Shown: positions 1 through 64,000 of the stretch, piece after piece | Numbering within the stretch: the first letter of the stretch is position 1 | How the letters are laid out: each line of letters starts with the position of its first letter | Source: Escherichia phage E26 | Sequence record: MN655998.1 | Reading direction: 5' to 3' (one strand) | Length of the DNA: 64,000 bases | Translations under genes and position numbers: made by a program | Notes under the pieces: model-generated | Told to the model about the DNA's origin: nothing | The model's input: the letters and a program-made list of their open reading frames with translations, nothing else | Databases searched by the model: none

Positions 1-510
1 ACGTGATTCTAATTGGATCATACGGTCGCGCGTTTGCTTATATTCGCGGATAGCACCGATTCGGCTAGGCATACCATCCAGTACGCTCTTAATACCTTCT
101 AGGGTAGTGATTTTAGCAATGCTATTATGCAATCCTGTCTTATCGATCAACTGAATGTCGTAGGCTTCCATAAGCAGACCCAGACGTTCTAAAGTTAGGT
201 CTTCTTCTTTTTCTTCCGATTCTGGAATCTTAGGTTCAATAGTAACTTCGGTAAAGAAACGACGCTCAGCAGCCCAAAACCACACACCGGAACAGCCAAT
301 AGGGGATTCTTTTAACGTCATAGAGTCGAAATCACTACCAATAATAGTAATTTCTCTAACATCACCATCATCGTCAATGTCTTCTACCATAAACGGGCGA
401 CCAGCCAACAAGTCCACAATACATCTGTTAATAGACGACGAAAATTTAGTCAGTTCGGCTTTCGACGCTTCGCATTCAATCTTGTAAGTTTTACCAACTT
501 CCCATTCCAT
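1..510 (-). CDS. hypothetical protein, partial (C-terminus beyond window start)
   Basis: Minus-strand frame open from ATG at 510 to position 1 (checked codon by codon); GGTGA RBS upstream; absent from ORF track because no stop in window. Confidence 0.55.
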   Translation of the reverse strand, partial: MEWEVGKTYKIECEASKAELTKFSSSINRCIVDLLAGRPFMVEDIDDDGDVREITIIGSDFDSMTLKESPIGCSGVWFWAAERRFFTEVTIEPKIPESEEKEEDLTLERLGLLMEAYDIQLIDKTGLHNSIAKITTLEGIKSVLDGMPSRIGAIREYKQTRDRMIQLESR

Positions 511-520
511 AATAATCACC

Positions 521-1024
521 TCAAATAATTTTCACTGGAATACTATTAACAATCTTGTATTGTACTTGATTGTCAGACCCCCGCCACGGCTTCTTCGTTG
601 GCATATCTTTAATATAACGACCATCTATGAACATGTCAACTGATTCTACAATTTTTCTTTGCTCATCATTCAATTGGTCAAGGGTATAACCGGACCATAG
701 CCAAATATCTTTATTTGGCATCCATGATTTTACTTCATCGATGATCCGCTGTACACCCTTTAAATTGCGTTTATACAGCGGATCACCACCTAAGAATGTT
801 AACCCCTGAATAAAATCAGGTCTAAGCAGATCCAGAATCAATCCCATTGTATCATCGGTGAATGGTTCCCCGTTCTTAGGATTGAGTAGGCTAGCATTAA
901 AGCAACCATCACATGCGTGTGAACATCCGGTAACGTAAAGGGAGACTCTCACTCCCTCACCGTTAACCATATCACAATCTTTAATATCGGCATAGCGTAG
1001 TTTGCCGTATGTATCAGAACTCAT
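521..1024 (-). CDS. nrdG: anaerobic ribonucleotide reductase activating protein NrdG (radical SAM)
   Basis: CxxxCxxC cluster (GCSHACDGC) typical of glycyl-radical activases; downstream of nrdD as in T4; ATG at 1024, track start at 1030 is TTG. Confidence 0.88.
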   Translation of the reverse strand: MSSDTYGKLRYADIKDCDMVNGEGVRVSLYVTGCSHACDGCFNASLLNPKNGEPFTDDTMGLILDLLRPDFIQGLTFLGGDPLYKRNLKGVQRIIDEVKSWMPNKDIWLWSGYTLDQLNDEQRKIVESVDMFIDGRYIKDMPTKKPWRGSDNQVQYKIVNSIPVKII

Positions 1025-1166
1025 ATTCAATTACCCCGAACTCGTTTACAATCTGCGCTTTATAGTAACCACCGCGAGATGCTAATAGATAAGCTGGGCT
1101 TAGGTATTCGTATTCACGGATTTCTACTTGTGCGTTTTCAGTTTCCCAAATCAGTAAAGTCCACAT
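1014..1166 (-). CDS. small hypothetical protein (about 50 aa)
   Basis: ATG at 1166 preceded by AGGAGAATCAAA leader shared with other early genes; the longer track ORF would start inside the promoter. Confidence 0.4.
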   Translation of the reverse strand: MWTLLIWETENAQVEIREYEYLSPAYLLASRGGYYKAQIVNEFGVIEYEF

Positions 1167-1208
1167 ATTTGATTCTCCTGTAAAGTTGTATCTCGTCTTG
1201 ATGAATAT

Positions 1209-1237
1209 AGTATAGGGGATCGCGAGATCCCCGTCAA
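1209..1237 (-). promoter_or_regulatory. sigma70-type early promoter (TTGACG-N17-TATACT), palindromic GATC-containing spacer
   Basis: Minus-strand -35 at 1232-1237, -10 at 1209-1214; spacer GGGGATCTCGCGATCCCC is an inverted repeat. Confidence 0.6.
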
Positions 1238-1241
1238 GCAT

Positions 1242-1769
1242 TTATTTTAAATTTTTTCGAATGTATTCAGACCATTCCTTCCCTGTCAGTTCGGTCCCAT
1301 TCTGGAAACTGAAATATTCATACGGCATCGAGTCAAGATAAAACAGGATCATACATCGCGCCATATAATACCAATCACGATTAAAGTAAACTACGTTATC
1401 TCCAGTACCATCAGCACCTTTATCATAACCATCGCGGGTACGGGCGACCCATTGAATGGTATCATTTTTCTCACGGATAGTAACAGGTTCCCAATATCCA
1501 GCACACCCAGCATGACCACACGAACAAGTAAGGAAATATTGACCTTTTGCTTTGTTGTCATCCCATTCACGATGGATTGGTTTGATCTCGTGAAACAGTG
1601 CCAAACAATCATGATTATGCAACACTGGCTTACCATCAATCAATGCATGGAATGTATACAAACGACCCGTAGACAAATAGCTATCCTCACGCTCAACCAG
1701 TTCAATAGCAATCTTTTTAGCTCGTTCTTTGTGTCGTTGTGCTTTACGTTTACGGTTTAATGATTTCAT
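1242..1769 (-). CDS. hypothetical protein
   Basis: ORF with ATG at 1769 and GAGGTGA RBS; track start is GTG two codons upstream. Confidence 0.55.
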   Translation of the reverse strand: MKSLNRKRKAQRHKERAKKIAIELVEREDSYLSTGRLYTFHALIDGKPVLHNHDCLALFHEIKPIHREWDDNKAKGQYFLTCSCGHAGCAGYWEPVTIREKNDTIQWVARTRDGYDKGADGTGDNVVYFNRDWYYMARCMILFYLDSMPYEYFSFQNGTELTGKEWSEYIRKNLK

Positions 1770-1786
1770 AGTCACCTCACATTATT

Positions 1787-2326
1787 TCAAAGATCGCGAT
1801 ATTGTACATTATGAAAATGAGAACTTGCATTACCAATATTGTAGATAACAAATTCTTCATCCGGCGCTTGCGCTACAAATTGAGTATGAGCAACCGCCAC
1901 AACCTTAAAAATACGATCCGTGATCTTGTGTTTAATTTCTGCCCCTACTTCCATAGGAACATATTCATTTGTTTCTGTTTCAGTCGCAAAACAGCCATCT
2001 TCTTCATAAGCACGAACAAATCGGTCGCAATCAGTACGCTTAACAAATTCAAGAGTATATAATTCTCGTGAATTGTCGGTATAGACCAATACAGAATTAT
2101 TATGATAGCGAATCACATACAGGTTATTATCATCGTCAATTACACAAAAGCTACGGATTCCTTCGCCTTGACTCCAGCAGACATTAACCACCGTTCCTCT
2201 AATAAAAAAACTTTCCTTTAAATTAAAACTAGTCAATGTGCTAGCGTGCATTTTAACAACAACACCATCGCCAATTTCCAGTTTACGAAGTTTAACTTCT
2301 TTGCTCAGTACACAAAACATCATCAT
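1787..2326 (-). CDS. hypothetical protein
   Basis: ORF with ATG at 2326 and GAGAGGA RBS, directly downstream of a promoter cassette. Confidence 0.55.
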   Translation of the reverse strand: MMMFCVLSKEVKLRKLEIGDGVVVKMHASTLTSFNLKESFFIRGTVVNVCWSQGEGIRSFCVIDDDNNLYVIRYHNNSVLVYTDNSRELYTLEFVKRTDCDRFVRAYEEDGCFATETETNEYVPMEVGAEIKHKITDRIFKVVAVAHTQFVAQAPDEEFVIYNIGNASSHFHNVQYRDL

Positions 2327-2355
2327 GTTGTCCTCTCGTTGTTTTCGATGTGAGC

Positions 2356-2383
2356 ATTATACATTAGCTAATCAGGTTGTCAA
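2356..2383 (-). promoter_or_regulatory. sigma70-type early promoter (TTGACA-N16-TATAAT)
   Basis: Minus-strand -35 at 2378-2383, -10 at 2356-2361; immediately follows a terminator hairpin (PeSL-like arrangement). Confidence 0.65.
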
Positions 2384-2389
2384 CACCCA

Positions 2390-2420
2390 AAAACGAAAAA
2401 GCCGACCCTTTCGGATCGGC
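2390..2420 (-). terminator. rho-independent terminator after nrdD
   Basis: GC hairpin GCCGATCCGAAAGGGTCGGC followed by U-run on minus strand. Confidence 0.7.
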
Positions 2421-2426
2421 TGAAAA

Positions 2427-4289
2427 TTACATGTGCTTAACGCGGTTTACCATCTCGGAGTGTTTCCCGTGGTTGAATGGACGCAGATCAACAGATCCAA
2501 GATATCCACTAACGCGACGGATAACATTCATCTTTTCCAGATTGTCGTTGCCGCAATCAGGACAAACAAAACCAGACTCGGTCGCTCTCATTTCCTTATT
2601 AGATCCGCATACATGACATACATCAGAAGGAGTATTAACACCGAAGTAGTGCAATTTATCCATTGCATAGTCTACTACAGTTTCAAGACCTTTCAGGTTG
2701 TTTTTCATGTCTGGGAACTCAACATAAGAGATCATGCCACCGGACGCCAGCCAGTGATAATCTTTCTCAAAGTCGATTTTCTCAAATGGTGTGACTTTCC
2801 GGTCTACGTCAAGGTGGAATGAGTTGGTGTACCAGTCTTTATCGGTAGCACCCTTAACAATACCAAATTGCTCTCGATCCAGTCGATTAAATCGATAGCA
2901 AAGGCTCTCGGCTGGCGTACCGTAAAGACTAAACCCAAGTCCGGTTTCATCCTTCCATTTTTCAGTATAATGACGCAAGATCTTAAGAATATGTTTACCG
3001 TATCGCTGCGCATCTTCCGAATCAAACGGATGAACACCAAACAGGACGCTCAATACCTCATGTAAACCAATATATCCAAGAGAGATACTAGCGCGACCAT
3101 CTTTCAACACTTCCAAAATTTCATCGTTTTGATGAATACGGAAAAATGCACCTTCTGTATACAGCACCGGAGCAACATTGGCTTTAGCGCCTTTTAAAGC
3201 GTCTACGCGACTCATGAGCGCATCAAAGCAAATAGGCATACGATTGGCTAGCTCTTGTTCGAATAGCTCAATTCTGCGCATTACAGACGCTTTACCAGCA
3301 CGAAGCGCGGCAATAAGGGCAATACGCGGAAGATTCAGAGTCACAACACCTAAGTTATTACGTCCGTCTAATACTTCTTCGCCTTTCTCATTATGCCACA
3401 CACCCAGGAAGCTACGACAACCCATCGGGCTAACCGGAACACTAGATCCAGTGATGCTACGGTTATTCTTCGCAGAGATATAATCAGGGTAAAGACGCTT
3501 ACTAGAACATTCCAATGCAAGTTGCTTAATGTCGTAGTTCGGATCTTCCGGTTTAAGGTTTAATCCTTCTTCTAAGAACATCACCAGCTTAGGAAACACC
3601 GGAGTTATACCATCTTTACCTAAACCTTTAGTTCGAACTTTCAGGATCGCTTTCTGAATCAGTTTTTCTTCCCAGCTAGTACCCATACCAAAGGTTAAAG
3701 TCACAAAAGGCGTTTGACCGTTGGTGGAGAACAAAGTGTTGATTTCATATTCCAACGCTTGATACCCGTCTAAAGTTTCTTTTTCTGTCTTCTCTTGTGC
3801 ATAGAGAGTATCAGCTTTGATTCCGTAGGTTTCGGCATCAGCAAGGTGTTTATGATATGTTTTCTCAACGTATGGCGCTAAAACCTGATCGATGTTTGCA
3901 ATTGTGGTCCCGCCATATTGATGACTTGCCACCTGTGCGATAATTTGAGCGGTTACAGCACAAGCAACGCCGATTGATTTCGGACTTTCGATTTGTGCGC
4001 TACCCAATTTAAAACCATTCTCTAACATGTCTTTGAGATTAACAAGACAGCAGTTAGTAAACGGCATAGCGGGTGCATAATCCATATCATGATAATGAAT
4101 ATCACCGTCTACATGCGCTTTATAGATGTGCTCAGGTAACACGGTTTTAGCAATCTGTTTAGACACAGCACCAGCAATCAGATCTCGACGTGTCGGGAAT
4201 GTTCGCGCGTCTTTGTTCGCGTTCTCTTTGCTTACTTCGTTTTCTTTACCCGTTGCGATCTCTGTAATGTCTTTGATTAGTTTTTCCAT
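2427..4289 (-). CDS. nrdD: anaerobic ribonucleoside-triphosphate reductase NrdD (glycyl radical enzyme)
   Basis: 620 aa; C-terminal zinc ribbon (CHVCGS...CPDCG) and glycyl radical motif RVSGYLG; ATG at 4289 with AGGTGA RBS. Confidence 0.95.
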   Translation of the reverse strand: MEKLIKDITEIATGKENEVSKENANKDARTFPTRRDLIAGAVSKQIAKTVLPEHIYKAHVDGDIHYHDMDYAPAMPFTNCCLVNLKDMLENGFKLGSAQIESPKSIGVACAVTAQIIAQVASHQYGGTTIANIDQVLAPYVEKTYHKHLADAETYGIKADTLYAQEKTEKETLDGYQALEYEINTLFSTNGQTPFVTLTFGMGTSWEEKLIQKAILKVRTKGLGKDGITPVFPKLVMFLEEGLNLKPEDPNYDIKQLALECSSKRLYPDYISAKNNRSITGSSVPVSPMGCRSFLGVWHNEKGEEVLDGRNNLGVVTLNLPRIALIAALRAGKASVMRRIELFEQELANRMPICFDALMSRVDALKGAKANVAPVLYTEGAFFRIHQNDEILEVLKDGRASISLGYIGLHEVLSVLFGVHPFDSEDAQRYGKHILKILRHYTEKWKDETGLGFSLYGTPAESLCYRFNRLDREQFGIVKGATDKDWYTNSFHLDVDRKVTPFEKIDFEKDYHWLASGGMISYVEFPDMKNNLKGLETVVDYAMDKLHYFGVNTPSDVCHVCGSNKEMRATESGFVCPDCGNDNLEKMNVIRRVSGYLGSVDLRPFNHGKHSEMVNRVKHM

Positions 4290-4301
4290 TGTATCACCTA
4301 T

Positions 4302-4324
4302 GAAAAAGCGGGATTTCTCCCGCT
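4302..4324 (-). other. stem-loop with short U-run immediately upstream of nrdD RBS
   Basis: Inverted repeat AGCGGGA/TCCCGCT at 4307-4324, then TTTTT and RBS on minus strand. Confidence 0.5.
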
Positions 4325-4333
4325 CGTTGATAG

Positions 4334-4828
4334 TTATTTTACCAGTTCTGCTAATTCTTTTTCCGCCGCTTCCAGTTCAGCTTTAAGCTGTTTAATCTCT
4401 TGTCGCTTCTTATTAGCGGCTTCCTGCTTACTATTTCGGATAACCTGATCTAGATACAACTCCCAATCCTGAATATTTTTGATAATGTAGCCGTCAACAT
4501 TAATTGGTCGTAGATTCAGTACAGCTTCCAGTTTAGTCGCAAAAACTTTAATTGCTGGTGTGAAGTATTCATATTCGTTATCTTCAAACCAATAACCTAG
4601 ACTTGCATTATCAATACGAAGACGAAGTTCAAGATCAAGGTCTTTATCTTCGGTGTAAAGATCTTTCACCTGACCCAGCGAACTAACAACAACTTTAAAA
4701 CGAATTTTATCTACACCACCAAACACATCAGTAAGTATACCAGCAATTGAGCTATTAGCGCAAGATTGGTCGCTGAATGCGTCAAGGTTTTCTTTAGTTA
4801 CAGTATACCAAACATCTTGTACCCACAT
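4334..4828 (-). CDS. hypothetical protein
   Basis: ORF with ATG at 4828 and GAGAGGA RBS, behind a promoter cassette. Confidence 0.55.
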   Translation of the reverse strand: MWVQDVWYTVTKENLDAFSDQSCANSSIAGILTDVFGGVDKIRFKVVVSSLGQVKDLYTEDKDLDLELRLRIDNASLGYWFEDNEYEYFTPAIKVFATKLEAVLNLRPINVDGYIIKNIQDWELYLDQVIRNSKQEAANKKRQEIKQLKAELEAAEKELAELVK

Positions 4829-4858
4829 AATATAATCCTCTCGTTGTTAAGTGGGAGT

Positions 4859-4886
4859 ATTATAGCATACTCCCTTCGCATGTCAA
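4859..4886 (-). promoter_or_regulatory. sigma70-type early promoter, -10 inside a hairpin loop
   Basis: TTGACA (4881-4886) N16 TATAAT (4859-4864); GGGAGTA/TACTCCC stem encloses the -10. Confidence 0.6.
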
Positions 4887-6061
4887 GCACTAACTTTTTT
4901 CTTTACTGCTTTCACCTTCTGGCGAATTGCTCGAATCTCTTCGATCTCTTTTTCAGTATCTTTAACAATTTCTTTGCGATTCTGAATATCTTTATCGAGA
5001 TTATCATCAAGTTTAGGCAGCATGTCAATCAAGAACTTTTTAAGGTCTTTCAGGTTGCGAATAACAGTACCTTCACCCATTACCGCCACACCTACACCGT
5101 CCGGCAGATCACCAAACAGTTTAACCAGTTCAGACAGATGATCATGATCTTCTAGTGCTTCTTCCGGTTCAGATGGCAGTTCAACAAAGTTATAACGTTC
5201 ATCATTGCTGATCAAGTGATACCAGCAAAGCCCGAAAGATTTCGGTGTATATTCTACACCATCAATTTCAACCGCGTCAACACTTCCATAATCATCTACT
5301 TTAGTTACCTTAAATCCTTGTCCCAGCTTTTGAACAATTTCAACAACATGACTTGATACAGTTTCAGCGGTAAACCAATATGGCAAATTATGCTGATTTG
5401 GCTTGTAGCGTTCACCTACTTTAAATCTCTGACCATCCGCTTGCATAGAATGAAATTGTTGTTTCGTGATTTCCGCGAAGTATTCAAATTCGCTACCGTC
5501 AAACAAGCAATTCCATTGATCACAAAAACGATCCGCCTTAACAGTTTCACCTTTCGCGGTGATCATGGTAGCTGATCCGTGCAATTCTTCTTCAACTAAA
5601 AAGCCATATTCGACAAAATCAACAAGTTTCATAGCTTCTTTGTGATCTGGATCATGCTCTCCCCAGAATCGCTTAAATTCTTGCAAACCTTCTGGTGTAA
5701 ACGAATAACATTTACCTTTTTCAAAGTAAGTCGGCATTGCATCCTCTTTCTTGTTCATCGCTTCGTATGCCTCTTTTGAGATGCGTTTAAAGTATTTACG
5801 CTCATCGTGCATAATCATAGTAGCCCAATAATAAACGATATCCTCAGCGGAATAAACTACATCTCCAGCTTCAATAGTAATAACATGACCGTTGTCATCT
5901 TTTTCTAATACTTTAAAGCCCTTTTCGACGATTTCAGCAACCCGAATATGACCACGGCGCGAAGCATCGGTCAGAATAATTGAATAGCGAGAAAAGTCTA
6001 GAAACTCATCTTTACCACCTTCACGGAATGCATAGTAATGACCTTCAAAGAATTTAGCCAT
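4883..6061 (-). CDS. hypothetical protein, paralog family A (two copies of a shared domain)
   Basis: 392 aa; shares ERKYFKRIxK and GFKV(L/T) motifs with the next two ORFs; ATG at 6061. Confidence 0.6.
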   Translation of the reverse strand: MAKFFEGHYYAFREGGKDEFLDFSRYSIILTDASRRGHIRVAEIVEKGFKVLEKDDNGHVITIEAGDVVYSAEDIVYYWATMIMHDERKYFKRISKEAYEAMNKKEDAMPTYFEKGKCYSFTPEGLQEFKRFWGEHDPDHKEAMKLVDFVEYGFLVEEELHGSATMITAKGETVKADRFCDQWNCLFDGSEFEYFAEITKQQFHSMQADGQRFKVGERYKPNQHNLPYWFTAETVSSHVVEIVQKLGQGFKVTKVDDYGSVDAVEIDGVEYTPKSFGLCWYHLISNDERYNFVELPSEPEEALEDHDHLSELVKLFGDLPDGVGVAVMGEGTVIRNLKDLKKFLIDMLPKLDDNLDKDIQNRKEIVKDTEKEIEEIRAIRQKVKAVKKKVSA

Positions 6062-6092
6062 AATATAATCCTCTAGTTGTTTAAATGGGAGT

Positions 6093-6121
6093 ATCTTACT
6101 ACTCCCGTTTCATCATGTCAA
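6093..6121 (-). promoter_or_regulatory. sigma70-type early promoter, -10 inside a hairpin loop
   Basis: TTGACA (6116-6121) N17 TAAGAT (6093-6098); GGGAGTA/TACTCCC stem around the -10. Confidence 0.6.
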
Positions 6122-6124
6122 GTG

Positions 6125-6685
6125 TTAAAGTGACTTTTGGATCTCTTTCAGTTCAGCTACTTTATCGGCGCTGAATTTAGCGTAGGTATCATGTCGAATA
6201 ATTTCACTTTCAAGAAAGGTTTCCAGCCGAGATCTATTTTCAATAAGGAACTCTTTCAGGTCTTCCGCGTTCTTGATAAAGATTTTATTGTCAGTAATGT
6301 CATCTTCAATCGCAAAGGAGATAGAGCGAACTTTACCAAACAAGTTAATCAGATCTTCCAGAGATTCTTCTTTCTTAACTGGTTTCATTTCTTCAAACTG
6401 CTTTTTAGTGATGCGTTTAAAGTATTTGCGCTCGCTTGCATCAATCATGATTGACGCACCCTCATAATCATGAGTTTCTACCAAATACACTTTACCCATA
6501 ACATTAACCGTAAGAACTTTAAAGCCCCTGTGAAGCACACCATACAGGAACTTGTTATGTTGTGGATAGCGTTTAACAAATTCCTCTGCGGACTCAGCAT
6601 TACGGAAAGTGTAATAACGACCTCGTTCAAAAACAGCATCATTTGAAGACTTAGCTGGATACAATTTATACGTTTTCTGTACCAT
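6125..6685 (-). CDS. hypothetical protein, paralog family A
   Basis: ATG at 6685 with AGAGGA RBS (track start further upstream lacks RBS); ERKYFKRITK and GFKVL motifs shared with 4883..6061. Confidence 0.55.
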   Translation of the reverse strand: MVQKTYKLYPAKSSNDAVFERGRYYTFRNAESAEEFVKRYPQHNKFLYGVLHRGFKVLTVNVMGKVYLVETHDYEGASIMIDASERKYFKRITKKQFEEMKPVKKEESLEDLINLFGKVRSISFAIEDDITDNKIFIKNAEDLKEFLIENRSRLETFLESEIIRHDTYAKFSADKVAELKEIQKSL

Positions 6686-6699
6686 AATACAATCCTCTA

Positions 6700-6972
6700 T
6701 CATTTCACTAATTGAACAGCACGAAACAGAATGCGGTCACACGGAAGAAGCATAAATTCCCAACGCGGATCAAAGTCTTTAGCGGTATATGTTTTCCCAT
6801 CAACCGAGATTTCACTTACATAACCAATAGGTGACACTTTAAGAACAGTAAATCCATTCTTGATGACTTCGTAGGTATCTTTCAAACCTTCGTAGTCATC
6901 CTCTAAGAAGTCTTTACGTGCTTGCTCAGATTTAAAAACATAGGCAACACCGGATTTAAACATCTTACGCAT
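6700..6972 (-). CDS. hypothetical protein, paralog family A (single domain)
   Basis: 90 aa; GFTVLKV motif resembles N-terminal domain of neighbours; ATG at 6972 with AAGGAG RBS. Confidence 0.5.
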   Translation of the reverse strand: MRKMFKSGVAYVFKSEQARKDFLEDDYEGLKDTYEVIKNGFTVLKVSPIGYVSEISVDGKTYTAKDFDPRWEFMLLPCDRILFRAVQLVK

Positions 6973-7003
6973 TGTTGATTCTCCTTCTTGATTAGATGGG
7001 AGT

Positions 7004-7032
7004 ATTTTACTACTCCCATTTCATGCTGTCAA
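7004..7032 (-). promoter_or_regulatory. sigma70-type early promoter, -10 inside a hairpin loop
   Basis: TTGACA (7027-7032) N17 TAAAAT (7004-7009); GGGAGTA/TACTCCC stem. Confidence 0.6.
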
Positions 7033-7035
7033 CTA

Positions 7036-7509
7036 CTATCTTAATCTTTGTATAAATTGTTTCTTATACTTCTTCGTGATCTCTTCTCTTGTATCAGCGT
7101 CACAATAATCGAAACCTTCTGCGTCCATAATAGCAACCATCTCCGCGCGTGTCAAGCGTGAAAATCGTTTTACTTTATCAACAGCATATTGAGGATGTAA
7201 ATGATTGTTGGTGTAGTCTCCTTTGATGTAATTAACATAGTTTGTCGCCCAAACAACGAAATCAGCACCTAAAGCACCAACACCAAACCGTTTAAAGTCT
7301 CCGGTCAACGATCCTTCTAGGCGGTTGCAACACGAATGAAGCAATCCCCTTACGCGGCCTTGCCCTTTACCATCTAGATCGTGGTCGTGGTCAAGATGGT
7401 TTTTGCTCATATCCTCAAAAAGTGGCAATTGACAAAGGGGGCAAATGCCCCCCTGTTTTTCGAATAGTTCTTGTTTGTACTCTTTAGCACTCTTAGCAGT
7501 CAGTAACAT
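7036..7509 (-). CDS. 49: endonuclease VII (Holliday junction resolvase, T4 gp49-like)
   Basis: Cys-rich zinc motif and HLDHDH motif recalled from T4 endonuclease VII; ATG at 7509 with GGAGGG RBS (track start is TTG). Confidence 0.85.
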   Translation of the reverse strand: MLLTAKSAKEYKQELFEKQGGICPLCQLPLFEDMSKNHLDHDHDLDGKGQGRVRGLLHSCCNRLEGSLTGDFKRFGVGALGADFVVWATNYVNYIKGDYTNNHLHPQYAVDKVKRFSRLTRAEMVAIMDAEGFDYCDADTREEITKKYKKQFIQRLR

Positions 7510-7533
7510 AAATTCACCCTCCAAAGAAGGTAT

Positions 7534-7815
7534 TTAACCATGAATCTTGTTTTTGACTACAAAGGATCGGAACTCATCAAAGCCACCAATATAATCACCA
7601 TCATAGAAAATCTGCGGCATGGTGGCAATAACTTCTACCCCTGCGCGATCCTGAATATCGGCAATGATAGAATCAATCTTTACGGGGCGACCGTTTTCGT
7701 CAACACCATCATTAACCGGAATGTAGATGTAAGGGATCTTACGCGATTCACAAAGGCGCTTTGCATTCTGGCAATACTTACAGTTGTAACCTTCAAAACC
7801 AAAAATTTCTACCAT
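7534..7815 (-). CDS. nrdC: glutaredoxin/thioredoxin NrdC
   Basis: CxxC active site (CKYC) near N-terminus and MPQ(I/V)F...GG motif as in T4 thioredoxin; ATG at 7815. Confidence 0.8.
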   Translation of the reverse strand: MVEIFGFEGYNCKYCQNAKRLCESRKIPYIYIPVNDGVDENGRPVKIDSIIADIQDRAGVEVIATMPQIFYDGDYIGGFDEFRSFVVKNKIHG

Positions 7816-7823
7816 ATTATACC

Positions 7824-8636
7824 TCAATCTACGTTAGTTACATAAACTTCTTGCGTATCAGAAGACTTGCCACCTGAACGGTCTAGGCAATAGGTCTTAT
7901 TCAACAGGACGCAGTTTAAATCATTCCGCTTGATAAAGTCAAGAAGATGATCGTTTACCTTTCCCTTATGATGCGTGACATTACTGATACCAAACTGAAA
8001 ACCACGCGCCATAATAGATTCCACCCACCGATAGAATTTAATCTCTTCCTCGTCACTCCAGAACTTATTATATTCCGCAGAAGTGATAAGGTACGGCGGG
8101 TCCAAATAAACGAAATCACCTGGCAAGATCTCGATCTCGTCATAACGACCAGACGTAAAACTGATTCGACCGTCTTTGTTTTCTTCCTTAAAATTCAGGA
8201 CACGCTCTACCGCGTTTTCGTTAAAAGTCCGGCGACCAAAATTAGCATTAAATTCGCCCTTTCGGTTATGGCGGTTAATGTTGCTAAAACTGTGCTGAAT
8301 CAACACAAACAGCGATAGCGGATCTGGATTCTCGTTATACTTCTTACGGAATGCCATGTAAGCGTCTTTATCATCACGAGACAAACCATTTTCGGAAATA
8401 ATCCGATTGATTGTAGAAACCGGATCAGGACACGCATCAATGGCCTTGTAAGCGTCAATTAAACGATGGTCATAGTCATTAGCCAACACATCACCTTCGA
8501 CGTACAGAGACACGCTCAAACCGCCACAAAAGGCATCAACAAAGCGGTTATAGTGCTTAGGGAAATACTTACTAACACCTGGCAATAGCTTTTCCTTATT
8601 GCCAGTATAGGGAATTAAACCTAATGCTTTCTTCAT
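7824..8636 (-). CDS. dam: DNA adenine methyltransferase Dam (GATC-type, DPPY motif)
   Basis: 270 aa; IPYTGNK, FCGGLSV and DFVYLDPPY motifs matching T4 Dam; ATG at 8636. Confidence 0.88.
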   Translation of the reverse strand: MKKALGLIPYTGNKEKLLPGVSKYFPKHYNRFVDAFCGGLSVSLYVEGDVLANDYDHRLIDAYKAIDACPDPVSTINRIISENGLSRDDKDAYMAFRKKYNENPDPLSLFVLIQHSFSNINRHNRKGEFNANFGRRTFNENAVERVLNFKEENKDGRISFTSGRYDEIEILPGDFVYLDPPYLITSAEYNKFWSDEEEIKFYRWVESIMARGFQFGISNVTHHKGKVNDHLLDFIKRNDLNCVLLNKTYCLDRSGGKSSDTQEVYVTNVD

Positions 8637-9067
8637 TATCCCTTCCTCAAATAAGTTCGCTCAATCTCTACCAGTTCGAAAAAATCTTGCCAGTCGCAAG
8701 GAAAATTGCAGTTTCCGAAATGATCCTCTTTGTAAAGTTCTTTACCGGATGGCAGCTTAATATCTGTTACGCTGTAGTATCCGCAACAATCGCAATCACC
8801 CTCTGTATATTCTGTTTTGGTAGGAATATCCATCATTGCCAGATACAAAGGCACATCGTCTTGCTCAAAGTTCATGTAACCTTCATGGTCGAATGAAACA
8901 AAGTTATCATCACCACCGAAAGGGATATAATGGTCATAATCTGTTACAGGTTGACCGTGTAATTCCCATTCTACAATTTTAACATTACCGCTAAACTTGA
9001 TACCCATAATTTCAACAATAAAATGAGTATCGTCAATGTAAATCTTACCAGGAGTTGGATAAACCAT
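8636..9067 (-). CDS. hypothetical protein
   Basis: ORF with ATG at 9067; operon-like packing with neighbours. Confidence 0.5.
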   Translation of the reverse strand: MVYPTPGKIYIDDTHFIVEIMGIKFSGNVKIVEWELHGQPVTDYDHYIPFGGDDNFVSFDHEGYMNFEQDDVPLYLAMMDIPTKTEYTEGDCDCCGYYSVTDIKLPSGKELYKEDHFGNCNFPCDWQDFFELVEIERTYLRKG

Positions 9068-9077
9068 TATATAATCC

Positions 9078-9371
9078 TCATATCTCAGAGAATAGAATCT
9101 CTGTTAGCTTCACTGACTGCTCTCTGAATGTTAGCGTATACTCGAAAGGAAAGTCAACACCCAATTTCAAAAGAGAATAGCCTACCGCCTCTTTATGCTT
9201 ATCGGTTAGGGCGATCCTAACCAATTCCCGTTGAATCTCTTTAGGCGGTGAATGGATAGTAACACGGGTATCATGTAATGTCCAGTCACCATTACGAATC
9301 AGGATTAACGGTTTATCGTCATTAAAGATCACCGACCCCTTTCCGGTCGGTGAGTGTTTTATACTAATCAT
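9078..9371 (-). CDS. hypothetical protein
   Basis: ORF; first ATG at 9371 (track start is TTG). Confidence 0.45.
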   Translation of the reverse strand: MISIKHSPTGKGSVIFNDDKPLILIRNGDWTLHDTRVTIHSPPKEIQRELVRIALTDKHKEAVGYSLLKLGVDFPFEYTLTFREQSVKLTEILFSEI

Positions 9372-9585
9372 CAAATTCTAAGAAATATTCTGGAACGATA
9401 TAACCGTTAAAGTCATTGCACTTATAAAAATGTGGTGCATTTAATGCTGGATGAGCGTTTGTAAAGAGTTTACCCTCTAGAAACAGAATGTAATTAATAG
9501 GTCTTATACCGACAGAATCAGGGTCTAATCCTTTTTCTCTCAGTTCAGCCAGCGTTAAAACTCGTCCAGATCGTAACTTAGCCAT
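9364..9585 (-). CDS. hypothetical protein
   Basis: ORF with ATG at 9585. Confidence 0.45.
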   Translation of the reverse strand: MAKLRSGRVLTLAELREKGLDPDSVGIRPINYILFLEGKLFTNAHPALNAPHFYKCNDFNGYIVPEYFLEFDD

Positions 9586-9871
9586 GATTTACCCCCAATT
9601 CATCAAGATTGTGTCGCAGCATTTCAGAGTATTTTTCTACTTCCTTAATCTTAGTGTGGATCTCCACGATCTCATCTTCACTATCAGAAAGTTTAATGGC
9701 AATAGCGGTACTGCTTTTACCCGCTTTCATAGTCTCTTTCAGTTCAACCAACAGGTCCGCGTGTTTCAGTAGCAGTTCTTCACGTCGAACATAAGCGACG
9801 GTCAAAGCCTCATCAGCGATTTCTAAAGCATTTTCAGCGACACCAACAACCATTTTACGAGTAGACAGCAT
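9578..9871 (-). CDS. hypothetical protein
   Basis: ORF with ATG at 9871. Confidence 0.45.
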   Translation of the reverse strand: MLSTRKMVVGVAENALEIADEALTVAYVRREELLLKHADLLVELKETMKAGKSSTAIAIKLSDSEDEIVEIHTKIKEVEKYSEMLRHNLDELGVNHG

Positions 9872-9885
9872 AAATTCACCTCACA

Positions 9886-10194
9886 TTATTTCACGTTAAC
9901 GCCGCCATCAATCCAGCCGACGCTATTTGGTTTAACAGTTTTACCATAGGATGCATACTTAATCAAGCATGGTTTAACATCATTATCAAATCTTCCTAAG
10001 CGTACTCCCAAATCAGGAATATCCATGTAAGCGGCTTTATATCCCCATGTACAATATTCAGCATCAATCTCAACCGGACGGCCTTTAAAAGCATACACTA
10101 CACCGTAACGGTCAACGATAACATAGCGATAGCCAGCCGGAAGATACACAGTTTCGCCGTAAACTTTAACTGGAGTAGCAGAAGAGATAAACAT
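9886..10194 (-). CDS. hypothetical protein
   Basis: ORF with ATG at 10194, first gene behind promoter at 10229-10257. Confidence 0.5.
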   Translation of the reverse strand: MFISSATPVKVYGETVYLPAGYRYVIVDRYGVVYAFKGRPVEIDAEYCTWGYKAAYMDIPDLGVRLGRFDNDVKPCLIKYASYGKTVKPNSVGWIDGGVNVK

Positions 10195-10228
10195 AATATA
10201 TTCCTCACATCGTTCATTTGATGCGGCT

Positions 10229-10257
10229 ATTATAGGATAACCGCATTTTCATGTCAA
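10229..10257 (-). promoter_or_regulatory. sigma70-type early promoter (TTGACA-N17-TATAAT)
   Basis: Minus-strand -35 at 10252-10257, -10 at 10229-10234. Confidence 0.6.
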
Positions 10258-10263
10258 CAGTTT

Positions 10264-10572
10264 TTAAAAATCTTCTTCCGGTTTATATCGACCGTCGTCT
10301 TCTTGTTTTGGGCTGAATCCGGTATGTTTGCGCGGCTTCGCTTCCGGTTTACCCGCAATCATCAAACCAAAACATTTCAGCCCCTTATAACACATAACAA
10401 TATAAACTACTGTCCACGTTATAGGCCAGATGATTGCGGCAATACAAAATGCTCCTGTATCGACCTCTTTCGTGTCCTTATCGAATCTGGCATACAAGCA
10501 GAATATAAGATACGAGATCATTGCACCCGTAGGCCAGATATAAAGCACATTAACAATATCTTGTGTTGTCAC
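10264..10572 (-). CDS. hypothetical membrane protein
   Basis: Hydrophobic segments; probable GTG start at 10572 five nt after in-frame AAGGAGG, just past upstream stop; start uncertain. Confidence 0.4.
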   Translation of the reverse strand: MTTQDIVNVLYIWPTGAMISYLIFCLYARFDKDTKEVDTGAFCIAAIIWPITWTVVYIVMCYKGLKCFGLMIAGKPEAKPRKHTGFSPKQEDDGRYKPEEDF

Positions 10573-10582
10573 ATTGTCCTCC

Positions 10583-10861
10583 TTACATGTCTTGCAGTGC
10601 GTAGAAGCATTTTTCTTCATAGTCATAGAAAATGTCAAAGTATGCTTTTTCTACATACTCGCCATTGATCCAAGCGGCAGTAACAATCAGGGTAGTCCAG
10701 TTAGATCCGCTCTCAACGGTAAAGGTTTTAATACCCAGCTTCACAGCAAGGTCACGCGCAAACTGGTCGCAACCACGGCAGGAAGTGATATTGGAAGTTT
10801 TGATTTTGATGCCACCGCGAGTTTTAGAAATTTCTACTTTAGCGAAAGACAGGTTGCTCAT
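10583..10861 (-). CDS. hypothetical protein
   Basis: ATG at 10861 preceded by AAGGAGAATCAAA leader. Confidence 0.5.
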   Translation of the reverse strand: MSNLSFAKVEISKTRGGIKIKTSNITSCRGCDQFARDLAVKLGIKTFTVESGSNWTTLIVTAAWINGEYVEKAYFDIFYDYEEKCFYALQDM

Positions 10862-10904
10862 TTTGATTCTCCTTAAGAAAAGTGTGTTTCGTTTTGATGT
10901 GTGT

Positions 10905-10933
10905 AGTATAGGGGATACGCGATCCCCTGTCAA
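10905..10933 (-). promoter_or_regulatory. sigma70-type early promoter (TTGACA-N17-TATACT), palindromic spacer
   Basis: Spacer GGGGATCGCGTATCCCC inverted repeat containing GATC. Confidence 0.6.
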
Positions 10934-10948
10934 CAACTTTTTATGATT

Positions 10949-11224
10949 TTAGTGAATTAACTCTACACCAAAATGAGGCACAGAGAACGCCTTACGAAAC
11001 ACATATTCATCATGTTTAGGGATCGCCCCTAACCTCTCTATTTCGCTCGCCATAACGATAAACTGTTTATCTGGTGCATATGCCTTGTGTGCTTCAACAA
11101 CGCACGGAAAACGCGTTTTAGAGAGTTCTGGATAGTTTTCTGAATCCAGAAGGACGATGAATACCCTATTACATTGATTGTAGAATCCTGTTTTTGATTT
11201 CATCAAGTTTTTTTCTATGTACAT
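10949..11224 (-). CDS. hypothetical protein
   Basis: ORF; start uncertain, ATG at 11224 has AAGGAAG upstream. Confidence 0.4.
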   Translation of the reverse strand: MYIEKNLMKSKTGFYNQCNRVFIVLLDSENYPELSKTRFPCVVEAHKAYAPDKQFIVMASEIERLGAIPKHDEYVFRKAFSVPHFGVELIH

Positions 11225-11507
11225 TTCGTGCAATCTTCCTTTCATGATTTCGTTGGTTCTTGTCTTCACACTTTACCCACTCAACAAGATCTTTACCTAA
11301 CTCGAAAGCCCATTCTCGGTCTTGCTTTACGTTTTGTAGGTATGGGCTTTCCGACACTCGACGAAGTGATCTTGTCGTAACAAGAATGATCCCAGGAATG
11401 GTCGGATGTTCTTTTCCATATACAATAGGACGCGAGTCACTATCAATACCTTGTAAGAAGGTGTATCCTGAATCACTTAGAATCATATACTTTTTCATTT
11501 CACACAT
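11169..11507 (-). CDS. hypothetical protein
   Basis: ORF; ATG at 11507 overlaps upstream stop (TGATG coupling). Confidence 0.45.
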   Translation of the reverse strand: MCEMKKYMILSDSGYTFLQGIDSDSRPIVYGKEHPTIPGIILVTTRSLRRVSESPYLQNVKQDREWAFELGKDLVEWVKCEDKNQRNHERKIARNVHRKKLDEIKNRILQSM

Positions 11508-11764
11508 CACAGATTCCTCAACCAGTTATTAAAGCGAGCAAACCATGATGCTTTTCGTGCTTCTTTTACTTTATGTGCACGAAAACCACTGAAACACCAT
11601 TCATAATCATCACCGAAACATGATTCAACAGGAACACCCGCATTTCGTAGTTCTCTGGTCTTTATCATGAATCCTTGACATAAGGGTCGACCTTCAACAA
11701 TGATAGGAAGTTTAACTTTTTCCATGAAAGTATACCCAGCACGGTCAATAATTTCAATCTTCAT
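11507..11764 (-). CDS. hypothetical protein, paralog family B
   Basis: MKIEIID...PIIVEGR...AGVP motif shared with 11783..11980 and 14329..14550. Confidence 0.5.
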   Translation of the reverse strand: MKIEIIDRAGYTFMEKVKLPIIVEGRPLCQGFMIKTRELRNAGVPVESCFGDDYEWCFSGFRAHKVKEARKASWFARFNNWLRNL

Positions 11765-11782
11765 AATATAATCCTCAATTAG

Positions 11783-11980
11783 TTATACCGCCCAGGCTTC
11801 ATTTGCACGAAAACACCATTCATACTCAGGAAAATAACCTTTAATTGGCACGCCAGCTTTTTGTAGTTCCTGCGTTTCTACAAGATAATCAAGCCCATAA
11901 CGACGACCTTCCACGATGATAGGAAGTTTAACGCCATTCATGAAAGAAAATCCACCATCATCAATAATTTCAATTTTCAT
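11783..11980 (-). CDS. hypothetical protein, paralog family B
   Basis: N-terminal MKIEIIDxxG(F/Y)xFM motif shared with adjacent ORF. Confidence 0.5.
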   Translation of the reverse strand: MKIEIIDDGGFSFMNGVKLPIIVEGRRYGLDYLVETQELQKAGVPIKGYFPEYEWCFRANEAWAV

Positions 11981-12224
11981 TTACATTGTCTCCATAGATC
12001 TTTCCAGCAATATCAATTTCACCAGCGCGAACATCTAGGATAAGATGCGGTAGGTGTATGCAGTTTTCCCACCCTACGCGCTTCATTTCTTCTACGGTAA
12101 CGTAAGCCCACCCGTTCGCTGTAATAAAGTCTACTTCAACCTTGAGAGGAAAGCAAGACTTTTCTATGTCTTCGAATCCGACAATATGTTTTGTTGTTGA
12201 ATATGGAATATATCCGGTGATCAT
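11970..12224 (-). CDS. hypothetical protein
   Basis: ORF with ATG at 12224. Confidence 0.45.
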   Translation of the reverse strand: MITGYIPYSTTKHIVGFEDIEKSCFPLKVEVDFITANGWAYVTVEEMKRVGWENCIHLPHLILDVRAGEIDIAGKIYGDNVNEN

Positions 12225-12655
12225 TTTGTGATCTCCTTATACTCAACACACCATAAGCGGGTAGCCCATGATAAACGCTCATAACGCTGGCAGAAATCGG
12301 ACCATAGATATTGTGTACCGTCTTGCATAGTTGAAATATGCGTTTTCTCTCCTACTTTCACGAAAGAAGTATTCGATTTTGTGATCTCGACAGGAGTATA
12401 TCCGAAAGCTGGTTCCAAGTCAACATCTGAACTAAATGCCAATTTAACAGAATTTGTTTTTCTGACCGCTGTCCGGTTTCCTTCTGGGTATAGCACAGCA
12501 GGTTTAGCGCCTAAGCGGATAAACTCAGTATTTTTAATGAACAGAATATCATGATAACCGTCATATTCCGACACTTCCATAGTAACAGGAAAATCGATAT
12601 GTGCTAAACCTGGTAGATCTCGCATGTCATGAAATGTAGCCATCAACTTTTTCAT
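12221..12655 (-). CDS. hypothetical protein, paralog family C
   Basis: C-terminal VEITKSNTSFVKVGEKTHI...LSWA segment duplicated in 12666..12911. Confidence 0.5.
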   Translation of the reverse strand: MKKLMATFHDMRDLPGLAHIDFPVTMEVSEYDGYHDILFIKNTEFIRLGAKPAVLYPEGNRTAVRKTNSVKLAFSSDVDLEPAFGYTPVEITKSNTSFVKVGEKTHISTMQDGTQYLWSDFCQRYERLSWATRLWCVEYKEITK

Positions 12656-12665
12656 TTTGTATTCC

Positions 12666-12911
12666 TCACTCTTCTGTAATTACTTCATATTCAATTTTCC
12701 ATACATCAATCGCCCAGCTTAAAAGCTCATACGATTTACAGAAAGATGACCAAATATACTGTTTTCCGTGCATCGTTGTTATGTGTGTACGCTCGCCAAC
12801 CTCAACGAAAGACATATTTGACTTTGTGATAACTATAGGAATGCGACCGAAAGCTGGCGGTATTACTGATTCGTTGGTCTTCATTCTATGTTCCTCACTC
12901 TTCTGTTTCAT
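12666..12911 (-). CDS. hypothetical protein, paralog family C
   Basis: Shares ITKSNMSFVEVGERTHI and LLSWA motifs with 12221..12655. Confidence 0.5.
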   Translation of the reverse strand: MKQKSEEHRMKTNESVIPPAFGRIPIVITKSNMSFVEVGERTHITTMHGKQYIWSSFCKSYELLSWAIDVWKIEYEVITEE

Positions 12912-13131
12912 TTCTTTTATATGGTACTATAACAGGATTAATACAGTAAGCACCAATTACGTTATGAGCACCACAATTTAAGCATTTATAATCATGGAAC
13001 TTATTAAGGAATCGCCCGAACTCATAACCGACTAGCGCCGCATGTACTTGAGTCTCGATCTCATCCATATCAGCCAATGTTTTAACCCTCATATTATAAT
13101 CCTCAAATGGTAGTTTTGCGAAGATGGTCAT
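12895..13131 (-). CDS. hypothetical protein
   Basis: ORF with ATG at 13131. Confidence 0.45.
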   Translation of the reverse strand: MTIFAKLPFEDYNMRVKTLADMDEIETQVHAALVGYEFGRFLNKFHDYKCLNCGAHNVIGAYCINPVIVPYKRNETEE

Positions 13132-13393
13132 TACATGCTTTTAATGCATCAGTCGCGGTGTCATAGCGAGTATTATCATAGCACCAGTAACCATCTGTCA
13201 ACTGATAAATTAATCCATCCTTTTTAGCTTCGATGAAAGATAACTCTTTGAAAGTTTCTACTTTCTTTACGGATACTCCACGGTCACGGCGCTCATAGAG
13301 TTTAGCTAAAATGCGTTCAGCTTGTTCCTCTTTATCACCAGACAGATCCCAAATAATGTTGCGGATATGTTTGATTAATTGTTCAGCGGTCAT
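13103..13393 (-). CDS. hypothetical protein
   Basis: ATG at 13393 preceded by AAGGAGAATCAAAG leader. Confidence 0.5.
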   Translation of the reverse strand: MTAEQLIKHIRNIIWDLSGDKEEQAERILAKLYERRDRGVSVKKVETFKELSFIEAKKDGLIYQLTDGYWCYDNTRYDTATDALKACNDHLRKTTI

Positions 13394-13422
13394 CTTTGAT
13401 TCTCCTTAGTTGGTATGTGTGC

Positions 13423-13450
13423 ATTATAGCACTATGATTTTCATTGTCAA
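13423..13450 (-). promoter_or_regulatory. sigma70-type early promoter (TTGACA-N16-TATAAT)
   Basis: -35 at 13445-13450, -10 at 13423-13428; preceded by terminator hairpin. Confidence 0.65.
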
Positions 13451-13455
13451 CACCC

Positions 13456-13487
13456 AAAAAACAAAAAGGCTATCCCGAAGGATAGCC
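13456..13487 (-). terminator. rho-independent terminator
   Basis: Hairpin GGCTATCC-CGAA-GGATAGCC followed by U-run on minus strand. Confidence 0.7.
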
Positions 13488-13494
13488 CATAAAA

Positions 13495-14274
13495 TTACAC
13501 GCGAGCACCGTAGATCGTGCCTACTTTATCCCAGCGAGGGGCATTGCCAGTAACAGCCTTACCAGCCGCACCGCCATTATATTCCGATCCCTGTCCACGG
13601 ATATTACATTTACCACCAGCACCGCCAGCATCACCACCGTTACCGCCATTATATACACCGTTGACAGACCCTTTACCTGGCGCGGAAATAGTACCAGCAG
13701 TAGCACCCCGTTCCATATTAGCAGACCCACCGGCAGCACCAAACGGACGCCCACCACCACCGCCAAAGGTTAATCTCATTTGTGAAAAAGGAGAATAATA
13801 CCCACCGCCGCCACCACCACCGCCACCACAAATAGCGCCGTTATTTGTGATGCGTAAGCGTGTGCCTATACCGTTGTTAATTGCATTACCACCAGCACCA
13901 CCAGCGGAGTTATTGCCACCATTACCACCACGCCCCCAAACATGAACACCGGGGTTAATGATCAATGTTACATATTCGTTTGTTAACGAGCTAGGGAAGT
14001 CAAGACAAGGAACGCCAGTAGATTGGGAAACAATATTACCCGTGATAGTAATTACTACAGGAGTAGACCCTTGTGCTTTCATCCAGTTAATAAGAGTGTC
14101 TTTATTGTAAGAGTTACTAGCACCAATGCTATAATGAATCTCTTTAGAGCGTCCGACCATTGCCGACATATACGCCGGACGACCTAAGCGTACAGCTTGC
14201 ATTGCGGCGCTCATCCACCGTTGACCAGTCTCGGACACCGCAGATGATCCTACCCATCCAGAAGATATTGCCAT
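13495..14274 (-). CDS. glycine-rich repeat protein of unknown function
   Basis: 259 aa; C-terminal two-thirds dominated by GGxGG/GGNGG repeats, making the DNA locally GC-rich; ATG at 14274 with GAGGAAA RBS. Confidence 0.6.
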   Translation of the reverse strand: MAISSGWVGSSAVSETGQRWMSAAMQAVRLGRPAYMSAMVGRSKEIHYSIGASNSYNKDTLINWMKAQGSTPVVITITGNIVSQSTGVPCLDFPSSLTNEYVTLIINPGVHVWGRGGNGGNNSAGGAGGNAINNGIGTRLRITNNGAICGGGGGGGGGYYSPFSQMRLTFGGGGGRPFGAAGGSANMERGATAGTISAPGKGSVNGVYNGGNGGDAGGAGGKCNIRGQGSEYNGGAAGKAVTGNAPRWDKVGTIYGARV

Positions 14275-14290
14275 AAAATTTCCTCACAAG

Positions 14291-14310
14291 AAAAGCCCCA
14301 ATTAAGGGGC
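14291..14310 (-). other. intergenic stem-loop upstream of glycine-rich gene
   Basis: Hairpin GCCCC-AATTAA-GGGGC followed by short U-run then RBS. Confidence 0.45.
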
Positions 14311-14328
14311 ATTGATTGATAATATTAC

Positions 14329-14550
14329 TTAGATGACCTCGGCTTCACCATCCAGGAAGAAAGACCATGTTTTGTTAGGATAGCGAAGCGCCCAAGATTC
14401 GGCAGTCTTAACACCAGCTTCGAACAATTGACGGCTGGTTACTTTAGCCATACCATCTTCGATGGCAACGTTTTCAATAATCATCGGGTACTTAGCGCCA
14501 CGCATGAAACCGAAACCAGCGGAAGATTTGATAATTTTAACAGTTGCCAT
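14329..14550 (-). CDS. hypothetical protein, paralog family B
   Basis: KIIKSSAGFGFM...PMIIE...AGV resembles 11507..11980 pair. Confidence 0.5.
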   Translation of the reverse strand: MATVKIIKSSAGFGFMRGAKYPMIIENVAIEDGMAKVTSRQLFEAGVKTAESWALRYPNKTWSFFLDGEAEVI

Positions 14551-14593
14551 TTTTTTGATTCTCCTAGAAAGTGTATCTCGTTTCGATGGATGT

Positions 14594-14622
14594 ATTATGC
14601 ATTAACACCGGATCGCTGTCAA
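14594..14622 (-). promoter_or_regulatory. sigma70-type early promoter (TTGACA-N17-CATAAT)
   Basis: -35 at 14617-14622, -10 at 14594-14599; conserved ATCGAAACGA leader downstream. Confidence 0.6.
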
Positions 14623-14640
14623 CACTTTCTAAGAAAAATT

Positions 14641-14925
14641 TTAAATTAATCGAATATATCCCAGAATTTCAGCACCTTTAGCCAGTCCTAAAACCTCCCA
14701 TTCAAGGTCGCCGTAGTCATAATTTGCAACCATCAGTTCACCATTTTTCATGCAGCAATCATGAGAGAAAATTTGCCCCGCATAAACTACGATAGTAATA
14801 AACTTTCCTGATTCTGGCGGTGTGGAAGACAAAGCGACCATATGACCATTCAGCTTAGTCACCAGTGATGGAACAATAAAATTCGGGCTTACCTGAATGC
14901 AGTTAAATTCGTTTGTGTCTTTCAT
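14641..14925 (-). CDS. hypothetical protein
   Basis: ORF with ATG at 14925. Confidence 0.45.
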   Translation of the reverse strand: MKDTNEFNCIQVSPNFIVPSLVTKLNGHMVALSSTPPESGKFITIVVYAGQIFSHDCCMKNGELMVANYDYGDLEWEVLGLAKGAEILGYIRLI

Positions 14926-15272
14926 GCCATACCTCGCAAAACACTAATAGCATAATCATGCTGGTTATTCATAATATCAATTGCATTGTGATAACGAGCT
15001 AAACCATCAAGGATAAATTCTTGTTTATCCTGTTTCAGTTTGGTATCACGCGCAGCCATAAGAGCATCAAGAACAGGTCCAAAGTGATTATCTAATTCAT
15101 CTTCGGTTGCAATGTTTCCTATTGCCTCGTCGATCCGTGATTCTAATGCTTGCTTTTCGTTGATCACTTGCTGGGTATATTCCAACACATCAAGAATATC
15201 GCGGGTAACGTCGCCATGATAAGGTATTCCCGCATGAAGATGATCAATTAATCGTTGAATGTCAATGTTCAT
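14922..15272 (-). CDS. hypothetical protein
   Basis: ORF with ATG at 15272, overlapping neighbours by 4 nt. Confidence 0.45.
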   Translation of the reverse strand: MNIDIQRLIDHLHAGIPYHGDVTRDILDVLEYTQQVINEKQALESRIDEAIGNIATEDELDNHFGPVLDALMAARDTKLKQDKQEFILDGLARYHNAIDIMNNQHDYAISVLRGMA

Positions 15273-15607
15273 TTGTAACCCTCCTCTGAAAGCACATCCC
15301 AGATAATCGGATCAAGGTGCATTAAATTCCACATAATAGAGTCATAACTACCGAAGCCAGAAGTAAAAATTACATCACACTGGCGATATGTCTTATGAAA
15401 ATCGGTGGCTGTCTCTGCATCAATCGGCATATCGTCACCGGAAAGCACCAGACATTTAAGAATCATAACCCTGTTAGCCGTTGGCGCTTGCTTAGTCTTT
15501 TCAGCATATTTTTCGATGATCCGTTTTGCCTTTTCTTCTTTGATACGTCCAGACCAAATCCGGTTTCGGTATTGATTCATAATAATTTCAATCACATCAT
15601 TTTGCAT
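15269..15607 (-). CDS. hypothetical protein
   Basis: ORF with ATG at 15607. Confidence 0.45.
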   Translation of the reverse strand: MQNDVIEIIMNQYRNRIWSGRIKEEKAKRIIEKYAEKTKQAPTANRVMILKCLVLSGDDMPIDAETATDFHKTYRQCDVIFTSGFGSYDSIMWNLMHLDPIIWDVLSEEGYK

Positions 15608-15806
15608 TCTTCACGGTCTCCATAATTGTTTTGTAAGCCAGTTTAAGATGATCACCGAAAAACTTTGCAGTGTTACCATTCGGATCGCGGAGCATGGTTT
15701 CTACGATCTCATCGGCAGTAACAATTTCTCCTTTCTTTGCTGCATGTTCTACCATATACTTCAAAGTTTCTTCGGAAGCAAGTGCTGCGGCTACTGGATT
15801 AATCAT
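15597..15806 (-). CDS. hypothetical protein
   Basis: ATG at 15806 preceded by AAGGAGAATCAAA leader. Confidence 0.5.
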   Translation of the reverse strand: MINPVAAALASEETLKYMVEHAAKKGEIVTADEIVETMLRDPNGNTAKFFGDHLKLAYKTIMETVKNAK

Positions 15807-15835
15807 TTTGATTCTCCTTTGTTGTCGATGTGTGC

Positions 15836-15864
15836 ATTATGCTATACCCTATTCCGGTTGTCAA
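15836..15864 (-). promoter_or_regulatory. sigma70-type early promoter (TTGACA-N17-CATAAT)
   Basis: -35 at 15859-15864, -10 at 15836-15841; preceded by terminator hairpin. Confidence 0.65.
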
Positions 15865-15869
15865 CACCT

Positions 15870-15900
15870 AAAAACAAAAAAGCCACCCTTTCGGATGGCT
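15870..15900 (-). terminator. rho-independent terminator
   Basis: Hairpin AGCCACCC-TTTC-GGATGGCT followed by U-run on minus strand. Confidence 0.65.
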
Positions 15901-16133
15901 TTTGATTATATTTTATTCACGTCCATTTGTATAGTAGTGTTTGAATCGACCTTTGCTAAACTAGTTAAACATAGTAACCAATTCACCATCCCTTTCCAAT
16001 GATAACCCTTCCTCGTCTTAGACGGGTCTTCCGATTCGGCAGTAATTGAACACGCGAAAGTATGAGGAAACCAAATAGTTGTGTTAATGCTAGTATTCTT
16101 TTACTTATGGTATGCATCCCACGGTGACTAACA

Positions 16134-23859: not shown

Positions 23860-24044
23860 AATAAAACACATTCACCAAACAAATAAGAAAAAAGCCATAT
23901 CAACAGAAACGAGGCAATTGATCCGGCAAGCAAAATGATATTAGAGAATCCACCGTCTATCCATGCAACAAAACAGAATACGCTAGTATAGAAGCATAAA
24001 CCCATTACAAAGCATACTATAAGCAACCATAGATAAAACGCCAT
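23856..24044 (-). CDS. small hydrophobic membrane protein
   Basis: 62 aa, hydrophobic; ATG at 24044. Confidence 0.4.
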   Translation of the reverse strand: MAFYLWLLIVCFVMGLCFYTSVFCFVAWIDGGFSNIILLAGSIASFLLIWLFSYLFGECVLL

Positions 24045-24255
24045 AGAAAGGATAAATTAGTGCGGGTAGGGTAATGTACTACCCGCTTTGTTAATCAACG
24101 CAGAGCTTGTTCTAGCGCGATCCCAAACCATCCACAAACAACGCCCATACAGACAGCTACAAGAAGATTCATTCTCTCTTTAGGGATCATTGCAATCATA
24201 ACAACAACCATACAGAAAGCCATTACCATTGAAGTTAACATTTGTTCAACCATTA

Positions 24256-24588
24256 TCACACCTTTAAAGTCATAGACGCATAAACATTAATGCCAGGCCA
24301 GTTAGGATCGCAATTATACTCAACATCCCACAAATAAAGCGGTTTAGATGTATCAGCCAAGTTTTTAAAATCTTCTACCCACATTTCAAGGCTATATGAT
24401 GGATAAACTAGGCTATCATATCCGCCGTAACGTTGGCCTACTGGTCGGTCAGTAAAAACTACCTCAAGATCAGGTAATTCTTTTTCAAGGATAACCGCCA
24501 GCGCATAAATCAGACGGTCTTCCTTGTTACGCTGCCGTAGGACCGTTGTCAGTTGGTTTTTCTGGTTCACTAGCAAGCACCTCCACAT
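24256..24588 (-). CDS. hypothetical protein
   Basis: ORF; overlaps upstream ORF by about 60 nt, start uncertain. Confidence 0.35.
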   Translation of the reverse strand: MWRCLLVNQKNQLTTVLRQRNKEDRLIYALAVILEKELPDLEVVFTDRPVGQRYGGYDSLVYPSYSLEMWVEDFKNLADTSKPLYLWDVEYNCDPNWPGINVYASMTLKV

Positions 24589-24847
24589 TTTCACAGAATG
24601 AAATTTTCACAGACACAATTTTACCATAAGTGAAGAATGAATATACATTATCGAGATATTCAACGTCACCTACAATCACATCAAACTGCGGGTCAGCAAC
24701 CGCCGCAACATATTCTACCAGTTCATCAAGAGAATGCAACTTAATTTCATCAATTCGGCTGTATTTGGTTGCATCTTTAATTTTAAAACCACGTTCTTTC
24801 AGCTTGTCAATCAGAATTTCACGCGGCGTTTCAAACAGTTTGCTCAT
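24527..24847 (-). CDS. hypothetical protein
   Basis: ORF with ATG at 24847. Confidence 0.45.
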   Translation of the reverse strand: MSKLFETPREILIDKLKERGFKIKDATKYSRIDEIKLHSLDELVEYVAAVADPQFDVIVGDVEYLDNVYSFFTYGKIVSVKISFCENVEVLASEPEKPTDNGPTAA

Positions 24848-24868
24848 AATATAATCCTCACATTAAAT

Positions 24869-25066
24869 CTAAAATTTGTTAACGACGAATTGCATAATTA
24901 GACTAATCATAAACATTGCAAACCAAGTATAAATGCAACAGATAAAAGCTACATACAATTCAATCTGGTCAGAGAATACACCGGGTAAAAGCATTAGCAA
25001 AATAACAACAGTAAAGACGCTAGCGATACCCGCAACAAAACCAATATCATTTTTACTAATCGTCAT
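24869..25066 (-). CDS. small hydrophobic membrane protein
   Basis: ATG at 25066 overlapping upstream stop (ATGA); hydrophobic. Confidence 0.4.
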   Translation of the reverse strand: MTISKNDIGFVAGIASVFTVVILLMLLPGVFSDQIELYVAFICCIYTWFAMFMISLIMQFVVNKF

Positions 25067-25263
25067 CAAGTCACCGTTTTGTAAAGAAACACAATAAAAT
25101 CCAAGACAAGAAAGACAGTGTAAATGATCATCGTCAAGACAGTAAACACTGTCAGATTTTCATCGTTAGTTAATTCATAGTCGCCCATCCATACAATAAC
25201 AAGATATAGCATTGAAAGAATGGAAGCACCTACGAAGTTAAAAAACATATTCTTGAGCGTCAT
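25066..25263 (-). CDS. small hydrophobic membrane protein
   Basis: ATG at 25263 one nt past upstream stop; hydrophobic. Confidence 0.4.
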   Translation of the reverse strand: MTLKNMFFNFVGASILSMLYLVIVWMGDYELTNDENLTVFTVLTMIIYTVFLVLDFIVFLYKTVT

Positions 25264-25264
25264 A

Positions 25265-25447
25265 TTAACAACCATCGCGGCTTAAGTCAACAGCAATTGC
25301 ATACAGCATAATGAATATGCTAGCAGATCCAAGAATCAATGCACCGTCACATTTTGAAACTCGCTCATCAAAATGCAACATTATCCATCCGAGGATGTTA
25401 AAGGCGCACACCGCGCCTATGTTATCTAACCAATTAATCTTTTTCAT
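25265..25447 (-). CDS. small hydrophobic membrane protein
   Basis: 60 aa, hydrophobic; ATG at 25447. Confidence 0.4.
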   Translation of the reverse strand: MKKINWLDNIGAVCAFNILGWIMLHFDERVSKCDGALILGSASIFIMLYAIAVDLSRDGC

Positions 25448-25455
25448 AATATACC

Positions 25456-25782
25456 TTAGAAAGAAACAGTTTTCAAGAAATCCAGATTTTCAGTACCGAA
25501 AACAGAAAAGTAGTGTTTTCCTTTTTCGGTTTTAGAGAAAGCGATTGTCTTCTCTACATGGTGACGGAAGCCAGACAGACGATCACCCAGGTCAAGGCGG
25601 CAAGCGTAAGTAGTACCGTCTTCGAAAGTAACCTCGATTTGAGTTTTGTCATATTCGCTTTCATAGGCTTTTTCTGCCGCTTCCAGTGCTTTACGCTCGA
25701 AGTCTTCGAAGTGGAATACTTCGTTTGCGTTAGCGAATACAGAAGATTCAGAGAAGATAACTTTAACAGATACTGGTTTCAT
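25456..25782 (-). CDS. hypothetical protein
   Basis: ATG at 25782 behind AGGAGTATCAAA leader and promoter cassette. Confidence 0.5.
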   Translation of the reverse strand: MKPVSVKVIFSESSVFANANEVFHFEDFERKALEAAEKAYESEYDKTQIEVTFEDGTTYACRLDLGDRLSGFRHHVEKTIAFSKTEKGKHYFSVFGTENLDFLKTVSF

Positions 25783-25824
25783 TTTGATACTCCTTAGTAG
25801 TTCGTGTTTCGTTTCGATGGGTGT

Positions 25825-25853
25825 ATTATGCTATACACCCTCTCGTGTGTCAA
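25825..25853 (-). promoter_or_regulatory. sigma70-type early promoter (TTGACA-N17-CATAAT), -10 in hairpin
   Basis: -35 at 25848-25853, -10 at 25825-25830; GGGTGTA/TACACCC stem around -10. Confidence 0.6.
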
Positions 25854-25861
25854 CAACTTTT

Positions 25862-26050
25862 TTAGTCTTTTTTCATAATTTCTAGAGCAGTTTCTACAGC
25901 ACCTTTCCAACCCTCCCACATAATGGACATAGTAATGAAGTTAAAGCACCCGCAGGAATCAACCTTTTTAGATATAAACCACTCTACAAACGCTTCGCTC
26001 ATACCATGCTCTTTAGCTGATTCGCGTAATTGTTCAATTTGGTCTTCCAT
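25862..26050 (-). CDS. hypothetical small protein
   Basis: ORF with ATG at 26050. Confidence 0.4.
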   Translation of the reverse strand: MEDQIEQLRESAKEHGMSEAFVEWFISKKVDSCGCFNFITMSIMWEGWKGAVETALEIMKKD

Positions 26051-26059
26051 AGTATCACC

Positions 26060-26248
26060 TCAACACTTAACGTTATTCAACCTATTGTAAAAGTACATAT
26101 AACAAGCATAATTTTGCTTTGGCTGTACCGTATCAGATAGACACGCTTTTACAGCCTCGCGGTCCGATGGATCTACACCCTCAGCTTTAAGTAATGCTAA
26201 AATCTGGTTATAGCGTACTCTTAGTTGTACTAATGGTTTATCCCCCAT
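26060..26248 (-). CDS. hypothetical small protein
   Basis: ORF with ATG at 26248. Confidence 0.4.
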   Translation of the reverse strand: MGDKPLVQLRVRYNQILALLKAEGVDPSDREAVKACLSDTVQPKQNYACYMYFYNRLNNVKC

Positions 26249-26257
26249 ATTACCCCC

Positions 26258-26485
26258 TTATAGTTGATCAGCAATGTATGCGGTGCATTTGCGGAGTTTA
26301 GCCATAGCACCACCTTTCATGTCGCTTACGCCTACAATGTTCATGATCTCTAAGCGATCAGCCGGATTCAGTCTAGTAGCCCAGATCTGGTTAGCCAGTT
26401 CCATTTTACCCATCTGCGGTTCCATCTCAAACAGTTCGCGCTCAAAGTCGATAATTTCTTTTGCTGCGTCTTTAAAGTTAATCAT
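26258..26485 (-). CDS. hypothetical small protein
   Basis: ATG at 26485 preceded by GGGAGAATCAAA leader. Confidence 0.45.
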   Translation of the reverse strand: MINFKDAAKEIIDFERELFEMEPQMGKMELANQIWATRLNPADRLEIMNIVGVSDMKGGAMAKLRKCTAYIADQL

Positions 26486-26514
26486 TTTGATTCTCCCGTT
26501 TCGTTGATGGTTGT

Positions 26515-26543
26515 ATTGTAGGGGAGTTATCCTCCCCTGTCAA
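26515..26543 (-). promoter_or_regulatory. sigma70-type early promoter (TTGACA-N17-TACAAT), palindromic spacer
   Basis: Spacer GGGGAGGATAACTCCCC is a near-perfect inverted repeat. Confidence 0.55.
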
Positions 26544-26551
26544 CACTTTTA

Positions 26552-26737
26552 TCAGAAATATGCAATATAGTTTGCCAGTCCTACAGAGTCATCATTCGGC
26601 ATTGCTTTTACTGCCAGTTCAAACCCTGCTTCAACTTTCTGTTTAGCGGATTCTTCGTTATAACCCCAGATTACCAGAATAGCTACTACGTTTTCTTTGC
26701 TTACTGCTTTCAGTGCTTTAGTGATGCGACGTGCCAT
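26552..26737 (-). CDS. hypothetical small protein
   Basis: ORF with ATG at 26737 behind GGAGAATCAA leader. Confidence 0.4.
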   Translation of the reverse strand: MARRITKALKAVSKENVVAILVIWGYNEESAKQKVEAGFELAVKAMPNDDSVGLANYIAYF

Positions 26738-26783
26738 AATTTGATTCTCCGTTTAAGAAAGTGTGTTTCGTTTCGATGGGTGT

Positions 26784-26812
26784 ATTATGCTATAGGCCGG
26801 ATCTGGTGTCAA
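26784..26812 (-). promoter_or_regulatory. sigma70-type early promoter (TTGACA-N17-CATAAT)
   Basis: -35 at 26807-26812, -10 at 26784-26789; spacer contains GATC. Confidence 0.6.
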
Positions 26813-26837
26813 CAACTTTTTTAAAAAAATTTTAGGC

Positions 26838-26866
26838 AATAAAAAAGCCACTCCGAAGAGTGGCTT
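26838..26866 (-). terminator. rho-independent terminator
   Basis: Hairpin AGCCACTC-TTCG-GAGTGGCT followed by U-run on minus strand. Confidence 0.7.
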
Positions 26867-27015
26867 ATAGGGAAGGTAGCGAATCTTCCTTGTCTCCAAC
26901 CTGCTAGCGGCCTAGCAAGTGAATGCTTTAGCGTACCGGATCGCCCACATACGCTGTAATAAATGCGGCTAGGTGACGTCCAAATCATTCTAACCGCGCT
27001 GTCTTTAGTTCACTG

Positions 27016-27234
27016 TTATTTATATCGCTTTCTCTCGCGACGTTTTTGATCTTCTTCCTTGATAGAGTTAAACGCATCAAAAAGACACATGACACTGATA
27101 ATGAACATAACCGTATTTTCTACGATATCCCACGGCTTCGCATCAGTACAGATCCCCCAAACGGTAAGAAATGCAAATAATGCAGAAGAGATCACAAGCA
27201 TGATACTTGCTAAGATATAAAAAGTCATTTTCAT
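27016..27234 (-). CDS. small hydrophobic membrane protein
   Basis: 72 aa, two hydrophobic helices and basic C-terminus; ATG overlaps upstream stop (ATGA). Confidence 0.4.
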   Translation of the reverse strand: MKMTFYILASIMLVISSALFAFLTVWGICTDAKPWDIVENTVMFIISVMCLFDAFNSIKEEDQKRRERKRYK

Positions 27235-27413
27235 GGTTTTACCTCAATTCTTCGATATTCATCACACATCCACGCAGTAAGCAAGAATCCCAACACATAA
27301 GCAACAAAATACGTTAATGCTTCTTCTGGTTCCGTGCTATGTATCATCAGTAAACCAGCGAGAACAGTCTTAATAATTACATTTAAAATAATTAGCCACG
27401 CAAATAGTTTCAT
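27231..27413 (-). CDS. small hydrophobic membrane protein
   Basis: ATG at 27413 overlapping upstream stop (ATGA). Confidence 0.4.
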   Translation of the reverse strand: MKLFAWLIILNVIIKTVLAGLLMIHSTEPEEALTYFVAYVLGFLLTAWMCDEYRRIEVKP

Positions 27414-27634
27414 CGTATACCCCATTTCGGTCGAGTCTTTTCAAACTTATACATTCCGTAACAATCTAGAATCATCCACGTAACAAGAGCACCAGTCAAC
27501 ACAGACAACACACAGAAGAAGTAAAACGGTCCGGTTGCATTATCAACATGAGCAAGCCATGTAAAGAATACACATGCTAAGAATGTAAAGAACATCATAA
27601 AACACAAGAAAGCAAAATATTTTATGCTACTCAT
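27410..27634 (-). CDS. small hydrophobic membrane protein
   Basis: ATG at 27634 with GGTGG RBS; hydrophobic. Confidence 0.4.
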   Translation of the reverse strand: MSSIKYFAFLCFMMFFTFLACVFFTWLAHVDNATGPFYFFCVLSVLTGALVTWMILDCYGMYKFEKTRPKWGIR

Positions 27635-27741
27635 AGCGCCACCATACAACAAATCATAAGAAACCCAAACGCAATTAGAATTGCATCAAATTTAGTGAAC
27701 TCAGGTCCACCTATCAACATCATTCGTTCTATTTCGTTCAT
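27631..27741 (-). CDS. very small hydrophobic ORF (about 36 aa)
   Basis: ATG at 27741 overlaps upstream stop and its stop overlaps the next ATG; below ORF-track size cutoff. Confidence 0.3.
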   Translation of the reverse strand: MNEIERMMLIGGPEFTKFDAILIAFGFLMICCMVAL

Positions 27742-27935
27742 AGCGTACAAAGCCATTTAAAAGCACCACATAAAGCGAGCAGAATACTAGGTATAAACGA
27801 GACCATAACAAGTTTGCAAAAATCATCTAAGGTAACACCGGAATAGCTACCTACTGTAACAACACCGATCATCAGACACAGAAAGAAAACAAATGCAATC
27901 ATAAACAAAGTATTGCTAAACAGTTTAGTGATCAT
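27738..27935 (-). CDS. small hydrophobic membrane protein
   Basis: Hydrophobic; probable ATG at 27935 with GTGGGG RBS (longer alternative starts at 27977). Confidence 0.35.
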   Translation of the reverse strand: MITKLFSNTLFMIAFVFFLCLMIGVVTVGSYSGVTLDDFCKLVMVSFIPSILLALCGAFKWLCTL

Positions 27936-28128
27936 TAGACACCCCACGACGATCAATTTCAAAAACTTTTTTACCATCAACGAAGCATGTCACAACTGCC
28001 TCGTTGACTTCCGCAAATTGTTGTGTTACCCACTTAAGGTCAGAGCGAAACAATGTTCTATTAATAACAAATGTTTTACCGCTCTTATCCTTACCCATAA
28101 ATTTTGCTTTAACCATATCAAATTCCAT
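27925..28128 (-). CDS. hypothetical small protein
   Basis: ATG at 28128 with AAGGTGA RBS. Confidence 0.45.
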   Translation of the reverse strand: MEFDMVKAKFMGKDKSGKTFVINRTLFRSDLKWVTQQFAEVNEAVVTCFVDGKKVFEIDRRGVSNDH

Positions 28129-28137
28129 ATTATCACC

Positions 28138-28295
28138 TTATTTGCTAATCGCTAAACCCAATCCGAAGAGAGCACCCGACGCTACAGTATACCCGAAAGT
28201 TTCAAATGCAGTAAAGATATCCAACCCACCAGCTAACAGAGTTGCAGTAAACAGAGTACCAGCTACGAACATAAAAGTTTTACCGATAAATTTCA
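28138..28295 (-). CDS. small hydrophobic membrane protein (52 aa)
   Basis: ATG at 28295 behind AAGGAGAATCAAG leader and promoter; below ORF-track cutoff. Confidence 0.45.
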
Positions 28296-28327
28296 TCTTG
28301 ATTCTCCTTTCGTTTGTTTGTGGGGGT

Positions 28328-28356
28328 ATCTTACTACCCCCGTTTCATGTTGTCAA
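28328..28356 (-). promoter_or_regulatory. sigma70-type early promoter, -10 inside a hairpin loop
   Basis: TTGACA (28351-28356) N17 TAAGAT (28328-28333); GGGGGTA/TACCCCC stem. Confidence 0.6.
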
Positions 28357-28363
28357 CTATTTT

Positions 28364-28741
28364 TTAAGAATATTTTACTTCGTCTACAATGTCTTTCATG
28401 ACATTGATTTCCATTCCGGTCAGAACACGTTGGAACATGTGCTGCACATACGCTTTCAGGTATTCATTTGATGGCTTGCTATCGAAAGTCTTTTTAGTGT
28501 AGTAGTCATCACCGAAAGCTACTGTAATTACATTTTCGTCGTCGTTCCAAGCGATATAAGCAAATTTGCCGTTATCCCAGAAGCGAGCACTAATTGCTAC
28601 TTTTGTTGAATCGAATCCTACTTCGCTGTGAGATTCAAGAACTACTTGCGTACCAGTTTCTTTATGAATGTAGTAGCGGGATACTAAGTCAAAGTTACGG
28701 GTGTAGTGACATTCGAATTTATCTTTAAACATCATCATCAT
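28364..28741 (-). CDS. hypothetical protein
   Basis: ATG at 28741 behind AGGAGAATCAAA leader; track start lies further upstream. Confidence 0.5.
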   Translation of the reverse strand: MMMMFKDKFECHYTRNFDLVSRYYIHKETGTQVVLESHSEVGFDSTKVAISARFWDNGKFAYIAWNDDENVITVAFGDDYYTKKTFDSKPSNEYLKAYVQHMFQRVLTGMEINVMKDIVDEVKYS

Positions 28742-28778
28742 TTTGATTCTCCTAAGTGTGTTTCGTTTCGATATGTGC

Positions 28779-28807
28779 ATTATGCTATAGTAGTTTATGG
28801 TTGTCAA
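28779..28807 (-). promoter_or_regulatory. sigma70-type early promoter (TTGACA-N17-CATAAT)
   Basis: -35 at 28802-28807, -10 at 28779-28784; preceded by terminator hairpin. Confidence 0.65.
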
Positions 28808-28808
28808 C

Positions 28809-28841
28809 ACCTAAAAACAAAAAACCCCGAAAAATTTTCGG
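28809..28841 (-). terminator. rho-independent terminator after 57B/Acb1
   Basis: Hairpin CCCCGAAAA-TTTTCGGGG followed by long U-run on minus strand. Confidence 0.7.
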
Positions 28842-28850
28842 GGTATAAAA

Positions 28851-29315
28851 TTACAGTTTGGTCGTCCACTCCAGGTCTAGATCTTCGACATACTCATGAG
28901 ATCGGACAATCTCTAAATCAAACTCTAGGTCAGTGCCAAATTTACGCGCACCAACATCATAAGAAAGCGTGATATGCGGTACATATTCAGGATAATCCCA
29001 CGTCGCACCTAAAGCAGTGCCGATATCGTGTCTGAATTGCATGTAGTCGCTTTCAAATGCCAGCACAAGCGCATTAGTACCGGATTGAGTTTCAAACACT
29101 TTCAGATGGCATAGAGAGCCTAAGAACTTCTCCCCTTCTTCTGGGATAAACGGAACATAGACACGAGAATATAAGATAGTGCTATGCAGTTTATCACGAG
29201 GAACAGCATTAGGCAGATCGTAAAACTCCTGCAATTTTTCAATGCGGTCTAGTGTATCCTCAGTGAATTTAACCGCAGCATATGTACCTTTAACGGATTC
29301 TCGAAACGGGGTCAT
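28851..29315 (-). CDS. 57B: 2H phosphoesterase, Acb1 (gp57B)-like anti-CBASS cyclic-oligonucleotide phosphodiesterase
   Basis: Two H-x-T/S motifs (LHSTI and PHITLS) of the 2H fold; sits downstream of 57A and gene 1 as T4 57B; ATG at 29315. Confidence 0.65.
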   Translation of the reverse strand: MTPFRESVKGTYAAVKFTEDTLDRIEKLQEFYDLPNAVPRDKLHSTILYSRVYVPFIPEEGEKFLGSLCHLKVFETQSGTNALVLAFESDYMQFRHDIGTALGATWDYPEYVPHITLSYDVGARKFGTDLEFDLEIVRSHEYVEDLDLEWTTKL

Positions 29316-29317
29316 AA

Positions 29318-29578
29318 TCAAGCCTCCGTGATCAGTTCTACTTCCTCTTTAGCGTCTTCCGCTGCTTCGTCTTTAGGGAGAAGTGCTTTCACTTCTTCGA
29401 CAATAGCATCAAGGGAAACAGTCCCGTTTTCGTCTGGCTGAATACCCAGAATGCGTACCAGTTCCATCAATACACGCTCACGATCTTTCAGTTGGCCTTC
29501 TAAGAATGCGGCCTTTTCTTGAGTGTCAAACAGACGTACTTTCAGGACATTAATCATTTGTTCATGCTGATTGGACAT
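29318..29578 (-). CDS. 57A: tail fiber assembly chaperone gp57A
   Basis: 86 aa coiled-coil with acidic C-terminus, next to gene 1 as in T4; ATG at 29578 with AGGAG RBS. Confidence 0.65.
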   Translation of the reverse strand: MSNQHEQMINVLKVRLFDTQEKAAFLEGQLKDRERVLMELVRILGIQPDENGTVSLDAIVEEVKALLPKDEAAEDAKEEVELITEA

Positions 29579-29610
29579 ATTCACATCTCCTACTTGTTGA
29601 TAACTTTTTA

Positions 29611-30267
29611 TTAAATGTTCGCGAGAATCGCGCTTTCAAATTCTTCTAATGTACCATTATTTATGATAATGGTTTCACCGTCAATAGGCAAAATTCCTTT
29701 TTCGGTGGAGTGAGTCGATACAATACCAGTATCACGCTGAATATGCAACACCTTAGCACCCATAGCACGCATAAGAGCAATTTCAATAGGCTGACGCACA
29801 TCAACCACTACAAAATACCCTTCTTCATTTTTGCGCTTCATAAACTCATTCACGAAGAGATTACACCAATAAAGCGGATTGATCAAGTTAACCATTATAT
29901 CAGTACCGAGAGTGGTTAACATGAGACGAATAGACCAGACGTTATTATGTTTTTCGCCGATCTCATTAACGACCTTGTAAATCTCAGCCAGACTATCACA
30001 AGTAAAGGAACTACCGCCATACTTCGAATCTAGCATAAGCAGACACTGAATAAACCACTTATGCGCGGTATAGGTATCAATACCTAGATCGGCTTCTCTG
30101 TCACGCCCTAACCCGTCAAAGTCAAGATAAGTCAGACCTAAGTCTGGTTGACATTCGCATAAGATTTCTTTGATCGGTGCTGCCAGTTGATAACTGTGTC
30201 CATCAATGATTAACGCGGCAGTGTCTTTTCCTACTCGCTTTTTACCACAAAGTGCAATCAATTTCAT
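29611..30267 (-). CDS. 1: deoxynucleoside monophosphate kinase gp1
   Basis: P-loop GKKRVGKDT and overall similarity to T4 gp1 as recalled (RLM..LGTD, YW..LF). Confidence 0.85.
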   Translation of the reverse strand: MKLIALCGKKRVGKDTAALIIDGHSYQLAAPIKEILCECQPDLGLTYLDFDGLGRDREADLGIDTYTAHKWFIQCLLMLDSKYGGSSFTCDSLAEIYKVVNEIGEKHNNVWSIRLMLTTLGTDIMVNLINPLYWCNLFVNEFMKRKNEEGYFVVVDVRQPIEIALMRAMGAKVLHIQRDTGIVSTHSTEKGILPIDGETIIINNGTLEEFESAILANI

Positions 30268-30282
30268 AATATAAGCCTCTTA

Positions 30283-30873
30283 TTACTTTCTAAAAGCAGG
30301 ATGCATAGCTTTAATTCCTTCCACTCGCTGACGATCCGCCGCCTGAATTGCAGGGCGAGGAACGATCAGCTGACCATCACGTTCAATGCTCATCGTTTTA
30401 AATGGAAGAATTGCAGTACACACCAGAGATTCATGCATATCATCGGTGTATGTTAACTCAAGTTCCCCCAATTGTGAACACCAACAACCATAAAAGTTAA
30501 AAGTGCACACAATGTTACGGCGTTCGTTGTCCATCATGTGAACTTGAACGGCTTCCGGCATTGAATCCTTCCACGCTGTGGAGTTACCGTTATTGTAGTC
30601 TACTATAGAAAGCATCCATGTGTAAAGGTTTAGATAGCTTTCCAAATGCTCATCGACAATAAACCGGACTACCAACGGGTCAAACTCTACATGACTAGAC
30701 GGATAATCAGCTACTGCCAAACCATATTGACCAGCAACTTGTTTAGTCGGTGGAATGGTTATAGCCGGAAGTGTAACACCTTGACAGTTTAAAGTAAAGC
30801 CTTTTGTTAGTTGACCATCTGGAATGGCAATCTGCCAGTTGCTGGGGTTAGCATAGTTAAAGAGATTAGACAT
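30283..30873 (-). CDS. 3: tail tube terminator / tail completion protein gp3
   Basis: Assigned by synteny (between gene 1 and gene 2) and size (196 aa). Confidence 0.6.
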   Translation of the reverse strand: MSNLFNYANPSNWQIAIPDGQLTKGFTLNCQGVTLPAITIPPTKQVAGQYGLAVADYPSSHVEFDPLVVRFIVDEHLESYLNLYTWMLSIVDYNNGNSTAWKDSMPEAVQVHMMDNERRNIVCTFNFYGCWCSQLGELELTYTDDMHESLVCTAILPFKTMSIERDGQLIVPRPAIQAADRQRVEGIKAMHPAFRK

Positions 30874-31062
30874 TACTGATTCCTCAAATGAAAATATTTA
30901 TTAACAATTGTCGCTTTGCGACGTGCCGGAGGCACTGACTACTTTTTAACCGAAACAAATTTTTATTATTCTAAAGATCTTTCTTCGTTTTGGTTATGTT
31001 TTAACCAATAACTATATTTTTATACAGTAATAAATAAAACGGGTACTATACGAGGACTTCTT

Positions 31063-31317
31063 ATGACAGAAGACATTTTGTTAAAACTCTATGATCGTTT
31101 GGATAACGAATTGGCAACATTGCGGGGTGAAGTTCTCTATTTGTCTAAATGCAATACAGATCTGCTTAAGCAGATTGCAGAAAGGGATGATCAAATAAAA
31201 TCCCTTTCAGGTGCATTACGTGATCGCGACAAGGCATTAGAGATTTTACAGCGTGTTACCAATAAGGAAGAATTAAAAGACTTCTTACATGGTTATGCTC
31301 ATGCCATCGATCTATAA
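31063..31317 (+). CDS. hypothetical coiled-coil protein encoded opposite to flanking late genes
   Basis: 84 aa ORF with GAGGA RBS, heptad-like hydrophobic pattern, followed by a hairpin terminator. Confidence 0.45.
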   Translation: MTEDILLKLYDRLDNELATLRGEVLYLSKCNTDLLKQIAERDDQIKSLSGALRDRDKALEILQRVTNKEELKDFLHGYAHAIDL

Positions 31318-31324
31318 TAAAAAA

Positions 31325-31343
31325 GCCCGTCAATGACGGGCTT
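31325..31343. terminator. bidirectional hairpin terminator between convergent genes
   Basis: Hairpin AGCCCGTC-AAT-GACGGGCT flanked by A-run upstream and T-rich downstream. Confidence 0.6.
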
Positions 31344-31347
31344 AATC

Positions 31348-32169
31348 TTATGCATCCTTCCAAACTTTCCTTGCGTCGTATTTCTTGCCTTTTGACATAA
31401 ACTGATATGTAGGCATATAGATAATATTGCTCCAGTCTTTCGGGCTAATCTCAACAAGTTTTGTTTTAATGTGTCCCGGTAGATATGCTTTGATCATGTG
31501 GTCACTACCACGCATACCTTTTACATCGCTCCATTTGATTTTTAAGCGTGTTTTATTGCTCAAGGTAGGAGTAGATGCATATTGCTTTAAAAGTGCCTCT
31601 AAAAACTGCTGACGGGCTTTAGGAGTTACATAGTGTAAGTTAAGACCCAGCATCACAGTATTACCCGCCTTTGTCTTAGAATCACCCAGACAAATGATCA
31701 GCGGGAAAACATCCCAATATGGCAAAGTGTCTTTATACTTAGCATCATACATAAAGGTATAGATTCGCCCTACTTGCGGTTTTACAATCTGGTGTCCCTT
31801 TATTCCAGCTTTTATTGTTTTAGTAAACCACTCCTGTGATTTTTCTTTAGGACGACTCTTTGATACAGCACGCATAGACGCACGAAAATCATTAATCATC
31901 ATCATTGCGCGTTGCTGCTTATTGAGACCCTTTGCGCCTTTCCCTTTTAGTTTTTCAACTTCTATTGCTGTTTTAATTTCGCTGGCATAACGAGACATAC
32001 TTTTAGTGAAAGTCGCATAGGCTATTCCCTTAGAATCTGCAAATGCTTTAGCTGTCATGCCTTTGGCTTTTGCCTTCGCAAATTCTACACCCAATTCGAC
32101 CCACTGTTTAGACTTTCGTTTTTGGGGAGACGGCTTTTCGTCTTCTGTGATTATTTCAAATACGCTCAT
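31348..32169 (-). CDS. 2: DNA end protector protein gp2
   Basis: Assigned by synteny (between 3 and 4) and size (273 aa). Confidence 0.65.
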   Translation of the reverse strand: MSVFEIITEDEKPSPQKRKSKQWVELGVEFAKAKAKGMTAKAFADSKGIAYATFTKSMSRYASEIKTAIEVEKLKGKGAKGLNKQQRAMMMINDFRASMRAVSKSRPKEKSQEWFTKTIKAGIKGHQIVKPQVGRIYTFMYDAKYKDTLPYWDVFPLIICLGDSKTKAGNTVMLGLNLHYVTPKARQQFLEALLKQYASTPTLSNKTRLKIKWSDVKGMRGSDHMIKAYLPGHIKTKLVEISPKDWSNIIYMPTYQFMSKGKKYDARKVWKDA

Positions 32170-32180
32170 AATATTATCCT

Positions 32181-32654
32181 CTATTTGTTAAGCCCTTTAA
32201 AGCCAAATACTTTCTTTAATGCGTGTTCAGTTATGATCTTAAACTCCATGTTATACTTTTGGCATAATTTCACGGCAGCCAACCATTTTTCGGTATTTTT
32301 TGTGTACGTCCATACTTCATGCATATACCGTTGCTTTGTCTTCGCGGTCATTCTTTTTGGCTTTTCCGGTGGCCTTGTCTCTTTAGCTGGTTTAACTTCC
32401 CATAAATGCTCCTTGCCATCATCAAACTTAACGTAAAAATCCATAAAGTATCTGTGTCTTTTTCCGTCTGTTGATGACTCATAAGGAATTACTACGGTCT
32501 CAGATCCCCATTTTGCAACTCTAGGATTGCGGTCTAGCCACTGCATGATCCATCTTTCCCAGCTTGAACGGTATGTGATTTTCCGTATATCCCCTTTATA
32601 TTTTTCCTTATTCTCAGGAACATACTTGCCCTTATAAGTGTTAGATCCTCCCAT
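32181..32654 (-). CDS. 4: head completion protein gp4
   Basis: Assigned by synteny (divergent from gene 53) and size (157 aa). Confidence 0.6.
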   Translation of the reverse strand: MGGSNTYKGKYVPENKEKYKGDIRKITYRSSWERWIMQWLDRNPRVAKWGSETVVIPYESSTDGKRHRYFMDFYVKFDDGKEHLWEVKPAKETRPPEKPKRMTAKTKQRYMHEVWTYTKNTEKWLAAVKLCQKYNMEFKIITEHALKKVFGFKGLNK

Positions 32655-32669
32655 TTTAGCACCCTTTAT

Positions 32670-32677
32670 TATAAATA
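32670..32677 (+). promoter_or_regulatory. T4-type late promoter (TATAAATA)
   Basis: Exact TATAAATA 33 nt upstream of gene 53 start. Confidence 0.65.
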
Positions 32678-32709
32678 CATAATACTATTTATCAATTGAG
32701 GGTGATAAA

Positions 32710-33264
32710 ATGCTCTTTTCTTTCTTCCCTGCCATAGAATACAACGGCAAGATGATTACTGACATTGTGCGCAATTACCGCGCATATTTCAACGCAATAA
32801 TTTCTGATTATAACATACAAACATATTACATTCAAGGTAGTCCACGACCGGAACAAGTTGCATATGAAGTATACGGAAACCAGCAACTTTATTGGATCTT
32901 GCTGATGCTTAATGACGTATACGATCCGTTTCATGACTGGATCACCGATCAAGAGACAGCATATGAATCAGCCGAACAACGATATGCAAATGTAGGAGGA
33001 AATCAAGTATTATACCACGTTGATATTGACGGAAACAAGTATTGGAATCTTACCGAATATCCGAAAGGATCAAGCAACTGGTATGATAAAGGGGATATTC
33101 ATCATCGTCATTTGCAGTTTCAAGGTGCATTATCGGCAGTAGACACACTGGAAGATGCGATCCTCCGTAATGAGGAACGACGCAAGATCAAGATCATAGA
33201 TCCTACACAAATTAAACAATTTATTAACGCATTCATTCGAGAAATGGAAAAGGCTGATGTGTAA
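32710..33264 (+). CDS. 53: baseplate wedge protein gp53
   Basis: Assigned by position immediately upstream of gene 5 and size (184 aa). Confidence 0.65.
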   Translation: MLFSFFPAIEYNGKMITDIVRNYRAYFNAIISDYNIQTYYIQGSPRPEQVAYEVYGNQQLYWILLMLNDVYDPFHDWITDQETAYESAEQRYANVGGNQVLYHVDIDGNKYWNLTEYPKGSSNWYDKGDIHHRHLQFQGALSAVDTLEDAILRNEERRKIKIIDPTQIKQFINAFIREMEKADV

Positions 33265-33275
33265 GGTGATTAATT

Positions 33276-35075
33276 ATGCTAATGTTTAATAACTCCGTTA
33301 AATGGTTTACCGGAATTGTAGAAAACAGGGAAGACCCATTAATGCTGGGGCGTGTTCAGGTTAGGATTCATGGTATACATCCTTCGCTATCCGCACACGG
33401 TGACATTCAAGGTCTTCCAACCGAAGATCTATTATGGATTACGCCAGTACAAGATATTACAAGCGCGGCGATCTCCGGTATAGGTCAAAGCCCTACTGGT
33501 ATTGTTGAAGGTTCAATGGTATTTGGTTTGGCTTTAGATGAACGTTATTTAAACTGCGTTATTCTGGGTACTATTGCCGGACAATATACAGAGAAACCAC
33601 TCACTACAGAAGGTTTTTGCGACCCTTCCGGTGCATATCCGCGTTATATCGGTAATGATGTTAATATTCTTGCCCGTGGCGGTATTAACCCAGAAACCGG
33701 ACAAACAACAAAACCTGATAGTGTCTATATTCGAGATGAAAACACTGGAGTTGCAGTAAATCCAGACGACGAGCCATTAGATCAAATTCCGGTTGATGAT
33801 AATCCTGATTTTACAATAGAAAAAATGCTTCGTGGCGATGAGGGATATCGTGAGAAATGGTATCTTGATTCAGAAGGATATCCGACAATAGGCATCGGGC
33901 ATTTGATCATTTATAAGAAAACCAGTGATCTGGGTATTATCAATAATGAACTTTCTAAGCTGGTAGGGCGTGAAGTTACAAACGGAAGACTTACCGCCGA
34001 AGAAGTTAGTAAAGTATTTGCCGACGATATAGAAAAGACTCGTCGTGATATGCGCAAACATCCACGAATTGCACCTGTCTATAATAAATGTAATGCCTCA
34101 CGTCGTATGGCATTAGAAAATATGGCGTTTCAAATGGGTGTTGGTGGATTGGGTAAATTTAAGAATAGTCTTGCTGCGATGTTAGCGGAAGAATGGAAAC
34201 AAGCCTATGATGGATTACGTCAATCGGTATGGGCTAACCAAACTCCAGGACGTTCAAGCCGTGTTTCTAAAATTATTTTAACTGGTAACTTAGAATCATA
34301 TGGCGTAATTGCTCCTAAGAAAGAGGAAACTGTTTCAGATGATCCGAGAGCACGTTTGAGAAATGCCCGTATTGCTGCCTATAAGACGCAGAGAGCAGAA
34401 GAAGACCCAGAAGCACCGTTTACCCCACAAGACACACGAATCATGTTTAAAGAGCCTAAGAGTTCGTATTCTGCGAGGTATCCTTATAACCATGTGTACG
34501 AGTCAGAGAGCGGTCATATTATCGAGATTGATGATACTCCTTCTCATGAGCGATATCATCGCAAACATCCTTCTGGTACATTTGAAGAAACCAGACCGGA
34601 CGGAACGAGGGTAGAAAAGATTGAAGGTGATGATTATCTGATCGTTAAACAAGGCCGGAAAGTAAACGTTAAGGGTAATTTGCAAGTTGTTGTTGAAGGT
34701 GACGCGCAAGTTTATTATATGGGTAATGTGATGCAAACCGTTGATGGTAACGTCACTGAATTTATTCGTGGCAATGTTAATCAGACCGTTGAAGGTACTG
34801 CTAACATGCATGTTGTTGGTGATGTTATCGCACAGCTTGACGCTAATTTGACGGCTAACGTCAAGGGTAATGCTGAATTAATGATCGAGGGTAACACTAC
34901 AGAGACAATTAAAGGTAACTATGATTTAACCGTTGAGGGTAATTTTAATATGACCGTCAATGGCACTAAATCAGATCAGGTTAATGGTGACTGGTCCCGT
35001 AATTGTGGTGCAAGCGTTAAAGATATTGCATCTGGTACAGTTAAAATTGATGGTAGCCGTATTGATCTTGGGTGA
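33276..35075 (+). CDS. 5: baseplate hub and tail lysozyme gp5
   Basis: 599 aa; internal T4-lysozyme-like segment (YLDSEGYPTIGIGHL) and C-terminal VxGxxxxxV beta-helix repeats. Confidence 0.9.
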   Translation: MLMFNNSVKWFTGIVENREDPLMLGRVQVRIHGIHPSLSAHGDIQGLPTEDLLWITPVQDITSAAISGIGQSPTGIVEGSMVFGLALDERYLNCVILGTIAGQYTEKPLTTEGFCDPSGAYPRYIGNDVNILARGGINPETGQTTKPDSVYIRDENTGVAVNPDDEPLDQIPVDDNPDFTIEKMLRGDEGYREKWYLDSEGYPTIGIGHLIIYKKTSDLGIINNELSKLVGREVTNGRLTAEEVSKVFADDIEKTRRDMRKHPRIAPVYNKCNASRRMALENMAFQMGVGGLGKFKNSLAAMLAEEWKQAYDGLRQSVWANQTPGRSSRVSKIILTGNLESYGVIAPKKEETVSDDPRARLRNARIAAYKTQRAEEDPEAPFTPQDTRIMFKEPKSSYSARYPYNHVYESESGHIIEIDDTPSHERYHRKHPSGTFEETRPDGTRVEKIEGDDYLIVKQGRKVNVKGNLQVVVEGDAQVYYMGNVMQTVDGNVTEFIRGNVNQTVEGTANMHVVGDVIAQLDANLTANVKGNAELMIEGNTTETIKGNYDLTVEGNFNMTVNGTKSDQVNGDWSRNCGASVKDIASGTVKIDGSRIDLG

Positions 35076-35083
35076 GGTAACTA

Positions 35084-35650
35084 ATGGTTGAAATTCTTCC
35101 GATGAGTTCAAAATTGGAGGATATCAGCGAGCGAGAAATCTTTGAGGTGGTGTTCTCTTATAAAGCAACGCCACCGGATGCAAATACCACATACACGATT
35201 AAAGAGTTTAAGATCAGCGAGTATCGCCCTAATAAGGGCGTTACCGTTGAAGAAACTAAAATATCTGGTGAGTATAGGGATAGTTTTTCGCTTGGCGCGG
35301 ATTCTCTTAAATATATAACGAAAGATCGAATTAAAAAATCTGCCGGAAGTTTTGATGATTTACCAGATCCAACTACCGCAGATCTATATTATTTTAACGC
35401 TCCTACACGTCTACAGGAGGTTTATACTTATAAAGTAACCCTAACCTATATCCAATCTGTTTCAGAGTCTTCTGGTGGTTCTGGTGAAGGAAATAGTGGT
35501 GGTTCCAATAGCCGAGAGGGTTCTGGTGAAACTAATCCTCCTCCGGTAGTAACCGAGCACACAATAGAGAAAGTTTATACTCAAACCGTTTTTGGAAATT
35601 GGGATGTGTGGGCGCAGCAACTAAGAGATTATGTACATAGGGGTGTTTAA
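35084..35650 (+). CDS. 5.1: hypothetical protein at gp5.1 position
   Basis: Position after gene 5. Confidence 0.5.
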
Positions 35651-35943
35651 TGGCTGGATTATCCTACGATAAAGCTAAAACTACAGGGCACGGAAACTAC
35701 CCACCTACGGTAATTAATGCAACTCAATCTAAGGTATTTGTTGAGGGTATCCCTGTATTAGTCGAAGGAGACCCAATTACACCACACACAAAAACAACAA
35801 AGCCTTATGATACACACGGGGGAACTACGGTCGCCAGTACCCCGAAAGTATTTGTTACCGGAAAGAAAGCAATTCAAATGGCAGATCGTATTAGCTGTGG
35901 CGATACCGTCGCTATGGCATCACCGAAGGTATTCATAAAATGA
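35650..35943 (+). CDS. 5.4: PAAR-repeat spike tip protein gp5.4
   Basis: 97 aa with repeated PxxVEGxP / KVFV motifs typical of PAAR proteins, after gene 5. Confidence 0.7.
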
Positions 35944-37844
35944 CAAAGCAAAAGATTACACAAATTCCTGATATTTTTAATGCTGCTACATTCGATGAAA
36001 TTAAAAGCGCATTAACAGACTGGATGAGAAACCAGGAAGAATTTAAAGATTTTGATTTTAATGGTGCTGGTATTAACGTATTGATGGACTTGCTCGCATA
36101 TAACACTCTGTATATTCAGCAATTCGCTAACGCCGCGCTATATGAATCTTTTATCAGAACGGCAATTAAGCGTAGTTCAGTTGTTCAAGCCGCGCAAGAT
36201 TTAGGATATTTGCCAGCAAGTAAAACTAGTGCATCGACTACAATTATGTTGCACGTAACACATCCGCGAAATCCGGCAAGTATTCGAATCCCACGAGGAA
36301 CTAAATTTATTGCAAGTGTGGATCGCCAGACGTCTTATCCGTTTGTGACTACCGAAGACGTTGTGAGCGTTTTAGGTTCAAATGGTTTATATACGCCTAT
36401 GCTTAAAGTCGCACAAGGTCGTATTGTTCGTACAGAAATGTTATTTGATCCGAAGAAACAAATTCTGATCCGCGATCCTGATATTGACCGCGCTCAGGTT
36501 AAATTGTGGGTAGACGGTGCTGAATGGAAAGACTGGACGCGAGAAAGCATTGTTAATGCAACTGGCGCTAGTAATATTTTCTATATGCGTGAAACCGTAG
36601 ACGGTCATACAGAAATCTTCTTTGGTGAGGGTGAATCAACTTTATCTGCTGCTGGCGGTGCACTGGAAGCAAATTATATTGGTGGACTTAAGCCGTCAAC
36701 TGGCGCTAATATTGTTATCGAATATATCAGCACTAAAGGCGCGGAAGCAAACGGTTCAGTTAATTTCACATACGCGGATACCCTTGCATCTATCTCTATT
36801 GTTAAAATTATTGAGAATCCGACAAATGATCGTGATTATGTCGGTGCGGATGGTGGTGGTGATCCTGAATCAATCGAACGTATCCGTGAACTTGCTCCGG
36901 TAATGCGTGAATCTCAGCGTCGTTGTGTAACTGCTTCCGACTATGAGGCTTTTGTGTCTAGCCGTTTTGGTAGTATTGTTCAGGCGGTACAATGTTTCAC
37001 CGACCGAGAAAAACCGGGTTATGCTTTTGTTGCTGTTAAGCCTAAATCTGGCTTGCGCTTGACAACCGTTCAAAAAGAAGATATGCGGGATTATCTGGCA
37101 AAATATAACCTTGCCCCTATCACGCCGAGCATCATTGACCCTAACTATCTGTATATTAAACAGAATATTAAAGTTTCCTATTCAATCAACGACTTGTCAG
37201 AATCAGAGCAGTGGTTGCGCGGTGCGGTTATTGATCAGATTGATGCATATTATACCGACGAAGTGGAAATTTTTAACCAGACCTTTAGTAAGTCTAAAAT
37301 GCTTGCGCGTATTGACAAAGCTGATGTATCTGTGATAGGTTCTAGTGCAGAAATCGAGATGGTGCGAGAGATCGACAACTTCTATAAAGCACCGATGGCT
37401 GGAATCAAGTTTTTAAACCAGTATAAGAGCGGAATCAAGTCTAGTTCATTCAACTTCGAAAAGGACGACAAGCAATATCCGATCCATTATGTAAGTACAG
37501 AAATGAACAAAGAATCCGGTTTAGCTAAATTGCTGGTTGGACCTTTCCCTGTTGATTCTACAATCGCTTTACCGCACTATTCCGGCACTGATTTTGATAA
37601 AGAGGTTATCGACGGTGCGGACCTATACTTTGAGGTTGGAGAGGTTAAGCATTATGACGACCTTATTTCATGGGATCTGGGTAAACTGAATATCAATAGC
37701 GATCGCTTTACTGGTTCATATATTGAGTTGACAGCTAAACCGATTGCTGATAACATCTTTACTAAAGACGGTTCTTTGATCGTGTTTGAAAACGATCTCC
37801 GTCCTCAGTACACAACTATTAGTCTGGAGGCAATTGCTCAATGA
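35940..37844 (+). CDS. 6: baseplate wedge protein gp6
   Basis: Synteny and size (634 aa vs about 660 in T4). Confidence 0.75.
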
Positions 37845-40800
37845 TTAAAGCGCCTAGTGTAACTAGCTTGACAATAGAAAAATTGTCTGCTAATCAGGCG
37901 TATATCACATGGGATGACGTAGGCGAAAACTTCTTTTATTTTGTGGAGTTAGCCGAAACCAGAACACGAGACGGGGAGATCATCCCCGTCGATGAGTTAA
38001 GCTGGGTAAACCTGGGATATACTGCCGAACAAAACTGGTTTGAGGATAAAAACCTTTTTCCAGAATATTATTACAAGTTTCGTGTAGCAGTAGCCGCAGA
38101 AGGATTTGAACAAAGTAAATGGGTTGAAACAGAAGAGTTTCAGACATTTAAAACAAACGCATATAATTTTTCTATGATGCGAGAGTTCAACCTTGCAAAT
38201 GAGTTTATAAAGGAAAAATTTACATACGATAATCGAGAGTATGTCAAGTTTAATACTGACCTGATTCAAGCATCATTGATGAAGGAAGATTTTGTCTTTA
38301 GTCCTGAATATGCAAACATGACAAATATCTCAAACTACATTGTAGTTGATGAGAACTTTCATGAAATACAGGATCACATAGAAAAAGTTTGTATTGATAT
38401 AAACCGCACTATGTTAGCGGAAATGAACGGTGTTTTGTACCTTTTCGAACGGTTCCAGCCGATCGTGAAAGTGTCAAATGATAAAGGTCAATCATGGAAA
38501 GCATACAAGGCTTTTAATGACCGTGTAGGCAATCCGGTTTCCCGTACATGCGTTTATCAGTCTAAAACAACTACTTACGTTTTAGGTTATGACCGAATCT
38601 TTTACGGACGACAAGCGAGCGATACTCGATGGAGCGCGGACGATGTTCGATTTAGTGATGATACGATCACTTTTGCAAAGGTTGGTGACGAGAACGATTT
38701 AGGGTTTGATGTTGAGGTATTTGGCGTATTTTCCCGATTAACAGGCGACACCACAAAATACGCCGAAGCGATGGCGTGTAGTGACGATTATTTGTGGGTT
38801 GGTGCTAAGGATGTTATTCGCAGGATTCGCCTTAAGAATACTCCGGTCGATACCGTACAGGGTTCGCCTACGTTTGGAGAAAAAATATTCGATCCTGATG
38901 TTATCAGAGTAACAGGAAATGATAAAGCTGTCATTCAGAAAATGGATGTGATCGACGGTAAATTGCTTGTATTTGTTACGGGTGAAGTTAAACAGCGTTA
39001 TCAAGATCCAACTAAACCAGAAAACGTTGTTCCGTCAGATGATGCGGGTGTATACTTAATAGGGAGTGATGGTCTGTCTTTTCAGAGAGTATTTGGCAAC
39101 ACTCCGCAGGAAAGGGAATATATTCAGCATGGGTTCAGTAATATGTCAACCAATGGTGATGAGGTGTTCATAAGCCATTATAATCATCACTTCGAAAGCA
39201 TTTTACCTGATCCAGAAACTGCCGCGAAATATGAATTAGGCGAAGCTGTGAAATATTCTCAGGAGCCAACTTATCTAACTGATAAGAAAATACATCAAAC
39301 TACTTTCAGAGCAAGTTATGATGATTTGCGTATTTGGGAGTTAGGACCGCAAGCGTATTATAATGAGGCTGATTATACATGGATGCGTCGAAACGGTGTC
39401 CGTGTGTGGATCACAAATGATAATCGCCCGTTGGTTGTTTATCCAGAGGTTATCTATACTCAAGAAGTTGATACGTCCGGCATTCTTGATCAAAATAGGG
39501 TCAACCGAGAAGTTTATGATAAAGGGACCGTGACCTGTTATCTTAACAATGTTAAATTTGAAGGATTCAAACAATATGCATCCGGTGTAATGTTCCATAA
39601 AAACACGGGAGAGATCATAGGATTCTATCAATTTAACTATCGCGTTCGTGATCAGGTTGGTGTATATTGGAAACCTACAAATGTAGCATTTGTTGCTGAA
39701 TTGCAAAATCAGGTTCGAGAGGTTCCCTGGGTTCCGGTTCACTACGATCGAGAGCAAGATCCAGATTTGCGACCTTTACTGAATAAGATGACACCTGATA
39801 GCTTTTTACTTGAGAACGAAAATTTCAGAAAATTCTCTGAATATTATCTGCAATTCTTAAGTGATGGTTCAGGAACATATTATAATAAACTAAAAAATCT
39901 GATTAAAAACAAATATCCACGCGAGCAAGATGCATATGAGTATCTTTGGTCAGAGATGAACAAACGAAACATCTATGCAGATAAAAACAAGCGAGATGCG
40001 GTAGTAAGATTCTTTGAATCCCGCAAATCAGATTTTTATTCCACTAAGGGCGTGGAGGCTTCTTATAAGTTCTTGTTTAAGTTACTTTATAATGAAGATG
40101 TGGAAATTGAGGTTGAATCACAAGCCGGACTAGAGTATGATATTGTTGTTAGTTCAACGAACATTGACGAGGATATCGTAGGTCGCACGATTTATACTCC
40201 AACCGGACGGGCTAACGTGACTTATCTTGAAAGGGAATATGAAGGTGGTCGCCTACGCTGGCGAGTAACCATTCATAACCTGATCGGGCGGTTCGAAGAA
40301 GGTCAAGTGATCAAATCAGAGAAAACAGCGTTTGAAGGGATGATCCTTGTTGGTGTACGTGGTAAAGAGTTGTTGAGTAGTTCAATCGACTATATCAACC
40401 GCTCACGAAGCCAATACACCATGAAGATTAAAAGTGCATTGCCAGTTTCTCGCTATGCAAATGATGTAATGCGATTCGTTCATCCTGTCGGCTTTGGGTT
40501 TATCGGTGTTACCCTGCTTACGATGTTCATTAACAGCGGGTTAAGCATGAAACACACAGAGACGATAATTCAATCTCTAAAAAATTATAAGTTTGACAGC
40601 GGATTGCCTAGCGTGTATCCTGATCGGGTGGCAGACCTTGACGTTGACGGAAACATTAAGAAAGACCCGCTTACCGGAAAAGCATTATATTTGACTTCAC
40701 CTTTAATTGGTGAAGAATTTCCGGTTCCCCCTGAATATGATCAGGAGAACAGCGAATTGTTCCACGGACTTAAAGCAAGCGAACGAAGATTTGCAATGAG

Positions 40801-40927
40801 TCCACTGTTTGACCAGTCGGCGGTAACATTCTCTATGTTCCGTGAACTTGTAGATAAACGGTTGAAGGATAATATAGGGAATCCACGCGATCCGAAGAAT
40901 CCGACACAGAGGAAAATTAATGGCTAA
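37841..40927 (+). CDS. 7: baseplate wedge initiator gp7
   Basis: Synteny and size (1028 aa vs about 1032 in T4). Confidence 0.8.
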   Translation: MIKAPSVTSLTIEKLSANQAYITWDDVGENFFYFVELAETRTRDGEIIPVDELSWVNLGYTAEQNWFEDKNLFPEYYYKFRVAVAAEGFEQSKWVETEEFQTFKTNAYNFSMMREFNLANEFIKEKFTYDNREYVKFNTDLIQASLMKEDFVFSPEYANMTNISNYIVVDENFHEIQDHIEKVCIDINRTMLAEMNGVLYLFERFQPIVKVSNDKGQSWKAYKAFNDRVGNPVSRTCVYQSKTTTYVLGYDRIFYGRQASDTRWSADDVRFSDDTITFAKVGDENDLGFDVEVFGVFSRLTGDTTKYAEAMACSDDYLWVGAKDVIRRIRLKNTPVDTVQGSPTFGEKIFDPDVIRVTGNDKAVIQKMDVIDGKLLVFVTGEVKQRYQDPTKPENVVPSDDAGVYLIGSDGLSFQRVFGNTPQEREYIQHGFSNMSTNGDEVFISHYNHHFESILPDPETAAKYELGEAVKYSQEPTYLTDKKIHQTTFRASYDDLRIWELGPQAYYNEADYTWMRRNGVRVWITNDNRPLVVYPEVIYTQEVDTSGILDQNRVNREVYDKGTVTCYLNNVKFEGFKQYASGVMFHKNTGEIIGFYQFNYRVRDQVGVYWKPTNVAFVAELQNQVREVPWVPVHYDREQDPDLRPLLNKMTPDSFLLENENFRKFSEYYLQFLSDGSGTYYNKLKNLIKNKYPREQDAYEYLWSEMNKRNIYADKNKRDAVVRFFESRKSDFYSTKGVEASYKFLFKLLYNEDVEIEVESQAGLEYDIVVSSTNIDEDIVGRTIYTPTGRANVTYLEREYEGGRLRWRVTIHNLIGRFEEGQVIKSEKTAFEGMILVGVRGKELLSSSIDYINRSRSQYTMKIKSALPVSRYANDVMRFVHPVGFGFIGVTLLTMFINSGLSMKHTETIIQSLKNYKFDSGLPSVYPDRVADLDVDGNIKKDPLTGKALYLTSPLIGEEFPVPPEYDQENSELFHGLKASERRFAMSPLFDQSAVTFSMFRELVDKRLKDNIGNPRDPKNPTQRKING

Positions 40928-41915
40928 TGAAAATAGTGTGATCTATCGCTCAATCATTACTAGTAAATTCAGAACGGAAAAACTTCTGAATTTCTATAAT
41001 TCTGTAGGCGATGAGGCAAATCAAATTACAATTTATGGAACGTTTGGACGTTCGGAGCCGTGGTCAGAAAACGAAAAAGAGGTGGGCTTTGCCCCACCTT
41101 ATCCGACCGATTCAACGGCTGGTGTTGTTGACATGTGGACCCATATGATGGGGGCGGTTAAGATTAACAAATCACTTCTTGATGCGGTTATCCCTCGTAA
41201 AGATTGGGGTGATACCGGACAGGATAACCCGCGCACATTCTTTATCAATGACATTGTTGTTGTCAACTCAGCACCATATAACCGAACTGATGTTGGTAGC
41301 GGCTGGATGGTGTATCGCGTAACCGATGTTCCTGATCGCGGTTACTGCTCGATTTCAAGCATTGATGCTAAAGTAGAGTGTTTGAAGTTGGGCGGAAAGT
41401 GGACCCCCACTCATGAATCAATTGCGCCACCTGTAGGAAAGGGCGATTCTATTGATATGGGTGATGGGTATCGTTGGGAATATCTGTACACAATTCCACC
41501 TGATGCGGCGATCAACCGTTGCACCAATGAACATATTGTTGTACCGTTCCCCGATGAACTGCGACAAGATCCGGCGCGTTGGGGCTATGACAATGTGATC
41601 ACCTGGTATAATGACTATAATCTGCTTTATCGGCTGAAAGTAGTAACTTTGCGTTTTCAGGCTTATATGGACTCTGCGCAATTCCCAACTACCGCGTTAG
41701 TGGGTAATACTGGTTTCCGTCAGTTAAGCATTATCCTTAACCCATTGGAAAAGAAAGCACGCCCTAGCGATCCAGACGTTAAAGCGGTTAACGATAAGTA
41801 CCGACCGCAAGACTTAGAGCCACACTCAGGAGAAATGATCTACATGGAAAACCGACAACCTATCGTTCGGTCATTAGATCAAACAGAACTTGTTTCTGTA
41901 TTGTTTGAGTTCTAA
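40920..41915 (+). CDS. 8: baseplate wedge protein gp8
   Basis: Synteny and size (331 aa). Confidence 0.75.
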   Translation: MANENSVIYRSIITSKFRTEKLLNFYNSVGDEANQITIYGTFGRSEPWSENEKEVGFAPPYPTDSTAGVVDMWTHMMGAVKINKSLLDAVIPRKDWGDTGQDNPRTFFINDIVVVNSAPYNRTDVGSGWMVYRVTDVPDRGYCSISSIDAKVECLKLGGKWTPTHESIAPPVGKGDSIDMGDGYRWEYLYTIPPDAAINRCTNEHIVVPFPDELRQDPARWGYDNVITWYNDYNLLYRLKVVTLRFQAYMDSAQFPTTALVGNTGFRQLSIILNPLEKKARPSDPDVKAVNDKYRPQDLEPHSGEMIYMENRQPIVRSLDQTELVSVLFEF

Positions 41916-41929
41916 GTGTATGATTTAAA

Positions 41930-41957
41930 AAGCCAATTCGAGAGAGTTGGCTTTTTC
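41930..41957 (+). terminator. rho-independent terminator after gene 8
   Basis: Hairpin AAGCCAA...TTGGCTT followed by TTTTT. Confidence 0.6.
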
Positions 41958-41968
41958 TATTTTGGGTG

Positions 41969-41997
41969 TTGACAGTCTTGTCTGGTAAAGGTATAAT
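41969..41997 (+). promoter_or_regulatory. sigma70-type promoter (TTGACA-N17-TATAAT) on plus strand inside late region
   Basis: Perfect -35 and -10 hexamers with 17-nt spacer 30 nt upstream of the inserted ORF at 42027. Confidence 0.7.
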
Positions 41998-42026
41998 GCT
42001 CACATCTAAACAACGGAGGATAAATT

Positions 42027-42284
42027 ATGGCACGTCGTAAATTTACAGATAATTGTGAAGCAATTCAGGTATCCCCTTGCGGTTGGGATGTGATCGCGAA
42101 CGGTGAAAAGATCGGCGAGATCATCGATCATACTCATTCATCACTAGCCGATTACACCGATGAACTATGGGAGGGTATCAACTTCATGAATGACACTAAA
42201 CGATTCAAGACTATCGACGAAGCTATCTATTTTGTGTATAATCCAACTTTCGGTATGTGGGGAACTAGAAAATGGCACGCGTAA
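42027..42284 (+). CDS. hypothetical protein (first gene of inserted cassette)
   Basis: 85 aa ORF with strong GGAGGA RBS directly downstream of the promoter. Confidence 0.5.
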   Translation: MARRKFTDNCEAIQVSPCGWDVIANGEKIGEIIDHTHSSLADYTDELWEGINFMNDTKRFKTIDEAIYFVYNPTFGMWGTRKWHA

Positions 42285-42601
42285 ATATTAAATTGCATTA
42301 CACAATGGGTAAACCAAAACATCCAATGCATAAAGTGTTTTGGGGCTTGCATCTTCAAGAAAAATGGCATGATAACTATTGGTTTTGTGACCATGATAAG
42401 AAGTGGCATTCTCAAGATGAAGTTAATGCGATGATGGAACAGGGTATAAAATTTAATTACTCTAATTATGACCATAGCATTACTTGTATTCGAAAATTGA
42501 AACGGTTTATTCGAAAGAATCCGCAATTTAAAAACTTTGTGTTCTTTATGTCTCATGTTTATTTGGGGCATAGCGTTACAGTAACAGCAAAGGTTAAATA
42601 A
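42272..42601 (+). CDS. hypothetical His/Trp-rich protein (second gene of inserted cassette)
   Basis: 109 aa ORF overlapping upstream gene; stop overlaps next start (TAATG). Confidence 0.45.
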   Translation: MARVNIKLHYTMGKPKHPMHKVFWGLHLQEKWHDNYWFCDHDKKWHSQDEVNAMMEQGIKFNYSNYDHSITCIRKLKRFIRKNPQFKNFVFFMSHVYLGHSVTVTAKVK

Positions 42602-43440
42602 TGGCACGACTTTCTAAACAAGAACAAAAATTACACGATCGGGTGATGGAGTTGATTAATTCAGATCGCCCATTGACATATGAAGAAAAAGAATTTTGCT
42701 ATAATAACTATCATGGCGATGGGCTAGGTGGTTCCGGTGCATTCTTTACCCCAGAAGGGCTTGCATGGGATTTTACCATCGATGCACATTGCACAGGAAA
42801 AGTATTAGATCTTTGTGCTGGGATCGGTCGCTTATCTTTTTGTATGTTACATCGTTGTAAGTCAGAAAAGATCGTATGCGTCGAACTCAATCCAGAATTT
42901 GCGCGGATTGGCAAGCGACTATTACCGGAAGCAGAATGGATCACCAGCGATGTATTCGAATTTGAGTCAAACGAAAAATTCGATGTTGTAATTAGCAATC
43001 CACCTTTCGGGAAAATCAATACAACCGACACAAAGGATGTATTTGAGTACACTGGCGGCGAATTTGAATTTAAGGTTATGACGCTAGGGCAAAAGTTTGC
43101 CGATGTTGGCTATTTTATTGTTCCTGTGGGTTCCGCTGGTTTTGCTTATTCCGGCAGACCTTATTATGACGGGACCATGAAGTCTAATAAATATCTAAAA
43201 TGGAGCAAACAAACTGGTTTGGTGACTTATGCCGGATGTGGGATCGATACATCAATCTATCGCGATGAATGGCACAGTACCAACGTTTTAACAGAAGTGG
43301 TTGAGGTTCGGTATTACGAGAAAGAAGCCGTAGAAGCGCCTAAATCGCGTCCTAACAAACAAATAGAAGAAAGTAAGGAGATTACCTTACCGAAACAGGA
43401 AAGCGAGTCTGGGACGCTCTCAGATTTGTTTGGCATTTAA
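42601..43440 (+). CDS. orphan N6-adenine (amino) methyltransferase, gamma-class
   Basis: Motifs FFTP, VLDLCAGIGR (SAM binding) and VVISNPPFG (catalytic NPPF) in N6_Mtase-like order; no adjacent restriction gene. Confidence 0.7.
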   Translation: MARLSKQEQKLHDRVMELINSDRPLTYEEKEFCYNNYHGDGLGGSGAFFTPEGLAWDFTIDAHCTGKVLDLCAGIGRLSFCMLHRCKSEKIVCVELNPEFARIGKRLLPEAEWITSDVFEFESNEKFDVVISNPPFGKINTTDTKDVFEYTGGEFEFKVMTLGQKFADVGYFIVPVGSAGFAYSGRPYYDGTMKSNKYLKWSKQTGLVTYAGCGIDTSIYRDEWHSTNVLTEVVEVRYYEKEAVEAPKSRPNKQIEESKEITLPKQESESGTLSDLFGI

Positions 43441-43445
43441 TTATA

Positions 43446-43470
43446 AGCCGTCCTTGTGGGCGGCTTTTTT
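43446..43470 (+). terminator. rho-independent terminator closing the inserted cassette
   Basis: Hairpin GCCGTCC-TTGT-GGGCGGC followed by TTTTTT. Confidence 0.75.
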
Positions 43471-43480
43471 GTATGTATTT

Positions 43481-43488
43481 TATAAATA
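43481..43488 (+). promoter_or_regulatory. T4-type late promoter (TATAAATA)
   Basis: Exact TATAAATA 28 nt upstream of gene 9 start. Confidence 0.65.
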
Positions 43489-43515
43489 ATACATCATAAC
43501 ATGAGGAATTAAACA

Positions 43516-44370
43516 ATGGCACAAGTTCCAAAGAAAAGAATAGACACCGGTACTGTCGGCAATCCATCGACTGGCGATATCTTATATGATGGCGGCAATA
43601 AAATTAACGATAACTTTGATTCAATATATGACGCATTTGCTGATCAGCGGTTTAAAGACGTAGACCACGGTGTGGGAAGAATGGTTATTCATGCAACCGG
43701 ATACTATCAGAAGCATCCACGTCAAAGCTACGCGGGTTCCGCTGTTGAGATTGGGAGTCTACACGATATCGATACAACTCAAGGCGCACTTATTGCTATT
43801 CTACCTAAAGCAAAGGTCGGCGAGGGTGTTGTATTCATAAATAGTAACGGTAGCCTTTCAACGACGACACCGCTCAATATTCGAACTCAAGCAGGTGATT
43901 CTATTAGCGGTTATTCCGGTGATGCTACAATAACACAACCATTTTCAAAAGTCACTGTTTGGTGTACTGCCGTTGAAGGTAGTCGCGTAACGTGGCGATT
44001 GGGTATCGAAAGTATGTTTACCGATACAACAACGCCATTAGATAAAACAGTTAACGTAACTGGAGTAGCAACAAACGTTGCTATTGCCGCAAAAACAGAA
44101 TACGTTTCCATCAAATTATTAACTACCGCTAGCAATACATCCGGTTCAAAAATGCGTTCAAGTGAAACGCTACTGATGATTGATTCTAAAGCCGGAAAAG
44201 TTTATGCGACGGAATATGCAGTTTTGCAGAAGACAGAAGATGAACTATACATGGTTCGTTATTTCATCGGTTCCGGCGATAAAGTATATGCAGAGTATAA
44301 GGCTACTGGCGAAAATATTCGTTTAGCAGTTAAAGCCGTAGACACTATTAAAATCGGGGTTGCTACATGA
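43516..44370 (+). CDS. 9: baseplate wedge tail fiber connector gp9
   Basis: Synteny and size (284 aa vs about 288 in T4). Confidence 0.75.
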   Translation: MAQVPKKRIDTGTVGNPSTGDILYDGGNKINDNFDSIYDAFADQRFKDVDHGVGRMVIHATGYYQKHPRQSYAGSAVEIGSLHDIDTTQGALIAILPKAKVGEGVVFINSNGSLSTTTPLNIRTQAGDSISGYSGDATITQPFSKVTVWCTAVEGSRVTWRLGIESMFTDTTTPLDKTVNVTGVATNVAIAAKTEYVSIKLLTTASNTSGSKMRSSETLLMIDSKAGKVYATEYAVLQKTEDELYMVRYFIGSGDKVYAEYKATGENIRLAVKAVDTIKIGVAT

Positions 44371-46169
44371 AACAATTAATTAATATCGGTAACGTTGTTG
44401 ATGACGGTACAGGTGATTATTTAAGAAAAGGTGGTCAAAAGATTAATGACAACTTTTCTGAACTTTATACTAAGCTGGGGGATGGTGATATCCCTCATGC
44501 ATCCGGCGCGTGGAAAACTCACACACAACCAGTATTAAAACCAAATTTTGGTGATGCATGGGCGATTAATACAACGAACAACTCTGTTTCTGTTGAATTG
44601 CCTAAAGGAAGCGCGAGTGATTACAATAAAACAATTAAACTTCGTGATGTTTGGCGCTCATGGGCTGCACATAACGTAACATTGAAGCCAGCACAAGGTG
44701 ATACCATTAAGGGATCTCCAATCGACCGTGAGTTGTATAAAGATTTCATGGATGTTGAATTGGTTTATTGTGCTCCTGGACGTTGGGAATATGTCGAAAA
44801 TAAACGAGTAGATACTATCACCACTTCCGATTTAAGCACAGTCGCCAAAGAAGTTTATATTGCAACCGAAGGACAAACAGACTTCCCCAATGTGTTTGGT
44901 TCCAATACTTACAATATTCGAAATGTTGAAGTGTATTATCGCGGTAACTTGCTTTATTATGGCAAGGATTTAACCGATGATTCTAACTATGGTTCAATCG
45001 GTGAAAACGGTGATATTGTTCCGCTGGACGGTAAAAGCATTAAATTACGCTTCCCTTGTTCGGCGGGTGATACCATTCAAATCATAACTTATATGGACGG
45101 TATCGCATCCTTCCGGTCAAGCTATATTACTCATACAATCCGCGTTTATGAAACAGGAATGACCACTTTGGAATCCATCCCTGGTGAAGTTTGGGTTGGT
45201 GAACTAGCTAATAAGAAAGAATTTACTAATGCTGAATTAGGCGTAAGTAAGCGAGATCTTATTAATCCAAATTCATTTGAATTGCTAATCAACGGCACAC
45301 AAATGATTAAAGCGGGTGATGCGGATTTACCTTCCTTTATTTGTGAAGGCGCTGACGGTGAAACGGAAGAAACCTGCGTACTTGCTGGCGGTCAATGGGT
45401 GGAATCTGGGGAAGATTATTCATTGATGTTCGACGAAAACAGCGTGGTGACTGGTATTAAATTATCTAAAGCACTAGATAACCGAGATACTATCACAATT
45501 CGCTGGTTTAATAATGATATCGGAACATTAATGGAATGGGACGGTGTAGGCGGTATTAAAGAAAAAGCAGATAAAATCTATCTTAATAACGAAGATGAAG
45601 TTACTCTGACAAATCGAATTGAATATACCGATTTCCAGAATCCAAGCCAAGCAACTAAACGCCCAATGGAAGATTATACAGGTCGTGTGATGGATATCTA
45701 TTCCATATTCGATATTTTCTATCCTATAGGCACAATTTATGAAAATGCGCATAACCCAGCTAACCCAGCGACCTATATGGGATTTGGTACATGGGTACGG
45801 TATGCGGAAGGTGAATTTTTGGTTGGTTGGTCATCCGATGCAAGCGATCAAAACTTCGCACTAAACAATAACGATCTTGATACACATGGTCAACCTACAC
45901 ACACCGCAGGTGGTAACGGTGGTGATGTTGCATATCAGATCAAGAAAAATATGATTCCTGAATTACAGAGCAGCGATCGAGTTCTTGTAAAAGATGATAA
46001 CGGAAATATTATTATCGGTGGTTGTCAGGTAGATCCTGATGCAGTAGGTCCAGCGTTTACCAAATATCGCGAAGATAATGTTAAAGTTAATCAGGGAAAT
46101 ACTGACCCATCAATGATGGGTATTCTTCCTCCATACAGAACTGTCTATCGTTGGCTAAGGGTAGGTTAA
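44367..46169 (+). CDS. 10: baseplate wedge subunit and tail pin gp10
   Basis: Synteny and size (600 aa). Confidence 0.8.
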   Translation: MKQLINIGNVVDDGTGDYLRKGGQKINDNFSELYTKLGDGDIPHASGAWKTHTQPVLKPNFGDAWAINTTNNSVSVELPKGSASDYNKTIKLRDVWRSWAAHNVTLKPAQGDTIKGSPIDRELYKDFMDVELVYCAPGRWEYVENKRVDTITTSDLSTVAKEVYIATEGQTDFPNVFGSNTYNIRNVEVYYRGNLLYYGKDLTDDSNYGSIGENGDIVPLDGKSIKLRFPCSAGDTIQIITYMDGIASFRSSYITHTIRVYETGMTTLESIPGEVWVGELANKKEFTNAELGVSKRDLINPNSFELLINGTQMIKAGDADLPSFICEGADGETEETCVLAGGQWVESGEDYSLMFDENSVVTGIKLSKALDNRDTITIRWFNNDIGTLMEWDGVGGIKEKADKIYLNNEDEVTLTNRIEYTDFQNPSQATKRPMEDYTGRVMDIYSIFDIFYPIGTIYENAHNPANPATYMGFGTWVRYAEGEFLVGWSSDASDQNFALNNNDLDTHGQPTHTAGGNGGDVAYQIKKNMIPELQSSDRVLVKDDNGNIIIGGCQVDPDAVGPAFTKYREDNVKVNQGNTDPSMMGILPPYRTVYRWLRVG

Positions 46170-46170
46170 T

Positions 46171-46815
46171 ATGATTTCGAAAACACGTTCAAAAGCTAGT
46201 GTATTTTCCAGCGATGCGGCGTTTATTTCATACGATCCAGGATCGAAAGATCCTGTTATCGGTGGTTCTCGTCCAATTGGTGGCGTTAATGTCGATCAAT
46301 CAAGAAAAGGTTCCTATGTGAGCAACGTTCAATCTGCAATTGATGACCTTTATTCATTGTCAATGATCCGAATTGGTGATGTGTTGGTTACAACCAACTC
46401 AACTCCACCACAAGCCGCAGGACAGATTGAAACTCTGTCATTTTCTGGTTCTGTTAACAATCAGCATAATCCAGACGCAAACAAAGTATTAATTGATGTT
46501 TTGGGTTATCCATTTATTGTTGATGTTGGGTCTTCCGGCGTTTCTCTATGTGAGAAAGTAACGGAAAAATTTACCGAACTAATGAATAAAAACATTATGT
46601 TCAAAGAAGTAAAAAGAAAAGGAAGTAGCAACGACCAATTAGAAATTCATTATATCGATTCTCTTGAACATCCACCAACCGATATTAACAAGTACGGAAT
46701 TACAATCACAGGAAATGTTGATTCTCCTGCTCGTGTTGGTTATGGTTCATGGTCTCGAATGGGTACAGAAGAGAAATTTGGAACTACCCTATATTATTTC
46801 AAACGTATTGCATAA
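46171..46815 (+). CDS. 11: baseplate wedge subunit and tail pin gp11
   Basis: Synteny and size (214 aa). Confidence 0.75.
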   Translation: MISKTRSKASVFSSDAAFISYDPGSKDPVIGGSRPIGGVNVDQSRKGSYVSNVQSAIDDLYSLSMIRIGDVLVTTNSTPPQAAGQIETLSFSGSVNNQHNPDANKVLIDVLGYPFIVDVGSSGVSLCEKVTEKFTELMNKNIMFKEVKRKGSSNDQLEIHYIDSLEHPPTDINKYGITITGNVDSPARVGYGSWSRMGTEEKFGTTLYYFKRIA

Positions 46816-46826
46816 GGTGATGTATA

Positions 46827-48227
46827 ATGGCAAACAATACTATTAACCATGTAAAAGACGATGCTCAATACGTCAAGTTTAACCCTGTAAATGATTGGCC
46901 TCAAAGCATTACCAACGTACAAGCGGCTTTAGCCGCTATTAATGGCTTTGCCGTAAATGGATTACCGGACGCTACGGAAGATACAGCCGGGATCGCTGCA
47001 ATCGCAACTCAGGAAGAAGTAAACGACGGGACAGTAGACAATAAGATCGTGACTCCAAAAACACTGGCTGTTAAAATGTCACGTCCAGATGCCACAAAAG
47101 AAGTAAAAGGCATTACCCGATTTGCCACGATGGAAGAATCGCTGCAAGAGAGCAACGAGAACATAGCAATCGGTCCAGACACACTAAACCATTACTTCAC
47201 CACTAAAAAGGCGTCAGAGAGCGTTCAGGGGACTATTAAGATATGTTCTCTTGAGGCGGCAAAGATTGGCAGTGATGACACAATGGCAGTAACACCGAAA
47301 AAGATGCACACTGCCATTGCACAGATTGTACCTGGATTAATTCCAGATCAAAACACAGCAACCGAAAGCGCACAGGGTTTAGTTCAGTTAGCAACCAATG
47401 CGCAAGTTTTACAAGGCCAGATTCGAGAAGGTTTTGCAATTAGTCCTTATGCATTTGCAAATGCTCGCGCCAATGAGAATCAGGCGGGTACTGTTAAGAT
47501 CGCCAGTCAGTCACAGATGAATGCTGGTTCAGATGATACTGTAGTTGTTTCTGCTAAGAAGTTTGCAAGCACTAAGGCAACAACGTCTCAATACGGTATT
47601 GTTAAACTACGAGACACCGTGGGAAGTGAGGCTAACGCTGCACTATCAGCAAATGCTAAGGTTCTTCCTAGCACTGGCGGTACGGTAAGCGGAAACGTCT
47701 ATAAAGGTTCAAACTCAGACGGCAACCAGTTTGTTACTAAAAATGAATTAGCGAATCACGCAATGCCAATTGGTGGTATTATCCTTTCTGGATTCAATGC
47801 CGATCGAGGTGACTTTCTGATCTGTAATGGTCGTTCGCTGAATAAAAATCAATATCCGCAATTATTTTCTGCGATTGGTTATACCTTTGGTGGTTCAGGT
47901 GACAATTTTAACATTCCTGATATGCGCGGTTTAGTTGCTCGTGGTTGCGATCATGGAAGAAACCTTGATCCAGGTCGTCGATTTGGTTCTTATCAAGAAG
48001 ACGCAATGCAGAGAATTACTGGTAAATTCCCTGTAGCTGACCGCTGGCGCGGTTGGTATGGTGGAGCATTTACTGCACAGCGCGGTCAATGGAGCACGAA
48101 CTATAAAAACGGTGGTGGTGATGATTGGGGTACTACTGTTAACTTTGACTCAGGAAGATCCGTAAGAACGGCTAACGAGACTCGCGTCAAGAGTCTGGCA
48201 TTAAACTATATCATAAGGGTGCGCTAA
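46827..48227 (+). CDS. 12: short tail fiber gp12
   Basis: Repeated (Q/K)GxVx(L/I)A(T/S)xxE/Q motifs in N-terminal half typical of gp12; synteny. Confidence 0.75.
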   Translation: MANNTINHVKDDAQYVKFNPVNDWPQSITNVQAALAAINGFAVNGLPDATEDTAGIAAIATQEEVNDGTVDNKIVTPKTLAVKMSRPDATKEVKGITRFATMEESLQESNENIAIGPDTLNHYFTTKKASESVQGTIKICSLEAAKIGSDDTMAVTPKKMHTAIAQIVPGLIPDQNTATESAQGLVQLATNAQVLQGQIREGFAISPYAFANARANENQAGTVKIASQSQMNAGSDDTVVVSAKKFASTKATTSQYGIVKLRDTVGSEANAALSANAKVLPSTGGTVSGNVYKGSNSDGNQFVTKNELANHAMPIGGIILSGFNADRGDFLICNGRSLNKNQYPQLFSAIGYTFGGSGDNFNIPDMRGLVARGCDHGRNLDPGRRFGSYQEDAMQRITGKFPVADRWRGWYGGAFTAQRGQWSTNYKNGGGDDWGTTVNFDSGRSVRTANETRVKSLALNYIIRVR

Positions 48228-49996
48228 TGATTGAACAATTAAACATCCACGAGATCCCACATGTTGACGGTGTACCAAGCGAAGGACAGCACCGTATTAA
48301 CTGGATCAAGAATGGCGAATGTTTAAGCGCAGCAACGACACAGACTGGCAATGACGGGACGCTTAACCGCGCCCCTGTTGCAATTCAAGAAAACGTTGCA
48401 CGCGTAAACGAAAACGCAAAATCAACCGTCGCTAAAGTTAACGAGGTTGTAACGGCGGTTAACGATATTAAAACAACTTTAGGGGTAATTTCTGACGGAA
48501 GTATCATTGATGTGGTTAACCAGACTGTCGCAAAAGTTGAATCCGTCGAAGAGAACTTAGGAGAAACAGCAAGAACTCTGCAAACAACGGTAGACGCTGT
48601 GTCAGAACTTAACATCAAGATTGGTGATCGCCCCGCTGCCGATCCGAGCACAAGAACAATCTATGATGACATTTCTTTCATCAAACAAGAAATGGGTTCT
48701 TATCCTAACTTTAATATCAATGGTTCCCCTGATGCTGGCAGTTCCGGTTCTGGCATCAAATACCGAGTTATTCAGAATACCGCAGCATTAAATGACCACG
48801 GTCGCCGAATCGTTCAGCTTGAAAACGACTGGCAAGATTCTGACGTAGGCGAGTTAACAAGACAAGTTAACAAAATGCGCAGTGAGATCGGAGACACGTC
48901 TCTTGCCACACAAGAAAATGTGTATGTTCGTCTCCGCACCAACGCAAGAAACATTGCTAACTTATCAAACGAAGTTCTAGAAGTCAAGAAAGCAATTTTG
49001 TTTGATTCAATCCCTGATATCGGGACTAAAGTCACTACGCTGGGAACTAATTATGAACGTCTAAACAATGATGTTAATGGTGTAGATTCCGGTATTCGTC
49101 CTCGTCTTCTGGCTGTCGAGAATAAGATCGGAACGCCTCAATCGGCTGGAAGCATTGATTATCGATTAACCAACACAGAGCGAGAATTTTTAGATCTTAA
49201 ACAGGTTGTTGGTGTAAGCGGTGCTGACGGTTTGCGCGGTGAAGTTGTTCGACTTTCCAATGAGATTGGCACTGACAGCGATCGACATACTCTAGCCGGA
49301 CGTATTAAAGTTGTAGAAAACACTCAGGGTCGGTTAGAAGCAAGCGTACAGGACATGGAACAGATTGTAGGTGATCGCGAATCAGGTTTGACCGCTGGCG
49401 TTATTAAACTATCAAGTGATATCTATGGCGATGATGGTTCAGAAGATCCATTTACTCAGAAAGGCGTGATTAAAATCGTCAAAGAGCTACAAACATCTAA
49501 CGGAAACAAAGTAGATGATGTACCTGATGACGGTTTTCATTATCTGCGTAAGCACGGCGAATGGGTGCAAGTTGCATATGCTGCTGGAGCATTTAAAAAT
49601 ACCGCAGATATTACGGTTGAACTTGACGAACAGGATGTTTATAAACCGATTCCGCTAAACGATATGACCGAAGAAGTTCCTGCGCGTGGAATGGTTAAGA
49701 GCGAATCTCTTGTTACGGTTAACGACAAAGGCTTATTCCGTTGTGATTTCCGTTGTTCTGTAAATGCGGCACATAACGCTACTTTCGTAGTCGGTATTGC
49801 TAAAAATGGTCTGATTGTACATGAGGTACGAAATGGTCATTATGGAGCTGATGATTTAATTAGCTATTCTACCAGTGCTTTCCTAAATATTGAAAAGGGC
49901 GACCGGATCGATATTCGCATTAAGGGCGTATCCGAAGAAGCATTAGCGCAACAGCTACAAATTAAAGAGTTCCTCTTTGGGATTTCTCCGGTATAA
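48227..49996 (+). CDS. wac: fibritin (whisker) Wac
   Basis: 589 aa, long coiled-coil-like repeats, between gene 12 and gene 13. Confidence 0.7.
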   Translation: MIEQLNIHEIPHVDGVPSEGQHRINWIKNGECLSAATTQTGNDGTLNRAPVAIQENVARVNENAKSTVAKVNEVVTAVNDIKTTLGVISDGSIIDVVNQTVAKVESVEENLGETARTLQTTVDAVSELNIKIGDRPAADPSTRTIYDDISFIKQEMGSYPNFNINGSPDAGSSGSGIKYRVIQNTAALNDHGRRIVQLENDWQDSDVGELTRQVNKMRSEIGDTSLATQENVYVRLRTNARNIANLSNEVLEVKKAILFDSIPDIGTKVTTLGTNYERLNNDVNGVDSGIRPRLLAVENKIGTPQSAGSIDYRLTNTEREFLDLKQVVGVSGADGLRGEVVRLSNEIGTDSDRHTLAGRIKVVENTQGRLEASVQDMEQIVGDRESGLTAGVIKLSSDIYGDDGSEDPFTQKGVIKIVKELQTSNGNKVDDVPDDGFHYLRKHGEWVQVAYAAGAFKNTADITVELDEQDVYKPIPLNDMTEEVPARGMVKSESLVTVNDKGLFRCDFRCSVNAAHNATFVVGIAKNGLIVHEVRNGHYGADDLISYSTSAFLNIEKGDRIDIRIKGVSEEALAQQLQIKEFLFGISPV

Positions 49997-50004
49997 GAAA
50001 TTAA

Positions 50005-50026
50005 AGGGGCGTTAAGCCCCTTTTTC
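50005..50026 (+). terminator. rho-independent terminator after wac
   Basis: Hairpin AGGGGC-GTTA-AGCCCCT followed by TTTTT. Confidence 0.7.
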
Positions 50027-50042
50027 GTTTATAGGTGATATT

Positions 50043-50975
50043 ATGTCAGGATATGTAACCAATAACCCAAGAGAATTAAAAGACGCTATTCTGCGTCGTT
50101 TAGGCGCACCAGTAATTAACGTAGAAGTAACAGAAGACCAGATTTACGATTGTATTCAGAGAGCATTAGAACTCTATGGGGAATATCATTTCGATGGTGT
50201 GAATAAAGGATATAAAGTATTTCGTGTCAGTGCAGAGCAAGCGCAACATGGGGTATTTGATTTAAGCGATTCTGGAGTATTCGCAGTAACTAAAATAATT
50301 AGAACAAACGTAGGTAGCGCGGCTACGATGGATGGCACTGCCGTTTATCCGTGGTTTACTGACTTTCTGTTGGGTTTAGCGGGTGTAAATGGCGGTTTAG
50401 GATCTGGCTGTAGTAAATTTTATGGACCAAATGCAATGGGCGGTGATCTGGGATATTTCGAACAGCTTATGAGCTATCGAGCCACTATGCAAAATATGCT
50501 TAATCCGCTGCCAGATTATTGGTATAATAGCGCAAACGGACAACTTAAGATCACAGGAAACTTCCGAGAAGGCGATCTCATTGTTGTTGAATTGTATGTT
50601 AAAAGTTATGTTGATGTACCGGACATGATGGGGGCGGTTGCTGGTTATGCTCATGCGGGAGGATGTTCTACCGCTGGCGGGATTAGCGCCGTTTATGATA
50701 ATCCAACCGCCGGATTGAGCGGTATTGTTGCTGGCATGGGTCCGATCAGCGAGAACAAACAGGGCGCATATAATAACCGCTGGGTTAAAGACTGCGCGAC
50801 CGCGTTTACTCGTGAGCTATGGGGGCAGATCTTAGCTAAACATCAAGGGTTGCAATTACCAGGTGGTGTAACAGTTGATGGTGTCAGAATCATCGAAGAA
50901 GCACGCGCGGATATTGAGAAATTACGACAAGAATTGGAATTACTAGACCCACCGTTTGGGATCATTATGGTTTAA
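50043..50975 (+). CDS. 13: neck protein gp13
   Basis: Synteny and size (310 aa vs 309 in T4). Confidence 0.8.
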
Positions 50976-50984
50976 TGTTTACAA

Positions 50985-51021
50985 TCCGTTCTCGTTTATG
51001 TATAATCAAGGCGAGAACGGA
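50985..51021 (+). promoter_or_regulatory. 10-bp stem-loop upstream of homing endonuclease start
   Basis: TCCGTTCTCG/CGAGAACGGA stem; loop contains TATAAT-like hexamer; RBS lies just 3' of stem. Confidence 0.5.
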
Positions 51022-51036
51022 TATAGGAGTTTAACA

Positions 51037-51933
51037 ATGAATCATTATGTGTATAAAATAACCAACAAATTAAATGGTAAAATCTATATCGGCGTCCGTA
51101 GCTGTGATTGCGATATCGACAAAGATCCTTATATGGGTAGTGGGGTATTAATTAAAAAAGCTATCCATACTCATGGAGTTGAAAATTTTCACAAAGAAAT
51201 TCTCGAAACATTTGAAACAAGAGAAGAAGCTAATCAAGAAGAAGCCAGATTAGTGACACTAGATTTTGTTAACCGACAAGACACATACAATCTAATTGAA
51301 GGTGGTCTGGGTGGTTGCTACTGGAATACATTTTCAGAAGAAAAAAAGGAAGAGATCAAGAACAAATTAAGACAACATAAACCAGATCCAGAACAATTAA
51401 GAAAATTACATGAATCAAATAGAGGCGTTCCGCGTTCGGAAGAGACTAAATTGAAAGTTAGCCGAGCAAATAAAGGAAGAATCCACACGGAGCAGTCAAG
51501 AAAAAACATGTCCGAAGGGCGAAAAGGTATGGTGTTTTCAGAAGAACACAGAAAAAATATATCAAAAGCAAATGTAGGACGTGTACATTCTCCAGAAACA
51601 TTGGAAAAAATAAGATTAGGGAATTTAGGAAAAAAATTAAAACCAGAAACAATAGAAAAACTAAGAGAGGTTGCCAAGAATCGTCCTCCTGTCTCAGAAG
51701 AAACAAGAAGAAAACTATCAGAGGCAGCAAAGAAACAAATAAGAAACTTCGGGGATAAAATAAGTAAAGGGAAAATAGATAAACCTATATCAACGAGCAA
51801 AACAGTGTATGCGGAAGGTGTTGAATATCCTTCTGTTAGTGTTTGTGCAAGGGCATATGGGATTTCAAACACATCAATATTGAAGAGAATTAATTCAACG
51901 TCAGAAAAATGGAAGGAGTTTTATTATGTTTGA
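51037..51933 (+). CDS. GIY-YIG homing endonuclease (Seg-like) with tandem NUMOD3-type repeats
   Basis: N-terminus [17 protein letters not shown] is a GIY-YIG motif; repeated ExxKxKxS/R units; ATG at 51037 with AGGAG RBS. Confidence 0.8.
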
Positions 51934-52666
51934 TAATACCCTATTTGCTCGCCTTGAATCGCAAAAGGATTATGAGAATACACGACAATCAGAGATTCTT
52001 AATCCTTATGTGAACTTTCACAAATATACAAATACTCAGACGTTAGCCGACGTTATGGTCGCCGAAGCTATTCAGATGCGAGGTGTAGAATTATATTACA
52101 TCCCTCGTGAATTTGTCAAACCAGACATGATCTTTGGCGAGGATGTTCAAAGCAAATTTACTAAAGCATGGAAATTTGCTGCTTATATTAACTCATTTGA
52201 TGGGTATGAAGGCGCGGGTAATTTCTTCTCTAGTTTCGGTTATCAAGCCAATGATGAACTAACTTTTACGGTTAATCCTAACCTATTCAAACATCAAGTA
52301 GATGATCAAGAGCCAAAATCAGGTGACTTGATTTATATTCCAATGAGTAATGATTTATTTGAAATCAATTACGTCGAGCCATATCAGCCGTTTTTTCAGG
52401 CTGGCAAAAATGCCATGCGTAAAATTATTGCAGAGAAATTCGTATATAGCGGCGAGGAATTGCGACCAGAATTACAACGCAATGAGGGAATTAATGTTGA
52501 TGAGTTTGCGGATCTGGATCTTGCACCGATCACTAATCTGGACGGGTTAACAGATATCAACTTAGATCAGTACAAAGAAGATAAGCAATTCAGAAGCGAA
52601 GGACAAGATTTTATTGATCCGTTTGATCCTATTAATGGCAAGGGTTCACCTTTCGCCGATTTTTGA
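51926..52666 (+). CDS. 14: neck protein gp14
   Basis: Synteny and size (246 aa). Confidence 0.75.
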
Positions 52667-52692
52667 TAAATACTCATAAACAAGGGGGTCAA

Positions 52693-53526
52693 ATGTTCGG
52701 TTGGCACTATAATTCGTCAATTAGAAGGTATATTGTATTGCTGGGTAATTTATTCTCCGGCGTACAAATTAAAAGGGTGCGTAGTGACGGTGAGCGGTTT
52801 ATTAAAGTTCCTATCACCTACGCAAAGAAAGAAAAATTCATGATGAGTCTGGACAAATATAACAATATCTCAAGCGAGGAAGACGTAGCAAAGGTAGAAA
52901 CTATTTTACCGCGTATGTGTCTTTCTTTGATTGATATGACATACGCCCAGAACTTTAAAACAAATATTGCAAATAAGACAGTACCAAAATATACGGCTGA
53001 TGGAATCAGGAGCGTAACACAATATAATCCTGTACCATATAAGTTTACTTTCGAGTTAGGGATTTATACGCGTAACGAAGATGATATGTTTCAGATAATT
53101 GAACAGATTCTTCCTTACTTCCAGCCTCATTTTAACTGCAAGATTAAAGAACTACACGGTAATGATGTATGGATTGACCGAGATATTCAGGTCACAATTA
53201 GTTCTATTACTCCAGATGAACAGGTAGGCGAAGATAAGTTTTCTCGTCGTCGTCTTGAGTGGACCATTATGTTCGAATTTATCGGGTTTATATATCCTCC
53301 AGCTACCGACGTTAAGGGGGAAATTAGAACGATTTATCTTGATTTTCATGCCAATTCTCGTGAATTGAATCCTAGCGGTAATTTTGAATCAGTGGACCAC
53401 GAGGTCGTTAAACGTGACGTCGAGCAAGAAGATTGGGACGGAACAATCAAAGAATCATATTCTAGTGATATTCCAATACCAGTTGCACCAACTCCACCGG
53501 GTCCACGTATTGTAAGAGAATTTTAA
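52693..53526 (+). CDS. 15: tail sheath stabilizer / tail terminator gp15
   Basis: N-terminus MFGWHYNSSIRRY and internal motifs match T4 gp15 as recalled; ATG at 52693 with AGGGGG RBS (track start is TTG at 52663). Confidence 0.85.
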   Translation: MFGWHYNSSIRRYIVLLGNLFSGVQIKRVRSDGERFIKVPITYAKKEKFMMSLDKYNNISSEEDVAKVETILPRMCLSLIDMTYAQNFKTNIANKTVPKYTADGIRSVTQYNPVPYKFTFELGIYTRNEDDMFQIIEQILPYFQPHFNCKIKELHGNDVWIDRDIQVTISSITPDEQVGEDKFSRRRLEWTIMFEFIGFIYPPATDVKGEIRTIYLDFHANSRELNPSGNFESVDHEVVKRDVEQEDWDGTIKESYSSDIPIPVAPTPPGPRIVREF

Positions 53527-53539
53527 GAGGTATTTTATT

Positions 53540-55860
<2,321 letters not shown>

Positions 55861-55891
55861 CGATAATGCATAAAAAGATGAGGAAATTCTA

Positions 55892-57892
55892 ATGACTCTA
55901 TTATCACCGGGTTTCGAAACGAAAGAAACTACTCTCTCCACTACCATTGTGCAATCTGCGACTGGTCGCGCGGCACTGGTGGGTAAATTCCAATGGGGTC
56001 CAGCTTTCCAGATTATTCAAGTAACTAATGAAGTTGAATTAGTTAATAAATTTGGTCAGCCGGATAATAACACCGCAGACTATTTCATGAGCGGGGCTAA
56101 CTTCCTCCAGTACGGTAATGATCTGCGTGTTGTTCGTGTACTCAATAAAGAAAAAGCAAAAAACGCAACTGCCCTAGCTGGTAACGTCGAGTTTGAAATC
56201 ACAAACGAAGGTTCAAACTATGAAGTAGGCGATACTATCAAGATTAAACATAACCGTCAAGATATTGAAACGGCGGGTAAAGTAACTAAAGTTGATGGTG
56301 ATGGTAAAGTTAAGGGCGTATTTATCCCAACTGGTAAAATTATCGCTCACGCTAAAGCAATCGGTGTATATCCAGAACTCGATGGCGGTTGGACGGCAGA
56401 GTTCACTTCTTCGTCAGGTAACGGTAGTGCGGCGCTGTCAGTAACTAAAATTGTCACTGATTCCGGTCTTCTGTTAACGGATCTGGAAACTTCCCGCGCC
56501 AATATCACAAATCAAACTTTCTTGACTAAACTCAAGAAATATGATATGCCAGCGGTAAGCGCGATCTATGCTGGTGAGATTGGAAACTCGCTGGAAGTTG
56601 AAATTCTGGCGCGTAGTGCGTTTAAGAACACTGCACCGGATCTGACCATGTATCCTTATGGTGGCGAGCGCACCGCAGCACGCAACCTGATTCCATATGC
56701 ACCGCAGAATGATAATCAATATGCGTTTATTGTTCGTCGTGATGGTGTTGTGGTAGAATCCTATGTACTGTCTACTCTGAAAGGGGATAAAGACGTATAC
56801 GGCAATTCTATCTATATGGACGACTTCTTTGCTCGTGGTTCTAGCCAGTACATCTATGCAACCGCTCAAGGGTGGGTAGATGGTTTCAGTGGTATTATCT
56901 CTCTTGCTGGTGGTGTTTCTGCTAACGAAGCAACGACTGCTGGTGTTGGTGCTGATCCGTTCATCGGTGCGATGATGCAAGGATGGGATCTGTTTGCTGA
57001 ACGTGAATCTATTCACGTAAACCTGTTGATTGCTGGTGCATGTGCTGGCGAAGGCGATGCGTTCTCTACCGTACAGAAACATGCTGTTTCCATCGGTGAT
57101 GAGCGTCAGGATTGCTTAGTAATGGTTTCTCCGCCGCGTAGCACTGTTGTTAATATTCCGGTGACTACTGCAATTGATAACCTGATTGCATGGCGCGAAG
57201 GTTCAGGAAACTATAATGAAAACAACATGAACATTAATACCACTTACGCGGTTATTGATGGTAACTACAAATATCAGTATGACAAATACAACGACGTAAA
57301 CCGTTGGGTTCCGTTGGCTGCTGATATTGCTGGTTTGTGCGCTCGTACTGATGCTGTATCCCAGCCGTGGATGAGTCCGGCAGGTTATAACCGTGGTCAG
57401 ATCATGAACGTGGTTAAACTGGCAATTGAGCCTCGCAAGGCGCACCGCGATCGTCTGTATCAGGCCGCAATTAACCCGGTGATCGGTGCTGGTGGTGAAG
57501 GGTTTATCCTGATGGGTGATAAAACCGCTACGACTGTTCCCAGCCCGTTTGACCGCATTAACGTTCGTCGTCTGTTTAACATGCTGAAAAAGAATATCGG
57601 CGATTCAAGCAAATACAAACTGTTTGAAAACAACGATAACTTTACTCGCGCTTCCTTCCGTATGGAGGTTTCGCAATATCTCAGCACGATTCGCTCTCTG
57701 GGTGGAATTTATGACTTCCGAGTACAATGCGACACCACGAATAACACGCCGGATGTAATTGATCGTAACGAATTTGTTGCTAGTATGTTCATCAAACCAG
57801 CAAAATCGATCAACTATATCATGCTCAATTTCACTGCTGTTGCAACTGGTTCTGATTTTGACGAAATTATCGGTCCAGCTAACCAGGCATAA
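55892..57892 (+). CDS. 18: tail sheath protein gp18
   Basis: 666 aa, synteny and size match T4 gp18. Confidence 0.93.
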   Translation: MTLLSPGFETKETTLSTTIVQSATGRAALVGKFQWGPAFQIIQVTNEVELVNKFGQPDNNTADYFMSGANFLQYGNDLRVVRVLNKEKAKNATALAGNVEFEITNEGSNYEVGDTIKIKHNRQDIETAGKVTKVDGDGKVKGVFIPTGKIIAHAKAIGVYPELDGGWTAEFTSSSGNGSAALSVTKIVTDSGLLLTDLETSRANITNQTFLTKLKKYDMPAVSAIYAGEIGNSLEVEILARSAFKNTAPDLTMYPYGGERTAARNLIPYAPQNDNQYAFIVRRDGVVVESYVLSTLKGDKDVYGNSIYMDDFFARGSSQYIYATAQGWVDGFSGIISLAGGVSANEATTAGVGADPFIGAMMQGWDLFAERESIHVNLLIAGACAGEGDAFSTVQKHAVSIGDERQDCLVMVSPPRSTVVNIPVTTAIDNLIAWREGSGNYNENNMNINTTYAVIDGNYKYQYDKYNDVNRWVPLAADIAGLCARTDAVSQPWMSPAGYNRGQIMNVVKLAIEPRKAHRDRLYQAAINPVIGAGGEGFILMGDKTATTVPSPFDRINVRRLFNMLKKNIGDSSKYKLFENNDNFTRASFRMEVSQYLSTIRSLGGIYDFRVQCDTTNNTPDVIDRNEFVASMFIKPAKSINYIMLNFTAVATGSDFDEIIGPANQA

Positions 57893-57926
57893 TCAGTAAA
57901 TTAGCATAGATTAAAAGTTAAATCAA

Positions 57927-57945
57927 GCGGGGAGAAAATCCCCGC
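57927..57945 (+). other. conserved intergenic stem-loop (GCGGGGA-loop-TCCCCGC) after gene 18
   Basis: 7-bp GC-rich stem with 5-nt loop; same stem repeats after gene 19. Confidence 0.55.
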
Positions 57946-57965
57946 TCTATTAAGGAATATCAATT

Positions 57966-58460
57966 ATGGCACTCGATTTGAATGATATTACACGCGGTTT
58001 CGAGTCTGGCGATTTTGCTCGTCCTAACCTGTTTGAAGTTGAGATCCCGTATCTGGGGCAAAACTTTAAGCTGATGTGTAAGGCTGCGACTGTCCCGGCT
58101 GCTACCGTAGAAAAAATTGCTATAGGCTATCAAAACCGTAAAATTAACATCGCTGGCGACCGTGTATACGACGACTGGACCATCACTGTATTCAACGATG
58201 ACGCACACAAGATCCGTGATGCTATCGTTGCATGGAGCGATCAGACACACGGCACTGGTTCGGCGATCACTGGTGCAACTCCTGCACAATATAAGAAACA
58301 AGCTATTGTTCGTCAACTTAACCGTAACACCGAATCAACTAGCGAAAAAACATTGTACGGTATTTTCCCTACCAACGTTGGTGAAGTAACCCTCGATTGG
58401 GAACAAAACAACGAAGTTGAAACGTTTGAAGTTACTTTTGCTATCGATTGGGTAGAATAA
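57966..58460 (+). CDS. 19: tail tube protein gp19
   Basis: 164 aa, directly after sheath gene. Confidence 0.9.
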   Translation: MALDLNDITRGFESGDFARPNLFEVEIPYLGQNFKLMCKAATVPAATVEKIAIGYQNRKINIAGDRVYDDWTITVFNDDAHKIRDAIVAWSDQTHGTGSAITGATPAQYKKQAIVRQLNRNTESTSEKTLYGIFPTNVGEVTLDWEQNNEVETFEVTFAIDWVE

Positions 58461-58472
58461 ATATATTATCAT

Positions 58473-58491
58473 GCGGGGAGAAGTTCCCCGC
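58473..58491 (+). other. conserved intergenic stem-loop (GCGGGGA-loop-TCCCCGC) after gene 19
   Basis: Same 7-bp stem as 57927..57945. Confidence 0.55.
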
Positions 58492-58518
58492 CTAATTTCT
58501 CCCAATTCGAGGTGAATA

Positions 58519-60084
58519 ATGTTTAGTAGATTAAAAATGCTTGCGCGTTGGGCTGATTTTGACAACGACAAATACGAAGAACAAATTAAAGATAAAGCAG
58601 AGTCTATCGCCGCACCTAAAAACAATGATGGTGCTACGGAAGTAGAAATTAACGATAATTCACCTGCTAGCTCGTGGAACTCTCTTACCCAGCAATTTTA
58701 CAGCACAGACCAGAAAATCAGCACAACTAAGCAATTAGTTAACACATATCGCGGTTTGATGAATAACCATGAAGTCGAAAACGCTGTACAAAATATCGTT
58801 AACGATGCGATTGTATTTGAAGAAGGTCATGAAGTTGTTTCATTAAATCTTGAGGCGACTGGCTTTAGTGAATCTGTAAAAGAGCGCATTCATGAAGAAT
58901 TTAAAGATCTTTTAAACACTATCCAGTTTGATAGGCGCGGTCAGGATATGTTCCGCCGCTGGTATGTCGATTCGCGTATTTTCTTCCATAAAATCATCGG
59001 CAAAAATCCAAAAGATGGTATCGTAGAATTACGCCAGCTTGATCCACGAAATCTTGAATATGTTCGCGAGATCATTACAGAAGACACACCGGAAGGTAAA
59101 ATTTATAAAGCAACGAAAGAATATTTCATTTACACTGTAGGCAATAGCTCTTATTGCGCAGGTGGTCAAGTATTCTCTCCTAACAGTCGCGTTAAAATCC
59201 CGCGTAGTGCTATTACATACGCTCACAGCGGCTTGATGGATTGCGATGATAAATATATCATTGGTTATTTGCATCGGGCGGTTAAGCCAGCAAACCAGCT
59301 TAAATTGTTGGAAGACGCAATGGTCGTTTATCGTATCACGCGTGCACCGGAACGCCGAGTGTTCTTTATTGATACCGGAAACATGAACAACCGCAAGGCT
59401 GCACAGCACATGAACTCAGTGGCACAGTCTTTTAAAAACCGCGTTGTTTATGATGCATCGACTGGTAAACTTAAAAACCAGCAAGCAAATCTATCAATGA
59501 CAGAGGACTACTGGTTACAGCGTCGAGATGGTAAAGCAATCACCGACGTTACTACTTTACCTGGTGCATCCGGTATGAGTGATATCGATGATATTCGCTA
59601 CTTTAACCGTAAGTTGTATGAAGCGTTGCGTGTGCCATTGTCACGTAGTAATCTCTCCGATGCTAATATGGTGATCGGTGGTGACGGTTCAGAAATTACT
59701 CGCGATGAGTTGGAATTTTCGAAATTCATTAGAACTCTGCAATCACAGTTTTCGGAAGTATTGCGCGATCCTCTGAAATATAATCTGATTCTCAAAAATG
59801 TAATTACGGAAGACGATTGGGATCGTGAAATAAATAATATCAAGGTGGTTTTCCATCGGGACTCTTACTATACAGAAGTTAAAGACGCGGAAATTTTAGA
59901 ACGTCGAATCGGTCTAATCGAACGTATTACACCTTACATTGGTAAATATTTCTCTAACCAGACAGTGATGCGTGACATTCTGAAATATACCGATGACCAG
60001 ATGGACACCGAGAAGAAACAGATCGAAGAAGAAGCGAACGATCCGCGCTTTAAACAAACTCCCGATGAAATAGAGGATTTTTAA
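58519..60084 (+). CDS. 20: portal vertex protein gp20
   Basis: 521 aa, synteny and size match T4 gp20. Confidence 0.93.
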   Translation: MFSRLKMLARWADFDNDKYEEQIKDKAESIAAPKNNDGATEVEINDNSPASSWNSLTQQFYSTDQKISTTKQLVNTYRGLMNNHEVENAVQNIVNDAIVFEEGHEVVSLNLEATGFSESVKERIHEEFKDLLNTIQFDRRGQDMFRRWYVDSRIFFHKIIGKNPKDGIVELRQLDPRNLEYVREIITEDTPEGKIYKATKEYFIYTVGNSSYCAGGQVFSPNSRVKIPRSAITYAHSGLMDCDDKYIIGYLHRAVKPANQLKLLEDAMVVYRITRAPERRVFFIDTGNMNNRKAAQHMNSVAQSFKNRVVYDASTGKLKNQQANLSMTEDYWLQRRDGKAITDVTTLPGASGMSDIDDIRYFNRKLYEALRVPLSRSNLSDANMVIGGDGSEITRDELEFSKFIRTLQSQFSEVLRDPLKYNLILKNVITEDDWDREINNIKVVFHRDSYYTEVKDAEILERRIGLIERITPYIGKYFSNQTVMRDILKYTDDQMDTEKKQIEEEANDPRFKQTPDEIEDF

Positions 60085-60327
60085 ATGAAACAATTTATCG
60101 AAGCAATTAAAACTCGCGATCTAACGCTGATCGAAAAAGAATTTGATAAGATCATGGAGGCTAAAAAAGCCCAGATCATCGAATCCCAGCGTGTCGAAAT
60201 CGCATCCAGTATCATGATCGAAGGTGAAGAAGAAAAAGACCGCGATGATGAAGAAGATATGGAAGATGAGGACGACGAAGACGAAGATCGCAAAGACGAT
60301 AAAAAAGACAAAGAAGACGACGAATAA
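60085..60327 (+). CDS. 67: prohead core protein gp67
   Basis: 80 aa with highly acidic C-terminal tail, after portal gene. Confidence 0.75.
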   Translation: MKQFIEAIKTRDLTLIEKEFDKIMEAKKAQIIESQRVEIASSIMIEGEEEKDRDDEEDMEDEDDEDEDRKDDKKDKEDDE

Positions 60328-60339
60328 TAGGAAGCCAAC

Positions 60340-60747
60340 ATGATTAAAGATTTTACTCCTAAAGCTGACTTAGAAACTTTTCTGCCGGAAGCACAGGAAA
60401 AATTGGACATGTTGGCTATGTTTGAGTCAGAAGAACTATTGAAAATCGTTGAAGGTATCTCCGAGGATGAGCCTGAACTGGCGGTAGCAATGCTGTCTAT
60501 CATCGACGGAATTACTGTAAATGAAGCAATGGTTAAACATGTAAACTCACGCGGGGAAGTTGCACGTAAGAAAGATCGCAAAACCCGTGAGCGTAATGCT
60601 TACATGACTACTGGCCTAAGCAAAGCTAAACGCCGTCAAATTGCCCGTCGTGCTGCAAAAACCAAACGTGCAAATCCATCTATCGAACGTCATGCGGAAC
60701 GTAAGCGCAAAAAAGCAATGCGTAAACGTAAGGCGTTAGGATTATAA
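60340..60747 (+). CDS. 68: prohead core protein gp68
   Basis: 135 aa with basic C-terminus; synteny. Confidence 0.7.
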   Translation: MIKDFTPKADLETFLPEAQEKLDMLAMFESEELLKIVEGISEDEPELAVAMLSIIDGITVNEAMVKHVNSRGEVARKKDRKTRERNAYMTTGLSKAKRRQIARRAAKTKRANPSIERHAERKRKKAMRKRKALGL

Positions 60748-60758
60748 CAGGAAACAAC

Positions 60759-61454
60759 ATGGAAAAGAACGAATTACTGATCGAACAATGGGGCGTTCCT
60801 TGTGCTCGCGGTAGTTCGTCATTGCTTGAATCATTTGATGATAAGGCTACAGGAAATCTCTATATTCAAGGGATTTTCCTGCAAGCCGAAACAGTAAACC
60901 GCAATAAACGCTGGTATCCTCGCAGTGTTCTAGAAAATGCGGTTACTAAATACATACATGAACAAGTTGAGACACATCAAGCTCTAGGCGAACTTAATCA
61001 CCCAGCAAGAGCAATGCCAGATCCATCTAATGCTTGCATCATAATTGAAAAATTATGGTGGGAAGGTAATAACGTGATGGGTAAAGCCCGTGTTATTGAA
61101 GGGGATAAAGGCGCAGGTGATAAACTTGCTGCACTGATTCGCGCTGGCTGGATTCCTGGCGTTTCCTCCCGTGGGTTGGGTCGGTTGAAAGACTCTGGTC
61201 GCGGATACAATATTGTACAGGAAGGTTTTGTGTTGACGGTTGGTGTTGATGTTGTATGGGGTCCGAGCGCACCAGATGCGTGGGTAACTCCGGTGGTTGA
61301 GTCAACGGATAGCGATTCTAGCGCGTCAGACGCACCAGAAAGCGATAAAACCGAAAATGTGACTAACCCTACAGCCTCACAACAAAACATCGTAGAATCG
61401 AATAATAGCGCGTTTATGGCGCTCGCAGAAGCGTTATCTAAACGCTATAAATAA
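60759..61454 (+). CDS. 21: prohead core scaffold protease gp21
   Basis: 231 aa; synteny between 68 and 22. Confidence 0.8.
   Translation: MEKNELLIEQWGVPCARGSSSLLESFDDKATGNLYIQGIFLQAETVNRNKRWYPRSVLENAVTKYIHEQVETHQALGELNHPARAMPDPSNACIIIEKLWWEGNNVMGKARVIEGDKGAGDKLAALIRAGWIPGVSSRGLGRLKDSGRGYNIVQEGFVLTVGVDVVWGPSAPDAWVTPVVESTDSDSSASDAPESDKTENVTNPTASQQNIVESNNSAFMALAEALSKRYK
61446..61453 (+). promoter_or_regulatory. T4-type late promoter (TATAAATA)
   Basis: Exact TATAAATA overlapping gene 21 stop, upstream of gene 22. Confidence 0.65.
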
Positions 61455-61485
61455 TAACGTCGTTATCAACAAGAAGGTTATAACC

Positions 61486-62280
61486 ATGCTTAAAGAAATG
61501 CTGCTCGAAGAAGCAAAACAGATCACCGTAGACGTTGCTCTCGATGACCTGTTTGAATCCGTCGAACTGTCGCCGGAAGTAAAAGAAAATTTTGGTGCTA
61601 TCTACGCTCAGGCGGTAAAAGCTAATGCTGTTGCTCTGGCAGAAAGCCACATTGAAAAAATCGCCGCTAAAGCCGATGAACTGGTAGAATCAAAGGTCGA
61701 AGAAGCACGCACCGAGATTGAAACCAAACTGTACGAAGATGCAGATAAATTCCTGAATCACTTAGGCGCTAAATGGCTGGCAGAAAATAAAGAAGCCGTC
61801 ACCCGTAATATTAAAGCGGATCTGTGCGAATCCCTGATTGGTTCTCTGAAAGATGTTTTCGTTACTCACAATGTTGTAGTACCGGAAGAATCTGTGGACG
61901 TTGTTGCTGAACTGGACGAAGCACTCAAAGAAGAAAAAGAAAAAACCTCTGAACTCTTTGATGCCAAACTGCAACTCGAAAGCGAAATTCGCGGCATGAA
62001 GCGTGAACAAGCGATCAATGAAAGCACTCGCGATCTTTCCGATACTCAGAAAGAAAAAGTAACCGCGCTGATTGAAGGTCTGGAATATAGCGAAACTTTC
62101 GATAAGAAATTAACTGCAATTGTCGAAATGGTTGCTAAGAAAGAAGACAAACCAGCGAAGATTGAAGAATCACTAAATACTGATGCCGACAAGCTGAATG
62201 TTATTGCAGAAAATGTCGAAAAATCAGATAAAAAGGCAACTGTAGATTCCGGCGTATCCCGCTACCTGAATTTCATCTAA
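61486..62280 (+). CDS. 22: prohead core scaffold protein gp22
   Basis: 264 aa, acidic coiled-coil-like, immediately upstream of major capsid gene. Confidence 0.8.
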   Translation: MLKEMLLEEAKQITVDVALDDLFESVELSPEVKENFGAIYAQAVKANAVALAESHIEKIAAKADELVESKVEEARTEIETKLYEDADKFLNHLGAKWLAENKEAVTRNIKADLCESLIGSLKDVFVTHNVVVPEESVDVVAELDEALKEEKEKTSELFDAKLQLESEIRGMKREQAINESTRDLSDTQKEKVTALIEGLEYSETFDKKLTAIVEMVAKKEDKPAKIEESLNTDADKLNVIAENVEKSDKKATVDSGVSRYLNFI

Positions 62281-62298
62281 TGTAATTCAAATCTACTT

Positions 62299-62306
62299 TA
62301 TAAATA
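62299..62306 (+). promoter_or_regulatory. T4-type late promoter (TATAAATA) for major capsid gene
   Basis: Exact TATAAATA 34 nt upstream of gene 23 start. Confidence 0.75.
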
Positions 62307-62339
62307 CTTTAGGTTAACAACAAACAAGGTTTAAAGAAC

Positions 62340-63926
62340 ATGAAAACTACCAAAGAACTGATGGAAAAATGGTCCCCGCTGCTGGAAAACGAAAAACTGC
62401 CGGAAATCGCAACTGCGTCTAAGCAGAAACTGGTTGCTAAAATTCTGGAATCTCAGGAAGCGGACTTTGCTGTAGACCCGATCTATAAGGATGAAAAAGT
62501 TGTTGAAGCATTCGGTGGCTTTATCGCAGAAGCCGAAGTTGCTGGCGACCACGGTTATGACGCATCTAATATCGCGGCTGGTCAGACTACCGGTGCAATC
62601 ACCAACGTAGGTCCGGCTGTTATCGGTATGGTTCGCCGTGCTATCCCTAACCTGATCGCATTTGATATTTGTGGTGTTCAGCCGATGAGCACTCCGACTA
62701 GCCAGATCTTTGCAATCCGTTCTGTATACGGTGGCGACCCGCTGAAATCCGGTGCTCGCGAAGCATTCCATCCGATGTATGCACCTGATGCGTTCCATAG
62801 CTCTCTTGCTGCTAAAGAGGCAACTGTAGGTTCACCAACTGGTACTGCATTCGCTAAACTAACTCTTTCCCAGGCTATCGCTGCTGGTGATATCGTATAT
62901 CACACCTTCGCAGAAACTGGTATTGCTTATCTGCAAAACGTAACTGGTGATTCTGTAACACCACAGAAAGTAGGTAGCGAATCCGAAGATGAAGTAGTAA
63001 TGAAGCTGATTGAAGAAGGTAAATTGGCTGAAATCGCTTTCGGTATGGCTACTTCCATTGCCGAAATTCAGGAAGGCTTTAACGGTTCCAGCAATAACCC
63101 GTGGGCTGAAATGTCAATGCGTATTGACAAACAGGTTGTTGAAGCGAAATCTCGCCAACTGAAAGCCCGTTATTCTATCGAAGTTGCGCAGGATCTGCGT
63201 GCTGTACACGGTATGGATGCTGATGCCGAACTGAATGCTATCCTGGCTAACGAAGTTCTGCTGGAAATCAACCGTGAAATCGTTGACGTTATCAACTTTA
63301 CCGCTCAGGTTGGTAAAACTGGTATGACTCAGACCGTTGGTTCTAAAGCTGGTGTATTTGACCTGCAAGACCCGATCGATACTCGCGGTGCTCGTTGGGC
63401 TGGTGAATCCTTCAAATCTCTGATCTACCAGATCGACAAAGAAGCTGCTGAAATCGCTCGTCAGACTGGTCGCGGTGCTGGTAACTTTGTTATCGCTTCC
63501 CGTAACGTTGTAAACATTCTGGCTTCTGCTGATCAGGGTATCAGTCTTGCTATGCAGGGTGCTGCAAAAGGTCTGAATACCGACACCACTAAAGCTGTTT
63601 TCGCTGGTGTTCTGGCTGGTAAGTACAAAGTATTCATCGACCAGTATGCTCGTCAGGACTACTTCACCGTAGGTTACAAAGGCGACAACGAAATGGATGC
63701 TGGTATCTACTATGCTCCGTATGTTGCTCTGACTCCGCTGCGTGCAACTGATCCGCAGTCTTTCCACCCGGTTCTGGGCTTCAAGACTCGCTACGGCATC
63801 GGTATTAACCCGTTTGCAGACAGCAAATCCCAGGCACCGTCCGCTCGCATCACCTCCGGTATGTTGAGCAAAGACAGCGTAGGTAAAAACGCATACTTCC
63901 GTCGTGTATGGGTTAAAGGTTGCTAA
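62340..63926 (+). CDS. 23: major capsid protein gp23
   Basis: 528 aa; long identical stretches to T4 gp23 as recalled (GPAVxGMVRRAIPNLIAFDICGVQPM, MDAGIYYAPYVALTPLR). Confidence 0.96.
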   Translation: MKTTKELMEKWSPLLENEKLPEIATASKQKLVAKILESQEADFAVDPIYKDEKVVEAFGGFIAEAEVAGDHGYDASNIAAGQTTGAITNVGPAVIGMVRRAIPNLIAFDICGVQPMSTPTSQIFAIRSVYGGDPLKSGAREAFHPMYAPDAFHSSLAAKEATVGSPTGTAFAKLTLSQAIAAGDIVYHTFAETGIAYLQNVTGDSVTPQKVGSESEDEVVMKLIEEGKLAEIAFGMATSIAEIQEGFNGSSNNPWAEMSMRIDKQVVEAKSRQLKARYSIEVAQDLRAVHGMDADAELNAILANEVLLEINREIVDVINFTAQVGKTGMTQTVGSKAGVFDLQDPIDTRGARWAGESFKSLIYQIDKEAAEIARQTGRGAGNFVIASRNVVNILASADQGISLAMQGAAKGLNTDTTKAVFAGVLAGKYKVFIDQYARQDYFTVGYKGDNEMDAGIYYAPYVALTPLRATDPQSFHPVLGFKTRYGIGINPFADSKSQAPSARITSGMLSKDSVGKNAYFRRVWVKGC

Positions 63927-63951
63927 TATAAGCCATTCCTGAAAACTCCTG

Positions 63952-63976
63952 TCGGGTGCAATGCCCGACTTATCAT
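63952..63976 (+). terminator. rho-independent terminator after gene 23
   Basis: Hairpin GTCGGG-TGCAATG-CCCGAC followed by T-rich tract. Confidence 0.6.
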
Positions 63977-64000
63977 AAACCTTATGACAGTGTAAAGTGT

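Follow-up and report, generated by a model that had tools for sequence, protein, structure and literature searches.

Paired hairpins flanking the tail tube gene of Krischvirus phages, candidate leaky 3'-end signals of late transcripts

Gene 19, the tail tube gene of Escherichia phage E26, is flanked by two hairpins that have the same 7-bp stem. The pair is present throughout Krischvirus, and stable hairpins occupy the same two positions in related T4-type genera, where they bear the signatures of sense-strand RNA. Neither hairpin of the pair has a canonical U-tract, and both belong to a stretch served by one canonical late promoter, located before gene 18. The best explanation, with a probability of roughly 0.6, is that they are leaky 3'-end-forming hairpins (partial terminators and/or exonuclease barriers) that favour the sheath and tube message over the portal message, and that their stems were copied or converted from one another. 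What these observations suggest is leaky termination, stabilisation of the upstream message, and a resulting effect on stoichiometry.

The hairpin pair and its transcription unit

The window is the whole stretch of DNA that was analysed, 64,000 nt of record MN655998.1. It belongs to Krischvirus, the RB49/phi1/JSE group of T4-type phages, with an identity of 99.5% to Escherichia phage JEP8 and of 95-99% to about 50 further members of the genus. Its + strand holds the late structural block. All large ORFs over 32710 to 64000 are on this strand, and no - strand genes are found near the hairpins. Gene positions were taken from ORFs, and gene names from near-identical annotated Krischvirus records. 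The features of the region are as follows.

54034-55857, + strand: gene 17 (ORF, name from near-identical records)
55853-55860, + strand: late promoter TATAAATA before gene 18, an exact consensus match
55892-57892, + strand: gene 18, tail sheath, 666 aa (ORF; annotated as tail sheath in Krischvirus records 98-99.5% identical)
57926-57946, + strand: hairpin 1, A-GCGGGGA / GAAAA / TCCCCGC-T, 8 bp, with its 7-bp core at 57927-57945 (GCGGGGAGAAAATCCCCGC)
57966-58460, + strand: gene 19, tail tube, 164 aa (ORF; tblastn finds 2056 phage records annotated as tail tube)
58456-58463, + strand: variant late-promoter-like motif AATAAATA, function uncertain, which overlaps the stop codon of gene 19 and lies 9 nt ahead of hairpin 2
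58473-58491, + strand: hairpin 2, GCGGGGA / GAAGT / TCCCCGC, 7 bp (GCGGGGAGAAGTTCCCCGC), with tail CTAATTTCT
58519-60084, + strand: gene 20, portal protein, 521 aa (ORF; portal in the annotation of close relatives)
after gene 20, + strand: genes 67, 68, 21, and 22, in this order (ORFs, names from near-identical records)
62340-63926, + strand: gene 23, major capsid protein (ORF, name from near-identical records)

Further upstream, the ORFs of genes 14 and 15 overlap (51926-52666 and 52663-53526). A homing endonuclease gene lies between these two genes in phage FL20 (PP400781, locus L001, 8046-8801) and is absent from the window.

The hairpins described in the earlier note at 57927-57945 and 58473-58491 are exact in sequence and are located in intergenic gaps of 73 nt (gene 18|19) and 58 nt (gene 19|20). 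Hairpin 1 begins 35 nt past the gene 18 stop and ends about 4 nt ahead of AAGGA, the Shine-Dalgarno sequence of gene 19; hairpin 2 begins 12 nt past the gene 19 stop. They share 17 of 19 nt, and their flanking sequences are unrelated. Predicted RNA folding energies are -16.2 kcal/mol for hairpin 1 (z = -4.5) and -13.7 kcal/mol for hairpin 2 (z = -3.1), and each folds about equally well on either strand.

The search for other copies of the stem that the note had proposed returned these two only, both in the window and in Krischvirus contigs of 164.7 kb and 150 kb. Within the 64 kb, the pattern GCGGGG-N3-12-CCCCGC occurs at 2 sites, the two gene 19 hairpins, where shuffled sequences give an expectation of 0.00. 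With 2 mismatches allowed, one extra site is found at 37971, inside a coding region. This near-copy (37971-37989, ACGGGGAGATCATCCCCGT) lies about 130 nt into a 1028-aa ORF (37841-40927), and its likeness to the gene 19 hairpins is probably coincidental. In an exact-pattern scan of IMG/VR, paired copies 546 nt apart were found only in the two Krischvirus contigs, which are complete or near-complete and hold no further copies. The other 31 matches are each single-copy, on other contigs. A dispersed or wider repeat family was rejected, since the matches elsewhere in IMG/VR are single and blastn finds both intergenic regions in Krischvirus alone. Rfam 15 covariance models run over 55700-58700 gave one match, at chance level (rli48, E = 0.88, 22 bits against a gathering score of 100 bits).

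The late promoter at 55853 corresponds to the predicted RB49 late promoter Pl:86777 (offset 30950, derived from the coordinates of the RB49 19-->20 terminator), and the transcription unit that it starts includes both hairpins. A motif scan finds no canonical late promoter between 55853 and 61446, the promoter before gene 22, and the published RB49 list likewise goes straight from P18 to P22 (Nolan 2006). The 18|19 gap of the window has no 8-mer within 2 mismatches of TATAAATA. On the + strand between 55853 and 61446, WATAAATA occurs only as AATAAATA at 58456 and once within gene 20, at 59829. Genes 19, 20, 67, 68, and 21 thus have no canonical promoter of their own, and read-through is needed if genes 19-21 are to be expressed. 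Neither hairpin can then be an efficient terminator, and both must be leaky.

The stem-loops themselves are those of an intrinsic terminator (stem of about 5-14 bp, loop of 3-8 nt), with 7-8 bp, 6 G-C pairs, 5-nt loops, and a location after gene stops. The U-run of such terminators (about 5-6 U or more in 8 nt) is lacking in both. The tail of hairpin 1, TCTATTAA, has T at 4 of 8 positions after the 7-bp stem and 3 of 8 after the 8-bp stem. That of hairpin 2, CTAATTTC, also has 4 of 8, rising to 5 of 8 where an isolate carries T at 58492; in several isolates the tail reads TTAATTTCT. The note's remark that strong U-tracts are lacking is therefore correct, each hairpin having 4 T in 8 nt. A simple, lenient terminator scan calls hairpin 2 on the + strand, as does TransTerm; hairpin 1 passes neither on that strand and is terminator-like in the simple scan on the - strand only (tail GATTTAACTT).

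The window also contains a canonical intrinsic terminator, in contrast to which the gene 19 hairpins are U-poor.

50003-50023: canonical intrinsic terminator AAAGGGGC-GTTAA-GCCCCTTT followed by TTCG, between the 589-aa ORF 48227-49996 (wac position) and the gene at 50043

This wac|13 terminator has a T run after its stem. The tail is GCCCC then TTTTTCGT (T at 7 of 8), or GCCCCTTT/TTCGTTTA (6 of 8) when the longer stem is called. Near the end of the window, a hairpin GTCGGG-TGCAATG-CCCGAC (63951-63969) is found 25 nt past the gene 23 stop and has a weak T tail, TTATCATA. A stronger RB49 terminator, '23-->ORF162w', would fall just past the window end. In the literature, no mapping of transcript 3' ends or terminators was found for Krischvirus or any T4-type phage. 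The T4 late-transcription review has nothing on terminators, and the T4 RefSeq record has no regulatory features for the 18-19-20 region.

Conservation and variation

Both intergenic regions were found by blastn in 58 of 58 Krischvirus records and in no other genus. The 18|19 region is at least 99% identical in 42 of the 58 records, the 19|20 region in 46. No Krischvirus copy read departs from either 7-bp stem, but the loops are variable.

Hairpin 1 loop GAAAA: the window, RB49, SFHK24, JEP8, and phiS
Hairpin 1 loop GAAA (a tetraloop): G2248
Hairpin 1 loop GAAGT: MIZ3, pEJ01, and JK32
Hairpin 2 loop GAAGT: most Krischvirus copies read
Hairpin 2 loop TTAT: JK32

A fixed stem with a free loop argues for a structural hairpin and against loop-specific recognition. 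Over 93 nt, MIZ3 differs from the window only by an AA-to-GT change in the loop of hairpin 1, which makes it an exact copy of hairpin 2. The change looks like a templated event, e.g., gene conversion, and not like two separate point mutations. Two independent 7-bp stems would match by chance with a probability of 4^-7, or at most about 1% if only G and C were used, and the identity of the stems thus points to a common origin of the two hairpins. The earlier note had seen the repeated stem as a deliberate feature. This view fits poorly with the unrelated stems of other genera and with Krischvirus loops that drift and are sometimes homogenised. Copying or gene conversion appears to explain the identical stems, which are specific to Krischvirus, better than design does.

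An insertion is observed in phage phiS (PP449093, locus L139, 294-988), where a 199-aa ORF lies between gene 18 and hairpin 1. Its product belongs to phrog_5104, of unknown function, and has only weak zinc-ribbon matches in Pfam. The insert carries its own hairpin, GGGGGAG-GTCAA-CTCCCCC, directly after gene 18, and each cistron keeps a downstream hairpin.

For the wider family, 16 annotated phages of other genera supplied the 18-19-20 region, as did IMG/VR loci identified by a gp19 alignment search. In the 29 loci whose gp19 has 45% identity or more, a hairpin of -8 kcal/mol or better is present in 86% of the 18|19 gaps and in 86% of the 19|20 gaps. The median energies in these loci are -14.3 kcal/mol for 18|19 and -12.9 kcal/mol for 19|20; coding-sequence control windows, pooled over all loci, have a median of -5.1 kcal/mol, and 26% of them reach -8 kcal/mol. 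The pattern is not seen in 71 distant cyanophage-like loci with gaps of about 35 nt (0% and 25%). Stems at the two positions are unrelated between genera. The conservation in relatives that the note looked for thus holds for a stable hairpin at both positions, and the identity of the two stems is specific to Krischvirus.

Several signatures indicate that these hairpins are sense-strand RNA elements of late transcripts. GNRA or UUCG tetraloops are found on the sense strand in 17 of 21 cases and on the antisense strand in 0; the asymmetry is large, even though the folding program gives such loops a slight reward and the loci lack independence. Nine hairpins share the core of the T4 19|20 hairpin, AUGGGGA-GAAA-UCCCCAU. 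Each of the 9 sequences keeps all 7 pairs; compensatory, two-sided changes are seen at 4 positions, and G-U wobbles occur from position 7 onward. These pairs were counted on a loop-anchored hand alignment, because MAFFT misplaced gaps in such short hairpins, and the anchoring leans toward structure. The UUCG hairpin of the 18|19 gap is closed by a U-G pair in T4 and by a U-A pair in phage AugustSocin. The energies of the best + strand and best - strand hairpin per gap do not differ significantly (27 vs 18, p = 0.09). A test of each hairpin against its own reverse complement (35 vs 2, p = 5e-7) was biased by selection on the + strand, and folding-energy asymmetry was dropped as evidence.

U-tracts are almost absent from the relatives. 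At least 5 T in 8 nt follow 0 of 22 unique 18|19 hairpins and 2 of 22 unique 19|20 hairpins, and efficient intrinsic termination is therefore unlikely to be the conserved role.

The hairpins of other genera are arranged around late promoters. Of 22 unique 18|19 gaps, 12 have a late-promoter motif ((T/A/C)ATAAATA or CTAAATA) that starts no more than 2 nt from the 3' end of the hairpin. In loci L011-L021 and L060-L064, the last base of the stem in this gap is often the first T of TATAAATA, a layout that constitutes a conserved cassette of hairpin and late promoter. Before gene 19, Tevenvirinae have a tandem pair of these cassettes. In the 19|20 gaps, the promoter is located 0-8 nt before the hairpin, within its loop (Acinetobacter phages), or after it. 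Acj9, LemonAid, and an IMG/VR relative (L019, L023, and L005) have a 13-15 bp hairpin with TATAAATA in the loop of the 19|20 hairpin, and in Slopekvirus, Pseudotevenvirus, and Biquartavirus the 19|20 promoter ends 0-1 nt ahead of the hairpin. An RNA started at such a promoter would lack the 5' arm, and only read-through RNA would fold. In most layouts the full hairpin would thus be found only in RNA read through from upstream, so its conserved role seems to be in making or protecting the upstream 3' end. In these relatives, the 3' end of the upstream message would be formed or protected at the hairpin, with re-initiation alongside. Krischvirus departs from most genera in having no late promoter before gene 19.

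Possible modes of action

Hairpins 1 and 2 are the form taken in Krischvirus by the very stable intercistronic hairpins that follow genes 18 and 19 across Straboviridae. They are expected to fold in the sense-strand late mRNA begun at the TATAAATA promoter before gene 18, and to define the 3' end of the message for gene 18 and of that for genes 18-19. A fraction of RNA polymerases may terminate at each, and hairpin 2, with its semi-U-rich tail CTAATTTCT, is the better attenuator candidate of the two. The hairpins may also block 3'-to-5' exonucleases after the downstream RNA is cut. Either way, the sheath and tube message would be more abundant or longer-lived than the downstream message for the portal and prohead core, and read-through would supply genes 19 to 21, for which Krischvirus lacks the neighbouring late promoters. 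One hairpin was probably copied to the other site, with occasional gene conversion afterwards; their identity would not be required for function. The earlier note had proposed an RNA element that acts as a partial terminator or processing site. The proposal of an RNA element is supported, in that the hairpins are selected sense-strand elements at cistron ends, and a partial terminator, processing, or stability site is the most reasonable function.

T4 virions have 138 copies of the tube protein and 12 of the portal protein, and gp18 and gp19 are needed in equal copy number. The demand for message should thus fall where hairpin 2 is located, between the 138-copy tube and the 12-copy portal. Since gp18 and gp19 are equal in T4, attenuation at hairpin 1 is not obviously useful, and hairpin 1, between equally abundant proteins, is more easily read as a 3' exonuclease barrier. 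The role in setting the stoichiometry of sheath, tube, and portal messages that the note had suggested would follow from such action.

Hairpin 2 could instead serve mainly to stabilise the 5' end of a separate gene 20 message, one started from the variant promoter AATAAATA. The hairpin would then lie about 3-5 nt from the 5' end and guard against 5'-end-dependent decay. Within Krischvirus, neither the motif nor its 9-nt distance from hairpin 2 varies, RB49 late promoters commonly have A or T at -13 (Nolan 2006, PMC1524935), and a CUUCGG hairpin at the 5' end reportedly stabilises the gene 32 mRNA of T4 (as summarised in PMC8948821). This role is nonetheless unlikely. The AATAAATA site is not among the 17 RB49 late promoters predicted by Nolan's model, and RNA started from the corresponding promoters of Slopekvirus, Pseudotevenvirus, Biquartavirus, and the Acinetobacter phages would miss the 5' arm. 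The other late promoters of the window (55853, 61446, and 62299) have no hairpin directly downstream, and hairpin 1 would be left unexplained. It is a little harder still to see the hairpins as DNA-level module junctions or recombination sites, similar to the PeSL stem-loops of RB49, that favour insertion, exchange, or excision of genes and have a secondary role in RNA. PeSL stem-loops mediate shuffling in RB49 and phi1 (PMC2839356), the phiS ORF was inserted between gene 18 and hairpin 1 together with its own hairpin, and the exact copy of hairpin 2 at the hairpin 1 site of MIZ3, pEJ01, and JK32 suggests DNA exchange. Only 19 bp are shared, however, a sigma-70 promoter is lacking, as is the roughly 100 bp of flanking homology seen in PeSLs, and recombination between the copies would remove the essential gene 19. 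The region is a conserved structural core and not a hyperplastic one, and the sense-only GNRA/UUCG loops and the G-U wobbles point to selection on RNA.

The identity of the stems could also be tied to a factor acting in trans. Recurrent gene conversion might keep them identical for one trans-acting reader, either an RNA-binding protein or a nuclease of phage or host, with the gene 19 mRNA as a discrete stabilised unit that in Krischvirus alone replaces the hairpin-plus-promoter cassettes of other T4 relatives, which is considered very unlikely. A related proposal, less probable again, is that the shared stem is the site of one sequence-specific binding or cleaving factor, such as a phage RNA-binding protein or an endoribonuclease (e.g., RegB at the GGAG in GGGGAGAA), that excises or regulates the gene 19 mRNA as a unit. 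Gene 19 does have the same stem at either end, with no variation in Krischvirus, and the 19|20 hairpins of T4, Mosigvirus, and Moonvirus again contain GGAGAA. Against such a factor, the loops vary freely, the TTAT loop of hairpin 2 in JK32 removes the GGAG, and other genera have unrelated stems at both sites. A RegB target in particular was rejected, given the variable loop and a review in which secondary structure protects RNA and all late transcripts are resistant (PMC3014915). There is equally little to be expected of bidirectional terminators that chiefly stop antisense ('anti-late') transcription into the late region. The hairpins fold about equally on either strand and the simple scan calls hairpin 1 on the - strand, but the T-tract on that strand (GATTTAACTT) is marginal, the special tetraloops of relatives are sense-only, and around the hairpins, as over all large ORFs from 32710 to 64000, genes are on the + strand.

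If the hairpins are leaky 3'-end signals, they would give a T4-type phage one way of setting different levels for the message of its abundant tail proteins and for that of its 12-copy portal from a single late promoter. This reading would be useful for annotating or engineering Krischvirus therapy phages, although the principles are well known. The family-wide GNRA/UUCG hairpins, which have no U-tract and usually lie outside the RNAs initiated at late promoters, may merit a short systematic description.

Comparison with known systems

Intercistronic stabilising hairpins set differential operon expression at the malE-malF REP of E. coli and in the puf operon of Rhodobacter. The gene 19 hairpins resemble these in being stable stem-loops without a U-tract downstream of the higher-expressed cistron, with a proposed rise of the upstream message. 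There is no sequence relationship, and REP is a multi-copy family.

The hairpins are already known as predicted terminators and are not a new kind of element. Hairpin 2 is the RB49 TransTerm terminator '19-->20' (89423-89441, 19 nt, 7 bp, score 100; Nolan et al. 2006, Virol J 3:30, Additional file 6), a list in which the 18|19 hairpin is not called. GenBank MK327932 (vB_EcoM_G2248) has both hairpins as 'putative transcriptional terminator', with -14.2 and -13.7 kcal/mol, and the records of Makalu_001 and Makalu_003 have one hairpin annotated. The Nolan 2006 and MK327932 entries describe the same element, as software predictions, and these sources on the RB49 and MK327932 terminators make no mention of the identity of the two stems. 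What is mildly new is limited to the evidence that the two copies undergo conversion and to the way hairpins and late promoters are arranged across the family.

The PeSL (promoter-early stem-loop) cassettes of RB49 and phi1 are made up of polyG/polyC stem-loops, proposed to be terminators or attenuators (Arbiol et al. 2010, PMC2839356). In one such cassette, the stem-loop lowered the expression of a downstream lacZ to a similar extent as the rrnB T1 terminator (PMC2839356), which indicates that such non-canonical-looking hairpins can act strongly in vivo. The gene 19 hairpins are likewise polyG/polyC stem-loops in intergenic gaps of the same phage group. PeSLs differ in that they carry a strong early promoter of the sigma-70 type, that their similarity extends over about 100 bp, and that many copies lie in hyperplastic early regions, whereas the gene 19 hairpins share 19 nt, occur as two copies per genome, and are located in the late structural core. 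PeSL identity was rejected on these grounds; neither hairpin has a good + strand -35/-10 pair, the best being 9/12 at 58438-58467. Elsewhere in the window, a family of - strand stem-loops, GGGAGTA..TACTCCC or GGGGGTA..TACCCCC, is embedded in sigma-70 promoters and matches the published RB49/phi1 PeSL cassettes. Its members are found at 4853-4874, 6087-6106, 6996-7019, 20473-20492, 25819-25840, and 28322-28341. The first of them has TTGACA-17 nt-TATAAT on the - strand, and its -10 box falls within the loop and 3' arm.

The closest comparison is with T4 itself, whose extra-stable intergenic UUCG/GNRA hairpins were described as a class by Tuerk et al. 1988 (as summarised in PMC8948821). T4 has GGCCUGU-UUCG-GCAGGCC after gene 18 and AUGGGGA-GAAA-UCCCCAU after gene 19, at the same positions in the same gene order. 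Unlike Krischvirus, it has different stems at the two sites, two late promoters before gene 19, and one before gene 20. The T4 and Krischvirus hairpins are alike in being GC-rich and without a U-tract, and the core of the T4 19|20 hairpin, GGGGA-GAAA-UCCCC, is common to the Krischvirus hairpins and exact in hairpin 1 of G2248. The window hairpins share the intergenic, sense-strand position, conserved among relatives, of the T4 class, but have the pentaloops GAAAA and GAAGU in place of a UUCG or GNRA tetraloop. By this comparison, the window copies look like slightly degenerate derivatives of T4-type tetraloop hairpins.
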